A stretch of 64,000 nucleotides of DNA. Origin: Ruminiclostridium sp. GTDB taxonomy: Bacteria; Bacillota; Clostridia; Oscillospirales; Oscillospiraceae. The notes beneath the pieces were generated by a model that ran no database searches, had not been told where the DNA came from, and was given only the letters and a program-made list of their open reading frames with translations. Location of the stretch: positions 10,050 to 74,049 of the forward strand of contig JAFSFC010000009.1 of the NCBI GenBank assembly GCA_017435425.1, given 5' to 3'. How positions within the stretch are numbered: the stretch's first letter is position 1; every line of letters starts with the position of its first letter. Positions 1-64,000 of this stretch are shown here, piece after piece. The translations under genes and the position numbers were made by a program.

Positions 1-1390
1 CCAGGTGGGTGAGGATGAGCCGCTGCCAGTTCCGGTCCAGCAGGTCCTCCGAGCAGTTGGCGTCGAAGACCAGGCCCTGGCCCTGTTCCAGGGGTTCCAG
101 GAGCAGGTGGACCTCGGCGTAGTGGCGGAGGGGCTCAAAGTGGCCCACACCCTCCACGGTGTCAGCGATGGTCTCCTTGTACAGGATGCGGCCCTCGTCC
201 ACCTCCACCTCCACGTCGAACCGTTCGGCAATGAGGCTCTTGAGGACTTCGATCTGGACCTGGCCCATGAGCCGGGCGTGGATCTCCCGGGTCCGCTGGT
301 CCCAGAGGATGGAGAGCATGGGGTCCTCCTCCTCCAGGAGCCGGAGCTTGGGGAGCATCACCTGGGGGTCGCAGCCCTCGGGGAGGACCAGCCGGTAGGT
401 GAGGACGGGCTCTAAGAGGGGAGGGGCCGCCGGGGACTCGTACCCCAGTCCCTGGCCGGGGTAGGTCTGGGTGAGGCCGGTGAGGGCGCAGACCTGGCCG
501 GCCTTGGCCACCTCGATGGCGTCGAACTTGGCGCCCGAGTAGAGCCGCACCTGGGTGACCTTCTCTTCTACCGTGTCCTCCCCCCGGAGGGGATAGTATT
601 CCAGAGGAGAACGGACCTTCAGGGAGCCGCCGGTGACCTTCACGTAGGTCAGACGTCCCCCCTGGGGGTCCCGGGCGATCTTAAAGACCCGGGCACCGAA
701 ATCCTCGGGATAAACGGGATTTTCTGTAAACTCGGTGAGGCCCTGTAGGAAATCCTCCACGCCGTCCATCTTCAGGGCCGCCCCGAAGAAGACCGGGAAG
801 AGCTTGCCCAGGCGGATGAGGCCGGAGATGTCCCGGGTGGGGAGACTCCCCTCCTCCAGGTACTTGTCCAGGAGGGCCTCGTCCCGGAGGGCGATGGTCT
901 CTTCCCAGTCAGCCCCCCGGTGGGTGAAGTCCACGCAGCCCTCGTCCAGGTGCTTGCGCAGGTCGGCCATGAGCCGGGTGGTCCCGTTGGTGGGCAGGTC
1001 CATCTTGGTGACGAAGACAAAGGTGGGGATCTGGTTCCGCCGCAGGAGCCGCCACAGGGTCTCGGTGTGGGCCTGGACCCCATCGGTGCCGCTGATGACC
1101 AGGATGGCGTAGTCCAGCACCTGGAGGGTCCGCTCCATCTCGGCGGAGAAGTCCACATGGCCGGGGGTGTCCAGAAGGGTCACCGACAGGTCGGGGGTCT
1201 GGAAGATGGCCTGCTTGGAGAAGATGGTAATGCCCCGGGCTCGTTCCAGGGCGTGGGTATCTAAGTAGGAATCCCGGTGGTCCACCCGGCCCAGCTTCTG
1301 GATGGTGCCGGCGGCATAGAGAAGGGCCTCGGAGAGGGTGGTCTTGCCCGCGTCTACGTGGGCCAGGATCCCGATGACAAGTCGTTTCAT
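1..1390 (-). CDS. TetM/TetO-like translation-factor GTPase (EF-G/ribosomal protection superfamily), 3' end runs off the window
   Basis: Missing from the ORF track because it has no stop in the window. Manual translation from ATG at 1390 gives MKRLVIGILAHVDAGKTTLSE..RGITIFSK..LLDTPGHVDFSAEMERTLQVLD..FVTKMD (G1-G4). Later GHFEPLRHYAEVHLLLEP..CSEDLLDRNWQRLILTHL is typical of the clostridial TetM-like subfamily. Confidence 0.85.
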   Translation of the reverse strand, partial: MKRLVIGILAHVDAGKTTLSEALLYAAGTIQKLGRVDHRDSYLDTHALERARGITIFSKQAIFQTPDLSVTLLDTPGHVDFSAEMERTLQVLDYAILVISGTDGVQAHTETLWRLLRRNQIPTFVFVTKMDLPTNGTTRLMADLRKHLDEGCVDFTHRGADWEETIALRDEALLDKYLEEGSLPTRDISGLIRLGKLFPVFFGAALKMDGVEDFLQGLTEFTENPVYPEDFGARVFKIARDPQGGRLTYVKVTGGSLKVRSPLEYYPLRGEDTVEEKVTQVRLYSGAKFDAIEVAKAGQVCALTGLTQTYPGQGLGYESPAAPPLLEPVLTYRLVLPEGCDPQVMLPKLRLLEEEDPMLSILWDQRTREIHARLMGQVQIEVLKSLIAERFDVEVEVDEGRILYKETIADTVEGVGHFEPLRHYAEVHLLLEPLEQGQGLVFDANCSEDLLDRNWQRLILTHL

Positions 1391-1460
1391 AACAATCACC
1401 TCAGGGTAAGGTAATAAATCATTATACCATAAATCGAGGATTTGGGGAAGACGAGAAGTT

Positions 1461-1666
1461 TACAATCCCTCCGTCTCGCCTTACGGCGAGCCACCTCCCT
1501 TTACACAAGGGAGGCTGAGGCGAGTGCAAACCTCAAGGCTCCCTTGTGTAAAGGGCGCGACGCGTGAAGAAAACATGCCGGGGGCATGTTTTTAGCCAAA
1601 GCGGGAAGCAATCTATGATTGCGACCCGGGCCGAAGGCTGTCAGCGAAGCTGACTGAGGGATTGTA
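1461..1666. repeat. Intergenic palindromic repeat family M (tacaatccc...gggattgta), copy 1, with an internal ~70-bp insert
   Basis: Long imperfect terminal inverted arms; the same arms recur at 28623, 36366 and 52649. Confidence 0.85.
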
Positions 1667-1693
1667 GGCCCAAAGGGTCTGATCTGCTTGCGT

Positions 1694-1730
1694 AAAAAGA
1701 GCTGACTTCCCAAGGAAGTCAGCTCTTTTT
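1694..1730. terminator. Bidirectional intrinsic terminator
   Basis: aaaaagagctgacttcc-caa-ggaagtcagctcttttt, a perfect stem with A/T tails next to the DUF2974 stop. Confidence 0.8.
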
Positions 1731-1731
1731 C

Positions 1732-2835
1732 TTAAACGTCATGTTCTTTTCCGGGGCCGAGGCTCACCATAAGCCTTCCCAGGCAGGACCGGATCAGCCG
1801 CCGGGTGGGCTTGTCCAGGTTCCGATAGGCATGGGCGATGGCCTTGGCATTCTCCGGCACGTGTTCGGCAATGTCCGTGAGGGTGTGGGCATCGTTGGCC
1901 GAGAGCAGGTAGAAGATCAGCTCCACGAAGGCCTCCAGCTCCCAGGGGGCCAGAGACTCCAGCCATCGGTGGAGGGTGGCGGCGGACTTTCGGCCCAGCA
2001 CAGAACGGTGGGCCCGGTAGCGGAAGGCCGTCCCCCGGACCTCCCAGGTGAAGGGGTCGTGCTGGCCCTGGATCCCGGAGCCGTGGCTGTGGATCACCAG
2101 AAACTGGCCGGTGGGGTGCAGGAGGGTCCCCACGATGGAGGACTGGGGCACGTACACGTCGATCTTGTGGAGCTGGTTCCGGTAGGCCTTGCTGCTGGTG
2201 AGGTCCCGGGCAAAGCCGGGGCCGTCGAAGCTGTCCACCAGGTGGATCCGGGCCCGGACCAGGGGAGGGGCCTGGATGGCGGCCCACACGGCCAGGTTAC
2301 CCCCCTTGGAGTGGCCCCCCAGGCGGAGCTTGCCGGGGAGCTTTCCGGCCACCTGGATGATATACTCTGCCGCCAGCTCCTGGCCGCGGACAGGGAAGTG
2401 GTAGGCCATGGAGAAGGACTCCTTCCAGCCCACCAGGGTGTCATCGGTCCCCCGGAAGGCCAGGTAATTGGTGCCGTCGGGGAGCAGGTAAGTGAGGGCG
2501 GCGAACTGGCAGTCCCGGGCCTCGTCCAGGATGCTCACATAGCATCCCAACCGTACCCGGCCGTACCGGGGAGCCCGGGCGGCCTTCAGCAGGAGCTCCG
2601 GGATCCGGGCGGCCATCACCGGGCCGGTGGCGGCCCAGTCTTCCTTCTGGGTGAGCCGCTGGATCCCCTGGTGCAGGGGGAGAGTCTCTTCGCTATCCAT
2701 CCCCGGCAGGATGCCGTCAAAGTCCCCGTAGACACACATGGACAGGATGAGGCTGTCGATCTCATTGAAGGGGACCAGAGAGAGGGGGAGCCGCCCGTAG
2801 GTGTTCAAATAATCCAGGCAGTTTTTGTAGGACAT
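1732..2835 (-). CDS. DUF2974 (Mbeg1-like) alpha/beta-hydrolase, putative lipase
   Basis: FNEIDSLILS, AFRGTDDTLVGWKE, GHSKGGNLA (GxSxG) and DGPGF motifs. Confidence 0.8.
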   Translation of the reverse strand: MSYKNCLDYLNTYGRLPLSLVPFNEIDSLILSMCVYGDFDGILPGMDSEETLPLHQGIQRLTQKEDWAATGPVMAARIPELLLKAARAPRYGRVRLGCYVSILDEARDCQFAALTYLLPDGTNYLAFRGTDDTLVGWKESFSMAYHFPVRGQELAAEYIIQVAGKLPGKLRLGGHSKGGNLAVWAAIQAPPLVRARIHLVDSFDGPGFARDLTSSKAYRNQLHKIDVYVPQSSIVGTLLHPTGQFLVIHSHGSGIQGQHDPFTWEVRGTAFRYRAHRSVLGRKSAATLHRWLESLAPWELEAFVELIFYLLSANDAHTLTDIAEHVPENAKAIAHAYRNLDKPTRRLIRSCLGRLMVSLGPGKEHDV

Positions 2836-2853
2836 AGGCGCACCTCTCAGGTC

Positions 2854-3453
2854 TTAATATCCCAGTTCCTCGCCGATGATGACCACTTCGCACTCCTTCA
2901 CGCCCCCCATCTTGTGCCACAGGACGGTGAGGCCGTTGCAGATGCGCTCGGGGCTCTTGCAGTCGTAGCACTTCATGTCTTCCTTCAGGGCGCATGGGGT
3001 CTGACGGTTCAGGCGGCGGGCGTTCAGAGGGGCGGCGATGTTCCGGGCCCGCCACAGAGCCTGGTCGTAGTCGGGGGCGATCTTGTTGACCCCGGCAATG
3101 AGGATCACCCGCTCCCGGTCGTAAAGGGTGGCGGCGATGCGGTTGCCGGTGCCGTCTATGTTGATGAGCTCGCCGGTCTCAGCGATACCGTTGACGCTGG
3201 AGAGATAGACCTGGGCGGCGGCCGCCTGGGCCAGGGTGTCCGGGCCGGGGACCTCCCAGTGCCAGGCTACCTGATTGTTCTCCTTCAGCCGTTCATAGAG
3301 GCCCATGGACTTGATGGTCATGGACCCGCCGATGCCCACGGTCTTGCCCTGAATGGAGCCCGCCAGATAGTCGGCGGCCTGTTGGGCGGTGTTGAAATAG
3401 CGATAGGTGAAGCCCTTGGCTTCCAGGTTTTTCTGCAGCAGTTCCAGGTTCAT
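2854..3453 (-). CDS. Lactate utilization (LUD domain) protein
   Basis: GIGGSMTI, SSVNGIAETGELINIDGTGNR, RARNIAAPLNARRL, C-x7-C-x2-C-x6-C motif. Start at ATG 3453 after a GGAGG RBS. Confidence 0.8.
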   Translation of the reverse strand: MNLELLQKNLEAKGFTYRYFNTAQQAADYLAGSIQGKTVGIGGSMTIKSMGLYERLKENNQVAWHWEVPGPDTLAQAAAAQVYLSSVNGIAETGELINIDGTGNRIAATLYDRERVILIAGVNKIAPDYDQALWRARNIAAPLNARRLNRQTPCALKEDMKCYDCKSPERICNGLTVLWHKMGGVKECEVVIIGEELGY

Positions 3454-3549
3454 ATCTGGACCTCCTTGTTGAATTTGGTAGGTTGATTTTACCATAAGAA
3501 AAGGGGGTTGTAAAGGCGGGGCCGGCAAGCCTTTTCCGACAGGCTAAGC

Positions 3550-3579
3550 AAAAGACCTCCCGGGATGGGGAGGTCTTTT
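3550..3579 (-). terminator. Intrinsic terminator downstream of citrate synthase
   Basis: aaaagacctcc...ggaggtctttt hairpin. Confidence 0.7.
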
Positions 3580-3617
3580 GCCATGAAGAAGTGAAGGATG
3601 GAGATAAGGACAGAGCG

Positions 3618-4937
3618 TCATTTCTGAACGCTCATGTAAGCAGGGCGAATGATTTTGCCTGCGCCCACCAGCTCTTCCAGCCGGTGGGCGCTCCAGCCCA
3701 CGATGCGGGCGGTGGCAAAGAGAGGGGTATATAGCTCAAGGGGGATCCCCAAAAGCTCGTAGAGGAAGCCGCTGTAGAAGTCCACGTTGGGGCTGACCTC
3801 CTTGCGGCCGGGGCGGCTCTCGGCCAGAAGAGCCGGTGCCAGATCGGCGATGTTCCGGAAGAGGATCAGGTCCTCCTCCCGGCCCTTGGCCCGGGCCAGC
3901 TTGCCGGTAACGGCCCCCAGGAGCTGGGCCCTGGGGTCCGACAGGGAGTAAACCGCATGGCCCATGCCGTAGATGAGACCGGACCTGTCAAAGGCCTGGC
4001 CTGCCAGGAGTTTTCGCAGATAGTTCTCGGTGGCCGACCGGTCGGTCCAGTCGGAGACATTGTCCTTCAGGTCCTGGATCATCTCCATGACCTTCAGGTT
4101 GGCCCCGCCATGTCGGTGGCCCTTCAGGGAGGACAGGGCAGCGGCCATGGCGGCGTAGGTGTCCGACCCGGCGGAGGTCACCAGCCGGGTGGTGAAGGTA
4201 GAGTTGTTGCCCCCGCCGTGCTCCATGTGGAGAATGAGGGCCAGATCCAGGGCCTTGGCCTCCAGGGGGGTATAGGACTGGTCCGGCCGGAGCATCCGCA
4301 GGAAGTTTTCTGCCGTGGACAGGTCGGGGTCGGGCCGGTGGATATACATGCTCTCGCCCTTTTCGTAGTGGTTATAGGCGTGGTACCCATAGACTGCCAG
4401 CATGGGAAACTCGGCAATGAGGCGGATGCACTGGCGCAGGCTGTTGGCCAGACCGGGGGCCTGGGCCTGGGGGTCGTAGTTGGCCAGGGTGAGGACGGAA
4501 CGGGTCATGGAATTCATGATATCCCTGGAGGGGGCCTTCATGATCACGTCCCGGGTGAAGTTGGTGGGAAGGGTCCGGCAGGAGCCCAGGATGGACCGGA
4601 ATTCAGCCTCTTCCTCCTGGGCAGGCATCTGACCAAAGAGGAGGAGGTAGGCCATTGGCTCAAAGCCCAGTTCCTTGGGCCCCAAGCCGTTGATCAGTTC
4701 CCGGATGTTATGGCCTCGGTAGCAGAGCTGACCGTGACAGGGGACCCGTTTTCCGCCCTGGTCCTGAAAGGCCACAATACTGGAGATCCGGGTCAGGCCC
4801 GTGAGGACACCCACCCCGTTGGCATCCCGAAGACCCCGGTTTACCCCGTACTCTGCATAGAGGGCATCGGGGATCACATCGTTTTCCAGACACAGGGGGA
4901 CCTGGGCCTGGGCGTATTCCTCAAGGCGTGCGTCCAT
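3618..4937 (-). CDS. gltA: Citrate synthase family protein
   Basis: EHGGGNNSTF, HGGAN, GMGHAVY and NVDFYSG catalytic motifs intact. Start MDARLEE with a GGAGG RBS. Confidence 0.88.
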   Translation of the reverse strand: MDARLEEYAQAQVPLCLENDVIPDALYAEYGVNRGLRDANGVGVLTGLTRISSIVAFQDQGGKRVPCHGQLCYRGHNIRELINGLGPKELGFEPMAYLLLFGQMPAQEEEAEFRSILGSCRTLPTNFTRDVIMKAPSRDIMNSMTRSVLTLANYDPQAQAPGLANSLRQCIRLIAEFPMLAVYGYHAYNHYEKGESMYIHRPDPDLSTAENFLRMLRPDQSYTPLEAKALDLALILHMEHGGGNNSTFTTRLVTSAGSDTYAAMAAALSSLKGHRHGGANLKVMEMIQDLKDNVSDWTDRSATENYLRKLLAGQAFDRSGLIYGMGHAVYSLSDPRAQLLGAVTGKLARAKGREEDLILFRNIADLAPALLAESRPGRKEVSPNVDFYSGFLYELLGIPLELYTPLFATARIVGWSAHRLEELVGAGKIIRPAYMSVQK

Positions 4938-5382
4938 TTTGTCCGTCCTCCTTCCAGGCCTGCGCCCACATGACCTGTTCCAGAGCGGCGGCCTCACCGG
5001 CCAGCTGGAGGAAGCGGTCCTGGCCAAATTCCCGGACCACCGTCTGGAAAAAGTCGGAGAGGTAGGCTTTCTGTTCCAGAGCCGGGGCGAGGGCGTCCTT
5101 GTTCAGGACCAGATAGGTGCCATCCTGGCCCCTGTCATCATGGGTCCACCGAACGTATCCTTTGGATTGGAGGTTTCGGGCCAGCTGGGATACCTGGGGC
5201 ATTGGGATGCGGAAGTGGGAAGCCAGATCCTTCAGGTAGAGTTTTTCCTGTTCGGTCTCCCGACTGTATTTGACCAAAAGACTCAGGGCAGCATAGTCCA
5301 CGGGGGAGATGTTCTGAAACAGGATCTCCAAAAGATCCCGCCGCAGAAAGGGGGCCAGCCTTTGGGGATCATAAGGGGTCAT
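4921..5382 (-). CDS. MarR-family winged-helix regulator, overlaps the gltA start
   Basis: LKDLASHFRIPMPQVSQLARNLQSKGYVRWTHDDRGQDGTYLVL wHTH pattern. An alternative start at 5394 is possible. Confidence 0.7.
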   Translation of the reverse strand: MTPYDPQRLAPFLRRDLLEILFQNISPVDYAALSLLVKYSRETEQEKLYLKDLASHFRIPMPQVSQLARNLQSKGYVRWTHDDRGQDGTYLVLNKDALAPALEQKAYLSDFFQTVVREFGQDRFLQLAGEAAALEQVMWAQAWKEDGQNGRTP

Positions 5383-5421
5383 TTCGTGGGTCAAAGGAAG
5401 TCACCTCGTAAGATGTGGATT

Positions 5422-5436
5422 GCTAATATCGTTAGC
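5422..5436. promoter_or_regulatory. Candidate MarR operator 1 (GCTAATATCGTTAGC)
   Basis: Imperfect palindrome; its reverse complement matches 5931-5945 at 14 of 15 positions. Confidence 0.55.
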
Positions 5437-5476
5437 TTTCCAGGGAGAAAAAAGGCCGCCGAAGGGCAGCGGTCTT

Positions 5477-5908
5477 TTAATTCTCCCGGGAGGCGTTGGC
5501 CAGGATCTTTCGTTGGAGGCGAAGATATTCTCTGGCATCTTCAGGCCCCAGGGCCTCCAGCATCCGGGATACCGATTCAATGGCACGGAGATGAATCTGT
5601 TGGATGACCTGTTGGCCCTCGGGCAGGAGGGTGACGATGACCTGCCTATTGTCCCGGGGATCAGGAGACCGGGCAATGAGCTGCTTTTCCTCCATGCGGC
5701 CAAGAAGGGCGGCGATGCGGGCGGTACTCACCAGCATGGTTTTGCTCAGCTCCCGGGGATGGGCAGTGGAGTGGTGCGTGAGAAGATAAAAAAGAACGGA
5801 TCGTTCCCCTTGTGTGAGGCGGGAAAGGTGCTGCTTGGCCGGGATCTGAAGAAGGTGGGTGTTCAGGACCAGCAACTCCGCGGCCAGTTCATCGTAAAGG
5901 GTTTCCAT
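5477..5908 (-). CDS. MarR-family regulator
   Basis: HPRELSKTMLVSTARIAALLGRMEEKQLIARSPDPRDNRQVIVTL. Confidence 0.85.
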   Translation of the reverse strand: METLYDELAAELLVLNTHLLQIPAKQHLSRLTQGERSVLFYLLTHHSTAHPRELSKTMLVSTARIAALLGRMEEKQLIARSPDPRDNRQVIVTLLPEGQQVIQQIHLRAIESVSRMLEALGPEDAREYLRLQRKILANASREN

Positions 5909-5930
5909 GGGAGCCCTCCAATTCTTAAAA

Positions 5931-5945
5931 GCTAACGATATTAGT
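5931..5945. promoter_or_regulatory. Candidate MarR operator 2 (GCTAACGATATTAGT)
   Basis: Same palindrome as 5422-5436, upstream of the second marR gene. Confidence 0.55.
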
Positions 5946-6044
5946 AATATAGCAGGCGGAAAGGCCTCTGTCAAGGCCAGGGCAGGAACTTTGAACAGAT
6001 GGAGAAAGGTGTGATAGGAACCCCAAAAGCAAGCCTTTTCCGAG

Positions 6045-6290
6045 GCGCGCCACCGGCTGGCGCGCGGGGCCGTGGGATGAAACCTGCGCTGCCGCGTGCC
6101 CAGCTGGTGGGCACGCCGTCACCCACCTGGGACAAAGGGCCGCAGGCCAGGTAATGCAAAGGGTATGCCTGACAAGGTCTGCACCAACCTCAACCGGGTC
6201 CAGGGCAGAGCCCTGGTGCTCTTTCCCCCGACTTTCTCCAGAGAAAGCCGGGCCCTGCCGGAGGCATTCCAACAACGCAGCAGGGTATGC
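6045..6290 (+). repeat. Intergenic multi-hairpin repeat family C, copy 1
   Basis: gcgcgccaccggctggcgcgc / gcgtgcccagctggtgggcacgc / gggtccagggcagagccctggtgctcttt / ctttctccagagaaag modules shared with 25755 and 32053. Confidence 0.85.
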
Positions 6291-6296
6291 CCACGT

Positions 6297-6330
6297 AAAA
6301 AAGGAACGGTGCTTCGGCACCGTTCCTTTT
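6297..6330. terminator. Intrinsic terminator after the Na/Pi cotransporter
   Basis: aaaaaaggaacggtgc-ttcg-gcaccgttcctttt. Confidence 0.85.
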
Positions 6331-6338
6331 CATAACAC

Positions 6339-8132
6339 TTAATCGCACTTGCAGTCCTGCTCCACCGGCAGAGCATACCGATGGGTGTAGGCCTCGTGGT
6401 AGAGGTCGAAGCTGTGGTGGCGGACCTCCTTGAGGCTGGTGATGTAGGCGTGGGGGTCGAATTCCTCCGACTGGGTCTCGATGAGGCCCAGGCCGATATT
6501 GGAGCAGTGATCGGAGATCCGCTCGTAGTTGGTGATGAGGTCGTTGAACACGAAGCCCTGGTCCAGGGTGCAGATGCCCTGGCGGAGACGGGACACGTGG
6601 TTGAGCTTCAGCTGGTCGCACAGGGTGTCGATGACGTCTTCCAGGGGCTCGATCCGGTAGGCCAGATCCAGGTCGTTGTTGATGAAGGCGGTGAAGGCGT
6701 TGTGGGTGATCTCGTTGACGGCATCAAACATGACCCGCAGCTCCTTCTGGGCGGCCTCGGAGAACTGGATGCCCTTTTCGTGGATCTCCTGGGCGGCCTC
6801 GGCAATGTTCATGGCGTGGTCGGAGATGCGCTCCACGTCGCCGATGGTGTGCAGGTACTTGGTGACCTCCTTGGTCTGGGCCTCGGTGAGCTCGTTGGCG
6901 GTAATCTTCACCAGGTAGCTGCCCAGCTTGTCCTCGTACTTGTCGATGACGTCCTCACGCTGTTCGATGAGGTGGTAGGCCTTGTCGCTGTAATTGCCGA
7001 TGAGGTAGAAGGCGTCTTCCAGGTTGGCCTTGGCCTCGGAGGCCATGTTGTGGATGGCCTCCCGGCTGTGCTCGATGGCCACAGCGGGGTGCTCGATGAA
7101 GCGGGCTTCCAGACGGGCGAAGTCCTGCTCCTCGGGGCCGGCTTCCTTGTCGTCCTTGAACAGGGTGCAGACGATCCACTCGATGACGCCGATGCAGGGG
7201 GTCAGAACCACCACGGTGGCAAAGCGGAAGATGGTGTTCAGGGCGGCGATGGTCACCATGGTCATGGGCATGGACATAAAGGAGAAGTCCATCACCATGT
7301 TCACGGCGTAGAAGAGGATGCTCCAGATGACAGCGCCCAGACCGTCGGTAAAGAGGTAGACAAAGGCGGCCCGCTTGCCGTTGACGTTGGCCCCCAGAGA
7401 GGACAGCAGCACGGGCATGGAGGCGCCGATGGCGATACCCATGACCAGGGGGAAGGCCACGGCGAAGGTGATGGCGCCGGTGGAGGCCAGGGCCTGGAGG
7501 ATACCGATGGCGGCGGAGGCGCTCTGGAGGACACAGGTGAACAGGGTGCCCACCAGGATGCCCAGAATGGGATTGGAGAACTTGGTCAGCAGGTCCAGGA
7601 AGAAGGGGCTGTCCCGCAGGGGGGAGACGGCGCCGCTCATGGCGGACATGCCGAACATCAGGATGGCAAAGCCCATAAGGATGTCGCCCACATGGTTGTG
7701 GAGCTGCTTCTTGGAGAACATCCGCAGGATGACGCCGATGACCGCCACCACACCGGTAAGGGTGGAGGTGGAGAAGAGGGAGACCCAGCCGGAGCCGCCT
7801 TCCAGGGCGGACAGGCAGATGATCCAGCCGGTGACCGAGGTGCCGATGATGGCGCCCATGATGACACCGATGGCCTGGCGGACCTTCATCATGCCGGAGT
7901 TGACAAAGCCCACGCACATGACCGAGGTGGCCGAGGAGGACTGAATGATGGAGGTGACGCCGGTACCCAGGAGGATGCCCTTGATGGCGTTGCCGGAGAG
8001 TTTGTAGAGGACCATCTCCATCTTGCTGCCGGCCACCTTCTTCAGGCCGTCCCCCATGAGGGTCATGCCGAAGAGGAAGAGGGCCACGCCGCTGAGGAGT
8101 TCGATGACGTTGGAAATACCCGTGGTAACCAC
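6339..8132 (-). CDS. Na/Pi cotransporter family protein with C-terminal PhoU domains
   Basis: Two QSSSA/QSASA motifs, GAIIGT/GIAIGAS, C-terminal ERISDHA and ERISDHC PhoU repeats. Start uncertain (GTG 8132 or ACG 8123). Confidence 0.9.
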   Translation of the reverse strand: MVTTGISNVIELLSGVALFLFGMTLMGDGLKKVAGSKMEMVLYKLSGNAIKGILLGTGVTSIIQSSSATSVMCVGFVNSGMMKVRQAIGVIMGAIIGTSVTGWIICLSALEGGSGWVSLFSTSTLTGVVAVIGVILRMFSKKQLHNHVGDILMGFAILMFGMSAMSGAVSPLRDSPFFLDLLTKFSNPILGILVGTLFTCVLQSASAAIGILQALASTGAITFAVAFPLVMGIAIGASMPVLLSSLGANVNGKRAAFVYLFTDGLGAVIWSILFYAVNMVMDFSFMSMPMTMVTIAALNTIFRFATVVVLTPCIGVIEWIVCTLFKDDKEAGPEEQDFARLEARFIEHPAVAIEHSREAIHNMASEAKANLEDAFYLIGNYSDKAYHLIEQREDVIDKYEDKLGSYLVKITANELTEAQTKEVTKYLHTIGDVERISDHAMNIAEAAQEIHEKGIQFSEAAQKELRVMFDAVNEITHNAFTAFINNDLDLAYRIEPLEDVIDTLCDQLKLNHVSRLRQGICTLDQGFVFNDLITNYERISDHCSNIGLGLIETQSEEFDPHAYITSLKEVRHHSFDLYHEAYTHRYALPVEQDCKCD

Positions 8133-8404
8133 GCTCCTTTGGTAGATTTGGAAGGGGTTTCGATATTACACTACCTTATAGTATACACCATCTTCGACAA
8201 AAGTCCATGATTTTGTAAAATGAATGTAAAATTAAATGTTGAGTTGCAAAATTCTGGTAAACCGTGATCCCGGCGCGTTGCGGACGTACCACCGGCAGGA
8301 TTCTCCAACGCCGGCTCCACCGGAGGCGCAAACCCACGCTGGGTTCTACCGCCCTCTTTTCCTGCGTATATCTGTTCTATCAGACCACCAGAAGGAGAAT
8401 ATGT

Positions 8405-9877
8405 ATGGATCACATCTACCAGGACATTGCCACCCGCACGGCGGGGGACATCTACATCGGGGTGGTGGGCCCCGCCCGGACGGGGAAGTCCACCTTTATC
8501 AAGCGCTTCATGGAGACCATGGTCCTGCCCAACATCCCCGACGCCTACCGCCGGGAGCGGGCCCGAGACGAGTTGCCCCAGAGCGGCTCCGGCCGGACGG
8601 TCATGACCGCCGAGCCCAAGTTCGTCCCGGAGGAGGCCGTGGCGGTGGACATGGAGGGGGGAGGGGCCTTCTCGGTCCGGCTCATCGACTGCGTGGGCTA
8701 CCTGGTCCCCGGGGCGGTGGGCCAGCTGGAGGACGACCTGCCCCGGATGGTCCGGACCCCCTGGTTTCCGGAGGAGATCCCCATGGCAGAGGCGGCGGAG
8801 ATCGGCACCCGGAAGGTCATCGCCGAGCACTCCACCATCGGCATCGTGGTGACCACCGACGGCTCCATCACCGACATCCCCCGGCGGGACTATGAGGAGG
8901 CCGAGGAGCGGGTGATCTCCGAGTTGAAGGCCTTGGGAAAACCCTTCCTCATCCTCTTAAACTGTGCCCGGCCCCAGACCGAGGCCGCCCAGGCTCTGCG
9001 GCAGGAGCTGGCGGAGAAGTACGACGTGACCTGCCTGGCGGTGAGCTGCCTGGAGCTGGATCAGAGCCAGGTGACCGGCGTCATCCGGTCGGTCCTCTAC
9101 GAGTTCCCCCTGGGGGAGCTGCGGCTCTTCCTGCCTCCCTGGGTGGATGCCCTCCCGGCCGGCCACCCCATCAAGGCTGACCTCTTCCAGGCCGTCCGGG
9201 ACCGGATGGAGGACCTCCACCGGATCCGGGATGTGTCCCCCGTGGTGTCCGCTCTGGGGGACTGCCCCCGGGTAGTGGAGTCCCGGGTGACGGCCATGGA
9301 CCTGGGCACCGGCACCTGTGAGGCCCGGCTGGACCTGCCCCGAGCCCTCTTCTACGAGACCCTCACGGAGCAGACCGGCATCCCCATCCGGGGGGACGGG
9401 GAGCTCATGACCCTGCTGGCCGATCTGGGCCGCCAGCGGTCGGAGTACCAGCGGGTGGCCGCCGCCCTGGAGGAGGTCCGGGCTACGGGCTACGGCATCG
9501 TGGTCCCCGATTCCGGCGAGCTGGAGCTGGCCGAGCCGGAGATCATCCGCCAGGGGGGACGGTACGGGGTCCGCCTCCGGGCCAAGGCCCCCTCCATCCA
9601 CATGATCCGGGCGGATATCCAGGCGGAGGTCTCTCCCATCGTGGGCAGCGAAAAGCAGTCGGAGGATATGCTCTCCTTCCTTTTGAAGGAGTTCGAGGAT
9701 GCCCCGGAGAAGATCTGGCAGAGCAACATCTTCGGCCGGTCCTTCCATGAACTCATCAACGAGGACCTGGCCTCCAAACTCAAGCACATGCCCGAGGACG
9801 CCCGGGGGAAGCTGCAGCAGACCCTGGAGCGGATCCTCAACGAGGGCTCCGGGGGACTCATCTGTATTATCCTTTAA
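8405..9877 (+). CDS. spoIVA: Stage IV sporulation protein A (spore coat ATPase)
   Basis: IYQDIATRT.GDIYIGVVGPARTGKSTFIKRFM, DELPQSG.GRTVMTAEPKFVP, LIDCVGY, C-terminal NEGSGGLICIIL. Confidence 0.97.
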   Translation: MDHIYQDIATRTAGDIYIGVVGPARTGKSTFIKRFMETMVLPNIPDAYRRERARDELPQSGSGRTVMTAEPKFVPEEAVAVDMEGGGAFSVRLIDCVGYLVPGAVGQLEDDLPRMVRTPWFPEEIPMAEAAEIGTRKVIAEHSTIGIVVTTDGSITDIPRRDYEEAEERVISELKALGKPFLILLNCARPQTEAAQALRQELAEKYDVTCLAVSCLELDQSQVTGVIRSVLYEFPLGELRLFLPPWVDALPAGHPIKADLFQAVRDRMEDLHRIRDVSPVVSALGDCPRVVESRVTAMDLGTGTCEARLDLPRALFYETLTEQTGIPIRGDGELMTLLADLGRQRSEYQRVAAALEEVRATGYGIVVPDSGELELAEPEIIRQGGRYGVRLRAKAPSIHMIRADIQAEVSPIVGSEKQSEDMLSFLLKEFEDAPEKIWQSNIFGRSFHELINEDLASKLKHMPEDARGKLQQTLERILNEGSGGLICIIL

Positions 9878-9954
9878 CCCTAAAAAAGCATTGCTTTTTT
9901 ATCGGCTTTCTCCTATAATAAAACGTAATAACCAAGAAGCAGGAGGCGGCAGGG

Positions 9955-10749
9955 ATGATATTCACCGTAGACATCGGCAACACCACCATCACCATGGGGC
10001 TGTTCTCTCCCGAGGGGGAGCTGACCTTCCGGGGTGAGATCAAGACCGACCGGAACAAGACCCCGGACCAGATCGCCATCGACGTGCTGGATATGTTCCG
10101 CCTGAAGCAGGCAGACATCCAGTCTGTGACTGGTGCGGCGGTGTCCAGTGTGGTCCCTCCCATGACCGCCGCCATGGGGAACGCCATCCAGCTCCTGTGC
10201 GGGGTGAAGCCCATGATCGTGGGTCCCGGCGTGAAGACCGGCATGAACATCAAGGCAGAGGTCCACAACCAGCTGGGGGCCGACATTGTGGCCACCTCCG
10301 TGGCCGCCCTCCAGAAGTATGAGGCCCCCATCATCGTCATCGATATGGGCACCGCCACCAGCCTGTCCTACCTGGGGGTGAGCACCTACCAGGGCTGCAT
10401 CATCATGCCCGGCGTTCGGCTGGCCCTGGAGGCCCTGTCCGGCCGGGCGGCAGAGCTCCCCCACATCTCCATCGAGGCCCCCTCTTCCGTCCTGGGCCGC
10501 TCCACGGTGGATGCCATGCGCTCCGGCGTGGTCTACGGCCATGCGGGGATGATCGACAGCATGATCCAGCGGATGGAGGCCGAGGCCGGTCCCGCTGCCA
10601 CCCTGGTGATGACCGGCGGCAACGGGGATGCCATCCTGCCCCACTGCCAGCGGGACATCATCTATGACGAGAACCTGATCCTGGACGGCCTGTACTACCT
10701 GTACCAGAAGAACCACCAGGACAGAAGACGGAAGAAGAACCAAGAGTAA
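9955..10749 (+). CDS. coaX: Type III pantothenate kinase
   Basis: VDIGNTTI, LGADIV, IDMGTATS, IMPGV and MTGG motifs. Confidence 0.92.
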   Translation: MIFTVDIGNTTITMGLFSPEGELTFRGEIKTDRNKTPDQIAIDVLDMFRLKQADIQSVTGAAVSSVVPPMTAAMGNAIQLLCGVKPMIVGPGVKTGMNIKAEVHNQLGADIVATSVAALQKYEAPIIVIDMGTATSLSYLGVSTYQGCIIMPGVRLALEALSGRAAELPHISIEAPSSVLGRSTVDAMRSGVVYGHAGMIDSMIQRMEAEAGPAATLVMTGGNGDAILPHCQRDIIYDENLILDGLYYLYQKNHQDRRRKKNQE

Positions 10750-10789
10750 TGAAAAAGCCCCTGACACCGTCAGGGGCTTTCTTGCAGGC

Positions 10790-10858
10790 GGGCCGATATA
10801 GAATCGGCCCCTACGAATATGGTATTACGCCTGTAGGGGACGATGCCCACATCGTCCC
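10790..10858. repeat. GTAG-type REP doublet upstream of psuG
   Basis: gggccgatatagaatcggcccctac, spacer, gtaggggacgatgcccacatcgtccc: two inverted GTAG-footed palindromes. Confidence 0.8.
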
Positions 10859-10902
10859 GCTCTTTGAAGGATACCAATCACGTTGCGAAAGAAGGTTTTT
10901 CC

Positions 10903-11814
10903 ATGAACCCCTACCTGGACATACACCCTGAAGTGGCCGCAGCGTTGGCCCAGGGTCGACCTGTGGTGGCCCTGGAGTCCACCATCATCTCCCACGGCAT
11001 GCCCTACCCCCAGAACGTCCAAACCGCCCTGGCAGTGGAGGAGACCGTCCGTGAGAACGGGGCCGTCCCCGCCACCATCGCCATCCTGGGGGGCAGGCTC
11101 AAGGCCGGTCTCACCCGGGAGGAGATCGAATCCCTGGGCCGGCAGGGCCAGAAAGTCACCAAGACCTCCCGCCGGGACCTGGCCGTCCTGGTGGCCAAGG
11201 GGGCCGATGGAGCCACTACCGTGGCCACCACCATGATGATCGCCCACATGGCGGGGATCCGGGTCTTTGCCACGGGGGGCATCGGCGGGGTCCACCGGGG
11301 GGCCCAGACCACCATGGACATCTCTGCCGACCTCCAGGAGCTGGCCCGGACCGACGTGGCCGTGGTGTGTGCCGGGGCCAAGGCCATCCTGGACCTGAAA
11401 CTCACCCTGGAATATCTGGAGACCCACGGGGTCCCCGTCCTGGGCTACGGGACCGACGAGCTCCCCGCCTTCTACACCCGGACCTCCGGCCTGAAGGTGG
11501 ACTATCGGGTGGACAGCCCCCAGGAGCTGGCGGCCATCCTGCAGGTCCGGAGGGACCTGGGTCTGTCCGGGGGCATCCTGGTGACCAACCCCATCCCGGA
11601 GGCGTGGTCCATGGACCCGGCGGTCATCAACGGAGCCATCGACCGGGCGGTGGCTGAGGCGGAAGAACTGGGCATCACCGGCAAGGAAGTGACCCCCTTC
11701 CTTCTGGCCAAGGTCAAGGAACTCACCGGGGGAGACAGCCTGGAGGCCAACATCGCCTTGGTGAAACACAACGCCGCCCTGGCGGCCCAAATCGCCGGGG
11801 CGCTGTGCCGGTGA
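10903..11814 (+). CDS. psuG: Pseudouridine-5'-phosphate glycosidase
   Basis: VALESTIISHGMPYPQN, GATTVATTM, ATGGIGGVHRG, DISADL and GKEVTPFLL motifs. Confidence 0.95.
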   Translation: MNPYLDIHPEVAAALAQGRPVVALESTIISHGMPYPQNVQTALAVEETVRENGAVPATIAILGGRLKAGLTREEIESLGRQGQKVTKTSRRDLAVLVAKGADGATTVATTMMIAHMAGIRVFATGGIGGVHRGAQTTMDISADLQELARTDVAVVCAGAKAILDLKLTLEYLETHGVPVLGYGTDELPAFYTRTSGLKVDYRVDSPQELAAILQVRRDLGLSGGILVTNPIPEAWSMDPAVINGAIDRAVAEAEELGITGKEVTPFLLAKVKELTGGDSLEANIALVKHNAALAAQIAGALCR

Positions 11815-11825
11815 CACACGTGGTT

Positions 11826-11903
11826 GGGCCGATGAAGGCATCGGCCCCTACGAGGATGGTTTCACCCATCTCCTATTGTAGGGGACGATGCCCACATCGT
11901 CCC
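11826..11903. repeat. GTAG-type REP doublet downstream of psuG
   Basis: Same architecture as 10790-10858; gtaggggacgatgcccacatcgtccc is identical. Confidence 0.8.
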
Positions 11904-11971
11904 ACTTTCCAAAGGGCATTGCCCACGCTTTGACGATACGACAAAAGCTCCCTCTTTCGAGGGAGCTTTTG

Positions 11972-12829
11972 TTATTTCTTCTGATAGGGATACTGCTTGC
12001 GTAAAAAGGCCGCGAAGTTGGAGGCCGCCTTGGTGGGGGTCCGGGGCAGGGCCACACCCAGCACCCGGTGGGGGATGGGAGCCAGCTCCAGCACCCGCAG
12101 GTTTTCCGGCAGGTTTCGCAGGCTCAGCCAGGGCATGGCGGTAACGCCAAGGCCCTGGGCCACCATGGCCAGGATGGAAGAGTCGTCATCGCTGGACACC
12201 GTAAGCTGCTGGCGGGAGAGGACGTCCAGGTGGTGGGCCAGGGCGTTCATGGGGGCCATGATGAGGGGATACCGGGCAAAATCCTCCTGGCTGATGACCT
12301 TCTGCTCCGGGGGGAGCAGGTCGGCAGGGACCACGGCGTAGTAGGGGTCATCCATGAGGGGATACCACCGAAGACCCTGGCAGCGGTAGGCGTCACCCAG
12401 GGCCAGGTCGATGCGGTTCTCTGCCAGCCACTCGGGGAGGTTGTCGGTGCCGATGCGCAGGTCGAAGGAGGCCTTGGGATTTTGGGCCTGATAGGCCCGG
12501 ATGGCCTGGGGCAGCCAGGTGCTGGAGATGCTGGCGAAGGAGCCGATGCGGATGATGGCATGACCGCCGTCCGAGAGATTCCTGGCCTCGCTGGCCAGGC
12601 GGCTCAGGGCGGCCTCGGCCTCCACCAGCAGGGGATAGAGTTCCTCCCCGGCGGGGGTCAGCCGGACACCGGTGTGGCTGCGGTTCAAAATCTTACACTC
12701 CAGCTCATTTTCCAGAGAGTTCATCATCTGGGTCACGGCGGATTGGGTACAGTTGAGTTCTACGGCTGCCTTGCTGAAGCTTCCTGTCCGGAGGGTGGTC
12801 AGCAAGGCGTGGATCTTTCTGTCGTCCAT
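11972..12829 (-). CDS. LysR-family transcriptional regulator
   Basis: GSFSKAAVELNCTQSAVTQMMNSLENEL..ILNRSHTGVRLTPAG HTH plus effector domain. Start ATG 12829 after an AGGTGA RBS. Confidence 0.92.
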   Translation of the reverse strand: MDDRKIHALLTTLRTGSFSKAAVELNCTQSAVTQMMNSLENELECKILNRSHTGVRLTPAGEELYPLLVEAEAALSRLASEARNLSDGGHAIIRIGSFASISSTWLPQAIRAYQAQNPKASFDLRIGTDNLPEWLAENRIDLALGDAYRCQGLRWYPLMDDPYYAVVPADLLPPEQKVISQEDFARYPLIMAPMNALAHHLDVLSRQQLTVSSDDDSSILAMVAQGLGVTAMPWLSLRNLPENLRVLELAPIPHRVLGVALPRTPTKAASNFAAFLRKQYPYQKK

Positions 12830-12850
12830 GGGGGTCACCTGCCTGTTGAT

Positions 12851-12865
12851 ATTAGGAAATCTAAT
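12851..12865. promoter_or_regulatory. Candidate LysR T-N11-A box (ATTAG-N5-CTAAT)
   Basis: Inverted repeat immediately upstream of the lysR start. Confidence 0.45.
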
Positions 12866-13289
12866 AGAAGTATCATATAATCTGTCTTTACGGGAGAGGC
12901 GTTGGATGCTAAAATAGGCCCAACCCAATTGGAAGGTGGGTATGCCTGTTTCCTTCATCGGAAGGAGGAAGCGGGTGCTTCATTGGCTCACACCAAGCCG
13001 GCTGTCAGGGCGATTCGCTCCTCGTTCTGACGACGAACCAGTCTGTCTCCTGCCAGGGGTGTGGCACGGAGTAAACCGAGACAGACGCCATTTCCATATT
13101 CTCCTTTTTGTGCTGTTCCGGCTGACCTGCCCTCTCTTCGTCAGTGTAGTCTTTCCCGGGCCGTGAACAGAAAATGGCTGCTCTTGACCGCCCCCGGTCG
13201 AGGGCAGTTGTTTTTTGGAAAAAAGGGAAAAAGAAAAGAGCAGCTGAAACAGCGGCTCTGGAGACACGACCCACGACGAGAAGTCGTGT

Positions 13290-13420
13290 ATCCTCCGTCT
13301 GTTTGCCTGAGAGATTCGGCCCGTGGGCCTTGCACCTTCGGCACTCAATTCAATGAGATTCTCCAGAGATCCCTCCGTTTCCAGTTTCGGTCTGATCCTA
13401 AAAACATCATCGGGCCATAT
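13290..13420 (-). ncRNA. Glycine riboswitch (singlet), copy upstream of a small ORF and lysR
   Basis: Minus strand: atatggcccgatga...ctctggagaatctc..gccgaaggtgcaa..aatctctcaggcaaacagacggag. It is followed by an anti-aptamer (tccagag) and a U-rich terminator. Confidence 0.85.
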
Positions 13421-13788
13421 GCAATTGATTTAACTGAGGGAAGCATACCACATTGCGGGGGGAATTGCAACCGAAATAGTGAAAAAAGTGGATTATCCAT
13501 AAGTTAGTTTTATATCCATATTACAATGACTGTTTTTATACCTGAGATGCCAAGAGGGATACTTTGATCAGCCTGGCGCAGGAGTGAGTTTGGATCCTTT
13601 CGGTCCATTGTGAATTCGTTTGGTCAGCGACCAATTCTATATCTCCGTTCTTTTTTCTGTTGCCATTGGGGACAGGAAAGATGCCGCCACCCGGTCTTTG
13701 CTCTGGACCGGGTGGCGGCTTTTTGCGCCCGGAGAACGGGGGAAAGCCCCGCCTGCCGGAAGGGGAGGCAGACGGGGCAGAGAGTAGA

Positions 13789-15165
13789 TCAGTTTTTGCC
13801 GGGGGCCTTGGCGTTTTTCACCACCAGGCCGGACAGGGCCAGCAGGGCCAGGGCGTTGGGGATGACCATGAGCTGGTTGAACAGGTCGGACAGCTCCCAC
13901 ACCAGGTCGTTGGACAGGCAGGAGCCCAGGAAGATGAAGACCACCGCCAGGATGGAATAGACCTTGGTGGCCTTCTCGCCAAAGAGCCAGGCCACATTCA
14001 GCTTGCCGAAGAAGTTCCAACTGAGGATGGTGGAGAAGGCGAAGAAGAGCAGGCAAATGGCCACGAAGGCGGAGCCGATGCCCTCGCCGAAGACCATGGA
14101 GAAGGCCAGCTGGCACATGTTGGTCTTGTCGATGCCCTCGGCTGCACCTGCGGCCAGGGGGCCGCCGCCGGCATAGAGGGTGGAGATGACCACCAGGGCG
14201 GTCATGGTCAGTACCAGGAAGGTGTCGATGAACACGCCTACCATGGCTACCACACCCTGTTCGTGGGGGTTCTTCACGTTGGCCATGGCGTGGGCGTGGG
14301 GGGTGGAGCCCATGCCGGCTTCGTTGGAGAAGAGGCCCCGCTTGACGCCCTGGCTGATGGCGGTCTTCAGGGCGGCGCCCACACCGCCGCCGATGATGGC
14401 GTGGGGCATAAAGGCGTACCGGAAGATCATGCCGATGGCTTCGGGCAGGTGGGGCAGCCGCATGACCAGGAGTACCAGGCCGCCGGCCAGATACAGAACG
14501 GCCATCAGGGGAACTAACTTCTCAGTGACGGAGGCCACACGCTGGATGCCGCCCAGGAAGACGAATGCAGAGGCGGCGGCCACCAGGATACCAACGATCC
14601 AGGAGGGGATACCGAAGGCGGTGGCACAGGTGGAGCCGATGGAGTTGGACTGAACCATGGAGCCGATGAAGCCCAGGGCCAGGGTGATGGCCACGGCAAA
14701 GAAGCCTGCCAGGAAGGTGCCGAACTTGCCGGTGAAGGCCCGCTTGATGTAGTATACGGGGCCGCCGGCCACAGAGCCGTCTGCCTTTACCACACGGGTC
14801 TCCTGGGCCAGAACGGCTTCGGCGTAGACGGTGGCCATGCCGAAGAAGGCGATGATCCACATCCAGAAGATGGCGCCGGGGCCGCCCACCAGGATGGCGC
14901 CGCAGGCACCGATGATGTTGCCGGTGCCTACCTGGGCGGCAATGGCGGTGGTGAGGGCCTGGAAGGAGCTCAGGCCGCCCTTCTGCTTGCCGCCCCGGAG
15001 GGAGAAGCCCCCGAAGACTTTGCGCATACCCTCGCCGAAGCAGCGGACTTGGACGAACCGGGTCTTAAAGGTAAAGAAGAGGCCGGTGCCCACCAGCAGG
15101 ACCACCAGAATGTAGTCCGAAAGATAGAAGTTGATTTTCTGTACGATGGTTAACAGCGTATCCAT
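13789..15165 (-). CDS. Alanine/glycine:cation symporter (AGCS/AlsT family)
   Basis: AAQVGTGNI, GGPGAIFWMW, GGPVYYI, RGLFSNEAGMGSTP and FAFSTILSW motifs. Start MDTLL after GGGAGG. Confidence 0.93.
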   Translation of the reverse strand: MDTLLTIVQKINFYLSDYILVVLLVGTGLFFTFKTRFVQVRCFGEGMRKVFGGFSLRGGKQKGGLSSFQALTTAIAAQVGTGNIIGACGAILVGGPGAIFWMWIIAFFGMATVYAEAVLAQETRVVKADGSVAGGPVYYIKRAFTGKFGTFLAGFFAVAITLALGFIGSMVQSNSIGSTCATAFGIPSWIVGILVAAASAFVFLGGIQRVASVTEKLVPLMAVLYLAGGLVLLVMRLPHLPEAIGMIFRYAFMPHAIIGGGVGAALKTAISQGVKRGLFSNEAGMGSTPHAHAMANVKNPHEQGVVAMVGVFIDTFLVLTMTALVVISTLYAGGGPLAAGAAEGIDKTNMCQLAFSMVFGEGIGSAFVAICLLFFAFSTILSWNFFGKLNVAWLFGEKATKVYSILAVVFIFLGSCLSNDLVWELSDLFNQLMVIPNALALLALSGLVVKNAKAPGKN

Positions 15166-15259
15166 GATGATATCCTCCCGAAAAATGGAATAAAAAATGA
15201 GCTGCCGAAAGATCAGCAACTCCGAAGAATAACATACAGACACCGTTTGGAACGATGGT

Positions 15260-15396
15260 CTGCTCTGTCCTTTTGCCTGAGAGATTCGGTCAAGACTGAC
15301 CTTACACCTTCGGCACTCAACTCAATGAGATTCTCCAGAGGTCCCTCCGCCTTCAGTCTCCCGTTTGGGGATCCTTAAGGGTTCATCGGGCCATAT
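15260..15396 (-). ncRNA. Glycine riboswitch (singlet) upstream of the AGCS symporter
   Basis: Minus strand: atatggcccgatga...ctctggagaatctc..gccgaaggtgtaa..aatctctcaggcaaaaggacagag. Classic genomic context. Confidence 0.9.
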
Positions 15397-15611
15397 TTGG
15401 TTGTACAGCACTGCGAAAAGAAGGATAACACTTTTTGGAAGGGAATGCAACAAAGTTTCAATACAAAAAGCAGGTAGGATTTTAGGAGAATTTTCGTGCA
15501 AAAGGGAGAATTCTGCCGGGACCTCAGCAGAAAGCCTCAGGCCCGCCGGTGGTGAGCCGGCGGGCCTGAGACTTTGCTGGGGTAAGATAGAAAGAAAGGA
15601 GGGAGAATGTC

Positions 15612-18041
15612 TTAGTAATTGCCCAGGCCGTGGTTCCACTGCCACTCCCGGATCTCGGGCAGGTCCTGGCCGTATTCGGCGATATACTGCTTGTGCTCCA
15701 CCAGTTTGTCCTGGAGCTGCTGGATCAGGAAGGCACCCCGGTTGCCCAGCTTTTCGGGAAGGAGGTTGATGACGTCCATGGTCAGGTGCCAGCGGTCCAG
15801 GTTGTTCAGCACGCGCATGTCGAAGGGGGTGGTGATGGTGCCCTCTTCGATGTAGCCGCGCACGTGCAGATTCTTGTTCTTCCGCTTGTAGGTCAGCTCG
15901 TGGATGAGGGAGGGATAGCCGTGGAAGGTGAAGAGGATGGGCTTATCCTTGGTAAAGAGCATATCGTACTTCTCGTCGGACAGGCCGTGGGGGTGCTGGG
16001 AGTCGGACTGGAGGCGCATCAGGTCCACCACGTTCACCACACGCATCTTCACGTCGGGGAAGTTGTGGCGGACGATGGTGACGGTGGCCAGGGTCTCCAG
16101 GGTGGGGGTGTCGCCGCAGCAGGCCAGCACGATGTCGGGCTCCTCCCACTGGTCGTTGGAGGCCCACTGCCAGATGCCGATGCCCTGGGTGCAGTGCTTG
16201 ACGGCCTGCTCCATGGTGAGCCACTGGGGTCTGGGGTGCTTGGAGGTGACCATCACGTTCACGTAGTTCCGGCTCTTGATACAGTGGTCAAAGACGGACA
16301 GGGTGCAGTTGGCATCCGGGGGCAGATACATCCGCACCACGTCGGCCTTCTTGTTGGCCACGTGGTCCAGGAAGCCGGGGTCCTGATGGGTGAAGCCGTT
16401 GTGGTCCTGCTGCCAGACGTTGGAGGAGAGGATATAGTTCAGGGAGGCGATATCCTGCCGCCAAGGCAGCTCGTTGCAGGTCTTGAGCCACTTGGCGTGC
16501 TGGGCGAACATGGAGTCCACGATGCGGATGAAGGCCTCGTAGCTGTTGAAGAAGCCGTGGCGGCCGGTGAGGAGGTAGCCCTCCAGCCAGCCCTGGCACA
16601 TATGCTCGGAGAGCATGGAGTCCATGACCCGGCCGGAGCGGCCCAGGAACTCGTCGTATTCCCCTTCGGGCATGTTCCAGACACGGTCGGTCTGCTCGAA
16701 CATGGGGGTCAGGCGGTTGGACTTGGACTCGTCGGGGCCGAAAACACGGAAGTTCTTGGCGGGCTCGTTCTCCTTGATGACGTCCCGGACGAAGGAACCC
16801 AGGACCAGCATGTCCTGTGCCTCCACAGCGCCGGGGGCGGGAATGTCAATGCCGTAGTCCCGGAAGTCGGGCATCTTCAGGTCACGCAGGAGCTTGCCGC
16901 CGTTGGCGTGGGGGTTGGCGCCCATGCGGCGGTCGCCGGTGGGGGCCAGGGCTTTCAGCTCGGGGATGAGCTTGCCGTCGTCGGTGAAGAGCTCCTCGGG
17001 CTTGTAGCTCTTGAGCCACTCCTCCAGCAGACCCACGTGCTCGGGCTTGGACATTTCGATGGGGACCTGGTGGGCCCGGAAACAGTCCTCGATCTGGTTG
17101 CCGTCCACTACCTTGGGGCCGGTCCAGCCCTTGGGGGCCCGGAGGATGATCATGGGCCACTCGGGGCGGCTGTCGTCGCCGGTGGTCCGGGCGTGGCCCT
17201 GGATGCGCTGGATCTCACGGACGGCCCAGTCCAGGGCGGCAGCCATCTTCTGGTGCATCTCCATGGGGTCAGAGCCCTCCACGAAGCGGGGCTCCCAGCC
17301 GTAGCCCCGGAAGAGGTTCTCCAGCTCGGTGCGGCTCATGCGGGCCAGGATGGTGGGGTTGTGGATCTTATAGCCGTTCAGGTGGACGATGGGCAGGACG
17401 GCACCGTCCCCGATGGGGTTAAGGAACTTGTTGGAGTGCCAGGCGGTGGCCAGGGGGCCGGTCTCGGCCTCGCCGTCGCCCACCACGCAGGCAGCGATGA
17501 GGGAGGGGTTGTCGAAGACCGCACCGAAGGCGTGGGCCAGGGAGTAGCCCAACTCGCCGCCCTCATGGATGGAGCCGGGGGTCTCGGGAGCCACATGGCT
17601 GGGGATGCCACCGGGGAAGGAGAACTGCTTGAAGAGCCGCTGCAGACCCTCCAGGTCCTCGCTGACGTTGGGGTAGACCTCGGAGTAGGTGCCCTCCATG
17701 TAGGTGTGGGCCACCATGGCGTTGCCGCCGTGACCGGGACCGGACAGGTAGATCATGTTCAGATCATACTTGACGATGGCTCTGTTCAGGTGGGTATAGA
17801 TGAAGTTCTGGCCCGGGCAGGTGCCCCAGTGGCCGACGATCTTTTTCTTGATGTGTTCGGGCTTCAGGGGTTCCTTAAGAAGGGGGTTGTCCAGAAGGTA
17901 CAGCTGGCAGGCGGTCAGGTAGTTGGACGCGCGCCAGTAAGCGTCGATCTTCTCCAGCTGGGCGCTGGTGAGAGCCGCTTTCCGGGACATCCGGGCGGAC
18001 GTCTTGGCGATGGGTTTGGTACCCTTGGGTTTTCTCGGCAT
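15612..18041 (-). CDS. xfp: Xylulose-5-phosphate/fructose-6-phosphate phosphoketolase
   Basis: [51 protein letters not shown] and [12 protein letters not shown]. Confidence 0.97.
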
Positions 18042-18219
18042 GGAAAAACCTCCTTTTCAATGACATGCTTTTATTATATACAATTCTGCCAAAGAATCAA
18101 CTGTTATATGAAATAAATTGTAAATAATAATATAACATTTTGAAAATTAAGGGGAAATGGCGGGGTGGAAGAAAAACAGGCGGAGGGTTAAGGGGGTAAC
18201 GGGTCGGGATAACCCAAGT

Positions 18220-18297
18220 GGGCGGCCGATATGGGCATCGCCCCTACGGCATTGATACCACGCACCCCCGTTGTAAGGGCGGATTCCGTATCCGCCC
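18220..18297. repeat. GTAG-type REP doublet (degenerate)
   Basis: ggcggccgatatgggcatcgcccctac ... gtaagggcggattccgtatccgccc. Confidence 0.7.
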
Positions 18298-18349
18298 ACA
18301 CCCCACGAAAAAGGAGGCTTCCTCATCTGAGGAAGCCTCCTTTGCTGTT

Positions 18350-19639
18350 TCAATGTACACTTGCCGCTTTCTTCTTCTCCTCTGCGGCCATTCTCTTTGC
18401 GTTGGCCAGCATGAGCTTGATGCGGTTTTCCTGGTTGATCTTGGTGGCGCCGGGGTCGTAGTCCACGGAGACGATGTTGGACTCCGGGAAGTCGTCCTTC
18501 AGCACCCGGATCATGCCCTTGCCCACGATGTGGTTGGGCAGGCATCCGAAGGGCTGGGCGCAGACGATGTTGGGGGTGCCGGAGTGGATGAGCTCCAGCA
18601 TCTCGGCGGTGAGGAGCCAGCCCTCGCCCATCTTGCAGCCGTCGTTCAGGTAACCGCCCACCAGCTTGTGGAGCTCCTGGAAGGTGCCGGGGGCCCGGAA
18701 ACCGTTCTGTTCCAGGGCCTCGATCATGTCCAGCTGGCACTTTTCGATGTAGCCCATAAAGAACTTGCACACCGCCTGCTTGAACCAGCTGCCGCCGAAC
18801 ATATCCACGTCGGAGACCCGGTTGTAGATCTTGAAGATCATGAAGTCGGTGAGGCCGGGGACCACAGGCTCCACCCCCTCATCCAGCAGGAACTGTTCCA
18901 GCTGGTTGTTGCCCAGGGAGGAGAACTTGATGTAAATTTCGCCTACCACGCCCACACGGACCTTGGGCTCGCCCGCCACGGGGATGGTCTTGAAGTCGGC
19001 GGCGATCTCCTTCAGGATACCCTTCATCTTCTTCCGGGACATGCCGTCGCCCCGGTCGAACCGGGCCAGCAGCTCGTTCAGCCAGTACTCCACCTTGGCG
19101 GAGGTGTCCCCGGGGTTGACCTCATAGGGACGGGTCTGGTTGGCCACGTTCATGATGAGGTCGCCGTACATCATGCCGTAGATCATCTTCCGCAGCAGGG
19201 GGATGGTCAGTTGGAAGCCGGGGTTCTTTTCCAGGCCGAAGGACACGGAGATGACGGGGATGTATTCCATCCCGGCCTTTTCCAGGGCCTTGCGGAGCAT
19301 GTGGATGTAGTTGGAGGCACGGCAGCCGCCGCCGGTCTGGGTGATGAGCAGGGCCACCTTGTGGGGGTCATAGCCGGAGTTCTGCACCGCGTCGATGAGC
19401 TGGCCGATGACCAGCAGGGCGGGGTAGCAGGCGTCGTTGTGGACGTATTTCAGGCCGTTGTCGATGACGTTCCGGCTCTCGTTGGTGAGCATATCCACCT
19501 GGTAGCCAGACTCCCGCAGGAGCTTGGCGAAGAGGCCGAAGTGGATGGGGAGCATCTGGGGCATGAGAAGGGTGTATTCCTTCCGCATCTCCTCGGTGAA
19601 GAGGAGGCGTCCAGTGCTGTCATATTCCAGTTTTGCCAT
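18350..19639 (-). CDS. plsR: 2-hydroxyacyl-CoA dehydratase/reductase-like subunit, plasmalogen synthase PlsR-type
   Basis: VHNDACYPA, QTGGGCRASNY, KMGEGWLL, QPFGCLPNHIVGKG, DYDPGA and NQENRIKLM. 429 aa, directly behind a double-activase gene. Confidence 0.75.
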   Translation of the reverse strand: MAKLEYDSTGRLLFTEEMRKEYTLLMPQMLPIHFGLFAKLLRESGYQVDMLTNESRNVIDNGLKYVHNDACYPALLVIGQLIDAVQNSGYDPHKVALLITQTGGGCRASNYIHMLRKALEKAGMEYIPVISVSFGLEKNPGFQLTIPLLRKMIYGMMYGDLIMNVANQTRPYEVNPGDTSAKVEYWLNELLARFDRGDGMSRKKMKGILKEIAADFKTIPVAGEPKVRVGVVGEIYIKFSSLGNNQLEQFLLDEGVEPVVPGLTDFMIFKIYNRVSDVDMFGGSWFKQAVCKFFMGYIEKCQLDMIEALEQNGFRAPGTFQELHKLVGGYLNDGCKMGEGWLLTAEMLELIHSGTPNIVCAQPFGCLPNHIVGKGMIRVLKDDFPESNIVSVDYDPGATKINQENRIKLMLANAKRMAAEEKKKAASVH

Positions 19640-19640
19640 G

Positions 19641-22586
19641 TCAGCGTGCCTCCTCTCTCTGTCTGTCCCGGGCTTCCAGGGCGGCCATCAGGCTGCGGAT
19701 GCGGATCTTCACCGCGCCCAGGTTGGAAATGTCGTCGATCTTCAGCTGGGTGTACAGGTCGCCCCCCTCTTCCAGAATGGAGCGGAGCTCGTCGGTGGTG
19801 ATGGCGTCTACGCCGCAGCCGAAGGAGACCAGCTGGATGAAGGCCATGTCCTCCTGGGTGCAGACGTACCGGGCGGCGTTGTACATGCGGGCGTGATAGG
19901 TCCACTGGTTCAGCACCCGGCGGGGCTGTTTGTCCATGTGGTGGAAGACGGCGTCCTCGGTCACCAGCACGAAGCCGTAGGAGGTGATGAGGTCGTTGAT
20001 GCCGTGGTTGATCTCGGGGTCCATGTGGTAGGGCCGGCCGGCCACCACCAGGATCTTTTTCCCGTTGTCCCGGGCCCACTGGATGTACTCGGCCCCCTTA
20101 TCCTTCACCAGCTGGCGGAAGCCGTCGTAGGCGGCGTAGGCCTTGCGGATGGCGGAGACGGCCTCCCGCTTGGGGATGCCGAACTCACGGGCCAGGAGCT
20201 CTGCCCCCTTCTTTTCAAAGTCCTTAGGGCGGTGGACACCGATGTTGTCGTGGATGTACTTCACCCCGGACAGGGCAGGGATGTTGACGTTGAGCAGGTC
20301 GGGATAGTAGGCCACCACGGGGCAGTTGTAGTGGTTGTCTGCCAGACCTTCGTCGAAGTTGTAGGACATGCAGGGGTAGAAGATGGCGTCCACCCCTTCC
20401 TCCAGCAGGGCCATCACGTGGCCGTGGAGGAGCTTGGCGGGGTAGCAGACGGTGTCCGAGGGGATGGTCTGCTGACCCTTGATGTACAGAGCCCGGTTGG
20501 ACTCGGGGGAGAGGACCACCTCGAAGTTCAGGCTGGTGAAGAGCTCGAACCAGAAGGGGAGGTTTTCGTACATATTCAGGCCGAAGGGGATGCCGATGCG
20601 GCCCCGGGCGCCGGTGCCCTTGCCCTTGCCGTTCAGGGACCGCAGATGGTCGTACTTGAACTTCAGCAGGTCGGGGATGTCCGCCTTGGGCTGGCCCAGA
20701 GGGACGGAGCAGCGGTTGCCGGAGATGAACCGGCGGCCCCCGTCGAACTTGTTGATGGTCAGGGAGCAGCGGTTGGTGCAGCCCTTGCAGGTGGAGGGAC
20801 GGGCCTCGTGGGTGAAGCTGGCCAGGGCCTCGGCAGGCAGCAGGCTGGACTTGTCCAGACCGGCCTCCTTGGCGGCCAGGGCTGCGCCGTAGGCGCCCAT
20901 CATGCCGGAGATGGTGGGGCGGGTGACCTCCCGGCCGATCTCCTGCTCGAAGGAGCGGAGGACGGCGTCGTTGAGGAAGGTGCCGCCCTGGACCACGATG
21001 TGCTTGCCCAGGTCGTCGGCGCTGGCGGCACGGATGACCTTGTAGATGGCGTTCTTCACCACGGAGATGGACAGACCGGCGGAGATGTCCTCCACAGAGG
21101 CGCCGTCCTTCTGGGCCTGCTTCACGGAGGAGTTCATAAAGACCGTGCAGCGGGAGCCCAGGTTCACGGGGTGCTGGGCAAAAAGGCCCATCTTGGAGAA
21201 ATCTGCGATGTTCTGGCCCAGGGCCTTGGCGAAGGTCTCGATGAAAGAGCCGCAGCCGGAGGAGCAGGCTTCGTTCAGGAGGATGGAGTCCACGGCGCCG
21301 TTTCGGATCTTGAAGCACTTCATGTCCTGGCCGCCGATGTCGATGATGAAGTCCACGTCGGGGGAGAAGTGGCGGGCGGCGTTCAGGTGGGCTACAGTCT
21401 CCACCAGGCCCAGATCGCAGGAAAAGGCGTTCTTGATGAGGTCCTCGCCGTAGCCGGTGACGGCGGCCCCCTTGATGGTCACCCGGTCGCCGCACTGCTT
21501 GTAGATCTCCTGGAGCTGGGGCAGGACGATGCCCACGGGGTTGCCCAGGTTGGAGTGGTAGAAGGAGTAAAGGATGTTGCAGTCCGGGTCGATGAGCACC
21601 ATCTTGGTGGTGGTGGAGCCTGCGTCGATGCCTAAGTAAGCATCCCCGGAATAGGTGGACAGATCCACCGTGGGGACGGTCATGGAGGCGTGACGGGCGG
21701 AGAAGGCCTCGTAATCAGCCGGGTCGGTGAAGAGGGGGGGCATGGTGTCCACAGGGGTGCCGCTCTCAGCGGCGTGCTCCAGCTTCTCCAGCAGAGCCTC
21801 GAAGGGCTGGGCGGCGTTGTCCTCGGTGCACAGGGCTGCACCGATGGCGGCGAAGCAGTCGCCGTCCTGGGGGAAGATGGCGTGGTCGCTGTCCAGCTTC
21901 AGGGTCTCCACGAAGCGCTCCCGCAGGCCCATGAGGAAGGTGAGGGGACCGCCCAGGAAGACGATCTTCCCCTTGAGCTCACGGCCCTGGGTGAGGCCTG
22001 CCACGGTCTGGTCGACGACCGCCTGGAAGATGGAGGCCGCCACGTCCTCCTTCCGGCCGCCCTGGTTCAGGATGGGCTGGATGTCGCTCTTGGCGAAGAC
22101 GCCGCAGCGGGAGGCAATGGGGTAGATCTTCTCGTGCTGCAGGGAGAGGGCGTCCAGCTCGTTCACGGTCACGTTCAGCAGGGTGGCCATCTGGTCGATG
22201 AAGGCACCGGTGCCGCCGGCGCAGGAGCCGTTCATGCGCTCCTCGATGGAGCCGCCGAAGAAGATGATCTTGGCGTCCTCGCCCCCCAGCTCGATGACCG
22301 CATCGGTGCCGGGGACAAAGGCCCGGACGGCGGCAGCGGTGGCGTAGACCTCCTGGACGAAGTCCAGGCCGGAGGCCTTGGCCACGCCCAGACCGGCAGA
22401 GCCGGTGATGAGGAGCTGGACCTCCTGGCCGGAGAGCATGTCGGTCAGCTGGCGGAGGGTCTCGCAGGTCCGCTCTCTGGCCTTGGAGTAATGGCGTTCA
22501 TAGGAGCGGAAGAGTAGTTTATTGGTTTCATCCAGCACCACCACCTTGACGGTGGTGGAGCCGATGTCGATACCGATTCTAAGCAT
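19641..22586 (-). CDS. plsA: Double ATP-dependent activase plus DUF2229 protein, plasmalogen synthase PlsA-type
   Basis: Two ASKHA activase modules (GIDIGSTT..ELGGEDAK..NGSCAGGTG; GIDAGSTT..DIGGQDMK..NEACSSGCG), then SDTVCYPAK, YNCPVV and SFGCGVD. About 981 aa. Confidence 0.78.
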   Translation of the reverse strand: MLRIGIDIGSTTVKVVVLDETNKLLFRSYERHYSKARERTCETLRQLTDMLSGQEVQLLITGSAGLGVAKASGLDFVQEVYATAAAVRAFVPGTDAVIELGGEDAKIIFFGGSIEERMNGSCAGGTGAFIDQMATLLNVTVNELDALSLQHEKIYPIASRCGVFAKSDIQPILNQGGRKEDVAASIFQAVVDQTVAGLTQGRELKGKIVFLGGPLTFLMGLRERFVETLKLDSDHAIFPQDGDCFAAIGAALCTEDNAAQPFEALLEKLEHAAESGTPVDTMPPLFTDPADYEAFSARHASMTVPTVDLSTYSGDAYLGIDAGSTTTKMVLIDPDCNILYSFYHSNLGNPVGIVLPQLQEIYKQCGDRVTIKGAAVTGYGEDLIKNAFSCDLGLVETVAHLNAARHFSPDVDFIIDIGGQDMKCFKIRNGAVDSILLNEACSSGCGSFIETFAKALGQNIADFSKMGLFAQHPVNLGSRCTVFMNSSVKQAQKDGASVEDISAGLSISVVKNAIYKVIRAASADDLGKHIVVQGGTFLNDAVLRSFEQEIGREVTRPTISGMMGAYGAALAAKEAGLDKSSLLPAEALASFTHEARPSTCKGCTNRCSLTINKFDGGRRFISGNRCSVPLGQPKADIPDLLKFKYDHLRSLNGKGKGTGARGRIGIPFGLNMYENLPFWFELFTSLNFEVVLSPESNRALYIKGQQTIPSDTVCYPAKLLHGHVMALLEEGVDAIFYPCMSYNFDEGLADNHYNCPVVAYYPDLLNVNIPALSGVKYIHDNIGVHRPKDFEKKGAELLAREFGIPKREAVSAIRKAYAAYDGFRQLVKDKGAEYIQWARDNGKKILVVAGRPYHMDPEINHGINDLITSYGFVLVTEDAVFHHMDKQPRRVLNQWTYHARMYNAARYVCTQEDMAFIQLVSFGCGVDAITTDELRSILEEGGDLYTQLKIDDISNLGAVKIRIRSLMAALEARDRQREEAR

Positions 22587-22748
22587 ATCTATCACCTCGA
22601 TAGGGTAGGGTTCCTATTAAAATATAAATAAAACTTATCATCATATTATAACTGAGATTTTTGGGAAAAACAATAGTAAACTTTGGGAGTCCCTGGAAGA
22701 ATAGTGTACAATATCCAGAGATTTGTCTAAAAACCGTATCTGTGGACC

Positions 22749-25040
22749 TCACAGTTTTGCACAGCTGGGGTCTCTGGCTGCCACTGCCAGCCTTCCCTTG
22801 CCTTCTGCTACGGTCAGCACACGCCCGGGGGAGAGATCTCCCTGCAGGAGGAGTTCGGCGGCAGGGTTTTCCACCTGGTTCCGGATGAGCCGCCGCAGGG
22901 GCCGTGCCCCGTACCGGGGGTCCCGTCCCTCCCGGGCCAGCCAGGTAAGGGCGCCCTGGGAGACCTGCAGGTCCACCCCCTTCTCTGTCAGCCGTTCCCC
23001 CAGCCGGTCCAGGAGCTTTTTGGCGATGACGGTCATCTCCTCCTCCCCCAGGGGGTGGAAGAGGATGGTCTCGTCCAGCCGATTCAGGAATTCCGGGCGG
23101 AATACCTGGCGGAGCTCCCGCTGCAAGGCGGCCTCGGTGGCCTGCTGTCCTTCTCCGCCGGTGAAGCCCAGAGGGGTCCCGGCAGAGAGCCTTTCGCCCC
23201 CTACGTTGGAGGTCATAATGAGGACGGTGTTTCGAAAATCTGTCCGTTTTCCTTGGGAATCTGTCAGAATGCCGTCCTCCATGATCTGGAGGAGGAGCCC
23301 CCACACCTCGGGGTGGGCCTTCTCCAGTTCATCAAACAGGAGGACTGCGTAAGGCCGCTGGCGGACGGCTTCGGTGAGCTGCCCGCCCTCCTCGTGGCCC
23401 ACATAGCCGGGCGGGGACCCGGTAAGCCGGGAGGCGGTATGCTTTTCGTTGAACTCGGTCATATCGAACCGGAGGAGGGCCTCCTCTGTTCCGAAGAGGA
23501 ACCGGGCCAGAGCCTTGGCCAGCTCGGTCTTGCCCACCCCGGTGGGGCCCAGGAAGAGGAAGGACCCCACCGGCCGCCCCGGTTCCTTCAAGCCGGCCCG
23601 GCTTCGGCGGATGGCCTGGGCCACTGCCTTCACCGCCTGGGTCTGCCCGGCTACCTCCCGGGAAAGGGCCTCTTCCAGGGTCAGGAGCCGCCGGCTCTCC
23701 GCCCGGGTCAGGTCGGCAAGGGGAATGCCCGTCCACTGGCTGACCACGGCGGCTACCTCCTGCCGGTCCACTGCCGGAGGGGCTTCCTGCCAGGTCCTGT
23801 CCCCGGTCTCCCAGGTCATCCTGGCCTGAGAGGCCGCCTCATCCAGCAGGTCGATGGCCTTGTCCGGCAGACGCCGGTCGGCCAGATACCGCACCGACAG
23901 AGCCACCGCCGCCTCCATGGCCCGGTGGGTGAAGGCTACCCCGTGGTGGTGGCTGTATCGGGGCGCCAGACTTTCCAGAATGGTCAGGGCCTGTTCTGCC
24001 GAGGGTTCGGCCACCTGGACGGGCTGGAACCGCCGCTCCAGGGCGGCGTCCTTGCGGATGACCCGGCGGTACTCCTCCTGGGTGGTGGCCCCGATGAGAT
24101 GGAGCTGCCCCCGGGCCAGGGCGGGCTTGAGCAGGTTGGCGGCATCGATGGCCCCCTCGGCGCTCCCTGCCCCGATGACCGTATGGAGCTCGTCCAGAAA
24201 GAGAATGACGTTCCCCGCCCGGTGGACCTCATTGAGTATGTTTTTCATCCGCTCCTCAAACTCCCCCCGGTACTTGGTTCCGGCCACCACCGAGGGCAGG
24301 TCCAGGGCCAGGAGCCGCTTGGACCGGAGCTGGTCGGGGACCTGTCCGGCGGCCATTTTCTGGGCCAGCCCCTCGACCACGGCGGTCTTGCCCACCCCCG
24401 GCTCTCCCAGGAGAAGGGGGTTGTTCTTGGACCGGCGGATGAGGATCTGGATGACCCGGCGGATCTCTTCCTCCCGGCCGGTGACCGGGTCATACTCCCC
24501 CCGGTTGGCCAGGCCCACCATGTCCCGGGTGTGCTGGTCCAGCAGCCGGGTGGCCGGGGTAGAGGGGGGCGGCGTGTAGGTCTCGTTTTTGCGGGAGAAT
24601 CCGCTGCGCTCCCCGCCGAAGGAGGCCAGGACCTCCCGGCGGAGGTCCCGGGGCTCGCGGCCTGCCTGGGTGAGCAGCCGGGCGGCCCCGCCCTCTTGGT
24701 TCAGGAGGGCCAGCAGCAGGTGCCGGGACCCTACCTGGCGGTGGCCCAAGGCCCGGCTCTGGGCCACGGCATCCTTTAGTACCCGGTCCAGCTGGGGGGT
24801 GAGGGACCGGGCCAGGGGCAGGGGAGCCCCCTGGCCTGTCTGCCGGGTGAGGGCCTCCCGCAGGGCCCGGAGGGTGAGCCCCTGGGCCTTGAGCAGAGGA
24901 CAGGCATGACAGCGGGGGTGATGCAGGAGCCCCAGAAGAAGATGTTCGCTCCCCACGGCGGTGTGGCCCAGGCTCTGAGAGAAGGCCCCGGCAGAGGCCA
25001 GGACGGCCCTGGCCTGGGGGGTGAAGGTCACGGTCTGGAT
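22749..25040 (-). CDS. ATP-dependent Clp protease ATPase (ClpC/ClpA-like, two AAA+ modules, no evident middle domain)
   Basis: Clp N-repeats ([22 protein letters not shown]), [32 protein letters not shown] and an LGF ClpP loop. Start uncertain (ATC 25040 or GTG 25031). Confidence 0.9.
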
Positions 25041-25454
25041 GGGGATCCCTCCTCTCTGGGTGCCTGCCGGGGCTGGGAAAGGGGGATGACGGATTTCATG
25101 CGGTTTTCGTGGGTAATTGTGGAGGGCGCGCCCTCCAGGCCGGGGGTAACGCTGCCCGGGACAGGCCGGGGCTGGTTGGAGTTTTCCATGGCTGCTGACC
25201 ACCTTTCTGGGGTAAATGACCACAATATCTGGGGAATTTTGACTTGTCTTGTCTGCTATTTGGTTGTCGTTCGCTAACTGGCGGCTTTCGCCGGTGAACC
25301 CGTCCGATTGGATCATTGCTACAAGATTCTGTGAAAGTATTCCCAAAAACTGTGAAGATATCCGAAAAAAATTGTGATTTAGGAATTGCATTTTTGAAAA
25401 GATGTGGTACAATCATATGTGCCAAGAAAAATTTATTATTGGAGGTACCTACCC

Positions 25455-25646
25455 ATGGCATATGCAATTAACGCTGAACTGTGCACCTTCTGCAAGAAGT
25501 GCATCGACGAGTGCCCCACCGGCGCTATCGTCGAAGGCACCGTCGACGGCAAGGAAGTCTGCATCGTCACTTCCGAGTGCATCGACTGCGGCGGCTGCGA
25601 AGACGCTTGCGAGACCGATCCCAAGGCTCTGGGCTTCGTCGACTAA
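25455..25646 (+). CDS. 2[4Fe-4S] ferredoxin
   Basis: CTFCKKCIDECP and CIDCGGCEDAC motifs, GGAGGT RBS, terminator at ~25679-25717. Confidence 0.92.
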   Translation: MAYAINAELCTFCKKCIDECPTGAIVEGTVDGKEVCIVTSECIDCGGCEDACETDPKALGFVD

Positions 25647-25754
25647 TTATTTAGTTCAGCGACCCTAACAGGGAAACAAGAAAGAGTGTGCTGTGATATC
25701 CAGCACACTCTTTTTTTGTTTTCTGGGGGTGTGTGACCTTCGCCACGCTGACAG

Positions 25755-25990
25755 GGCGCCTCCGGCTGGCGCGCGGGTACGTCCGTCAAGACCCTGCGCC
25801 GATGCGTGCCCAGCTGGTGGGCACGCTGTCACCAACCTGGGACAAAAGGCCGCAGGCCAGGGTGTTCCAACGTTGGGACTAACAAGTATGTACCAACCTC
25901 AACCGGGTCCAGGGCAGAGCCCTGGTGCTCTTTCTCCCGGCTTTCTCCAGAGAAAGCCGGGCCCCGCCGGAGGCGTTTTCCAACGTGGCA
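25755..25990 (+). repeat. Intergenic multi-hairpin repeat family C, copy 2
   Basis: Same modules and order as 6045-6290. Confidence 0.85.
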
Positions 25991-26135
25991 GGGTTTCTCC
26001 AACCTTCCAAGCAAAAAAGTCTCTTTTGGTTGAGTTTTTATATTAGATGTGGTATAATCCTTAAAATGCGTTTGTATGCTCTTTTGGGGGCCAGCCCCCA
26101 AATCGACTCACCCCTTGAAAGGAGGTCCTTTCGAT

Positions 26136-27188
26136 ATGAAAATCGTTGTCCTGGCCGGCGGCCTCAGCCCGGAGCGGAACGTCTCCCTCTCCTCGGGCAC
26201 CATGATCACGGAAGCCCTGCGCTCCCTGGGCCACCGGGCAGCTCTCGTAGATATGTATTTTGGTCTGGAGGACTACACCGGTCCTCTGGAGGACTTTTTC
26301 GACCAGCCCGTGTCCGAGGCCGGAAAGAAGGTGGACCGGGCCGAGCCCGACCTGGAAGCCATCCGGAAGGCCCGGAAGTGGCAGTCCCCCAGCCTCTTCG
26401 GCAAGAATGTCATTGAACTCTGCCAGATGGCGGATATCGTCTTTCTGGGGCTCCACGGGGCCTGCGGTGAGGACGGCCGGGTCCAGGCCGCTTTCGACGT
26501 GCTGGGCATCCCCTACACCGGGGCCGGGTCCCTGGCCTCGGGTATCGCCATGGACAAGGACCTGACCAAGCGCCTCATTGCCGGTCTGGGTGTGGAGACC
26601 CCCAAGTGGGTCCGCACCGACTACACCGAAAAGGATGTGGACCGGCTCACCAGCACCACCCCCGTCCCCTGTGTAATCAAGCCTGTGGACAGCGGCTCCT
26701 CCATCGGCGTGGCCATCGCCCACACCAAGAAGGAGCTCCACGCTGCCCTGCTGGAGGGCCTGAAGTTCGGCGGACGGTGCGTCCTGGAGCAGTACGTCTC
26801 CGGCCGGGAGATCCAGGTGGGCATCCTGGGTGACACTGCCCTGCCCTCCATCGAGATCATCCCCAAAGAGGGCTTTTACGACTACGCCAACAAGTACCAG
26901 CCCGGCGCCGCTGAAGAAATTTGCCCCTCTCCCATCCCCGAAGCCTGGGAGAAGAGACTGGAGCAGGATGCCCTCACGGTCTACCATGCCCTGGGTCTGG
27001 AGGTCTATTCCCGGGCTGACTTCATCGTGGACGAGGCCGGGACCCCCTGGTTCCTGGAGATCAACACCCTCCCCGGCATGACCCCCACCAGTCTGGTTCC
27101 CCAGGAGGCCGCCGCCGTGGGCATCGGCTACGGGGAACTCTGTCAGAAGATCATCGACCTGTCTCTGCAGGCCAGAAATAAAAACTAA
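26136..27188 (+). CDS. ddl: D-alanine--D-alanine ligase
   Basis: GG.SPERNVSLSSG, LHGACGEDG, KPVDSGSSIG, YDYANKY and EINTLPGMT. Confidence 0.95.
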   Translation: MKIVVLAGGLSPERNVSLSSGTMITEALRSLGHRAALVDMYFGLEDYTGPLEDFFDQPVSEAGKKVDRAEPDLEAIRKARKWQSPSLFGKNVIELCQMADIVFLGLHGACGEDGRVQAAFDVLGIPYTGAGSLASGIAMDKDLTKRLIAGLGVETPKWVRTDYTEKDVDRLTSTTPVPCVIKPVDSGSSIGVAIAHTKKELHAALLEGLKFGGRCVLEQYVSGREIQVGILGDTALPSIEIIPKEGFYDYANKYQPGAAEEICPSPIPEAWEKRLEQDALTVYHALGLEVYSRADFIVDEAGTPWFLEINTLPGMTPTSLVPQEAAAVGIGYGELCQKIIDLSLQARNKN

Positions 27189-27204
27189 CAAACGGAGAAA
27201 CGTT

Positions 27205-28602
27205 ATGGAACCTATGCGAGTACGGGAGCTTCTCGCCGCCACCGGCGGGACCCTCTTGGGAAACCCTGACAATCAGGACCTGGAGGCGGTCATCACCGCC
27301 GTGGAGACCGACAGCCGTGCCGCCCATGATGGGGCCCTCTTTGTGGCCCTCCGGGGTGAGCAGACCGACGGCCACCGGTACATCTCCTCTGCCATGGCCA
27401 ACGGCGCAGCCGGCTGCCTGGTGGAGGATGTCCCCGAGGAATTCCTCCCCGGCAAGTTCTACATCCAGGTCCCCAGCACCCTGGAGGCCGTGGGCCATGT
27501 GGCCAAGGCCTACAAGGAGAAGTTCAAGATCCCTGTGATCGGCGTCACCGGCAGCGTGGGCAAGACCACCACCAAGGACATGATCGCCGCTGTTCTGGGC
27601 CGGAAGTTCCGGGTCCTGAAGACCGAGGGCAACTTCAACAACGAGCTGGGCCTGCCTCTGACCCTCTTCCGCCTGACCCCCAAGGACGAGATCTGCGTGC
27701 TGGAAATGGGCATGAGCGCCCTGGGGGAGATCGACTACCTCACCAGGATCGTGGTCCCCGATGTGGCGGTCATCACCAACATCGGCGATGCCCACATCGA
27801 GAACCTGGGCAGCCGGGAGAACATCCTCAAGGCCAAGTGTGAGATCTTCAACTATATGTCCTCTGCCGGCCTGGCTGTCCTCAGCGGGGACGATGCCATG
27901 CTCCGGGGCCTGGACGGCCAGGTCACCCCCAAGACCGTCCTCTGCGGCGCCGTGGGCCAGCCCCCCTACCAGGCCAGCAACATCAGCCAGCTGGGGGCCA
28001 GGGGCATGGAGTGCACCGTGAAGACCCCCAAGACGGAGTTCACCGTCACCGTGCCCGCCCTGGGCAACCACATGATCTATCCCGTCCTCATGGCCTGCGC
28101 CATCGGCGAGTGGTTCGGCCTCACCGGGGAAGAACTGGCCGAGGGCATCCGGGCTTTTGTCCCCACCAAGATGCGGATGAACGTGGTCCGCAAGGGGGAG
28201 GTCACCATCCTGGACGACGCCTACAACGCCAATCCCCAGTCCATGCGGGCTGCGCTGGAGGTCCTGTCCCAGAGCGGCGGCGACCGGCGGGTGGCCATCC
28301 TGGGCGACATGTTCGAGCTGGGCGTGCTGGGCCCTGAGCTCCACCGTGGGGTGGGCGAGTTCGCCGGTACCGTGGGCAACATCGATGCCCTTCTGGCCGT
28401 GGGCGACCTGGCCTGGAACCTGTACGATGCCGCCTGCCAGTCCAGCATTCCCGACGTGATCTACGCCGAGGACAAGGAGGAGGCCAAGAAGTACCTGCCC
28501 GACCTGGTCAAGCCCGGCACGGTCATCCTGGCCAAGGCCTCCCGAGGCATGCACTTTGAGGAGCTGGTCCTTGAGGTCAAGCGGTTAGCACCTAACGAAT
28601 AA
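27205..28602 (+). CDS. murF: UDP-N-acetylmuramoyl-tripeptide--D-alanyl-D-alanine ligase
   Basis: TDSR, GSVGKTTTK, GNFNNELG, EMGM, DDAYNANP, LGDMFELG and KASRG. Confidence 0.96.
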   Translation: MEPMRVRELLAATGGTLLGNPDNQDLEAVITAVETDSRAAHDGALFVALRGEQTDGHRYISSAMANGAAGCLVEDVPEEFLPGKFYIQVPSTLEAVGHVAKAYKEKFKIPVIGVTGSVGKTTTKDMIAAVLGRKFRVLKTEGNFNNELGLPLTLFRLTPKDEICVLEMGMSALGEIDYLTRIVVPDVAVITNIGDAHIENLGSRENILKAKCEIFNYMSSAGLAVLSGDDAMLRGLDGQVTPKTVLCGAVGQPPYQASNISQLGARGMECTVKTPKTEFTVTVPALGNHMIYPVLMACAIGEWFGLTGEELAEGIRAFVPTKMRMNVVRKGEVTILDDAYNANPQSMRAALEVLSQSGGDRRVAILGDMFELGVLGPELHRGVGEFAGTVGNIDALLAVGDLAWNLYDAACQSSIPDVIYAEDKEEAKKYLPDLVKPGTVILAKASRGMHFEELVLEVKRLAPNE

Positions 28603-28622
28603 ATAGTGCTGTACTGCGAGGT

Positions 28623-28752
28623 TACAACCCCTCCGACTCGCCTGACGGCGAGCCACCTCCCCTTACACAGGGGAGGCAGAGGCGAGTGCGAAACCTCAGG
28701 CTCCCTTGTGTAAAGGGAGCTGGCACGGCGAAGCCGTGACTGAGGGATTGTA
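28623..28752. repeat. Intergenic palindromic repeat family M, copy 2
   Basis: tacaacccctccgac...ttacacagggg...ccttgtgtaaaggg...gagggattgta. Confidence 0.85.
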
Positions 28753-28818
28753 GCCTGCCGATTCCAACCAACGTACAAAAAAGCGCCCGCCAAGGGCGGG
28801 CGCTTTTCAGCGAAAGAA

Positions 28819-29877
28819 TTATCCCAGATTGCTGAAGTCCACGATCATCTTCTTGGGGGTGTGCTTGATGAGCTCCTCCAGGGTCTCCTCATAGGGAGCG
28901 CAGGCGATGGCACGGTCGGTGATGTAACCGGTCACCAGGAAGGCGGGGACCACGTCGTAGGCGGGGGTCCAGCCCTTGGCATCGCCGCAGTCCAGGCCGT
29001 CGGTGACGGAAGCGGGATCCCCCTCTGCGGTGCCGAAGGCGGTGCCGTCGGGGATCTCCAGGTCGATGTCGTCAGAGTTCATGACGGCATAGAAGGGGAT
29101 GGAGTGGAAGTAGCAGGCGATGGCCAGCTCATAGGTGCCCACGGGGGCCTTCAGGTCGCCGGACTTGGCGGCCAGGATGCCATCGGCCAGGACCACATGT
29201 GCCCCCTGGCGTGCCAGGTAAGTAGCGGCGGCGTGGTCGGGGATCAGGGTGAAGGGGACCTTCTCCTTGGTCAGCTCCTGGGCAGTGACGGTAGCGGCTG
29301 CCAGAGAGGGACGGCCTTCCAGAATGCCCAGCTGCTCGATCTGACCCCGCTTGACGCCCCGGCGGGCAATGCCCAGTGCGCCCCAGGGAGAGGCAGAGTG
29401 GAACACGCCGCCGTCTGCACGGACCAGCACACGGGTGCCCTCGCTCATCATATCGGTGCCGTTGCGGCAGATGTTGCGGGATGCCACCACCTGCTGGCGC
29501 TCGTAGGTCACGGCGGTGGCCAGGATGGCAGTGAGGCGGTCTGCGTTCTTCAGATAGGCCTCGGGGGGATTCTTCATAAAGTTCATGGCATGTGCCATGT
29601 CACGGTGGCCCTTGCGGCTTTCCATAAGCAGGTCGGCGGCGGCGTTCAGTGCCTCGTCATAGGCCTCGGTGAGCTGCTTGTCCTGGTGTTCTACGGCGGC
29701 CAGGGCGAAGCCGTAGGCACCGGCGATGGCGGCGATCTTCTCGTCCAGGATGACGCCGGAGGAGAGGGTGTTGGCCACGGCCTTCACGTTGTCGCAGTCG
29801 ATCCAGGATTCCTCCTGGGGATACTTGGTCTGGTCCAGGAGAGACAGGACCTGACCCTGCCACTGAAGTGCGATCAT
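28819..29877 (-). CDS. MtnA/eIF-2B-like protein with a degenerate active site
   Basis: LLDQTKYP, EGRP, VGTY..A...IPFY and PAYDVVP..LVTGYITDR match the MtnA fold. The catalytic motifs are replaced (see findings). Confidence 0.75.
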   Translation of the reverse strand: MIALQWQGQVLSLLDQTKYPQEESWIDCDNVKAVANTLSSGVILDEKIAAIAGAYGFALAAVEHQDKQLTEAYDEALNAAADLLMESRKGHRDMAHAMNFMKNPPEAYLKNADRLTAILATAVTYERQQVVASRNICRNGTDMMSEGTRVLVRADGGVFHSASPWGALGIARRGVKRGQIEQLGILEGRPSLAAATVTAQELTKEKVPFTLIPDHAAATYLARQGAHVVLADGILAAKSGDLKAPVGTYELAIACYFHSIPFYAVMNSDDIDLEIPDGTAFGTAEGDPASVTDGLDCGDAKGWTPAYDVVPAFLVTGYITDRAIACAPYEETLEELIKHTPKKMIVDFSNLG

Positions 29878-30010
29878 AGGGGGTTACCTCCTGTGTTTAT
29901 AGAGTTAAAATCAGCGATAGCTGTCCTAGTGGAGCTATCATATCATAATTTCAGGGCCAACGCCACTCCTGATTGGGAAAAATGTTGACCCTGACAGAGG
30001 AAGTCAATGC

Positions 30011-31894
30011 ATGATCGATATTGCAGTAAGAGATATCATAAAAGAATACGAGGTGGGTGAACCCGTTCTCAACGGCCTCACCTTCCAGGTGGACACCGGC
30101 GAGCGGGTGGGTATCCTGGGCCGCAACGGCTCGGGCAAGACCACCCTCTTCCGGATCCTCACCGGCCAGGAGCATGCCGACAGCGGCGATGTGATCATCG
30201 CCCCCGGTAAGCGCTTAGGCCTCATCTCCCAGATCCCCGTCTACCCCGTGGGCTTCACGGTGGAGGACGTCCTTCGTACGTCCTTCGACCACTTAAAGGC
30301 CATGGAGGAGGAGATGGCCGCCCTGTCCGAGCAGCTCTCCGGGGGAGACAAGGACCTGCTGGCCCGGTACGACCGGCTCCAGGTGGCCTTCGAGACCGGG
30401 GGCGGCTACGAGACCGAGACCCGGCTGGAGAAGGTCTGCTCCGGTCTGGGCATTGAGAAGGCCTTTCGGGAGAAGTTCTTTGCCGACCTGTCCGGCGGCG
30501 AGAAGACCCGGATCAACCTGGCCCGCCTCATTCTGGTGGACACCGAGATCCTTCTCCTGGACGAGCCCACCAACCACCTGGACTTAAACGCCACCGTCTG
30601 GCTGGAGGAGTACATCAAGACCTACAAGGGCACCGTCCTCATCATCTCCCACGACCGGTACTTCCTGGACCGGACCATCGACCGGGTCATCGAGGTGCGG
30701 GACGGCAAGGCCGAGTTCTATTCCGGCAATTACTCCTTCTACGCCGTGGAAAAGGAGAAGCGGTACTTAGAGCAGCTCCGTCAGTACCAGAAGGAGCAGG
30801 CCGAGCTCAAGCGTCTGTCGGACACCGTCCGCTCCATGCACGAGCACAACACCGAGCTCCTCCACAAGCGGGCCTTCTCCATTGAAAAGCGCATGGCCAA
30901 GATGGCCGGCACCGCCCGGCCCACCAAGGTCAAGAAGATGAACGCCAAGTTCGGCACCGCCGAGTTCCACGCCGACGACCTTTTGGAGATCAAAAACCTG
31001 GAAAAGGCCTTCGGTCCCCAGAAGCTCTTTGACGATGTGACCCTTCGGGTGGAGGACGGGGATCGAATCGCCCTCTTAGGCGACAACGGCACCGGCAAAT
31101 CCACCCTCTTAAAAATCATCCTGGGGGAGGAACTCCAGGACGGGGGCACCGTCAAGCAGGGCGGCACCGTGAAGACCGGCTACCTGCCCCAGCAGGTGAA
31201 GTTCCAGGACCCCAGCCTGACCCTCTTTGACACCATGCTGGCCGAGGCCAACTGCACCGCTCAGCAGGCCCGGGATCGCCTGGGTACCTTCCAGTTCCAG
31301 GGGGAGGACGTCTTCAAGACGGTCTCCGTCCTGTCCGGCGGCGAGCAGAGCCGCCTGCGGCTGTGCATTCTCATGGATGAGAAGGTGAACTTCCTCATCC
31401 TGGACGAGCCCACCAACCACCTGGATCTGGAGTCCAGAGAGTGGATCGAAAATGCCGTGGAAGACTATGAGGGGACCCTCCTCTTCGTCTCCCACGACCG
31501 ATACTTCATTGACCGCTTCGCCACCCGGATCTGGACCCTGGAAGGGGGGAAGGTCTCCGACTTCAAGGGGGACTACACCGCCTACCAGGCCATGCGGGAG
31601 CGGATGAAGACCCTGGCCCCTCCCCCCAAGAAGGAGGAGAAGGTCAAAAAGGAAAAGCCCAAGCGCACCGGCGGCACCAAGCAGCTGAAAAAGGAGCTGG
31701 CAGCAGCCGAGAAGCGCATGGAAAAGCTGGATCAGCTCATGGAAGAGCTGAACGCCCGGAAGGAGGAAGCGGCTTCCGATTACCAGAAGCTCCAGGAACT
31801 TATGGACCAGGAGACCGCCTACACCGAGGAGTACGATTCCCTCATGGAAAAGTGGGAGGAGCTCTCCACCGCCATCGAGGCGGAGGAAGGATAA
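30011..31894 (+). CDS. ABC-F family ATP-binding protein
   Basis: Two NBDs (GRNGSGKTT/LSGGE/LDEPTNHLD; GDNGTGKST/LSGGE/LDEPTNHLD), no TM segments, C-terminal coiled coil. Confidence 0.93.
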   Translation: MIDIAVRDIIKEYEVGEPVLNGLTFQVDTGERVGILGRNGSGKTTLFRILTGQEHADSGDVIIAPGKRLGLISQIPVYPVGFTVEDVLRTSFDHLKAMEEEMAALSEQLSGGDKDLLARYDRLQVAFETGGGYETETRLEKVCSGLGIEKAFREKFFADLSGGEKTRINLARLILVDTEILLLDEPTNHLDLNATVWLEEYIKTYKGTVLIISHDRYFLDRTIDRVIEVRDGKAEFYSGNYSFYAVEKEKRYLEQLRQYQKEQAELKRLSDTVRSMHEHNTELLHKRAFSIEKRMAKMAGTARPTKVKKMNAKFGTAEFHADDLLEIKNLEKAFGPQKLFDDVTLRVEDGDRIALLGDNGTGKSTLLKIILGEELQDGGTVKQGGTVKTGYLPQQVKFQDPSLTLFDTMLAEANCTAQQARDRLGTFQFQGEDVFKTVSVLSGGEQSRLRLCILMDEKVNFLILDEPTNHLDLESREWIENAVEDYEGTLLFVSHDRYFIDRFATRIWTLEGGKVSDFKGDYTAYQAMRERMKTLAPPPKKEEKVKKEKPKRTGGTKQLKKELAAAEKRMEKLDQLMEELNARKEEAASDYQKLQELMDQETAYTEEYDSLMEKWEELSTAIEAEEG

Positions 31895-31914
31895 AGGAAT
31901 CCTGCCACGTCTAT

Positions 31915-32285
31915 GGACTGCCTGCCCGGCAGGGGCTCCCTTTCTTCCAAGAAAGGGAGGAAAGAAGGCCAAAGGGAGAGAGGTTCTCTCCCTTTGGAAA
32001 CCCTCTCTCTGGTGGGTGGAACCCTGTTTTATGCATCGGCAGGCTTGGCCAGTGCGCGCCACCGGCTGGCGCGCGGGTGCGTGTAGCCAGAACCTGCGCT
32101 GTCGCGTGCCCAGCTGGTGGGCACGCCGATACCCACGCTGTTCTGCAGGCCGCAGGCAAGGGAAAATGAATCAGCCAATCCGGCAGGGAGAATGTGCCTT
32201 ATATACGGGTCCAGGGCAAAGCCCTGGTGCTCTTTTCCTCCCTTTTCTCCAGAGAAAAGGGAGTCCCGCCCGGAAGGGCAAACCG
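31915..32285 (+). repeat. Intergenic multi-hairpin repeat family C, copy 3, with imperfect terminal inverted arms
   Basis: Core modules at 32053-32280. 31920-31965 is an inverted counterpart of 32230-32280. Confidence 0.8.
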
Positions 32286-32326
32286 TGGTTAACAAATAAA
32301 CTTATGATAGAAAAGGAGAAACTACC

Positions 32327-32641
32327 ATGTCTGAGAACAAGAACAACAACGTCATGACCACCGAGGAAAAGATGAAGGAACTCTTCGACCTGATGGACGC
32401 CAAGGCAGCTGCCGGTGAACTGAACGAAGTGGAGAACGACGGGAAGTTCGACGAGGAGTTCAAGAAGGAAATGGAAGAGGCCATGAGCCCCATGTCCGCC
32501 TCTGAGGTGGCCGGCTATGAGTACTCCATGATGATGAACCAGTTCGAGGCCATGCTGGAGGACTGGAACCGCCGTGAGGCCGAGGAGCAGGCTGCTGCAG
32601 CAGCCGCCAAGAAGGCAGCCGAGGAAGCCAAGGGCGAGTAA
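32327..32641 (+). CDS. Hypothetical acidic, Met-rich protein coupled to prfA
   Basis: AAGGAG RBS, strongly host-biased codons, TAATG overlap with the prfA start. Confidence 0.75.
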
Positions 32642-33702
32642 TGCTGTCCCGGCTTCGAAACCTGGTCCTCCGGCTGGAGGAGCTGGAGACCCAGCTGGCC
32701 CAGCCGGAGACCTACGCCGACCCGGCCAGGCTCTCCAAGCTCACCAAGGAGCAGAAGGACCTGACCCCGGTGGTGGACACCTACCGTCGGTGGCAGACCG
32801 CCCTGTCTGACCTGGCGGGCCTGGAGGAGCTGCTCTCCGACCCGGAGTGCCGGGACCTGGCCCAGGCGGAGTACGGCCCCCTGAAGGCCGAGACCTGCCG
32901 CCTGGAGGAGGAATTAAAACTCCTGCTCATCCCCAAGGACCCCATGGACGACAAGTCGGTCATCATGGAGATCCGTGCCGGGGTGGGCGGGGAGGAGGCC
33001 GCCCTCTTCGCCCACAGCCTCTACCGGATGTACGCCATGTTCGGGGAACATCAGGGCTGGCGGCTGGAGCTGGCCGGTCTCAGCGAGACCGAGCTGGGGG
33101 GTATTAAGGAGATCTCCTTCCTGGTGGAAGGGGAGGGGGCCTTTGCCCGGCTCAAGCATGAGAGCGGGGTCCACCGGGTCCAGCGTGTCCCGGAGACCGA
33201 GTCCGGGGGGCGCATCCACACCTCCACCTGCACGGTGGCGGTGCTGCCCCAGGTGGACGAGGTGGAGTTCGCCCTGAACCCTGCCGACCTGCGTATCGAC
33301 ACCTTCCGTGCTTCCGGCGCCGGCGGCCAGCACATCAACAAGACTGAGTCTGCCATCCGCATCACCCACCTGCCCACGGGCACGGTGGTGGAGTGTCAGG
33401 ATCAGCGCAGCCAGCATAAGAACAAGGACCGGGCCATGTCCATCCTCCGCTCCCGCCTGTATGAGCAGGCCGTCCAGGAGCAGGAGGCGGCCATTGCAGG
33501 CCAGCGCCGCAGTCAGGTGGGTTCCGGCATGCGCAACGAGCGCATCCGCACCTACAACTTCCCCCAGGGGCGGGTCACCGACCACCGGATTGGTCTGACC
33601 CTCTACAAGATCGACGCCGTCATGAACGGCGACCTGGAGGAGATCATCGACGGCCTGGTCCTCCACGCCCGGATGGAGCAGCAGAGGAACCAAGAACCAT
33701 GA
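32641..33702 (+). CDS. prfA: Peptide chain release factor 1
   Basis: [14 protein letters not shown] (PxT), [13 protein letters not shown] and [18 protein letters not shown]. Confidence 0.96.
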
Positions 33703-34334
33703 AGGAAATGAACACCATCCGGTACACCATGGACACCGTCCCCCAGGCCGCCCGTGCCATGGAGGCGGGGGAACTGGTGGCCGTCCCCACCGAGACGGTC
33801 TACGGCCTGGCCGCCCACGCCGGTCTGGACCGGTCCGTCCAGGATATCTACACCGTCAAGACCCGTAACCCCGGAAAGCCCCTGTCCATCCTGGTCTCCG
33901 GCATGGATATGGTGGAGGGGTATACGAAGAACATCCCCGCCGCAGCCTATCGACTGGCGGAGAAATACTGGCCCGGTCCCCTGACCATGGTGCTGGAGGA
34001 CAAGGGCTGTGCCGCCCCCACGGTCACCGCCGGGGGGACCACCCTGGGGGTCCGCTGCCCGGACCACCCCATGACCCTGGCCCTGATCCGTGCCCTGGGT
34101 GCCCCTCTGGCGGCCCCCTCGGCCAACCCGGAAGGGGCCCCCTCTCCCAAGTCCGCCCAGGAGGTCTTTGCCTACTTTGACGGGAAGATCCACGGTATCC
34201 TGGATGGCGGCCCCTGCACCGTGGGGGTGGAGTCCACCATCGTGGACCTGACCGGCGAAGAGCCCAGGATCCTCCGGGAGGGAGGCATCCCGGGAGAGGA
34301 ACTGCTGACCTTTATCAAGGAGGCACACACATGA
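33699..34334 (+). CDS. tsaC: L-threonylcarbamoyladenylate synthase (YrdC/Sua5 N-domain)
   Basis: [13 protein letters not shown]...KPL, WPGPLT, APSAN and VESTIVDL. Confidence 0.92.
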
Positions 34335-34927
34335 AGATCATCGGCATCACCGGCCCCACCGGCGCCGGCAAGACCACCGCATTAAACGCCCTCACCAGTC
34401 TGGGGGGCTGTATCATCGACGCAGACGCTGTTTACCACGAGCTCACCGTCACCAGCGCCCCCATGCGGGAGGAGATCTCCGCCCGTTTCCCCGGGGTCTA
34501 TGAGGGAACCACCCTCCACCGGAAGAAGCTGGGAGCCATCGTTTTCCAGGACGAAACCGCCCTGGCCGACCTGGATGTGATCATCCAGAAGTACGTCACC
34601 CAGGCCACCCGGGAGAAGCTGGCCCAGGCAGAGGCTGAGGGCAAGCCCGCCGCTGCCATCGACGCCATCAAGCTCCTGGAGAGCGGCCTTTCCGACCTGT
34701 GCCACTGCACCCTGGCGGTCACCGCTCCGGAGGAACTCCGTGTCAAGCGCATCATGGCCCGGGAGGGCATCTCCGAGGAGTACGCCTGGATGCGGGTGAA
34801 CGCCCAGCACAAGAGCGCCTGGTTCCAGGAGCGCTGCGACCATACCTTAGAAAGCACCGAGGCGGACACGGTGGAGACCTTCGCTGAAAGGGCCCGCACC
34901 CTGTTCCGCACGATCATGGAGGAATAA
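34331..34927 (+). CDS. coaE: Dephospho-CoA kinase
   Basis: IGITGPTGAGKTT, IDADAVYH and R.KRIMAREG. Confidence 0.88.
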   Translation: MKIIGITGPTGAGKTTALNALTSLGGCIIDADAVYHELTVTSAPMREEISARFPGVYEGTTLHRKKLGAIVFQDETALADLDVIIQKYVTQATREKLAQAEAEGKPAAAIDAIKLLESGLSDLCHCTLAVTAPEELRVKRIMAREGISEEYAWMRVNAQHKSAWFQERCDHTLESTEADTVETFAERARTLFRTIMEE

Positions 34928-34932
34928 AGCCT

Positions 34933-36339
34933 ATGGAAAACAAAGAACTGACCCTGGCGCAGCAGAAGAAAAAGGACCTGTTCATCCAGAAGACCAACGG
35001 CTACGACAAGCTGGCTGACGGGGAACTGGCCCTCATCACCGAATACTGCGAGGGTTACAAGACCTTCCTGGACCAGGGCAAGACCGAGCGGGAGTGCGTG
35101 GACTACGCCATCGCTCTGGCCGAGGCCGCAGGTTTCCGTCCCCTGGTCCGGGGCATGGAGCTCAAGCCCGGCGACAAGGTCTATGCCAACAACCGGGGCA
35201 AGGCCCTGAACCTGGCCGTCATCGGCAAGAAGTCCCTGGCAGAGGGGGCGGTCATCGGCGCCGCCCACATCGACTCCCCCCGCCTGGACCTGAAGCAGAA
35301 CCCCCTCTACGAGGACAAGGAGATGGCCTACCTGAAGACCCACTACTACGGCGGCATCAAGAAGTACCAGTGGGCCACCATCCCCCTGGCTCTCCACGGC
35401 GTGGTCATCCTCCAGGACGGCACCTCTGTCGCCGTCCGTATCGGTGAGGACCCCGGCGATCCCCAGTTCACCGTGGGGGATCTGCTGCCCCACCTGGCCG
35501 CCGACCAGGCCAAGCGGACCATGGGCGACATCATCACCGCCGAGCAGCTGAATATCTTCGTGGGCAGCCAACCCTTCGATAAGGAAGAGGGCTCCGACCG
35601 GGTGAAGCTGGGCATCCTCTCCATCCTCCACGAAAAGTACGGCATGGTGGAGGAGGACTTCCTCTCTGCCGAGCTCATGGCAGTTCCCGCCGCCAAGGCG
35701 GTGGACATTGGCCTGGACCGTTCGGTCATCGGCGCCTACGGTCAGGATGACCGGGTCTGCTCCTATGCCTGCCTGAAGGCCCTGCTGGAGCTGGATGTCC
35801 CCGAGACCACCGCCGTCTGCGTCCTGGCAGACAAGGAGGAGATCGGCTCCGAGGGCGTCTCCGGCATGCAGTCCGCCTTCTTTGACACCTTCATGGAGGA
35901 CCTGTGCGACAGCCAGAAGGTCCCCCTGCGGGCCTGCTACGAGAAGGCATTCTGCCTGTCTGCCGACGTCTCCGCCGCCTACGACCCCAACTTCCCCGAG
36001 GCCTATGAGGTCCGCAACTCCGCCTTCCTGAACTACGGTGTGTGCATCAGCAAGTACACCGGCGCCCGGGGCAAGTCCGGCGCCTCCGACGCCTCTGCCG
36101 AGCTGGTGGGCAAGGTCCGCCGCCTGTTTGCAGAGAACGGCGTGGTGTGGCAGCTGGCCGAGCTGGGCAAGACCGACCAGGGCGGCGGCGGCACCGTGGC
36201 CTGCTACATGGCCAACCGGAACATCGACACCATCGATGCCGGTGTTCCCGTCCTGTCCATGCACGCACCCTTCGAGACCACCTCCAAGCTGGACTGCTAC
36301 ATGACCTATAAGGCCATGAAGGCGCTGTACAATTCCTGA
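34933..36339 (+). CDS. M18-family aminopeptidase
   Basis: AHIDSPRLDLK, HYYGGIKKYQW, GQDDRVC, DKEEIGS, D.G..GGGT and LSMHAPFE. Confidence 0.92.
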   Translation: MENKELTLAQQKKKDLFIQKTNGYDKLADGELALITEYCEGYKTFLDQGKTERECVDYAIALAEAAGFRPLVRGMELKPGDKVYANNRGKALNLAVIGKKSLAEGAVIGAAHIDSPRLDLKQNPLYEDKEMAYLKTHYYGGIKKYQWATIPLALHGVVILQDGTSVAVRIGEDPGDPQFTVGDLLPHLAADQAKRTMGDIITAEQLNIFVGSQPFDKEEGSDRVKLGILSILHEKYGMVEEDFLSAELMAVPAAKAVDIGLDRSVIGAYGQDDRVCSYACLKALLELDVPETTAVCVLADKEEIGSEGVSGMQSAFFDTFMEDLCDSQKVPLRACYEKAFCLSADVSAAYDPNFPEAYEVRNSAFLNYGVCISKYTGARGKSGASDASAELVGKVRRLFAENGVVWQLAELGKTDQGGGGTVACYMANRNIDTIDAGVPVLSMHAPFETTSKLDCYMTYKAMKALYNS

Positions 36340-36365
36340 GTCGCCGATATACCGTATCGACAGAT

Positions 36366-36491
36366 TACAATCCCCCAGTCAGCTTCGCTGACAGCCCCCT
36401 TTACACAAGGGGGCCTTGAGGGGAGCACAGCCTAAAAGCCTCCCTTGTGTAAAGGGAGGTGGCACGGCGAAGCCGTGACGGAGGGATTGTA
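36366..36491. repeat. Intergenic palindromic repeat family M, copy 3
   Basis: tacaatcccccagtcagcttcgctgac...ccttgtgtaaagggaggtggc...gagggattgta. Confidence 0.85.
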
Positions 36492-36542
36492 AACCCGAAG
36501 GGTACGCACTCCCCATGAAATGAAACAAGGAGGCGCATTGCC

Positions 36543-37382
36543 TTGAATTTCCTCTCTTCCATCTTCCTGGGTCTGGTCCAGGGCGTCACTGAGTTCCTGC
36601 CCATTTCCAGCTCCGGCCACCTGTCTCTCTTCCAGCACTTCTTCGGCATGGCCCAGGAGGGCATCTTCTTCGACGTCCTCCTCCACCTGGGCACCCTCAT
36701 CGCCATCTTCGTCTACTACTGGAAGGATATCCTGGGCCTCATCAAGGAGTTCATCCGGATCGTCACCTGCCTGGTGAACAAGGAGAAGCGGGCCGCCATG
36801 GGCCGCCTGAGCCCCAGGGGCCGGATGATCCTCATGATCATCGTGGGCACCCTGCCCCTGTTTGTCATCCTCCCCATCAAGGACAGGGTGGAGACCCTGT
36901 ACGACAACACCATCTTCGTGGGCTTTGCCCTCATCGTCACCGGCTGTGTCCTGTTCTTCTCTGACCGGATGGCTCGGGGCAAGAAGACCGCCAAGAACGC
37001 CACCATGCTGGATGCCCTCCTGGTGGGCGTGGGCCAGGCCTTTGCCGTGGTCCCCGGTCTGTCCCGGTCCGGCACCACCATCTCCTGCGGCATGATGCGG
37101 GGCTTCAGCCGGAAGTTTGCCGTGCGTTTCTCCTTCCTCATGTCCATCCCCGCTGTCCTGGGTGCCAACATCATCAGCATCGGTGATGTAGTGGCCGCCG
37201 GCGGCGTGGAGCCCGGGCTCCTGCCCGGTTACATCGTGGGCACCATCGTGGCAGCCGTGGCGGGCTATTTCGCCATCCGCCTGGTGAACGTGGTGGCCGA
37301 CAAGAACAAGTTCGGCAGCTTTGCCTACTACTGCTGGGGCATCGGCGCGGCCGCCGTGGTGGCCAGCCTGATCTTCGGCTGA
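36543..37382 (+). CDS. uppP: Undecaprenyl-diphosphate phosphatase
   Basis: QGVTEFLPISSSGH, LHLGT and PGLSRSGTTI. TTG start after AGGAGG. Confidence 0.95.
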   Translation: MNFLSSIFLGLVQGVTEFLPISSSGHLSLFQHFFGMAQEGIFFDVLLHLGTLIAIFVYYWKDILGLIKEFIRIVTCLVNKEKRAAMGRLSPRGRMILMIIVGTLPLFVILPIKDRVETLYDNTIFVGFALIVTGCVLFFSDRMARGKKTAKNATMLDALLVGVGQAFAVVPGLSRSGTTISCGMMRGFSRKFAVRFSFLMSIPAVLGANIISIGDVVAAGGVEPGLLPGYIVGTIVAAVAGYFAIRLVNVVADKNKFGSFAYYCWGIGAAAVVASLIFG

Positions 37383-37415
37383 TTCCCATCGCAACTGAAA
37401 CAAGGAGCAAGATAC

Positions 37416-39980
37416 ATGGCTTCCACACAAAAGAAATCTGCAAGCACCAAGAAAACCACTGACAAGAAAACCGACACCAAGGCAAAGACCAAGGGCAAGA
37501 CCAAGAAGGAAAAGCCTGCCGTCTACGCCCCCAACATGGTGGCCCGGGGTGTGGGCGCAGCCGTCTGCGTCTTCCTGACCGTCCTGCTGGTCCTGAGCGC
37601 CTGCCATGTGTCCGCCGTGGTGGTGGACTTTTTGGCAGACGGGGTGAAGGGCCTGGTGGGCTACGGCATCTATGCCGTCATCTTCTCCCTGGTCATGGCC
37701 GCCTGGGTCCTCCTCTTCCGCCGGCAGAAACCGGTGGTCCTGCGGCTCTGGTGTCTGGGCCTGCTCCCCCTCTTCGTGGGGGCTCTGGGCCATATGTTCC
37801 TCTCGCCCTACCCCTACACCATGGAGTTTTCCACCTTCTCCAAGCTGTGGACCGACGGCACCCATCTGTTCTCCGGCGGTGTCCTGGGGGGCTTTTTGAG
37901 TATCTCCTTCTGCACCTGGTTCAGCGCCATCGGCGCCGGGATCATTTTCGTCCTGGCCCTCCTGCTGCTGCTGGCGGGGTCCTTCCACCTGACCCCGGCG
38001 GCTATCCTGGCCTGGAACCGCAGACGGCGTGAACGGGACGACGAGTACTACGACGGCTACGACTATGACGACGAGTACTACGACGACGATCCCCTGGCCG
38101 ACCTGCCCCCTGTCCGGGAAGAGGAGCCCATCTTCTACCGGAACAGCCCCCCGCCTGGGGAGATCAAGCCCGTGCCGGACATGCCTCTGGATAAAAAGCC
38201 CGAACCCGAGAAGCCCAAGAAGTCGGAAAAGTCCGGCGGCCTGGGCGGTCTCTTCGGCAAGAAGTCCAAGGGGGCAGAGCCCCAGCCCGAGCCTGCCGAC
38301 ACCATCTCCTTTGATGACCCTGTGGAGGAACTCCCCCCTGTGAAGGAGCCCACCAAGGCCCAGCAGAAGGAGGCCATCCGTCAGGAGGCCCAGAAGGTGG
38401 CCGAGACCATCGAGAAGAACAAGGAGACTGAGCAGAAGTCCTATATTTACCCGCCCCTGGACCTGCTGAAGGCCCCAGGAAAGGAAAAGGCCAAGGCCGC
38501 CCACGAGGAGCTGGAGGGGACTCTGTCCCGCCTGGCCAGCGTTCTGGCCTCCTTCGGGGTGGACGGCCACGTGACCGGCGCCGTCCAGGGTCCTTCCGTT
38601 ACCCGGTATGACGTGGCCCTGGAGCAGGGCGTTCGTCTGAACAAACTCACCAACCTGGCCGACGACGTGGCCCTGGCCCTGGGTGTGTCCAGTGTCCGCA
38701 TTGCCCCCGTCCCCGACCAGATCTCCGTGGTGGGCATCGAGGTCCCCAACCGGACCGTCATCCCCGTCCCCATCCGGGAGGTGCTGGACACCCCCGACTT
38801 CCGCCGCCACAAGTCCTCTGCCGCCTTCTCGGTGGGCAAGGACATCAGCGGCAGCTACATCATCGGCGACTGCGCTACCCTGCCCCACCTGCTCATTGCC
38901 GGTACCACCGGTTCCGGTAAGTCGGTGTGCATCAACTCCCTCATCGTGAGTATGCTCTACAAGTCCACCCCCGAGGAGCTCAAGCTCATCATGGTGGACC
39001 CCAAGATGGTGGAGCTGGGGGGATACAACGGCATCCCCCATCTGCTCATCCCCGTGGTCACCGACCCCAAGAAGGCGGCGGGCGCCCTCCAGTGGGCGGT
39101 CACCGAGATGATGAAGCGCTACCGGCTCTTTGCCGAGGCGGGGGTCCGGGACCTGGCCGGCTACAACCAGTGGGCCAAAAAGAACGATCGGGAGACTCTG
39201 GCCAAGGTGGTCATCGTCATCGACGAGCTGGCCGATCTGATGCTGGTGGCCGCCAAGGAGGTGGAGGAATCCATCTGCCGGGTGGCCCAGATGGGCCGTG
39301 CCTCCGGCATGCACCTGGTCATCGCCACCCAGCGTCCCTCTGCCGATGTGATCACCGGCCTCATGAAGGCCAACATCCCCTCCCGCATCGCCTTCGCCGT
39401 GGCCTCCTCCCTGGAGTCCCGGATCATCCTGGACCAGACCGGCGCCGAGAAGCTGGTGGGCAAGGGCGACATGCTCTGGTACCCTCTGGGTTCCGGCAAG
39501 CCCCGCCGTGTCCAGGGCTGCTTCATTTCCGACGAGGAAGTGGCCTCTGTGGTGGAGAAGGTCAAGGAGAATGCCACCGCCCAGTACGACGACGACATTC
39601 TCGAGCAGATCGAGCAGCACGTGTCCGAGTCCGAGAAGAAGGGCAAGGGCTCCGGTTCCGGCGGCTTCCCCGGCGGAGACGGCCCCGAGGGCCGGGACGA
39701 GCTCTTCAACGAGGCCGTGGAGGTCACCCTGGACCTGGGCCAGGCCTCGGTCTCCATGCTCCAGCGGCGGCTGAAGCTGGGCTATGCCCGGGCTGCCCGT
39801 CTGGTGGACCAGATGGAGCAGGAGGGCATCGTAGGACCCTTTGAGGGGTCCAAGCCCCGGCAGCTCCTGATTACCAAGGAGCAGTGGTCCGCCCTTCAGG
39901 GCGGGGGAGAGAACCCACCTGTGGAGGAGGAGCTTTTCGACTTCGACGACGCTGTCCCTCAAGCCTATCTGGATGAATAA
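37416..39980 (+). CDS. ftsK: FtsK/SpoIIIE DNA translocase
   Basis: N-terminal TM region, PHLLIAGTTGSGKS, IDELADLM, ATQRPS, EKLVGKGDML and gamma domain LQRRLKLGYARAARL. Confidence 0.96.
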   Translation: MASTQKKSASTKKTTDKKTDTKAKTKGKTKKEKPAVYAPNMVARGVGAAVCVFLTVLLVLSACHVSAVVVDFLADGVKGLVGYGIYAVIFSLVMAAWVLLFRRQKPVVLRLWCLGLLPLFVGALGHMFLSPYPYTMEFSTFSKLWTDGTHLFSGGVLGGFLSISFCTWFSAIGAGIIFVLALLLLLAGSFHLTPAAILAWNRRRRERDDEYYDGYDYDDEYYDDDPLADLPPVREEEPIFYRNSPPPGEIKPVPDMPLDKKPEPEKPKKSEKSGGLGGLFGKKSKGAEPQPEPADTISFDDPVEELPPVKEPTKAQQKEAIRQEAQKVAETIEKNKETEQKSYIYPPLDLLKAPGKEKAKAAHEELEGTLSRLASVLASFGVDGHVTGAVQGPSVTRYDVALEQGVRLNKLTNLADDVALALGVSSVRIAPVPDQISVVGIEVPNRTVIPVPIREVLDTPDFRRHKSSAAFSVGKDISGSYIIGDCATLPHLLIAGTTGSGKSVCINSLIVSMLYKSTPEELKLIMVDPKMVELGGYNGIPHLLIPVVTDPKKAAGALQWAVTEMMKRYRLFAEAGVRDLAGYNQWAKKNDRETLAKVVIVIDELADLMLVAAKEVEESICRVAQMGRASGMHLVIATQRPSADVITGLMKANIPSRIAFAVASSLESRIILDQTGAEKLVGKGDMLWYPLGSGKPRRVQGCFISDEEVASVVEKVKENATAQYDDDILEQIEQHVSESEKKGKGSGSGGFPGGDGPEGRDELFNEAVEVTLDLGQASVSMLQRRLKLGYARAARLVDQMEQEGIVGPFEGSKPRQLLITKEQWSALQGGGENPPVEEELFDFDDAVPQAYLDE

Positions 39981-40111
39981 CACAAAAAGCAGAGCTGATC
40001 TCAGCTCTGCTTTTTTAATTTAGGTAAGCCCCCGCCCTACAGGCAAAGTTGCTCGCCTGTAGGGCCTTGCTCACGTTGGACAGAAGAGAGACCCAAAGGT
40101 CCAGGCAATAA

Positions 40112-40277
40112 CCTCTCCCTCCGGGAGAGGTGGCGCCGCCGCAGGCGGTGACGGAGAGGGCTTGAACGTGTCGTTATCCCGCATCGGCAGATATCCGCCC
40201 TCTCAGTCAGCTTCGCTGCCGGCTCTCCCGAAGGGAGAGCGTTCTCTCTGTCATAGGGGCGGATTCCATATCCGCCC
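40112..40277. repeat. Composite repeat: family-M arms in swapped order plus a GTAG-like REP
   Basis: gagaggtggc..gacggagaggg...ccctctcagtcagcttcgctg.. followed by cataggggcggattccatatccgccc. Confidence 0.7.
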
Positions 40278-40313
40278 GCTCCCTGGAGGGCTGGATCCAC
40301 GTTGGACAGGGAC

Positions 40314-40889
40314 TCAGGCGTTCCCTGGTTCAGGCGTTTCTGCATATGTACCTGTCAGACCGGAAAAAAGAAGGGTAATGATCCGCCCCAGGGTTTTCGG
40401 GCTCTCCCGAAAATCGTTTTCTACCCAGCGGGAGAGAACGGAAAGGCAGGTGTCTATGACGAAATCAGAGAAATAGTCCCGGGAAGGTCCCTCCAGAGCC
40501 TGGGCAAAGGGAATGTATTGCCGCACGACTTCCATATAATCCAGTAAAACCTCCCGCAGGAGAAAAAACAGATGATTCCGCCACAAAAGGGTCAGAAGGC
40601 GGTGGGAGAAGGGGAGATGCTCGAACAGGGATTGGGCATACAGGGATCGGCTGTCCCGGGTGTGGAGATTTCGCAGATAGGTATCCAGCAGACAGTGAAG
40701 ATGGTAGATGAGAATGTCCTCTTTGCTGTCGAAGTTGCGGTAGAAGGTCTGGCGGGAGACCTCCGCTTCCTGGCAGATCTGAGTGACGGTGATCTCCGGA
40801 TAAAGCTCAACTTCCATGAGTGTCAGGAGCCCCCGGATCATCCTGTCCTTGGACCGGATGGCCTGGGGATTGGAGCTGGGGTGGTACAT
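40314..40889 (-). CDS. TetR/AcrR-family regulator
   Basis: ITVTQICQEAEVSRQTFYRNFDSKEDIL HTH, divergent from the SDR. Confidence 0.9.
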   Translation of the reverse strand: MYHPSSNPQAIRSKDRMIRGLLTLMEVELYPEITVTQICQEAEVSRQTFYRNFDSKEDILIYHLHCLLDTYLRNLHTRDSRSLYAQSLFEHLPFSHRLLTLLWRNHLFFLLREVLLDYMEVVRQYIPFAQALEGPSRDYFSDFVIDTCLSVLSRWVENDFRESPKTLGRIITLLFSGLTGTYAETPEPGNA

Positions 40890-40976
40890 GTGACAAAACC
40901 TCCAATATGTTGCACTTGTTACAGTTTGATTGAAGTATGCTTTGGTTCATATTATAATAAAAAAGAAAGATGTTTC

Positions 40977-40989
40977 AAGTGTAACACTT
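40977..40989. promoter_or_regulatory. Candidate TetR operator (AAGTGT-A-ACACTT)
   Basis: Perfect palindrome just upstream of the SDR RBS, in the divergent intergenic region. Confidence 0.5.
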
Positions 40990-41009
40990 AGTTGGAAAGG
41001 AGCATGCAT

Positions 41010-41777
41010 ATGGGAATCCTCAGCGGAAAAGTCGCCATTGTAACAGGAGCCAGCAGCGGTGTGGGCTACGGCATTGCTTTGCGCTTCGCCATGGAAGGGG
41101 CCAAGGTGGTTGCCTGCGCCCGTCGCCTGGAGAATCTGGAAGCCCTTCGGACTGTGGCCGAGGACCGGGGCTATGAGGGCGTTATCCTTCCCTGTAAATG
41201 TGACATTGGGCAGGAGTCGGACATGGATCGGGCTGTCAAGACGGCCATCGACAACTTTGGTACCGTTCATATCCTGGCCAACATTGCCCAGGGTGGTCTG
41301 CACAAGCTGAAAAAGATCCCGGAGACCACCGTGGAAGAGGCCATGGAACTCTATCTTCAGGGACCTGTGGCAAGTATGCTGATGATGCAGAAATGCTTCC
41401 CCTACATGAAGGAGCAGGGGTATGGACGCATTATCAACTGCTCTACCCCCTCTGTGATCGAGGGTACCCCCGGGCAGACTGCCTATGTGATGAGCAAGGG
41501 GGCCATTGACGCCCTGACCAGAGCGGCCTCCCAGGAGTGGGGCCCCTATGGGATCACCACAAACAACTTCCTGCCCACCATCAAAACGGAGAATTTTGAC
41601 AAGTCCGACCGGGGACGGGAATATGCCCGGAAGATGGCCGAGGAGAATCCCATGCGGTATTTCGGCACACCGTTTGAAGACTGCGCCCCTATGATCGCGT
41701 TCCTGTGCAGTGACCAGGCCGGCTACATCAATGGCCAGGCCATTGGCATTGACGGAGGTCGGGTACTCAACTACTGA
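41010..41777 (+). CDS. Classical SDR oxidoreductase
   Basis: TGASSGVG, ARR, NIAQ and YVMSK (YxxxK). Confidence 0.92.
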   Translation: MGILSGKVAIVTGASSGVGYGIALRFAMEGAKVVACARRLENLEALRTVAEDRGYEGVILPCKCDIGQESDMDRAVKTAIDNFGTVHILANIAQGGLHKLKKIPETTVEEAMELYLQGPVASMLMMQKCFPYMKEQGYGRIINCSTPSVIEGTPGQTAYVMSKGAIDALTRAASQEWGPYGITTNNFLPTIKTENFDKSDRGREYARKMAEENPMRYFGTPFEDCAPMIAFLCSDQAGYINGQAIGIDGGRVLNY

Positions 41778-41842
41778 TGCAGAACAAAAAAGGCAGAGCT
41801 GGAAACAGCTCTGCTTTTTTGCTGTTGGCAGGATCCCTGTGC

Positions 41843-41944
41843 AAACTCCCTCCGTCTTCGCTCTTCGGGCGAAATAACCTCCCTCCCCGAGGGAGGTTAT
41901 TTCGCGTTCTCTCTGTCGTAGGGGCGAACGAAGTTCGCCCCTAC
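41843..41944. repeat. Composite repeat: family-M arm plus a GTAG REP palindrome
   Basis: ctccctccgtc..ctccctccccgagggag..gcgttctctctgtcgtaggggcgaacgaagttcgcccctac. Confidence 0.7.
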
Positions 41945-42122
41945 ATCCCGAAACCTGCGATATCTCTCTTGTTGGGGTATCTCCCTCTCTCCCAATTTCC
42001 CAATTTTCCCCGGATCTCCCCCACTTTTTTGTGTAAATCCTCTTTTTCTCATTGAAGTACTGTCCCAATACTGGTATAATGAAGGGTACCAAAGAAGCTG
42101 AGACCCCAAGTGAGGACTGTGT

Positions 42123-43406
42123 ATGTGTTTTGACGACCCCATCTATCTGGACCAGAGCGCCTTTGACGACCTGGTGTCGGATACGGAACAAAACAGAATA
42201 TGCTGGATGCACCACGACATACTGTCTGACACCAAGATCGCCCGGATGTTTGACCAGTATGCCGGTGCCGGTGATGCCCGTCTGGAGGACTGGACCTCCA
42301 TGGCCTGGGTGGCCGCCGGACGGCAGGAGGGCAGCTTCTACCTTTTATTTAAATGGTATGCCGATTTCTACGGTCCGCCGGAACGGGGGGACCTGTACTA
42401 TATTGAGACCGGCAGACGGGGGGATCGGGAGGCCCGGGTCCGGAAGCTGGAGCCCGCCTTTCTTCAGGAGCTGGGCCGCCAGGGCCAGGTGGTTTGCCAG
42501 TCCTTCCTGAGCAAGGTCAGCGAGAACGCCATCGACTATTTTGGGGAGAACGAATTCGAGTTCAGCCAGATCAGCCGCATCCTGCGCCTGCTGGACGAGA
42601 ATCCCGATCAGGAGCTGGAGGCCTTTGACTGGTTCTTCCACCGGGAGACTGACAGCCAGAAGGCTGCCCACTGCGCCACGGTGGCCGCCTTCTTCCGGTC
42701 CGTCCAGACGGTGGAGGAGATCGTCTACCGGGTGGTGGAGACCGACGGCCGGGAATACGCCGTCCACCACATGCACACCGGGGATTTTCTGGCCATCCTG
42801 AACTTCATCTCGGCCTCCATTGACACCCGCCGCCTCCCCGAACTCATCAATATCTTCCAGGAGCTGGCTGACAGCTTCTGCTATGAGCCCATCCGGGCCC
42901 CCCACCTGGGGATGAATGTGGGCCGCTCCCTGAAGAATCTTACCGAGCTGGGCCGCATCCGCTGGCTGCGCATCGAGGGCCAGGGCCGCCAGAAGCTCCT
43001 GCGGGAGCTCTACTGCCGCCGGGCCCCCAGGACAGCCTGGGAGGTCTTCCACCGGTGGCAGGGGGACCTGTACTTCACCGTCCTGCACCGTTCCCCCATC
43101 CGGGGGCTGGACCGGGGTGTCTATCTGCTCAGCCGATTTGAGGACCAGCATGGTATGGACGTCACCGACCTCTTCTGGCTGGAGAACATCGCCGGTGGTG
43201 CCGTCCACCGGTGTGACGGCGAGTTTTTTGAGGAGCTCATGGACCTGCTCATCCGGGAGCCCTGCCGGGGCATCGCCCTCCATGGGGGACGCCGCCGGTC
43301 GGAGGATCTGCTGGCCACCTATCACGACCTGCTGAAGGAGGCCTTCGATAAGGTCCACCGGGGCTTCATCCAGCGCAGGCCATCAGAAAAGGAAAAGATC
43401 TATTGA
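42123..43406 (+). CDS. Hypothetical protein (427 aa) with apparent internal duplication
   Basis: Long ORF with host codon bias and a GAGGA RBS; no family recognised. Confidence 0.8.
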   Translation: MCFDDPIYLDQSAFDDLVSDTEQNRICWMHHDILSDTKIARMFDQYAGAGDARLEDWTSMAWVAAGRQEGSFYLLFKWYADFYGPPERGDLYYIETGRRGDREARVRKLEPAFLQELGRQGQVVCQSFLSKVSENAIDYFGENEFEFSQISRILRLLDENPDQELEAFDWFFHRETDSQKAAHCATVAAFFRSVQTVEEIVYRVVETDGREYAVHHMHTGDFLAILNFISASIDTRRLPELINIFQELADSFCYEPIRAPHLGMNVGRSLKNLTELGRIRWLRIEGQGRQKLLRELYCRRAPRTAWEVFHRWQGDLYFTVLHRSPIRGLDRGVYLLSRFEDQHGMDVTDLFWLENIAGGAVHRCDGEFFEELMDLLIREPCRGIALHGGRRRSEDLLATYHDLLKEAFDKVHRGFIQRRPSEKEKIY

Positions 43407-43451
43407 CCGGTCAGGGGAGACCCTGACGGGAGTGAGAATGGAGGTTATCAT

Positions 43452-44228
43452 ATGGAGTTTGTGAAACTGCGCATCGAAGAGGATGTGGCCATCGTCACCA
43501 TCGACCGGCCCAAGAGCATGAACGCCCTGAACAACCAGGTCTACGAGGAGATCATCGCCAACCTGGAGGCTGTGGAGAAGATGGACGACGTGAAGGTGGT
43601 CATTCTCACCGGCGCCGGACAGAAGGCCTTTGCCGCCGGTGCGGACATCGCCCAGATGGTCAACCAGGACGCCATGGAGGGCCGCTACCTGGGTGGTCTG
43701 TGCCACCGCAGCGCCTACCTGCTGGAGAACATGCGCCAGGTCACCATCGCCGCTGTGAACGGCTTTGCCCTGGGCGGCGGCTGTGAGCTCACCCTGGCCT
43801 GCGATATCCGTGTGGCTGCGGAGAACGCCCGGTTCGCCCTGCCTGAAGTGGGTCTGGGCATCATCCCCGGCGGCGGCGGCACCCAGCGCCTGAGCCGCAT
43901 CATCGGCGTGGGCCGTGCCAAGGAGCTTATCTTCACCTGCGACCAGGTGGATGCCCAGGAGGCCTATCGCCTGGGTCTGGCCAACCATGTGGTCCCCCTG
44001 GAGGAACTCATGGACTATTGCATGGCCATGGCCAAGAAGATCGCTTCCAAGGCCAGCTACGCCGTGTCTGTGGCCAAGGCGGCCATCAACACCAGCGAGA
44101 ACGTGGACCTGCCCAGCGGCTGTGCCCGGGAGCAGGATCTGCTGGGGCTGCTCTTTGCCACCCACGACAAGAAGGAGGGTATGACGGCCTTCCTGGAGCG
44201 CCGGAAGCCCAATTTCAAGGACTTCTAA
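43452..44228 (+). CDS. crt: Enoyl-CoA hydratase/crotonase
   Basis: AFAAGADI, AVNGFALGGGCEL, PEVGLGIIPGGGGTQRLSR and EGMTAFLERRKPNF. Confidence 0.85.
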   Translation: MEFVKLRIEEDVAIVTIDRPKSMNALNNQVYEEIIANLEAVEKMDDVKVVILTGAGQKAFAAGADIAQMVNQDAMEGRYLGGLCHRSAYLLENMRQVTIAAVNGFALGGGCELTLACDIRVAAENARFALPEVGLGIIPGGGGTQRLSRIIGVGRAKELIFTCDQVDAQEAYRLGLANHVVPLEELMDYCMAMAKKIASKASYAVSVAKAAINTSENVDLPSGCAREQDLLGLLFATHDKKEGMTAFLERRKPNFKDF

Positions 44229-44514
44229 GGGAAAAGTTACAAATTCGTTAAAATGACTATGGGCACACTGACTAAGGGATAAAACCCTTGTTGTCCAACG
44301 GTTTTATCAGAAATCATCAGGCTGGACTGGAGAAGTTCAGCCTGATTTTTTGTGCAAAATCACGGCGACGATTTGAAATCTTTACGAAATGGTAACAAAA
44401 TTGAACGATTTGATAACAACACAAACAAAAATTAGTTACAAATAGAAACGAAAATTTGTTGCCTTGTCACAAACTTTTTTGAAAAAGTTCCGTTTTCCCC
44501 CGGTTTTCGGGGAT

Positions 44515-44544
44515 TTGAAATCCATTTGGCCTTTGTGTTATAAT
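44515..44544 (+). promoter_or_regulatory. SigA-type promoter (TTGAAA-18-TATAAT, extended -10) for the cell wall hydrolase
   Basis: ttgaaa...tgtTATAAT; implies a ~145-nt leader. Confidence 0.6.
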
Positions 44545-44694
44545 CCCCAAAGCAAGCGCAAGACGTACTTTCTGCGAAGAGACAGACGCAGACCCGCCCC
44601 AAACCCAGGACCGGGAGACATCCCCCAGCCCCTTTACTGCGCTTGGAAGCTGCGGCAGGGAGGACCCGCTCCGTGAGAACAGGAGTAACAAGCT

Positions 44695-45354
44695 ATGAGA
44701 AAATATCTGATCGCAGCCCTGCTTTGCATGGCGATGCTGGTAGGCATGGTGCCCTCTGCATTTGCGGCATCCAACTACGAAGAGTGCATGGCAGGCATTG
44801 CCCAGCAGAAGGCAATCCAGGCGGAGGCCAACGCCAAGGCCAATGCGCTCCGCAAGCAGGGCTACTCTGAAAGCAGCGCCAACATCCAGGCAGCCAAGGC
44901 CACCTGGAACCAGGCCCAGGCCAAGATCGTGGACTACCAGAACCTGTCCAAGTACACCTGGGACGACATCCGCATCCTGACCACCACCGTCTATTACGAG
45001 GCCGGTCAGACCACCGAACAGCTCCGCCAGTATGTGGCCCGTGTGGCCCTGAACCGTGTGGAGGATAAGCGCTTCCCCAGCAGCGTCTACGGCGTCATCA
45101 CCCAGCCCGGCCAGTACAACACCAAGTACGCCACCGTGGATGCTGCCAACGCCATCAAGGCCAAGGACGCCGCCAACGGCACCAAGCACTGGAACCACTG
45201 CAAGTGGTCCGTTATGGAGGCCATGCGCGGCAACACCGATATGCCCAAGAACGTGCTGTACCAGGCAAACTTCACCCAGGGCAACGGTCTGTGGCAGTCC
45301 GTGTACTTCAACAGCGGCTGGTTCGCCAGCACCAGCTACTTCTGCTACGGCTAA
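44695..45354 (+). CDS. Secreted cell wall hydrolase (SleB/Hydrolase_2-like lytic transglycosylase)
   Basis: Signal peptide, helical N-region, VYYEAG (catalytic Glu), VA.VALNRVED.RFPSSVYGVITQPGQY and C-terminal YFCY. Confidence 0.85.
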   Translation: MRKYLIAALLCMAMLVGMVPSAFAASNYEECMAGIAQQKAIQAEANAKANALRKQGYSESSANIQAAKATWNQAQAKIVDYQNLSKYTWDDIRILTTTVYYEAGQTTEQLRQYVARVALNRVEDKRFPSSVYGVITQPGQYNTKYATVDAANAIKAKDAANGTKHWNHCKWSVMEAMRGNTDMPKNVLYQANFTQGNGLWQSVYFNSGWFASTSYFCYG

Positions 45355-45422
45355 GGGCAGAAGCCCCCAAAACGACAAAAAGCGCCCCCGGCATGGTGTG
45401 TACCATGCCGGGGGCGTGTTGT

Positions 45423-45884
45423 TTATTGGCAGAGATCACCGTTCAGCAGCCAGTAGAGCTCCGGTAGATCCTCGTCCAGGATCTCCCCCCGGGCCACCAG
45501 GTTGGTGGGGCCCTGGGTCCAGGGACCGTCCGGGCCCAGGCTCACCTGATACCGGCGGCGGTCGACCTGCAGGCCCCGGATGGTCCCCTCCGGGGTCTCT
45601 ACCCGCTGGGGCTGACTGCACAGGCCCAGCTCCCGGCCGAACCGGCAGATGCACCGGGCGGCGCTTTCATCCATGGGCCGGAGAGCGCCGTCGCTGCCGT
45701 AGAGGGCGGCGTGGAACCGGCCCTGGTACTTGTCGGCCACCAGCAGGCCGTCGGCCCCCAGGGAGCGGAGGGGGTCGCACAGGGTCCGGGCCAGCAGGGG
45801 AAAGGCGGTGTCGGGCAGATTTTCCCGGCAGTTATTCAGGATAATGAAGTCACTGGGGCTTCCGTTCATTTTCCAGAAATACAT
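45423..45884 (-). CDS. Single-domain DapF-like protein, catalytic Cys lost
   Basis: FWKMNG..SDFIILNN, GADGLL, ARCICRFG, VET and C-terminal GPTNLVARGEILDEDL; only 153 aa. Confidence 0.7.
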   Translation of the reverse strand: MYFWKMNGSPSDFIILNNCRENLPDTAFPLLARTLCDPLRSLGADGLLVADKYQGRFHAALYGSDGALRPMDESAARCICRFGRELGLCSQPQRVETPEGTIRGLQVDRRRYQVSLGPDGPWTQGPTNLVARGEILDEDLPELYWLLNGDLCQ

Positions 45885-46113
45885 GGTGGTTCTCCTTATT
45901 CATACCAATAGGTGGGGTTAAATGCCTTGCTATTACATCATATTCCTATAGGGAATGCAAGGGTAAAAAGGACGAAAATCACAGGAAAGGAATGGGATAA
46001 ATTGACAAAAAGAGTCCCAGATCGGTTTTAGTTTCCCGTCTCTTGACAAAAAGAATTCCGAGGTCTAGTATTTCCTTTGGAAACAAACCTTTTGGGAAAG
46101 GAAGGGACCGGTC

Positions 46114-47634
46114 ATGCACCTGAGTCTGTTTCATATCATCGGCCTTTTGGCCACCATTCTTCTCATCATCTCCATCGGCGTCTACTCCGGCCGAAAGGTC
46201 AAGTCGGCGGCCGATTTTGCCAGCGGCGGCAGCAAGGCCGGGCCCTGGATCGTCTGCGGGGCCATCATGGGCACCCTGGTCAGCGGTCAGGCCACCATCG
46301 GCACTGCCCAGCTGGCTTTCTCCTATGGCCTGTCTGCCTGGTGGTTCACCCTGGGCTCGGGCATCGGCTGTCTGATCCTGGCCCTGGGCTTTGCCACTTC
46401 CTACCGGGAGAGCGGCTGCTCCACCCTCCTGCAGATCGTCTCCAAGGAATACGGAGGGCGGGCCGAGCGTCTGGGCAGCATCTTCTGTTCCGTCGGCATC
46501 TTCATCAGCGTGGTGGCCCAGGTCCTGTCTGCCACCGCCCTGCTCATCACCATCACCCCCATGGGGCACCTCACCGCTGCCATCTTCTCCATTGCCCTGA
46601 TGGCGGTGTACGTCATCTTCGGCGGTATGTGGGGGGCTGGCCTGGGTGGCGTGGCTAAGCTCGTTCTGCTTTATGGAGCCTCCATCCTGGGCGGCGTCCT
46701 GGTCTTCGGCCTCTCCGGCGGCCTGGGGGGACTCATGGACAGCATCCGCACCCTCCTGGAGGGGACCGCTCTGGGGGCCTTCAACGGCCTGACCGACGAG
46801 GTGGGCATCGGGGAGCGGTACACCTCCCTGGTGGCCCGGGGCGTGGGCAAGGACATTGGCTCCTGCGTCTCCCTGCTGCTGGGCGTTTTGTCCACCCAGA
46901 CCTACGCCCAGGCCATCTGGTCTGGCAAGACCCACAGGGCGGCCAAGAAGGGGGCCCTGCTCAGTGCCTTCCTGATCCCGCCCATCGGCATCGCCTGCAT
47001 CCTCATTGGCCTGTACATGAGAGGCCAGTGCATCACGGCTGATGAGATCGCAGCCCTCACGGCGGCGGGTCAGGCCATCCCGGAGGGTCTCATCCGCCTG
47101 GAGTCCACCTCCCAGGTCTTCCCCATGTTCGTGGTCCACTATATGCCCGACCTGGTGGGCGGTATCGTCCTGGGCACCCTCTTTATCACGGTGGTGGGAG
47201 GGGGTTCCGGCCTGGCTCTGGGCATGGCCTCCATCCTGGTCACCGATATCTTCCAGCCCCGGTGGCCTGGCATCAAGGCCTCCGGCAAGACCCTTCTGGT
47301 CTCCCGGTCCACCATCATGGTCATCCTGGTGGTTGCCGCCGGTGTGGCCGTCCTGGTACCCGGTGCCATGATCAACGACTTTGGCTTCCTTTCCATGGGC
47401 CTGCGGGGCGCCGTGGTCTTCCTGCCCATGTGCGGCGGCCTGTGGCTCAAGGGGAAGATCCCCGGCCGGTACGCCCTGGCCTCCATCATTGCCGGCCCCA
47501 TTGCCGTCCTGGCGGGCAAGTTCCTGGCCCTGTCCTTTGACCCCCTCTTTGTGGGTATGGCGGTCTGCCTGGTGATCATGGCCGCCGGGTATGTGGCCGG
47601 AAGGGCTGGAAAACCCAACAAAACTGTGGTATAA
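46114..47634 (+). CDS. Sodium:solute symporter family protein
   Basis: About 13 TM segments, DF..GG, GQATIGTAQLAF.YGLSAWWF and YVIFGGMWG. Confidence 0.9.
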   Translation: MHLSLFHIIGLLATILLIISIGVYSGRKVKSAADFASGGSKAGPWIVCGAIMGTLVSGQATIGTAQLAFSYGLSAWWFTLGSGIGCLILALGFATSYRESGCSTLLQIVSKEYGGRAERLGSIFCSVGIFISVVAQVLSATALLITITPMGHLTAAIFSIALMAVYVIFGGMWGAGLGGVAKLVLLYGASILGGVLVFGLSGGLGGLMDSIRTLLEGTALGAFNGLTDEVGIGERYTSLVARGVGKDIGSCVSLLLGVLSTQTYAQAIWSGKTHRAAKKGALLSAFLIPPIGIACILIGLYMRGQCITADEIAALTAAGQAIPEGLIRLESTSQVFPMFVVHYMPDLVGGIVLGTLFITVVGGGSGLALGMASILVTDIFQPRWPGIKASGKTLLVSRSTIMVILVVAAGVAVLVPGAMINDFGFLSMGLRGAVVFLPMCGGLWLKGKIPGRYALASIIAGPIAVLAGKFLALSFDPLFVGMAVCLVIMAAGYVAGRAGKPNKTVV

Positions 47635-47667
47635 TCAATCACTCAGATAAAAAAGGGAGTGCTGTGT

Positions 47668-48450
47668 ATGTTAGGTGCTATGATTGGCGACATCGTGGGT
47701 TCCGTCTACGAGTGGAACAACTGGAAAGACAAGCGGTTCAAGCTCTTTCACCCCCAGTGCCGCATGACCGACGACAGCGTCATGACGGCGGCGGTGGCCT
47801 CCGCCCTGCTGAGCAGTGACCTGACCGATTTGGAGATGTTCAAGGAGAACCTGGTGGCCGAGATGCACCGCTTCGGCAAGGCCTATCCCGGCCTGGGCTA
47901 CGGCCCCCGGTTCGAGAAGTGGCTGGTCCAGGGGAGCACCAAGCCCTACGGCAGTCTGGCCAACGGCAGCGCCATGCGGGTCTCTCCCGTGGCCTGGGTG
48001 GCCGAGACCATGGAGGAGTGCCTGGCCCTGGCCAAGGCCTCTGCGGAAGTGACCCACGACCACCCCGATGGCATTGCCGGTGCCCAGGCTCTGGCAGGTG
48101 CAGTCTTCCTGGCCAAGATGGGGGAGCGGAAAGAGGTCATCCGTGACTTTGTGGAGAACTATTACTCCCTGGACTTCACCCTGGACGGCATCCGGGAGGA
48201 GTACCAGTTTGATGTGTCCTGCGCCGGCAGTGTGCCCCAGGCCATCGTGGCCTTCCTGGAGGCCACCGGCTTCGAGGATGCCATCCGCAACGCTGTGTCC
48301 ATCGGCGGCGACAGCGACACCATCGCCTGTATGGCCGGCGCTGTGGCGGCTGCCTTCTACGGCATCCCCAAGGACATCCGGGAGGAGGCCGGTCCCTTCA
48401 TCGACGGCGAGGTCCGGAACGTCCTGGATCGCTTCACCCGTCTGTACTGA
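47668..48450 (+). CDS. ADP-ribosylglycohydrolase (DraG/ARH family)
   Basis: GAMIGDIVGS, TDDS, NGSAMRVSP, SAEVTH.HP and IGGDSDTIA. Confidence 0.92.
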   Translation: MLGAMIGDIVGSVYEWNNWKDKRFKLFHPQCRMTDDSVMTAAVASALLSSDLTDLEMFKENLVAEMHRFGKAYPGLGYGPRFEKWLVQGSTKPYGSLANGSAMRVSPVAWVAETMEECLALAKASAEVTHDHPDGIAGAQALAGAVFLAKMGERKEVIRDFVENYYSLDFTLDGIREEYQFDVSCAGSVPQAIVAFLEATGFEDAIRNAVSIGGDSDTIACMAGAVAAAFYGIPKDIREEAGPFIDGEVRNVLDRFTRLY

Positions 48451-48459
48451 GGTGGCCGG

Positions 48460-48936
48460 ATGAAGAACACCACCCTGTGCTATATCCAGCGGGAGGGGCA
48501 GTATCTCATGCTCCACCGGGTGAAAAAGAAGAATGATGTGAACCAGGACAAGTGGGTGGGCATCGGCGGCAAGTTTGAGGACAAGGAGAGCCCCGAAGAC
48601 TGCCTCCTGCGGGAAGTGCAGGAGGAGACCGGCCTGACCCTCACAAGCTACGCCTACCGGGGCCTGGTGACCTTTGTCTCCGACCAGTGGGAGACCGAAT
48701 ATATGCACCTGTTCACCGCCGATGCCTTCGAGGGGGAGATCGGTCCCTGCGACGAGGGAAACCTGGAGTGGGTGGACAAGGATAAGGTGAAGGCCTTGCC
48801 CATCTGGGTGGGGGACAAGATCTTCCTGGATCTGCTGACCCAGGAGGTCCCCTTCTTCTCCCTGAAACTGGCCTATGAAGGGGAGACCCTGGTGGAAGCT
48901 GTGCTGAATGGGCAGGAGCTTTCCACCCAGGTGTAA
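48460..48936 (+). CDS. NUDIX hydrolase, 8-oxo-dGTP diphosphatase-like
   Basis: GGKFEDKESPEDCLLREVQEETGL Nudix box and C.EG.LEW. Confidence 0.88.
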   Translation: MKNTTLCYIQREGQYLMLHRVKKKNDVNQDKWVGIGGKFEDKESPEDCLLREVQEETGLTLTSYAYRGLVTFVSDQWETEYMHLFTADAFEGEIGPCDEGNLEWVDKDKVKALPIWVGDKIFLDLLTQEVPFFSLKLAYEGETLVEAVLNGQELSTQV

Positions 48937-48946
48937 AGCTCTGCCA

Positions 48947-49225
48947 ATGATATATTCCCTGCTGGGAATATGATGTCCTTCCTTCGGAAGGATGATGTAT
49001 CGCTGGCGCGATATGATGTGTGCCTGGGGCACATTGTGGTATCACTGCGTGATGATTAAAATGAGAAAGGACGATGTCCGCCAAAGGCGGATATCGTCCT
49101 TTTCCGTCATATTTTCGAAGAAAATACATCATAGGCAAAGCCTGCATCATACGCCGTCAGGCGTACATCATCCATTTGCCATGCAAATGGACATCATTGC
49201 TGTGAGCCGAAGGCTCACAGCAGTG
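48947..49225. repeat. Mirror-symmetric TGATG/CATCA-punctuated hairpin array
   Basis: About 5 hairpins separated by TGAT(G), a central long hairpin with A/T tails, then about 5 hairpins separated by CATCA. Confidence 0.85.
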
Positions 49226-49643
49226 CTTCTATCTGAGACTCCCCATACACCGTCAGGCCCAGCTCCTTTAGGGCCCGGGCGGTGAGACCGTCCCCGGCCA
49301 CCAATGTTTTGGTGAAGGTGCCGTCGTAGACCTGACCACAGCCGCAGGAGGGGCTGCGCTCCTTCAGCAGGGCGGCGGTGCAGCCGGTGACCTGGGCCAG
49401 GCGGGCCACTTCCCGGGCACCCCGGGTGAATTCCTGGGTGACCTCCCGGCCCTCCCTGTTCACCACCCGGTCTCCCACGATCTCTGCCGGGACTCTGGGG
49501 GTGGAGAGACCCCCGAAGACCTCGGCGCAGGCGGGGATGCACTCATGGCGGGCCAGAAGCTCCTTCAGCTGGGGCAGCTGGTTGCTCTTGCCGTCGTACC
49601 GGCAGCCCACCCCCATGAGGCAGGCGCTCACCAACAGACGCAT
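49215..49643 (-). CDS. DUF523 family protein (TudS-like thio-nucleobase desulfurase family)
   Basis: VSACLMGVGCRYDG, CAEV.GGL.TPR and LKERSPSCG. Confidence 0.88.
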   Translation of the reverse strand: MRLLVSACLMGVGCRYDGKSNQLPQLKELLARHECIPACAEVFGGLSTPRVPAEIVGDRVVNREGREVTQEFTRGAREVARLAQVTGCTAALLKERSPSCGCGQVYDGTFTKTLVAGDGLTARALKELGLTVYGESQIEALL

Positions 49644-49647
49644 GGCC

Positions 49648-49998
49648 TTACTTCAGGGCGGCTTCCCAGTCGGCTTCCTTGAAGCCCACCAGGACTTTGC
49701 CCTCGGCCACCACCAGGGGACGCTTCACCAGCATACCGTCGGAGGCCAGCAGGGCGAACTGCTCCTCCTCAGACATGTCCTTGAGCTTCTTGGACAGCTC
49801 CATGGACCGGTACAGCTGGCCGCTGGTGTTGAAGAACTTCTTCAGGGGCAGGCCGCTCCGGGCGTGCCAGTCCTTCAGCTCGGCCAGGGTGGGGTTGTCC
49901 TCTTTGATGTCACGGAAGGTGTAGCCCACCTGGTTCTCGTCCAGCCACTTCTGGGCCTTCTTGCAGGTGGTGCAGCGGGGATAGCAGACAAACAGCAT
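49648..49998 (-). CDS. ArsC/Spx/YffB-family thioredoxin-fold protein
   Basis: CYPRCTTCKKA, FFNTSG..YR and LVKRP. Confidence 0.9.
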   Translation of the reverse strand: MLFVCYPRCTTCKKAQKWLDENQVGYTFRDIKEDNPTLAELKDWHARSGLPLKKFFNTSGQLYRSMELSKKLKDMSEEEQFALLASDGMLVKRPLVVAEGKVLVGFKEADWEAALK

Positions 49999-50113
49999 GG
50001 TGTATACCTCCTTGGTTTCTTCCTTGAAACTATCATAAAGGAGGACGGGGAGAATTGCAATCTTTTTCCCTTCGTGGTAAAATATAACCATCTGTAGAAA
50101 GGGGGGAAGCCCC

Positions 50114-51217
50114 GTGAAGAAAAAATTCCTGGCTCTGGTCTGCACCCTGGCTCTGGTGCTCACCCTGCTGCCGGGCTCCGCCTCGGCCTCGGGTCTGTTC
50201 TTCCTGGGCCTCAACGACACCCTCATGCCCCAGTCCGGCCAGCTCACTCCCATTCAGTCGGGCGGCTGGGTGTATGTCCCTGCCTCTGTGTTCAACAACC
50301 GGGTCACGGGGATCAATTTTGGTGTGTACTACGGTTTTACCGACAACAATGAGAGCATCATTTTCTATAATCTCTCTGGCAAGAAGATGACCTTCAACCT
50401 GACCGACGGCACAGCCGCCGCCGATGGTTCCGCCCCGCCGGTCCCCTCCAAGGTCATCATCCGAGGGGGGGCCTACTATGTGCCGGCCTATGCCATCTGC
50501 CGGTACTTCGGCCTGACCTACTCCTTCGAGACCACCGCATACGGCCCCTTCCTGCGGATCAAGGACGGCCGGGCGGTCCTCCACGACTCCCTGTTCATCA
50601 ACTCCTGCGAGCCCACCATGCAGAGCCGCTACAATGCCTATCAGCAGAGCATTGCCCCGCCGCCGGAGGAAGTGGTAAAGCCTGCGCAGCCGGATAAGCC
50701 CGCCCCCAAGTTCTCCCTGTACCTGGGGATCCGGGGGGCATCCGGGACCGATCTCACCGCCCTCTTCAACGGCCTGGCCAACGTACGGGCTACCGCCCTG
50801 GTCTTTTTCCCGGCGGATGCCGTGGCTGACTGCGCCGACCAGATCCGTCAGGCCGCCGGCCGGGGCCACCGGGTGGGCCTGATCCCTGTGGGGGACAGCG
50901 CCGAAGCCCGCCTGCAAAGCGTTCAGAAGGGGGCCGGCCTGGTGGAGAAGATCATCCGCCAGGAGGTCTGGTTCGTTCTGGGCAGTGACCAGGCCCTCAC
51001 CGATGCCGGTTATCTGTGCTGGACGGCGGGCCACAACGTGGCGGCCTCCGGCACGGCCACCCAGCTCTACGACAGCATCGTGAAATACGGGGAAAACCGC
51101 AAGAGCGTCCGCATCCTCCTGGACGGCCGGGCCAGCGGGGCCAACCTGTCCGGCGCCCTGCGGCAGCTCTCCCAGGATGGGGACACCTTCCTGGCCCCCC
51201 GGGAGACGAGATATTAA
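50114..51217 (+). CDS. Secreted protein with a C-terminal degenerate polysaccharide deacetylase (NodB)-like domain
   Basis: GTG start and signal peptide. The N-domain has YVP...F and YYVPAY..C.YFGL motifs (copper amine oxidase N-domain-like). The C-domain has NodB spacing without the D-H-H residues. Confidence 0.6.
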   Translation: MKKKFLALVCTLALVLTLLPGSASASGLFFLGLNDTLMPQSGQLTPIQSGGWVYVPASVFNNRVTGINFGVYYGFTDNNESIIFYNLSGKKMTFNLTDGTAAADGSAPPVPSKVIIRGGAYYVPAYAICRYFGLTYSFETTAYGPFLRIKDGRAVLHDSLFINSCEPTMQSRYNAYQQSIAPPPEEVVKPAQPDKPAPKFSLYLGIRGASGTDLTALFNGLANVRATALVFFPADAVADCADQIRQAAGRGHRVGLIPVGDSAEARLQSVQKGAGLVEKIIRQEVWFVLGSDQALTDAGYLCWTAGHNVAASGTATQLYDSIVKYGENRKSVRILLDGRASGANLSGALRQLSQDGDTFLAPRETRY

Positions 51218-51360
51218 AAATTTACAAAAATGATTGCAAAAGTTATTTAACTGTGATATAATCGGAATAAGAAAGCAGAAGGCACCGTGCACCCTTGGAC
51301 CACCGGCCCAGAGGATGGGCGGTGCCTTTTCGGTTATGGAGTGACAAAAGGAGGACCGCC

Positions 51361-52623
51361 ATGAAAAAGAGATTGATATCCTTGAGCCTGTCCCTGGTTC
51401 TGGCCCTTGGTCTTGCCGTCCCCGCCGGGGCTGTGATGGGGGAAGCGGGGACCATCGCTGTCAGCGGAAGCCTGTCCGCCGCCGTGGACGAAAACGGAAC
51501 CTTGTACACCTGGGGCCTGAACAACTACGGCCAGCTGGGCAGTGACAACCAGGCCAACTCGGAGGACGAGTACGGCACCCCGGAGCAGACCGTTCCCCTG
51601 GCTGTCCTGGAGGACGTGAAGGCTGTGGCCCTGGGGGACTTCCACGGGGCAGCCATTAAGGAAGACGGCACATTATGGACCTGGGGCTGCAACGACAACG
51701 GCCAGGTAGGGAAGAAGAAGGTCAACGACAAGGACGTCATGTGGTACAGGGCCAGGATCCTTCCTCGTCGCCTGGTGACCCCTTACCAGTCTGTTCCCGT
51801 TCAGATCATGGAGGACGTGGCCAAGGTTTCCGCCGGGGACTACTTCACCGCCGCAGTGAAAACGGATGGCACCCTGTGGACCTGGGGTTCCAACTGGCAC
51901 GGGGAGCTGGGCAACAACCACGAGAAGGACCATAGGGCCAAGGTTGGAGCCTGCCGAAAGGAGCCCACCTTTATTATGGAAGGCGTGGCCGACGTGGCTT
52001 GTGGCTCTTGGCACACTCTGATCCTGAAAACCGACGGCACCCTGTGGGCCTGCGGCAGCAACGAGAGTGGTCAGCTGGGCATTAAAGAGGTGGCCGACCA
52101 GGTGGTACCGGTTCAGGTGATGACCGATGTGGCGGCCATCGCCGCCGGGGGAGTCTACTCTGCCGCCATTAAGACCGATGGGACTTTATGGACCTGGGGA
52201 GATAACGAATATGCCCAGCTGGGTACCGGAGACACCAGACCCCGCAGTATGCCCGTTCAGGTCATGGAGGACGTGGCTCAGGTGAGTCTGGGAACCTATC
52301 ACACCTTTGTGATTAAGACCGACGGCACCCTCTGGGGCTGGGGTTGGGACCGATTCAACCAGCTTGGCACCGGTCAGCCCCTGGCAGGGGAGGTCCAGCG
52401 GTACACGAAGGAACCTGCCCAGGTGATGACGGATGCGGCTCTGGTGGATGCCGGGACCTGGTCTACCCTGGCGGTGAAGACCGACGGGACCCTGTGGACC
52501 TGGGGCAGTGATACGTCCGGCCAGTTGGGCACCGGCGGCAAAGGTGACCTGACTGACGAAGAAGGCGATTCCGTCCAATCCGTGCCAGTGATGCTGGAGG
52601 AACTGAAGGTGAAACTGCCTTGA
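51361..52623 (+). CDS. Secreted RCC1-repeat (beta-propeller) protein
   Basis: Signal peptide and about 7 repeats of type IKTDGTLWTWG.N..GQLG. Confidence 0.9.
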   Translation: MKKRLISLSLSLVLALGLAVPAGAVMGEAGTIAVSGSLSAAVDENGTLYTWGLNNYGQLGSDNQANSEDEYGTPEQTVPLAVLEDVKAVALGDFHGAAIKEDGTLWTWGCNDNGQVGKKKVNDKDVMWYRARILPRRLVTPYQSVPVQIMEDVAKVSAGDYFTAAVKTDGTLWTWGSNWHGELGNNHEKDHRAKVGACRKEPTFIMEGVADVACGSWHTLILKTDGTLWACGSNESGQLGIKEVADQVVPVQVMTDVAAIAAGGVYSAAIKTDGTLWTWGDNEYAQLGTGDTRPRSMPVQVMEDVAQVSLGTYHTFVIKTDGTLWGWGWDRFNQLGTGQPLAGEVQRYTKEPAQVMTDAALVDAGTWSTLAVKTDGTLWTWGSDTSGQLGTGGKGDLTDEEGDSVQSVPVMLEELKVKLP

Positions 52624-52648
52624 CCAACGTGGTTCCGATCTGCGACGC

Positions 52649-52778
52649 TACAATCCCCCAGTCATGGCTGCGCCATGCCAGCCCCCTTTGCACAAGTGGG
52701 CCTTGAGGTTGGTACTTGCCTCTGCCTCCCTTGTGTAAAGGGAGGTGGCTCGCCGTCAGGCGAGACGGAGGGATTGTA
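52649..52778. repeat. Intergenic palindromic repeat family M, copy 4
   Basis: tacaatcccccagtc...ccttgtgtaaagggaggtggctcgccgtcaggcgagacggagggattgta. Confidence 0.85.
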
Positions 52779-53001
52779 AACCCGAAGGGCAGTTCTCACG
52801 TTTGAATTATGTCCGAACAATATGCACACAAACACCCGCCGGAAGTCGGGTGTTTGTTGTTGTTTTGACGAAAATCTGTTTTTGACGAAAAAATTGCAAA
52901 AAGGGGTTGCAATCTCTCCGTGATATGTTATTATGTTAGTGCTTTAGTACGATAGAGTATTGAACCAACTCTACCAGATTTCTTTTAGGAGTGTTAAAAT
53001 T

Positions 53002-53817
53002 ATGAAGAAGTATCTTGCTCTGATTCTGGCTCTGGCAATGAGCTGCTCCCTGCTGACCGCTTGCGGCGGCGGCGAGGAACCCGCACCCGCAGAAGACACC
53101 GCTGAAGAGACCGCTCTGGTCTACGCTGTTGAGGCTGGCTCCGCCGGCGAAGCAGTGGCAGCTGAGAACGGCTTTGACTACAACTCCGTGGCTTCCCAGG
53201 CTGACGCTCTGATGGAAGTTGCCTCCGGCACCTCTGATGCCGCTATCATCGACCTGCTGATGGCAGGCGCCATGATCGGCGAAGGCACCAGCTATCCCGA
53301 CCTGATCACCGGCGAAGAGCTGACCACCGAAGAGTACGGCGCAGGCTGCCGCCTGGAGTCCGACCTGACCGCTTACATCAACTGGGTCATGGCTGAGGCT
53401 TATGCAGACGGCACCATGCAGACCATCGCTGAGACCTACGGCGTCCAGGCTGCTCTGGTGGAGCAGGCTGCTATGGAAGAACCCGAGATCGCTGCTGACG
53501 GCGACATCGCTTACATCCAGGACAAGGGCGTTCTGGTGGTTGGCATCACCGACTTCGCTCCCATGGACTACAAGGACGAGGCTGGCGAGTGGATCGGCTT
53601 CGACGCTGACATGGCTCGACTGGTTGCCGAAAAGCTGGGCGTTGAGATCCAGTTCGTGGAGATCGACTGGGACACCAAGATCATGGAGCTGGATTCCAAG
53701 AGCATCGACGTGGTTTGGAACGGCATGACCCTGACCGCAGAAGTCACCGCAGCTATGAACTGCACCAACGCTTACTGCAACAACGCACAGGTCGTTGTTC
53801 TGCCCGCAGCTGAATAA
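53002..53817 (+). CDS. Polar amino acid ABC transporter substrate-binding lipoprotein, circularly permuted
   Basis: Lipobox LTAC; the SBP_bac_3 C-half precedes the N-half. Confidence 0.9.
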   Translation: MKKYLALILALAMSCSLLTACGGGEEPAPAEDTAEETALVYAVEAGSAGEAVAAENGFDYNSVASQADALMEVASGTSDAAIIDLLMAGAMIGEGTSYPDLITGEELTTEEYGAGCRLESDLTAYINWVMAEAYADGTMQTIAETYGVQAALVEQAAMEEPEIAADGDIAYIQDKGVLVVGITDFAPMDYKDEAGEWIGFDADMARLVAEKLGVEIQFVEIDWDTKIMELDSKSIDVVWNGMTLTAEVTAAMNCTNAYCNNAQVVVLPAAE

Positions 53818-53935
53818 GAAATACACGACAAACGTCTTCCTTCCTGAACAGAACAAGCCAAAGGCAGAGAGGTCTCCTCTCTGCCTTTGACTGGCGTATA
53901 GAGAGATTGCAAGAAACACACGAGGAGTGTCCACC

Positions 53936-54589
53936 ATGCTTTGGAACGTTACAACCACCCTGCTCGGCGGTCTTGCCACCACCGTTGAGATCTTCTTTCT
54001 GACCCTGCTGTTTGCCCTGCCTCTGGGTCTGATCATCGCCTTTGGCACCATGACCAAATTCACCCCCATCCGCTGGCTGTGCAACGCCCTGGTCTGGGTG
54101 GTGAGAGGCACCCCCCTGATGCTGCAGCTCATCGGCTTCTTCTACATCCCCGGTATCCTGGGCCTGCACATCTGGCCCGGCGGTGACCCCGGCCGTATGA
54201 TGGCCACCGTCGTTGCCTTTTCCCTCAACTACGCCTGCTACTTCTCGGTCATCTACCGGGGCGGTATCCAGGGCGTGCCTATTGGTCAGCGGGAGGCCGG
54301 CGAGGTCCTGGGCATGACCAAGAGCCAGATCTTCTTCAAGATCACCCTCATGCAGATGATCAAGCGCATCGTGCCCCCCATGTCCAACGAGATCATCACC
54401 CTGGTCAAGGACACCTCCCTGGCCCGTATCATCGCCGTCTACGAGCTGACCTTCACCGGCTTCTCCTTCATGAAGTCCGCCGGTCTGGTCTGGCCCCTGT
54501 TCTACACCGGCGTGTTCTACCTGCTCTTCGTGGGCATCCTGACCATCTTCTTCAACTACTTAGAGCGCAAGCTCGACTACTTCAGATAA
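53936..54589 (+). CDS. Polar amino acid ABC transporter permease
   Basis: RGTPLMLQL, GQREAG..LGM and LVKDTSL. Confidence 0.93.
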   Translation: MLWNVTTTLLGGLATTVEIFFLTLLFALPLGLIIAFGTMTKFTPIRWLCNALVWVVRGTPLMLQLIGFFYIPGILGLHIWPGGDPGRMMATVVAFSLNYACYFSVIYRGGIQGVPIGQREAGEVLGMTKSQIFFKITLMQMIKRIVPPMSNEIITLVKDTSLARIIAVYELTFTGFSFMKSAGLVWPLFYTGVFYLLFVGILTIFFNYLERKLDYFR

Positions 54590-54601
54590 GGAGGGGCATC
54601 C

Positions 54602-55369
54602 ATGACCGTCTTAGAAGCAAAACACATTGAAAAGCATTTTGGTTCCGTCCGGGTCCTGGAGGACATCAGCTTCTCCCTGGAAGAGGGCCAGGTCCTGGCC
54701 ATCATCGGCTCCTCCGGCAGCGGCAAGACCACCCTGCTGCGCTGCCTGAACTTCCTGGAGACCCCTGACAAGGGTACCATCACCGTAAAGGATGAGCTCC
54801 TGTTCGACGCTGCCGACCCCGCCACCCAGCGGGAGAGTGAGATCCGCCGCAAGCGCCTCCACTTCGGCCTGGTCTTCCAGGACTTCAACCTCTTCCCCCA
54901 GTACACCGCCCTGCAGAATGTCACCCTGGCCCGGGAACTCATGGCCAAGACGGAAAAGACCGGCGAGAGCCTGGAGGACATCCGGGCTGAGGGCATCGAG
55001 CTTTTGACCATGATGGGACTGAAGGACCGCATGAGCAACTACCCCCACCAGCTCTCCGGCGGCCAGAAGCAGCGTGTGGCCATTGCCCGCGCCCTGGCCA
55101 TGAAGCCCTCCATCCTCTGCTTTGACGAGCCCACCTCCGCCCTGGACCCCGAGCTCACCGGCGAGGTGCTGAAGGTCATCCGCAGCCTGGCCGACCAGGA
55201 CCGTACCATGATCATCGTCACCCACGAGATGGAGTTCGCCCGGGACGTGGCCGACAAGGTCATGTTCATGGACGGGGGCGTGGTGGTGGAGGAGGGCCCT
55301 CCCTCTGAAGTCTTCGGCAACCCCAAGCACCCCAGAACCCGCCAGTTCCTGGACAAGTTCAGTGGATAA
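54602..55369 (+). CDS. Polar amino acid ABC transporter ATP-binding protein
   Basis: GSSGSGKTT, LSGGQKQR, FDEPTSALDPE and VTHEM. Confidence 0.95.
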   Translation: MTVLEAKHIEKHFGSVRVLEDISFSLEEGQVLAIIGSSGSGKTTLLRCLNFLETPDKGTITVKDELLFDAADPATQRESEIRRKRLHFGLVFQDFNLFPQYTALQNVTLARELMAKTEKTGESLEDIRAEGIELLTMMGLKDRMSNYPHQLSGGQKQRVAIARALAMKPSILCFDEPTSALDPELTGEVLKVIRSLADQDRTMIIVTHEMEFARDVADKVMFMDGGVVVEEGPPSEVFGNPKHPRTRQFLDKFSG

Positions 55370-55408
55370 ACAACGAAAGCCCTCCGGCTCAACGGAGGGC
55401 TTTTTTAC

Positions 55409-55930
55409 ACTCAAGGGAAACGAGTGCTGGCGCACTGTTTCCCTTTGGGCCCTGATTTTACGGCGGCCTACGCCGCCTCAAGAGGCCTTGAGTTCGATCA
55501 ACAATGTGCATAAACAAAAAGAGTACTATCTTTCGATAGTACTCTTTGGTCCGAGTGTTGAGATGTCTCCGCGCTAAGAGCCGCCTTCGGCAGTTGCGCT
55601 CCGACACGCCCACTGCGGTGGGTGTCGAACGCAAGGGAAACGAGTGCTGGCGCACTGTTTCCCTTTGGGCCCTGATTTTACGGCGGCCTGCGCCGCCTGC
55701 AAGAGACCTTGAGTTCGCCAACGATATTTGAACAACGAAAAAGAGGAGTACCACCTAAGTAGTACTCCTCTGGTCCGAGTGTTGAGATTCGAACTCAAGG
55801 GAAACGAGTGCTGACGCACTGTTTCCCTTTGGGCCTGATTTTACGGCGGCCTACGCCGCCTGAAAGAGGCCTTGAGTTCGTCCAACGATGTGCGAAAACA
55901 AAAAGAGTACCATCTTTCGATAGTACTCTT
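55409..55930 (-). repeat. tRNA-linked tandem repeat array, three ~160-bp units
   Basis: Each unit has a terminator hairpin, an antisense tRNA fragment and two hairpins. Units 1 and 2 end in the tRNA 3' end (55771-55800, 30 nt identical; 55547-55564, 18 nt identical then interrupted); unit 3 is truncated. Confidence 0.9.
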
Positions 55931-56007
55931 TGGTCCGAGTGTTGAGATTCGAACTCAAGGCCTCTTGAACCCCATTCAAGCGCGATACCAAACTTCGCCA
56001 CACCCGG
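55931..56007 (-). tRNA. tRNA-Pro (anticodon GGG), CCA encoded
   Basis: CCGGGTG acceptor / GCGA-TCGC D stem / CTTGA-ATGGGGT-TCAAG anticodon arm / TTGAG-TTCGAAT-CTCAA T arm / CACTCGG-ACCA; 77 nt. Confidence 0.95.
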
Positions 56008-56117
56008 ATATTCACTTCGCTGTCAGACAGCTTAGTTATAATAGCACGGGTATTTGGTTTTTGCAAGTCTTTTGTTGGAAAATACTGCACAAAAAGATGG
56101 GGTGCTATTTGGTGGAT

Positions 56118-56705
56118 TTAGACCACTCCGGCCAGGATGACCTTCTCTACCACGATTTGAGACCAGGTCTCCAGGTAGGGGAACTCCCGCTGCAGCTCTT
56201 CCACAGAGGCCCAGCTGCCGGACATCTTCTCGGTTTCCCGGACGGTCACCTGGCCTTCCGCCTCCAGCAGGCAGACCAGGGCGGCATGGTAGTCACTGAC
56301 ACCACCGTTGTTCTCATTGAGGAAGCCCACAGCCCGCAGGGAAGTCACGGTCTCCACTGCCACCTCCTCGTCCAGCTCCCGCAGAAGACCGGCCTCCAGG
56401 GGATCCTCGGCGGTCTCCTCGGTGGGGTTGATGTGCCCCCCCACCCCCAGGGAGAGCTTGTCGTGAAGGCGGGCCTCGGTCTGCTTCTTCAGCCGCCGCA
56501 GGAGAAAGTATTTACCTCCCTGCCGGATGACCACATAGGGGATAATCTGCTTGACGGTGTCGTCATACTCTGCCTTTTCCCGCTCCAGGAAGAAGTGGTG
56601 TTCCAGGATGAACCGGCGGATGGTCTCCATGTTTTCTGTGGTGAAAGGCTCGGGGGGGAGGAGGGCCTCCAGTTCCTTTCGGTCTACCACCAGTACGTGT
56701 TCCAT
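56118..56705 (-). CDS. Predicted NUDIX-family phosphoesterase
   Basis: KQIIPYVVI, E.RLH.KLSLGVGGHINP and GLLRELDEEV. Confidence 0.85.
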   Translation of the reverse strand: MEHVLVVDRKELEALLPPEPFTTENMETIRRFILEHHFFLEREKAEYDDTVKQIIPYVVIRQGGKYFLLRRLKKQTEARLHDKLSLGVGGHINPTEETAEDPLEAGLLRELDEEVAVETVTSLRAVGFLNENNGGVSDYHAALVCLLEAEGQVTVRETEKMSGSWASVEELQREFPYLETWSQIVVEKVILAGVV

Positions 56706-56807
56706 AGTCGTCCCTCTTTCTTATCTGTTTCTTGGTTCCATTGTACCAGATTTCGGCCCGGACGCAAGAAAAACCCGAAGCCCATGGGACTTCGGGTTTT
56801 TGGAAGT

Positions 56808-58121
56808 TTACTTGTCCACCTTGCGCTCGGGGAACACGAAGATAAACAGCAGGGAGCTGATGAGCAGCAGGAAGGGGTAGTACAGGTTGGGGATCACGTC
56901 GAAGGCGTTGATCTCATAGCCCAGCTCAGCCGCAGCAGACAGGGCCACCAGCATCTGTGCACCGTAGGGGATGATGCCCTGGAAGACGCAGGAGAAGGTA
57001 TCCAGGATGGAAGCGGTCTTTCTGGGGGAGATGCCGTAGGTCTCGGACATTTCCTTGGCGATGGGGTTTGCCATAACGATGGCCACGGTGTTGTTTGCAG
57101 TGGCGATGTCCATGGCGCCGACCAGCAGACCCATGCCCAGCTGACCGCCCTTCTTGCCCTTAAAGATCTTCTTGATGAAGTACAGCAGAGCGTCGAAGCC
57201 GCCGTACTCACGGATCAGGGCACAGATGGCAGCCACCAGGATGGCCACCATGGTGGTCTCAAACATGCCGGCGGCGCCGGAGCCCATGCTGGCCAGCAGG
57301 TCGGTGGGAGCGGTGGCGCCGGTGGCCAGCATGATGATGGCACCGGAAATGATGCCCACCAGCAGAACACGGAAGACGCTGACACCGGCGATGCCGCCGG
57401 CCAGGACCAGGATGTAGGGGATGATCTGGATCAGGTTGTACTCCTGGATGACGGGGGTGCCGGCCTGACCCATGGAAACCATCAGGATCAGAACCAGAGA
57501 GACGATGGCGGCAGGCAGTGCGATGCCGAAGTTCACCCGGAACTTCTCCTGCATCTTAACACCCTGGCCGTTGCAGGCGGCGATGGTGGTGTCGGAGATG
57601 AAGGACAGGTTGTCGCCGAACATGGCGCCGCCCATGACGGATGCCACGCACAGGGGGATGGAGAAGCCGGAAGCATCGGCCACAGCCAGGGCGATGGGGG
57701 TGATGAGGGTGATGGTGCCCACGGAGGTGCCCATGGCCAGGGAGACGAAGCAGGCCACCACGAAGAGGACGGCCACAGCGTACTGGGCGGGGATGATGGA
57801 CAGGAGCCAGTAAGCCACGCTTTCAGCGCTGCTGCGGCCCACGACGCCCACGAAGATGCCGGCGGTCATGAAGATAAGGATCATGATCATGATGTTCTTG
57901 TCGCCCACGCCTTTACCCATGAGCTCCAGCTTCTTGTCCATGTTGACCCGGCCGTTCTGCAGGCAGGCCACCATGAGGGCCACCAGGAAGACCACCACGA
58001 TGGGGATGCTGTAGAAACCCATGGGGATCTTGAGGACGTACTCAAAGAGGATGCCCAGTCCCAGGTAGAACACCAGGAACACGCCGATGGGCAGCAGGGC
58101 AATGGGATTGCCTTTATTCAT
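56808..58121 (-). CDS. Na+/H+ antiporter NhaC-family transporter (often amino acid transporters)
   Basis: MGTS.GTI, GGAMFGDNLSFISDTTIAA, ANNTVAI and IIPYGAQML. Confidence 0.88.
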   Translation of the reverse strand: MNKGNPIALLPIGVFLVFYLGLGILFEYVLKIPMGFYSIPIVVVFLVALMVACLQNGRVNMDKKLELMGKGVGDKNIMIMILIFMTAGIFVGVVGRSSAESVAYWLLSIIPAQYAVAVLFVVACFVSLAMGTSVGTITLITPIALAVADASGFSIPLCVASVMGGAMFGDNLSFISDTTIAACNGQGVKMQEKFRVNFGIALPAAIVSLVLILMVSMGQAGTPVIQEYNLIQIIPYILVLAGGIAGVSVFRVLLVGIISGAIIMLATGATAPTDLLASMGSGAAGMFETTMVAILVAAICALIREYGGFDALLYFIKKIFKGKKGGQLGMGLLVGAMDIATANNTVAIVMANPIAKEMSETYGISPRKTASILDTFSCVFQGIIPYGAQMLVALSAAAELGYEINAFDVIPNLYYPFLLLISSLLFIFVFPERKVDK

Positions 58122-58373
58122 TTGTTTCTAACCTCCAATTCCGGGTCAGGCGGGTGTGTGTGAACACATTATATAAATAGAATGAAAACCGTCTGGCCTC
58201 CTATTAAACTCGCAACGTAGAACGTACACGATATTTGGGGAAAAGTCAAGGCTTTTTACATATTATAAAAAATGTTTCAAAAACAGCAGGGGAGAGGGGG
58301 AGAAAAAAGTGAAAATTGTGCTTGCATTTTGGGGCGTGCTCTGCTAAAATACCCTATGGTCTATGAATAAGGG

Positions 58374-58432
58374 TGGTCCTCTGAGGGGCGGTCAAGGATG
58401 GCCGTCAAACAAAACCTTTATGAACACCTGTA
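58374..58432 (+). ncRNA. Possible L19 ribosomal-protein leader
   Basis: ggtggtcctctg...atgaacacc bracketing an internal hairpin directly upstream of rplS. It resembles Firmicutes L19 leaders from memory; not model-tested. Confidence 0.4.
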
Positions 58433-58453
58433 TAATTAGGAGGAAAAAAGACT

Positions 58454-58798
58454 ATGGATCTCATGAAGAGCTTTATCGAGAAGAACATGCCCGCTAAGGA
58501 AGCCCCCTCTGTTACCGTCGGTGACACCGTCCGTGTCCACCTGAAGGTCAAGGAAGGCAACCGTGAGCGTATCCAGGTGTTCGAGGGTACCGTCATTGCT
58601 AAGAAGCACGGCGGCATCAACGAGACCTTCACTGTCCGCCGCCTGTCCTATGGCGTCGGTGTTGAGAAGGTCTTCCCCCTGTACAGCCCTGTGATCGAGA
58701 AGGTCGAGACCATCCGCAAGGGTAAGGTCCGCCGTGCTAAGCTGTACTATCTGCGCGGCCGCGTGGGTAAGGCTGCTAAGGTCAAGCAGAAGCTGTAA
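58454..58798 (+). CDS. rplS: 50S ribosomal protein L19
   Basis: [23 protein letters not shown] and [12 protein letters not shown]. Confidence 0.98.
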
Positions 58799-59033
58799 TC
58801 CGGCACCAACATACCATGTATCCATAGAAAGGGAGTGCATCTGCACTCCCTTTCTTACTTTTCCCGTAGGCCCATGTCCCGCCGGAAAACGGATTAGATT
58901 TTCTTTCACCGCCATGGCGGAGAAACTCTGCGAGGCTTTTTAACACGAACCCCTTTTCATCCCCGATAAAATCGTGTATACTATTTTGTCAAGCACATTT
59001 ATTTCAACCACAACGGAAGGAGATGGGAAACAC

Positions 59034-59915
59034 ATGAATATCCAGTGGTATCCCGGTCATATGACCAAGACCCGCCGCATGATGGCGGAAAATCTCAAAT
59101 ACGTGGACGTGGTGGTGGAAGTCATCGACGCCCGCATCCCCATCGCCAGCCGAAATCCCGATATCGACGACCTGGTGGGCACCAAGCCCCGGGTGGTGGT
59201 CCTGAACCGGGCCGACCAGGCAGACCCTGCCGCCAGCAAGGTCTGGGGGGCCTATTTCCGCAGCCAGGGCATTTCCGTGCTGGAGTGCGACGCCCGCACC
59301 GGCGCCGGGGTCAAGCAGTTCTCGCCCATCATGCGGGAGGCCCTGAAGGAGCAGATCGCCAAGTGGCGGGAAAAGGGCCAGGTGGGCCGTCCTGTCCGTG
59401 CCATGGTGGTGGGCATCCCCAACGTGGGCAAGTCCACCTTTATCAACAAGGTGGCCAAGAAGAAGTCCGCCAAGGCAGGCGACCGTCCCGGCGTCACCCG
59501 GGGCAAGCAGTGGGTCACCGTGGACCAGGGTCTGGAGCTCCTGGACACCCCCGGCATCCTCTGGCCCAAGTTTGAGGACGAGACCATCGCCCTCCACCTG
59601 GCCTTCACCGGGGCCGTCCGGGACGCCATCATGGACACCGAGACCCTGGCCTTCCACCTGATCCAGCTCCTGGCCAAGCGGAAGCCCGAGGCCGTGGAGG
59701 CCCGGTTCAAGTTCAAGCCCGAAGAGGACATGACCGGCTGGGACATGCTGGAGACCGGCGCCCGGAAGCGGGGCTTCCTGATCTCCGGCGGCGAGATCGA
59801 CCTGGAGCGTATGGCCAGCATCCTCCTGGACGAGTTCCGGGGCGGCAAGATGGGCCGCATCACCCTGGAAATGCCTGAGGACCTGGACAAGGGAGCGGCC
59901 GATGGAACGACCTGA
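59034..59915 (+). CDS. rbgA: Ribosome biogenesis GTPase RbgA/YlqF
   Basis: IQWYPGHM.K, DARIP..SRNP, GIPNVGKST, PGVTRGKQW and LDTPGILWPKF. Confidence 0.97.
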   Translation: MNIQWYPGHMTKTRRMMAENLKYVDVVVEVIDARIPIASRNPDIDDLVGTKPRVVVLNRADQADPAASKVWGAYFRSQGISVLECDARTGAGVKQFSPIMREALKEQIAKWREKGQVGRPVRAMVVGIPNVGKSTFINKVAKKKSAKAGDRPGVTRGKQWVTVDQGLELLDTPGILWPKFEDETIALHLAFTGAVRDAIMDTETLAFHLIQLLAKRKPEAVEARFKFKPEEDMTGWDMLETGARKRGFLISGGEIDLERMASILLDEFRGGKMGRITLEMPEDLDKGAADGTT

Positions 59916-60507
59916 GGATTTCTGGGCCATTGAAAAGGCCCGCTTTGCACAGGGCATTACCACCATCTGCGGGGTGGACGAGGCCGGCGCCGGTCCCCTG
60001 GCGGGCCGGGTCTACGCCGCCGCCGTCATCCTGCCGGTGGGCTGGGAGGCCCCCTACTTAAACGACTCCAAAAAGGTCACGGAAAAGCGCCGGGAGGTCC
60101 TCTATGAGAAGATCACGGCCGAGGCTGTGGCCTGGTCCATCGCCTGGGCGGATGAGAGGGAGATCGATGCGATTAACATCCTCAACGCCCGGATGCTGGC
60201 CATGGAGCGGGCCATCAACAGCCTGGCTGTGAAGCCCGACCTGGCCCTCATCGACGGCAACCGGTCCAAGGGGATCACCTGCCCCAATGAGACCGTGGTA
60301 AAGGGGGATGCCAAGAGCGCCTCCATCGCCGCTGCCTCCATCCTGGCCAAGGTGGCCCGTGACCGGCACATGCTGGAGATGGCGGAAGTCTACCCCCAGT
60401 ACGCCTTTGAAAAGCACAAGGGCTACCCCACCAAGCTCCACTACGAGCGCCTCCGGGAGCACGGCCCCAGTCCCATCCACCGGCTGACTTTTTTAAAGAA
60501 GCTGTGA
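59902..60507 (+). CDS. rnhB: Ribonuclease HII
   Basis: GVDEAGAGPLAG, LNDSKK, LIDGN, KGDAKS.SIAAASILAKV and KGYPT..H. Confidence 0.96.
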   Translation: MERPEDFWAIEKARFAQGITTICGVDEAGAGPLAGRVYAAAVILPVGWEAPYLNDSKKVTEKRREVLYEKITAEAVAWSIAWADEREIDAINILNARMLAMERAINSLAVKPDLALIDGNRSKGITCPNETVVKGDAKSASIAAASILAKVARDRHMLEMAEVYPQYAFEKHKGYPTKLHYERLREHGPSPIHRLTFLKKL

Positions 60508-60872
60508 GGGGCGGGGATTGGACCGCCCTGGGACTCTGGGGCGAGGAGCAAGCCGCCCGCTGGTTAAAGTGGCGGGGGTACCGCATTCTGGAGACCCGCT
60601 ACCGCTGCCGGGAGGGCGAGATCGACCTGGTGGCCCAGCGGGGGAATTTTCTCTGCTTTGTGGAGGTCAAGCTCCGCAAGGACAACGCCATGGCCGAGGC
60701 CAGGGAGTTCGTCACCCCGGCCAAGCAGCGGAAGGTGCGCACCGCCGCCATGTATTATTTAATGGAACACCCCACCCAGAAGCAGCCCCGCTTCGATGTG
60801 GTGGAGGTCTATGCGCCCCAAGGACAAGAAACCCGCAGACCGGTGATCCGTCACTGGCCCGATGCGTTTTGA
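60504..60872 (+). CDS. YraN family (UPF0102) protein
   Basis: G..GE..A, GEIDLV, FVEVK and RFDVVEV. Confidence 0.9.
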   Translation: MRGGDWTALGLWGEEQAARWLKWRGYRILETRYRCREGEIDLVAQRGNFLCFVEVKLRKDNAMAEAREFVTPAKQRKVRTAAMYYLMEHPTQKQPRFDVVEVYAPQGQETRRPVIRHWPDAF

Positions 60873-60903
60873 ACATTACTCTACAGAAAGGTCTGTATTA
60901 CCC

Positions 60904-62391
60904 ATGAGATACGTCAGCACCAGAAACAAGACCGTCAGCCTCACGGCCAGCCAGGCCATTGCCCAGGGTCTGGCCCGAGACGGCGGACTTCTGACCCCCG
61001 AGGTCTTCCCCAAGATCACCCCCGAGATGCTGGAGGACTGGAGAGGCAAGACCTACGGCCAGCGGGCCGTGGCCCTCATGAAGCTCTTCCTGGAGGACTT
61101 CTCCGAAGAGGAGCTTACCGCCTTCACCCAGGCCGGCTACTCCCAGCAGAAGTTTGACGACAGCCGGGTGGCCCCTCTCCACCAGTTGGATGACAACACC
61201 CACTGCCTGGAGCTGTGGCACGGCCCCACCTCCGCCTTCAAGGACATGGCCCTGCAGATCCTGCCCCACCTGCTCTCTGCCTCTCTGGTAAAGACCAACG
61301 AGGACAAGACCGTCTGCATCCTGGTGGCCACCTCCGGCGACACCGGCAAGGCCGCTCTGGAGGGTTTCAAGGACGTGGACCGCACCAAGATCCTGGTGTT
61401 CTATCCCACCGGCGGCGTCTCCCAGGTCCAGGAGCTCCAGATGAAGACTCAGGAGGGCAATAATGTGGGCGTCTGCTCTGTTTACGGCAACTTCGACGAT
61501 GCCCAGACCGGCGTGAAGATCCTCTTCTCCGACGAGAAGCTCCGTGCCGACCTGGCCGAGCGGGGCTACTTCCTGTCCTCTGCCAACTCCATCAACTGGG
61601 GCCGCATCCTGCCCCAGCTGGTCTACTACATCTCCGCCTACTGCGACCTGCTCAACGAGGGCAAGATCCGGATGGGTGACAAGGTGAACTACTGCGTGCC
61701 CACCGGCAACTTCGGCAACATCCTGGCCTGCTGGTACGCCGGTCAGATGGGTCTGCCCGTGGGCAAGCTCATCTGCGCCTCCAACAGCAACAACGTCCTC
61801 ACCGAGTTCCTGTCCACCGGCGTGTACAACAAGAACCGCACCTTCTACACCACCATGTCCCCCTCCATGGACATCCTGGTGTCCAGCAACCTGGAGCGTC
61901 TGCTCTTTGCCCTGACCGGGCAGGATGACCAGGCGGTGGCAGGTTACATGAAGGAGCTGAACACCACCGGCCGCTACGAGGTCACCGAGGACCTGAAGGC
62001 CAAGCTGAAGGACCACTTCTACGGCGGCTTCTGCGACGAGACAAAGACCGGCCAGATCATTGAGAAGGTCTGGAAGGAGCACAACTACCTCATCGACCCC
62101 CACACCGCTGTGGCCTACCAGGTCATGGAGGACTACCGGACCGAGACCGGGGACGAGACCACCACCGTCTTCGTTTCCACCGCATCCCCCTTCAAGTTCT
62201 GCGACAACGTCCTCAAGAGCCTGGGCGTGGCCGAGGTGAAGGAAGGCCTGGACGCCCTGGACCAGCTCAACCAGGTTTCCGGCCGTCCCGCCCCCGTGCC
62301 TCTGGCCTCCCTGCGAAACAAGCCCGTCCGCTTTGAGGGCTCCGTGGAGAAGGAGAAGATGATGGACGTGGTTCTTGACTTTCTGAAGTAA
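60904..62391 (+). CDS. thrC: Threonine synthase
   Basis: YVSTRN, LELWHGPTSAFKDMALQ, ATSGDTG, SSANSINWGR, VPTGNFGN and SPSMDILVSSNLER. Confidence 0.96.
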   Translation: MRYVSTRNKTVSLTASQAIAQGLARDGGLLTPEVFPKITPEMLEDWRGKTYGQRAVALMKLFLEDFSEEELTAFTQAGYSQQKFDDSRVAPLHQLDDNTHCLELWHGPTSAFKDMALQILPHLLSASLVKTNEDKTVCILVATSGDTGKAALEGFKDVDRTKILVFYPTGGVSQVQELQMKTQEGNNVGVCSVYGNFDDAQTGVKILFSDEKLRADLAERGYFLSSANSINWGRILPQLVYYISAYCDLLNEGKIRMGDKVNYCVPTGNFGNILACWYAGQMGLPVGKLICASNSNNVLTEFLSTGVYNKNRTFYTTMSPSMDILVSSNLERLLFALTGQDDQAVAGYMKELNTTGRYEVTEDLKAKLKDHFYGGFCDETKTGQIIEKVWKEHNYLIDPHTAVAYQVMEDYRTETGDETTTVFVSTASPFKFCDNVLKSLGVAEVKEGLDALDQLNQVSGRPAPVPLASLRNKPVRFEGSVEKEKMMDVVLDFLK

Positions 62392-62469
62392 GTCTTTTGG
62401 AAACCGCTTCGCTGCTGGGTTGGCGAAACGCTGCGAGGCATTTAGAACACAAAGAAACGAGGTGATGGA

Positions 62470-63156
62470 ATGGCACTGTATGTGATCGGCGACACCCACC
62501 TGTCCCTGGGCAGCAGCAAGCCCATGGACGTGTTTGGCGGCGCCTGGGAGGGCTATGTGGAAAAGCTCACCGAGGGCCTTTCCGTCCTGACTGACGAGGA
62601 TACCCTGGTCATCGCCGGGGATGTGTCCTGGGGCATGAGCCTGGAGGAGTCCGAGAAGGACTTCGCCTGGCTCAACAGCTGGCCGGGGAAGAAGATCATC
62701 CTCAAGGGCAACCACGACTACTGGTGGAACACAGCCAGCAAGATGAACCGCTTCTTCCAGGAGAAGGGCTTCGACACCCTCCATATCCTCCACAACAACT
62801 GCCACTACTATGGGGACATTGCCCTCTGCGGCACCCGGGGGTGGTTCTACGAGGAGGAGAAGGAGGGCCAGAGCGCCAAGGTCTTCAACCGGGAGCTCCA
62901 GCGTCTGGAGACTTCCCTCAAGGCCGCCGGGGAGGCAGAGAAGCTCTGCTTCCTCCACTACCCCCCCTACTACACCGGCTATATCTGCCAGCCCATCCTG
63001 GATATTCTGGAAAAATACCGGGTGAAGACCTGCTATTACGGCCATCTCCACGGGGGCAGCCACCGGCTGGCCGTCCAGGGAGAACGGGGCGGTGTGGCCT
63101 ATCGGCTCATTTCTGCCGACTTTTTGAAATTTCGTCCGGAAAAAATCATGGAATGA
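62470..63156 (+). CDS. Calcineurin-like metallophosphoesterase
   Basis: D.HLS, AGDVSW, GNHDYWW, HYPP and YGHLH. Confidence 0.9.
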   Translation: MALYVIGDTHLSLGSSKPMDVFGGAWEGYVEKLTEGLSVLTDEDTLVIAGDVSWGMSLEESEKDFAWLNSWPGKKIILKGNHDYWWNTASKMNRFFQEKGFDTLHILHNNCHYYGDIALCGTRGWFYEEEKEGQSAKVFNRELQRLETSLKAAGEAEKLCFLHYPPYYTGYICQPILDILEKYRVKTCYYGHLHGGSHRLAVQGERGGVAYRLISADFLKFRPEKIME

Positions 63157-63276
63157 TGAAAAAAAGTCTGGTAATTCCGGAGAAAATCTGGTATCATATC
63201 GTGAGTATATTGCAATACCATGCCCTCACCGTGCTTTTTGCATGATCGGGAGGGTGTTTACAGGAGGAAAATCGAC

Positions 63277-64000
63277 ATGATTGTCAAGAGCGTTGTTGAA
63301 AACAAGGAAAAGTACGAAGTCGAACTCATCGTGGAAGTTTCCGCTGAGGAGTTTGAGGCTGGCCTGAACAAGGTTTACCTGAAGAACCGCGGCAGCATCA
63401 ACGTCCCCGGCTTCCGTAAGGGCAAGGCTCCCCGTAAGGTCATCGAGGGCATGTACGGCGCAGGCGTCTTCTACGAAGAGGCTCTGGAGCTGGTCTACCC
63501 CGAGGCCTGCAACGCAGCCATCGCTGAGAAGGGCCTGGACCACGTGGCTCCCCCCCAGGTCGAGATCCTGACCCTGGGCAAGGAAGGCTTCTCCTTCAAG
63601 GCTCTGGTCACCGTTCGCCCTGAAGTCACCCTGAAGCAGTACAAGGGCCTGGAGGCAGACAAGGTCCTGCCCACCGTCACCGAGGCTGCTGTTGACAAGG
63701 AGCTGCAGGTCTTCGTCGACCGTGCTACCCAGCTGGTCACCGTGGACCGCGCAGCTGAGCTGGGCGACACCACTGTCATCGACTATGTCGGCCTGAAGGA
63801 CAATGTTCCCTTCGCAGGCGGCACCGCACAGGACTACAGCCTGGAGCTGGGCTCCGGCACCTTCATCCCCGGCTTCGAGGATGGCGTTGTCGGCATGAAG
63901 GCCGGCGACATCAAGGACATCGAGCTGACCTTCCCCGCTGAGTACCACGCAGAAGAGCTGGCAGGCGCAGCTGTTGTCTTCCAGGTCAAGTGCAAGGAAG
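63277..64000 (+). CDS. tig: Trigger factor, 3' end runs off the window
   Basis: Manual translation MIVKSVVENKEKY..VPGFRKGKAP..FIPGFEDGVVGMKAG..FPAEYHAEELAG; AGGAGG RBS. Confidence 0.95.
   Translation, partial: MIVKSVVENKEKYEVELIVEVSAEEFEAGLNKVYLKNRGSINVPGFRKGKAPRKVIEGMYGAGVFYEEALELVYPEACNAAIAEKGLDHVAPPQVEILTLGKEGFSFKALVTVRPEVTLKQYKGLEADKVLPTVTEAAVDKELQVFVDRATQLVTVDRAAELGDTTVIDYVGLKDNVPFAGGTAQDYSLELGSGTFIPGFEDGVVGMKAGDIKDIELTFPAEYHAEELAGAAVVFQVKCKE

Follow-up and report, generated by a model that had tools for sequence, protein, structure and literature searches.

Three tandem structured units of about 160 nt each lie directly 3' of a tRNA-Pro(GGG) gene, on the same strand, in the window, which is the whole 64,000-nt stretch of DNA that was analysed. 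We read this array as a co-transcribed, structured 3'-trailer module of the tRNA that resembles the RtT repeats of Escherichia coli in design and was amplified by unequal recombination, and we give this reading about an even chance of being correct. It would be a second case of the RtT building plan, unrelated in sequence, located in a distant phylum and accompanied by evidence of structural selection. A design known as a one-off would thereby become a pattern that is open to systematic search and comparison, and it may be a more general tRNA-linked element.

Architecture of the array

A single tRNA-Pro(GGG) gene was called by ARAGORN and Rfam on the minus strand. It is preceded by the only promoter-like site of its kind in 55200..56300, and related loci keep the same promoter and leader ahead of tRNA-Pro(GGG). 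The array is flanked on one side by genes for a GTPase, L19, a Na+/H+ antiporter and a NUDIX protein, and on the other side by ABC transporter genes and an RCC1-repeat gene. The host is an uncultured ruminant-gut Clostridium (Oscillospiraceae). As the original prediction had stated, an integrase gene is absent among the neighbouring genes inspected within about 5 kb of the array.

Each unit opens with a terminator hairpin and its U-tract, followed by a spacer, an antisense block, two GC-rich hairpins (designated as hairpin 1 and hairpin 2) and a copy of the last 30 nt of the tRNA with CCA; this copy is present in units 1 and 2 and cut off in unit 3. The tRNA calls together with the repeat and pattern searches bore out the order first described for the minus strand, namely tRNA-Pro and then three structured units. 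The truncation of unit 3 was likewise correct, as the unit stops at CCCTTGAGTGT, abutting the terminator of the convergent ABC-ATPase gene. In other strains, this terminator hairpin adjoins DNA that differs. Read as its reverse complement, the antisense block matches tRNA nt ~39-58, from the anticodon-stem 3' strand through the variable loop and the T-stem 5' strand to the fifth nt of the T loop. It had been described as antisense to the variable loop and the T-arm; the variable loop and the T-stem 5' strand are indeed covered, but not the whole T-arm, since the block stops 5 nt into the T loop. The features are listed below in window coordinates, with the basis of each assignment in brackets.

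56038..56066, minus strand: promoter-like site of the tRNA gene, sigma-70-like, TTGCAA-17 nt-TG-TATTAT (consensus match)
55931..56007, minus strand: tRNA-Pro(GGG) gene, CCA encoded (ARAGORN; Rfam RF00005, 58.5 bits)
55930..55771, minus strand: unit 1 (minus-strand reading)
55895..55930, minus strand: unit 1 terminator, type 1, AAGAGTACTATC-GAAA-GATGGTACTCTT + TTTGTTTT (terminator scan; fold -16.0 kcal/mol)
55865..55880, minus strand: unit 1 antisense block CGAACTCAAGGCCTCT, against the variable loop, T-stem 5' strand and T-loop start (pattern search; inverted repeat of 17 nt, 100% complementary to 55950-55966)
55845..55860, minus strand: unit 1 hairpin 1, GGCGGC-GTAG-GCCGCC (sequence reading and per-unit folding)
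55799..55827, minus strand: unit 1 hairpin 2, GGGAAACAGTGC-GTCA-GCACT(C)GTTTCCC, with a bulged C (pattern search and folding)
55771..55800, minus strand: unit 1 direct copy of the tRNA 3' 30 nt, CCTTGAGTTCGAATCTCAACACTCGGACCA (direct repeat)
55770..55547, minus strand: unit 2 (minus-strand reading)
55737..55770, minus strand: unit 2 terminator, type 2, GAGGAGTACTAC-TTAG-GTGGTACTCCTC + TTTTT (terminator scan; fold -21.0 kcal/mol)
55702..55717, minus strand: unit 2 antisense block CGAACTCAAGGTCTCT (pattern search)
55682..55697, minus strand: unit 2 hairpin 1, GGCGGC-GCAG-GCCGCC (sequence reading and folding)
55635..55663, minus strand: unit 2 hairpin 2 (pattern search)
55625..55636, minus strand: unit 2 tRNA 3' copy, first part, CCTTGCGTTCGA, with an A-to-C change in the T-stem (sequence reading)
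55565..55624, minus strand: 60-bp insert in the T-loop copy of unit 2, outside the unit proper (sequence reading; unitig depth)
55547..55564, minus strand: unit 2 tRNA 3' copy, second part, ATCTCAACACTCGGACCA (direct repeat)
55546..~55407, minus strand: unit 3 (minus-strand reading)
55511..55546, minus strand: unit 3 terminator, type 1 (terminator scan and folding)
55478..55497, minus strand: unit 3 antisense block TCGAACTCAAGGCCTCTTGA, 20 nt, 100% complementary to tRNA 55949-55968 (inverted repeat)
55462..55477, minus strand: unit 3 hairpin 1 (sequence reading and folding)
55415..55443, minus strand: unit 3 hairpin 2 (pattern search)
55407..55416, minus strand: unit 3 remnant of the tRNA 3' copy, truncated, CCTTGAGTGT (sequence reading)
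55376..55403, no strand assigned: bidirectional terminator hairpin belonging to the convergent ABC-ATPase gene, which bounds the array distally and lies outside the unit (terminator scan)

Every unit is tied to the tRNA by families of direct repeats and by inverted repeats of 17-20 nt that are 94-100% complementary. Pattern searches found the antisense block (CGAACTCAAGGYCTCT) three times on the minus strand and its sense counterpart once, within the tRNA (expected, 0.04), and hairpin 2 three times against a chance expectation of 0.00. Terminator-like sites numbered 13 (1.2 expected), and in every unit the terminator stem of 12-13 bp is followed by TTTTT, the form of an intrinsic terminator.

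Several other identities of the units were considered and rejected. They score as no tRNA with ARAGORN or the Rfam tRNA model, which recognised only the genuine tRNA-Pro, and they lack the 5' acceptor strand of a tRNA-like gene. Rfam searches at E up to 10 gave chance-level matches only, which rejected any known ribozyme, riboswitch or sRNA family; by eye, a hammerhead core, an integron attC core and a group II intron domain V (AGC triad missing, wrong length) were also dismissed. Open reading frames do cross the units, but a coding function is contradicted by variants whose lengths differ by non-multiples of 3 and by the terminators inside the frames. An inversion switch between the tRNA and the inverted block was rejected on reading the sequence, as the inverted product does not restore the T-arm.

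Folding and conservation

Folding and covariation had been proposed as a check on the units, and both gave supporting results. The RNA of unit 1 was predicted to fold at -56.5 kcal/mol (z = -7.3), and 0 of 200 shuffled sequences were as stable. RNAalifold indicated double changes at 7 predicted pairs. As MAFFT misaligns the variant hairpins, hairpin 1 and the GGCCU/AGGCC helix were assessed by per-unit folding in place of covariation counts by column; with this procedure, the terminator, hairpin 1 and hairpin 2 folded in all 12 distinct units. Compensatory changes between genomes, including L134, the most distant carrier, are seen in each of the three hairpins. Specifically, hairpin 1 is present in L066 and L134 as the variant CTGCGC-GAA-GCGCAG, in which 6/6 pairs are kept. 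Hairpin 2 has a second sequence type in relatives (GGGAATCGGCGC..GCGCCCGATTCCC), and the two types have unrelated middle sequences, the same shape and a bulged C. Terminator types 1 and 2 are linked by compensatory changes, with G-U pairs only on the minus strand.

In the units of the window, the antisense block pairs with the T-arm copy of its own unit and forms a closing helix, both in RNAalifold and in the minimum-free-energy fold. Across the units compared, all four combinations are seen at the one variable pair of this helix. In L134 the helix carries two mismatches, and it is missing from the minimum-free-energy folds of both L066 and L134. The pairing within a unit that the original prediction had envisaged thus holds for the window and is lost in the most diverged relatives.

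Among clade members, the units share 90-95% identity, compared with 68-80% for third codon positions in the neighbouring gene and 63-85% for the adjacent intergenic DNA, and this high identity could alternatively have arisen by gene conversion or recent spread. Against L134, identity is 59-69% for the units and 59-67% for third codon positions.

Authenticity and occurrence in related genomes

That the array is an assembly artefact, formed by a mis-joined repeat in a metagenome-assembled contig, is exceedingly improbable. Short-read contigs do often break within or beside the array. Against an artefact, Logan unitigs of four independent DNA runs tile each unit-specific junction without mismatch at approximately the single-copy depth of the flanking genes, an identical 748-bp intergenic region is present in an independent 189-kb scaffold, and the order of unit types (1, 2, 1) recurs in the metagenome-assembled genome of another species (L050). 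The array therefore withstood this check.

A search for the units in other genomes had also been proposed, and the module was found behind tRNA-Pro(GGG) in at least six related Oscillospiraceae genomes, at two chromosomal loci and in 1 to 3 or more copies. Locus A has the order NUDIX-tRNA-units-ABC, and locus B has the order SatP-like-tRNA-unit. Homologues of the SatP-like gene (Gpr1/Fun34/YaaH) were checked for further cases of locus B, and none of these loci had the tRNA. All clade genomes that are readable behind this tRNA carry the module, and no empty site (the tRNA without a unit) was seen within the carrier clade. The real matches of the genome scan (5/5) stand behind tRNA-Pro(GGG), and the unit was not found in IMG/VR or in phage or plasmid collections. 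The pattern used for the metagenome scan (CGAACNCAAGG..CCTTNNGTTCGA) was too loose, as 79 of the 81 listed loci were unrelated; L063 and L066 were usable.

Individual loci record differences in copy number and in the ends of the units. The two-unit allele L015 fits a homologous-register deletion. L134 has two tRNA-Pro genes 700 nt apart, of which only the first is followed by a unit; its distal terminator is similar to the one behind the unit-free second gene. The last tRNA 3' copy ends before CCA in four single-unit loci (after CAACAC in L017, L048 and L051, and after CTCGGA in L049), which indicates that the CCA end is not essential everywhere. A TCGAAAG loop is common to the unit terminators and to the native terminator in relatives that lack the units (L147), and this indicates a local rather than a foreign origin.

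Comparison with RtT repeats and other RNA and DNA elements

Knowledge of the tyrT-linked repeats and of the RtT/RttR RNA goes back decades, and transcription of tyrT is terminated within the repeats in a Rho-dependent manner. To our knowledge, neither a function nor an origin of RtT/RttR is generally accepted, and the family is entered in Rfam solely as an enterobacterial cis-regulatory element. The tyrT repeats had been named as a precedent in the original prediction, and our analysis of the E. coli tyrT/tyrV repeats on NC_000913.3 confirmed the same antisense-plus-sense design. In both systems, a tRNA gene is followed immediately by tandem units on its own strand (three units here; a spacing of 178 nt in E. 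coli), and each unit ends in a direct copy of the tRNA 3' end with CCA, of 19 nt in E. coli and 30 nt here. An inverted copy of the T-arm region, which in the 178-bp repeat of E. coli comprises T-arm and acceptor and is 19/22 complementary, pairs with the direct copy and closes a GC-rich hairpin domain, leaving the ...CCA tail free; the same applies to the units of the window. In the curated RF00391 structure, the antisense block and the 3' segment derived from the tRNA form a closing helix around inner hairpins and the ...CCACCA tail is free, and the annotated sRNA RttR stops precisely at the CCA of the first repeat copy. Moreover, the direct T-arm copy of E. coli is broken in the T loop (AAGGTTCGA / ~70 nt / ATCC...), and unit 2 of the present array is broken at the same place.

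The RF00391 covariance model gave four matches on E. coli (133-137 bits) and none at E up to 10, either across 55300-56150 or for unit 1 by itself, so the likeness to RtT is architectural only. The two systems also differ in the tRNA and the host (tRNA-Tyr in Enterobacteria and tRNA-Pro(GGG) in Bacillota) and in the antisense block, which covers T-arm and acceptor in E. coli whereas here it extends from the anticodon-stem 3' strand into the T loop. Each unit here opens with an intrinsic terminator of its own. A conserved tpr-like ORF was not found in the units.

3' external transcribed spacers of tRNAs can act as RNAs, as exemplified by the 3'ETS-leuZ sponge of E. coli. A terminator-ended tRNA 3' trailer such as the present one could similarly persist as a stable RNA once the tRNA is cut off, but 3'ETS trailers are single, short and not made up of tRNA fragments, and the only known pairing target of the array is the tRNA itself. 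Recombination sites that fold as single strands are known from integron attC and from the hairpin of CTX-phage attP1/attP2. The array shares with them inverted half-sites, which at ~80 nt apart could anneal and mimic a duplex target, a conserved shape with varying sequence, extrahelical bases and tandem arrays at one attachment site. However, the GTTRRRY / RYYYAAC core is missing (GTTCGAA does not fit), there is no integron or Xer-type context, and the hairpin-plus-U-tract terminators favour a role at the RNA level on the tRNA strand.

Transcription and proposed mode of action

Contigs in two metatranscriptomes run from one unit through a terminator into the next unit. They span the 3' copy, terminator 2, the spacer, the antisense block and hairpin 1 at a depth of 3-6, and the flanking NUDIX and ABC genes have a depth of 0 in the same metatranscriptomes; as the basis of transcription, these are low-depth Logan contigs in which DNA carry-over is possible. 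Downstream units may rarely be made, each unit opening with an apparently efficient intrinsic terminator. The original prediction had offered two readings, an integrating element and an array that produces CCA-ended tRNA-like or antisense small RNAs. The latter fits better because of the compensatory changes, the fold with z = -7.3, the unit-spanning metatranscriptome contigs and the design of E. coli RttR.

In the RtT-like reading, a unit would be made up of a copy of the tRNA gene's own terminator, the inverted tRNA nt ~39-58, the two GC-rich hairpins and the direct copy of the last 30 nt with CCA. The strong tRNA promoter, as far as a consensus match can indicate, would be the sole promoter, and polymerase reading through a terminator would transcribe the next unit, a step to which the metatranscriptome contigs lend weak support. 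The unit is predicted to fold as a three-way junction; in the window, the antisense block and the T-arm copy would close this junction, and ...ACUCGGACCA would be single-stranded before the next terminator. Trimming of the 3' end might then yield a CCA-ended RNA of ~125-135 nt, in analogy to RttR of E. coli. Copy number would shift by unequal homologous recombination between the repeated blocks, as suggested by the two-unit allele L015 and by arrays of 1, 2, 3 or more units, and selection on structure would retain the module in one Oscillospiraceae clade.

By a speculative analogy with RtT, the unit RNA may function in connection with tRNA processing or the response to amino-acid starvation. 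RtT itself has been proposed to be connected with the processing of the tyrT transcript and with the stringent response (bioRxiv 10.1101/2024.07.17.603846, citing Bosl and Kersten 1991; PMC3318445). It is a tentative and rather unlikely extension that RtT-type modules form a general class of tRNA 3'-trailer RNAs, convergent or ancient, in which inverted and direct fragments of the tRNA 3' half close a hairpin domain with a free ...NCCA tail, and which act on the pathway of their own tRNA in different tRNAs and phyla (Tyr in Enterobacteria, Pro(GGG) in Oscillospiraceae). If so, such an RNA could be, for example, a mimic of or competitor for factors in 3'-end processing, CCA handling or the sensing of uncharged tRNA, and RtT would be the first member of a family and no longer an E. 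coli curiosity. For annotation, such arrays are a hazard, as they resemble the att scars of integrases and break short-read assemblies at tRNA genes.

Alternative explanations

The main rival to the RtT-like module is a miniature integrative element. Here, the unit would be non-autonomous and a near-bare attP, consisting of the tRNA 3' 30-nt core and arms, used in trans by a T-arm-specific tyrosine integrase and accreted in tandem in the manner of CIMEs or islands at tRNA or ssrA genes. We consider this unlikely; if it were true, the units would be the smallest att-bounded elements described. Tandem att duplications at tRNA and tmRNA genes are represented by CIMEs and tandem genomic islands such as the Dehalococcoides ssrA islands (PMC3146451), and by the accretion of IMEs and ICEs (PMC5704250). 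As in these, direct 3'-end copies of a tRNA-type gene bound each segment, and the segment supplies the tRNA 3' end and a terminator, which phage attP sites for this tRNA also bring with them. tRNA-Pro(GGG) is a proven hot spot for integrases. Its exact 30-mer is present in 25 IMG/VR contigs, mostly as attP blocks of 37-48 nt, and prophage lysis genes lie behind this tRNA in Evtepia gabavorous. Strains of the same species diverge right after CCA (L147 vs L149, L151 vs L152), and the occupied and empty neighbouring tRNAs of L134 with their similar distal terminators, the presence of two loci, and mosaic combinations of terminator, hairpin 1 and hairpin 2 types would also fit integration. A ~130-bp non-autonomous element that integrates repeatedly at this tRNA was the other reading in the original prediction. 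It is opposed by the absence of the unit from IMG/VR and from phage and plasmid collections and its confinement to tRNA-Pro(GGG) in the genome scan, by the lack of an integrase gene within about 5 kb, and by unit terminators that are homologous to the native one. Furthermore, the promoter and leader are common to loci A and B, so that segmental duplication explains the two loci, and the unit is present in all readable clade genomes, unlike patchy mobile DNA. The segments are geneless, differ from CIMEs and islands in having an inverted tRNA fragment and structurally constrained hairpins, and at about 130 bp between att copies would probably be very short for excision as a circle. Compensatory change in the hairpins is unexpected for protein-binding arm sites, and the homologous-register deletion of L015 is no att-to-att excision. 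A phage origin of the unit was rejected, as the flanks of phage attP differ and none has hairpin 1 or 2.

The extra tRNA 3' copies might instead be decoys at the DNA level, that is, secondary landing pads that spare the essential tRNA, with hairpins and terminators that insulate it. The 3' copy in L048, cut after CAACAC, is followed by foreign-looking DNA of 41.7% GC (56% upstream), L017 and L051 break at the same CAACAC with differing DNA beyond, and in the window the T-loop copy of unit 2 took a 60-bp insertion while the real tRNA is intact. These are three examples only, and the phage attP blocks that reach the anticodon loop (45-48 nt) include a part missing from the units. Since tRNA-integrating elements normally restore the gene, little protection is needed, and the antisense block and conserved hairpin shapes are left unexplained; decoys are quite unlikely. 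Very unlikely, too, is a reading of the units as neutrally decaying scars without function, left behind by earlier integration and excision or by duplication events at an att hot spot. The similar divergence of units and third codon positions from L134 and the truncation of terminal copies in several genomes agree with decay, but not the conservation far above neutral sites within the clade, the pairing kept by compensatory changes in three hairpins even in L134, or the retention of the module at two loci and in all clade genomes readable behind this tRNA.

The 60-bp insert in unit 2

The insert sits between TTCGA and ATCTC of the T-loop copy of unit 2. Its length and position agree with the original description, but it is no simple palindrome. 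The TTCGAC and GCCGA-AGGCG motifs and the very high DNA and RNA depth of the insert suggested a tmRNA 5' fragment. This was rejected, as no tmRNA match was obtained at E up to 10 on 55545-55645, ARAGORN found no tmRNA, and a relative of the insert in the fmt-rsmB spacer of Subdoligranulum variabile is without tRNA or tmRNA context. The insert core (55567-55601) reaches a depth of ~1900 in a DNA run with a single-copy depth of ~9, and the insert is best read as a copy of a short, structured interspersed element that is present at very high copy number in gut metagenomes.

Organization of the array behind tRNA-Pro(GGG)

The sole tRNA gene in the window is followed on its own strand by three tandem units, which lie between a NUDIX gene and a convergent amino-acid ABC transporter operon.

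Features of the tRNA-Pro(GGG) region (window coordinates)
56705..56118, minus strand: NUDIX gene, flanking the tRNA on one side
56066..56038, minus strand: sigma-70-like promoter TTGCAA-17-TATTAT preceding the tRNA, the only one within 55200..56300
55931..56007, minus strand: tRNA-Pro(GGG) (ARAGORN; Rfam tRNA 58.5 bits)
55930..55771, minus strand: unit 1, directly after the tRNA CCA
55770..55547, minus strand: unit 2
55546..~55407, minus strand: unit 3
54602..55369, plus strand: ABC ATPase gene of the convergent operon, on the other flank of the tRNA

Each unit is ordered as terminator hairpin, spacer, antisense block, hairpin 1, linker, hairpin 2 and tRNA 3' copy. The 5' part is a 12-13-bp hairpin followed by TTTTT, which scored as terminator-like (13 sites versus 1.2 expected). 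After a spacer of ~20 nt comes the antisense block CGAACTCAAGGYCTCT(TGA), which is 17-20 nt long, is 94-100% complementary to the tRNA in an inverted-repeat search, and spans, as the reverse complement, the anticodon-stem 3' strand to the first five T-loop bases. Hairpin 1 of the window units is GGCGGC-GNAG-GCCGCC, and a 17-nt linker leads to hairpin 2, GGGAAACAGTGC-GYCA-GCACT(C)GTTTCCC, in which the bracketed C is bulged. The 3' part repeats the final 30 nt of the tRNA in direct orientation, including CCA. Unit 2 has 60 extra bases (55624..55565) inside its T-loop copy, between TTCGA and ATCTC, and unit 3 ends in CCCTTGAGTGT, abutting the terminator of the ABC gene. Pattern searches found no match to the unit motifs elsewhere in the 64 kb (chance expectation 0.00 and 0.04). 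The original prediction had described this array correctly overall, since the unit parts, the unit 2 insert and the stop in unit 3 were all seen in the sequence and searches; small corrections concern how far the antisense block reaches and what the insert is.

An assembly artefact, which had been raised as a concern, is highly improbable: every unit-specific junction is tiled without mismatch by Logan unitigs from four DNA runs at a depth like that of the flanks, and the 748-bp intergenic region recurs identically in a 189-kb scaffold.

Distribution and copy number

The array is also not unique to this genome, as had been considered possible. With the hairpin-1 pattern as query, a search across GTDB species, one genome each, gave five real matches, all five immediately behind tRNA-Pro(GGG), in ruminant or human-gut Oscillospiraceae MAGs labeled Ruminiclostridium sp. 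at NCBI. Contigs encoding identical flanking proteins or NUDIX homologues, together with two metagenome loci, supplied further carriers (L017, L063, L066, L133 and L134-136). The unit occupies two chromosomal loci, designated A (NUDIX, tRNA, units, ABC) and B (SatP-like gene, tRNA, unit, then tRNA-Leu or MATE); both occur together in one MAG (contigs L048 and L049), with a similar promoter and leader. The NUDIX proteins of carriers are at least 78% identical to that of the window, and no unit was found behind the same-position tRNA in relatives with NUDIX identities of 75%, 72%, 70% (Evtepia gabavorous) and 68%. In contig L134 (3290-4090), tRNA-Pro(GGG) is present a second time as a complete gene, under a similar promoter of its own; DNA of 40% GC separates it from the first copy, which lies 700 nt upstream. 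The second gene's terminator has the stem of the post-unit terminator, with the loop inverted (TCTTTCGA versus TCGAAAGG).

Carriers differ in copy number, with one unit at the lowest and at least 3 at the highest. The order of unit types in L050 (1, 2, 1) is that of the window. L015, from another sample and encoding an identical ABC ATPase protein, has two units only. This state resembles the outcome of a deletion in homologous register from hairpin 2 of unit 2 to hairpin 2 of unit 3; a collapsed assembly could also have produced it. Five other contigs (L013, L014, L016, L018 and L019) encode the identical ABC ATPase but have quite different DNA directly past its terminator, the array not being within reach; the array-side junction is thus a point of rearrangement between strains.

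Structural conservation and predicted fold

Folding and covariation among 12 distinct units bore out their structured nature. The terminator, hairpin 1 and hairpin 2 fold in 12/12, and RNAalifold found double changes at 7 pairs. Compensatory changes connect the sequence versions of the terminator, of which there are at least three. Most units have GGCGGC/GCCGCC in hairpin 1; L066 and L134 have CUGCGC/GCGCAG, with both sides changed in four of the six pairs and pairing kept in all six. Hairpin 2 has two unrelated middle sequences; with either, the stem is 12 bp long and a C bulges from its 3' side. L063 (C-G to U-A) and L049 (G-U) add further compensated variants. Within the window clade, units are 90-95% identical (first 100 nt, best-matching units) versus 68-80% for NUDIX third codon positions; the spacer between NUDIX and the promoter is 63-85% identical. 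Identity to the L134 unit is only 59-69%, about neutral, with the architecture intact. This pattern is that of a structured nucleic acid and not of a decaying scar, which makes neutral scars, with roughly one chance in ten by our estimate, an improbable account of the units; it would also fit a mobile element that needs its fold for mobility.

The predicted folding energy of unit 1 from spacer to CCA is -56.5 kcal/mol, versus a shuffle mean of -31.4 (z = -7.3; 0/200 shuffles as stable). The predicted fold is a three-way junction, and RNAalifold gave the same topology. Its closing helix, GUUGG-CGAACUCAAG / CUUGAGUUCG-UCAAC, would pair the antisense block with the T-arm copy; the other arms are a branch GGCCU/AGGCC bearing hairpin 1, and hairpin 2, and a free tail ACUCGGACCA is predicted ahead of the next terminator. 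The one variable pair of the closing helix is seen in all four combinations (T/A, G/C, T/C and G/A). The proposed pairing of the block with its own T-arm copy is predicted in unit 1 but is not universal: the helix has two mismatches in L134 and is absent from the minimum-free-energy folds of L066 and L134.

No promoter-like sites were found inside the units, so they could be made only by read-through. In two metatranscriptomes, contigs at depth 3-6 link consecutive units: they cover a tRNA 3' copy, terminator 2 and, beyond it, the spacer, antisense block and hairpin 1 of the following unit, while the NUDIX and ABC genes are at depth 0; given possible DNA carry-over, these contigs hint at read-through transcription of the units.

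Comparison with E. coli RtT

The E. coli K-12 tyrT/tyrV region (NC_000913.3 1286300-1287900, L171) was used as a reference; its RtT units (411-542, 589-720, 767-898 and 1064-1195) scored 133-137 bits against RF00391 in 4/4 cases. The repeats, 178 bp long, are known to include the tRNA-Tyr 3' end in direct orientation (ATCCTTCCCCCACCACCA). Each RtT unit also contains an inverted copy of T-arm plus acceptor, GGGGAAGGATGAGAAGCTTCGA, 19/22 complementary to tRNA-Tyr, followed by the sense fragment AAGGTTCGA, ~70 nt of GC-rich hairpins and the direct 3' copy. These hairpins interrupt the sense T-arm copy within its T loop. In the curated RF00391 structure, the antisense block and a tRNA-derived segment form a closing helix around inner hairpins, with a free ccaCCACCA tail. 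The annotated sRNA RttR starts 8 nt past the tyrV CCA, and its end is the final A of the CCA in the first repeat. According to passages in two sources (bioRxiv 10.1101/2024.07.17.603846; PMC3318445), both citing Bosl and Kersten 1991, RtT is processed from the tyrT transcript and is possibly linked to the stringent response.

The Clostridial unit has the same plan of antisense and sense tRNA fragments around hairpins and, given this match and the curated structure, is analogous to RtT in architecture. It does not belong to the family itself: searches of the whole region and of unit 1 alone gave no RF00391 match at E up to 10. Unlike RtT, it involves another tRNA in another phylum, the tRNA segment matched by the antisense block is a different one, an intrinsic terminator is present in every unit, and there is no tpr-like ORF. 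By architecture, the array may be filed with the RtT-type tRNA-linked repeats, and an old unexplained E. coli feature becomes comparable across phyla.

Origin of the units

The tRNA-Pro(GGG) gene is an integration hot spot. Its exact 30-mer occurs in 25 IMG/VR contigs (L020-L044), mostly in attP-like blocks whose tRNA identity begins in the anticodon loop or variable region and extends over 37-48 nt to CCA; a phage-borne terminator hairpin (AAAGTTCCGAAAA...) and direct repeats such as CTATTGCATAC, probably arm-type integrase sites, come next. In Evtepia, this tRNA is followed by a terminator of that phage type and then prophage lysis genes, and the region is a prophage or prophage remnant at an att site; amidase and holin genes lie within 2 kb of the orthologous tRNA in Evtepia gabavorous-type contigs (L143-L146, 3289-5588). 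Strains with identical NUDIX proteins diverge from the first base past CCA (L147 versus L149, L151 versus L152). The att-site idea of the original prediction was reasonable on these grounds, but the unit itself had no match in IMG/VR, 72,556 plasmids or 50,697 phage records, and no integrase gene lies within about 5 kb of the array. The main rival reading, an unlikely one, is that the units are miniature att-bounded elements which an integrase acting in trans has moved. The loop TCGAAAG is common to unit terminators of types 1, 3 and 4 and the native terminator of the unit-free L147, and types 1 and 2 have a stem in common; by this likeness, the units look home-grown rather than imported.

We rank above that rival, at about even confidence, an RtT-like, co-transcribed structured 3'-trailer module. 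The earlier interpretation is partly supported. The module would have been assembled from pieces of the tRNA and its terminator and retained through selection on structure, with unequal recombination raising or lowering its copy number. We infer that read-through would supply the RNA and might yield a CCA-ended product; any function is likewise putative. Pseudo-copies serving as DNA-level landing pads are a less probable reading than integrase-moved elements, only slightly ahead of neutral scars. It draws on the T-loop insert in unit 2 and on L048, where DNA of 41.7% GC, versus 56% upstream, is joined exactly at the pseudo-copy past CAACAC; L017 and L051 break at the same position. The L048 segment (3655-4717) contains a 290-aa ORF in low-GC DNA with no Pfam or PADLOC match and is probably a small foreign island.

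REP-like hairpins (GGGCCGATG-NNNN-CATCGGCCCCTACAG) lie between the unit and the ABC terminator in L017, L046, L051 and L013, and in L046 one occupies the place of both hairpin 2 and the tRNA 3' copy. Hairpin 2 of the L-type also starts with GGGCCGATG.

The insert in unit 2 and other features

The insert core (55567..55601, 35 nt) has a depth of ~1900 in a DNA run, versus ~9 for single-copy sequence, and of 285 in a metatranscriptome. The family core is conserved (GAGCGCAAC..hairpin..CTCTTAGCGCGGAG); the hairpin beside it varies between copies with compensation, and its CTGCGG loop is constant. No second copy was found in the window or fetched loci and no Rfam family matched. Subdoligranulum variabile has a relative in its fmt-rsmB spacer (L172 1501-1557), with the second hairpin compensated. 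The insert is read as one member of a family of short, structured elements interspersed at high copy number in Oscillospiraceae, which came to lie in the pseudo T-loop; the family may be REP/MITE-like or a small structured RNA.

Elsewhere in the window, two glycine riboswitch aptamers (RF00504) were found on the minus strand at 13285-13376 (58.7 bits) and 15255-15348 (57.7 bits). Each is a single aptamer at its own site, ~2 kb from the other, and the two do not form one tandem pair.
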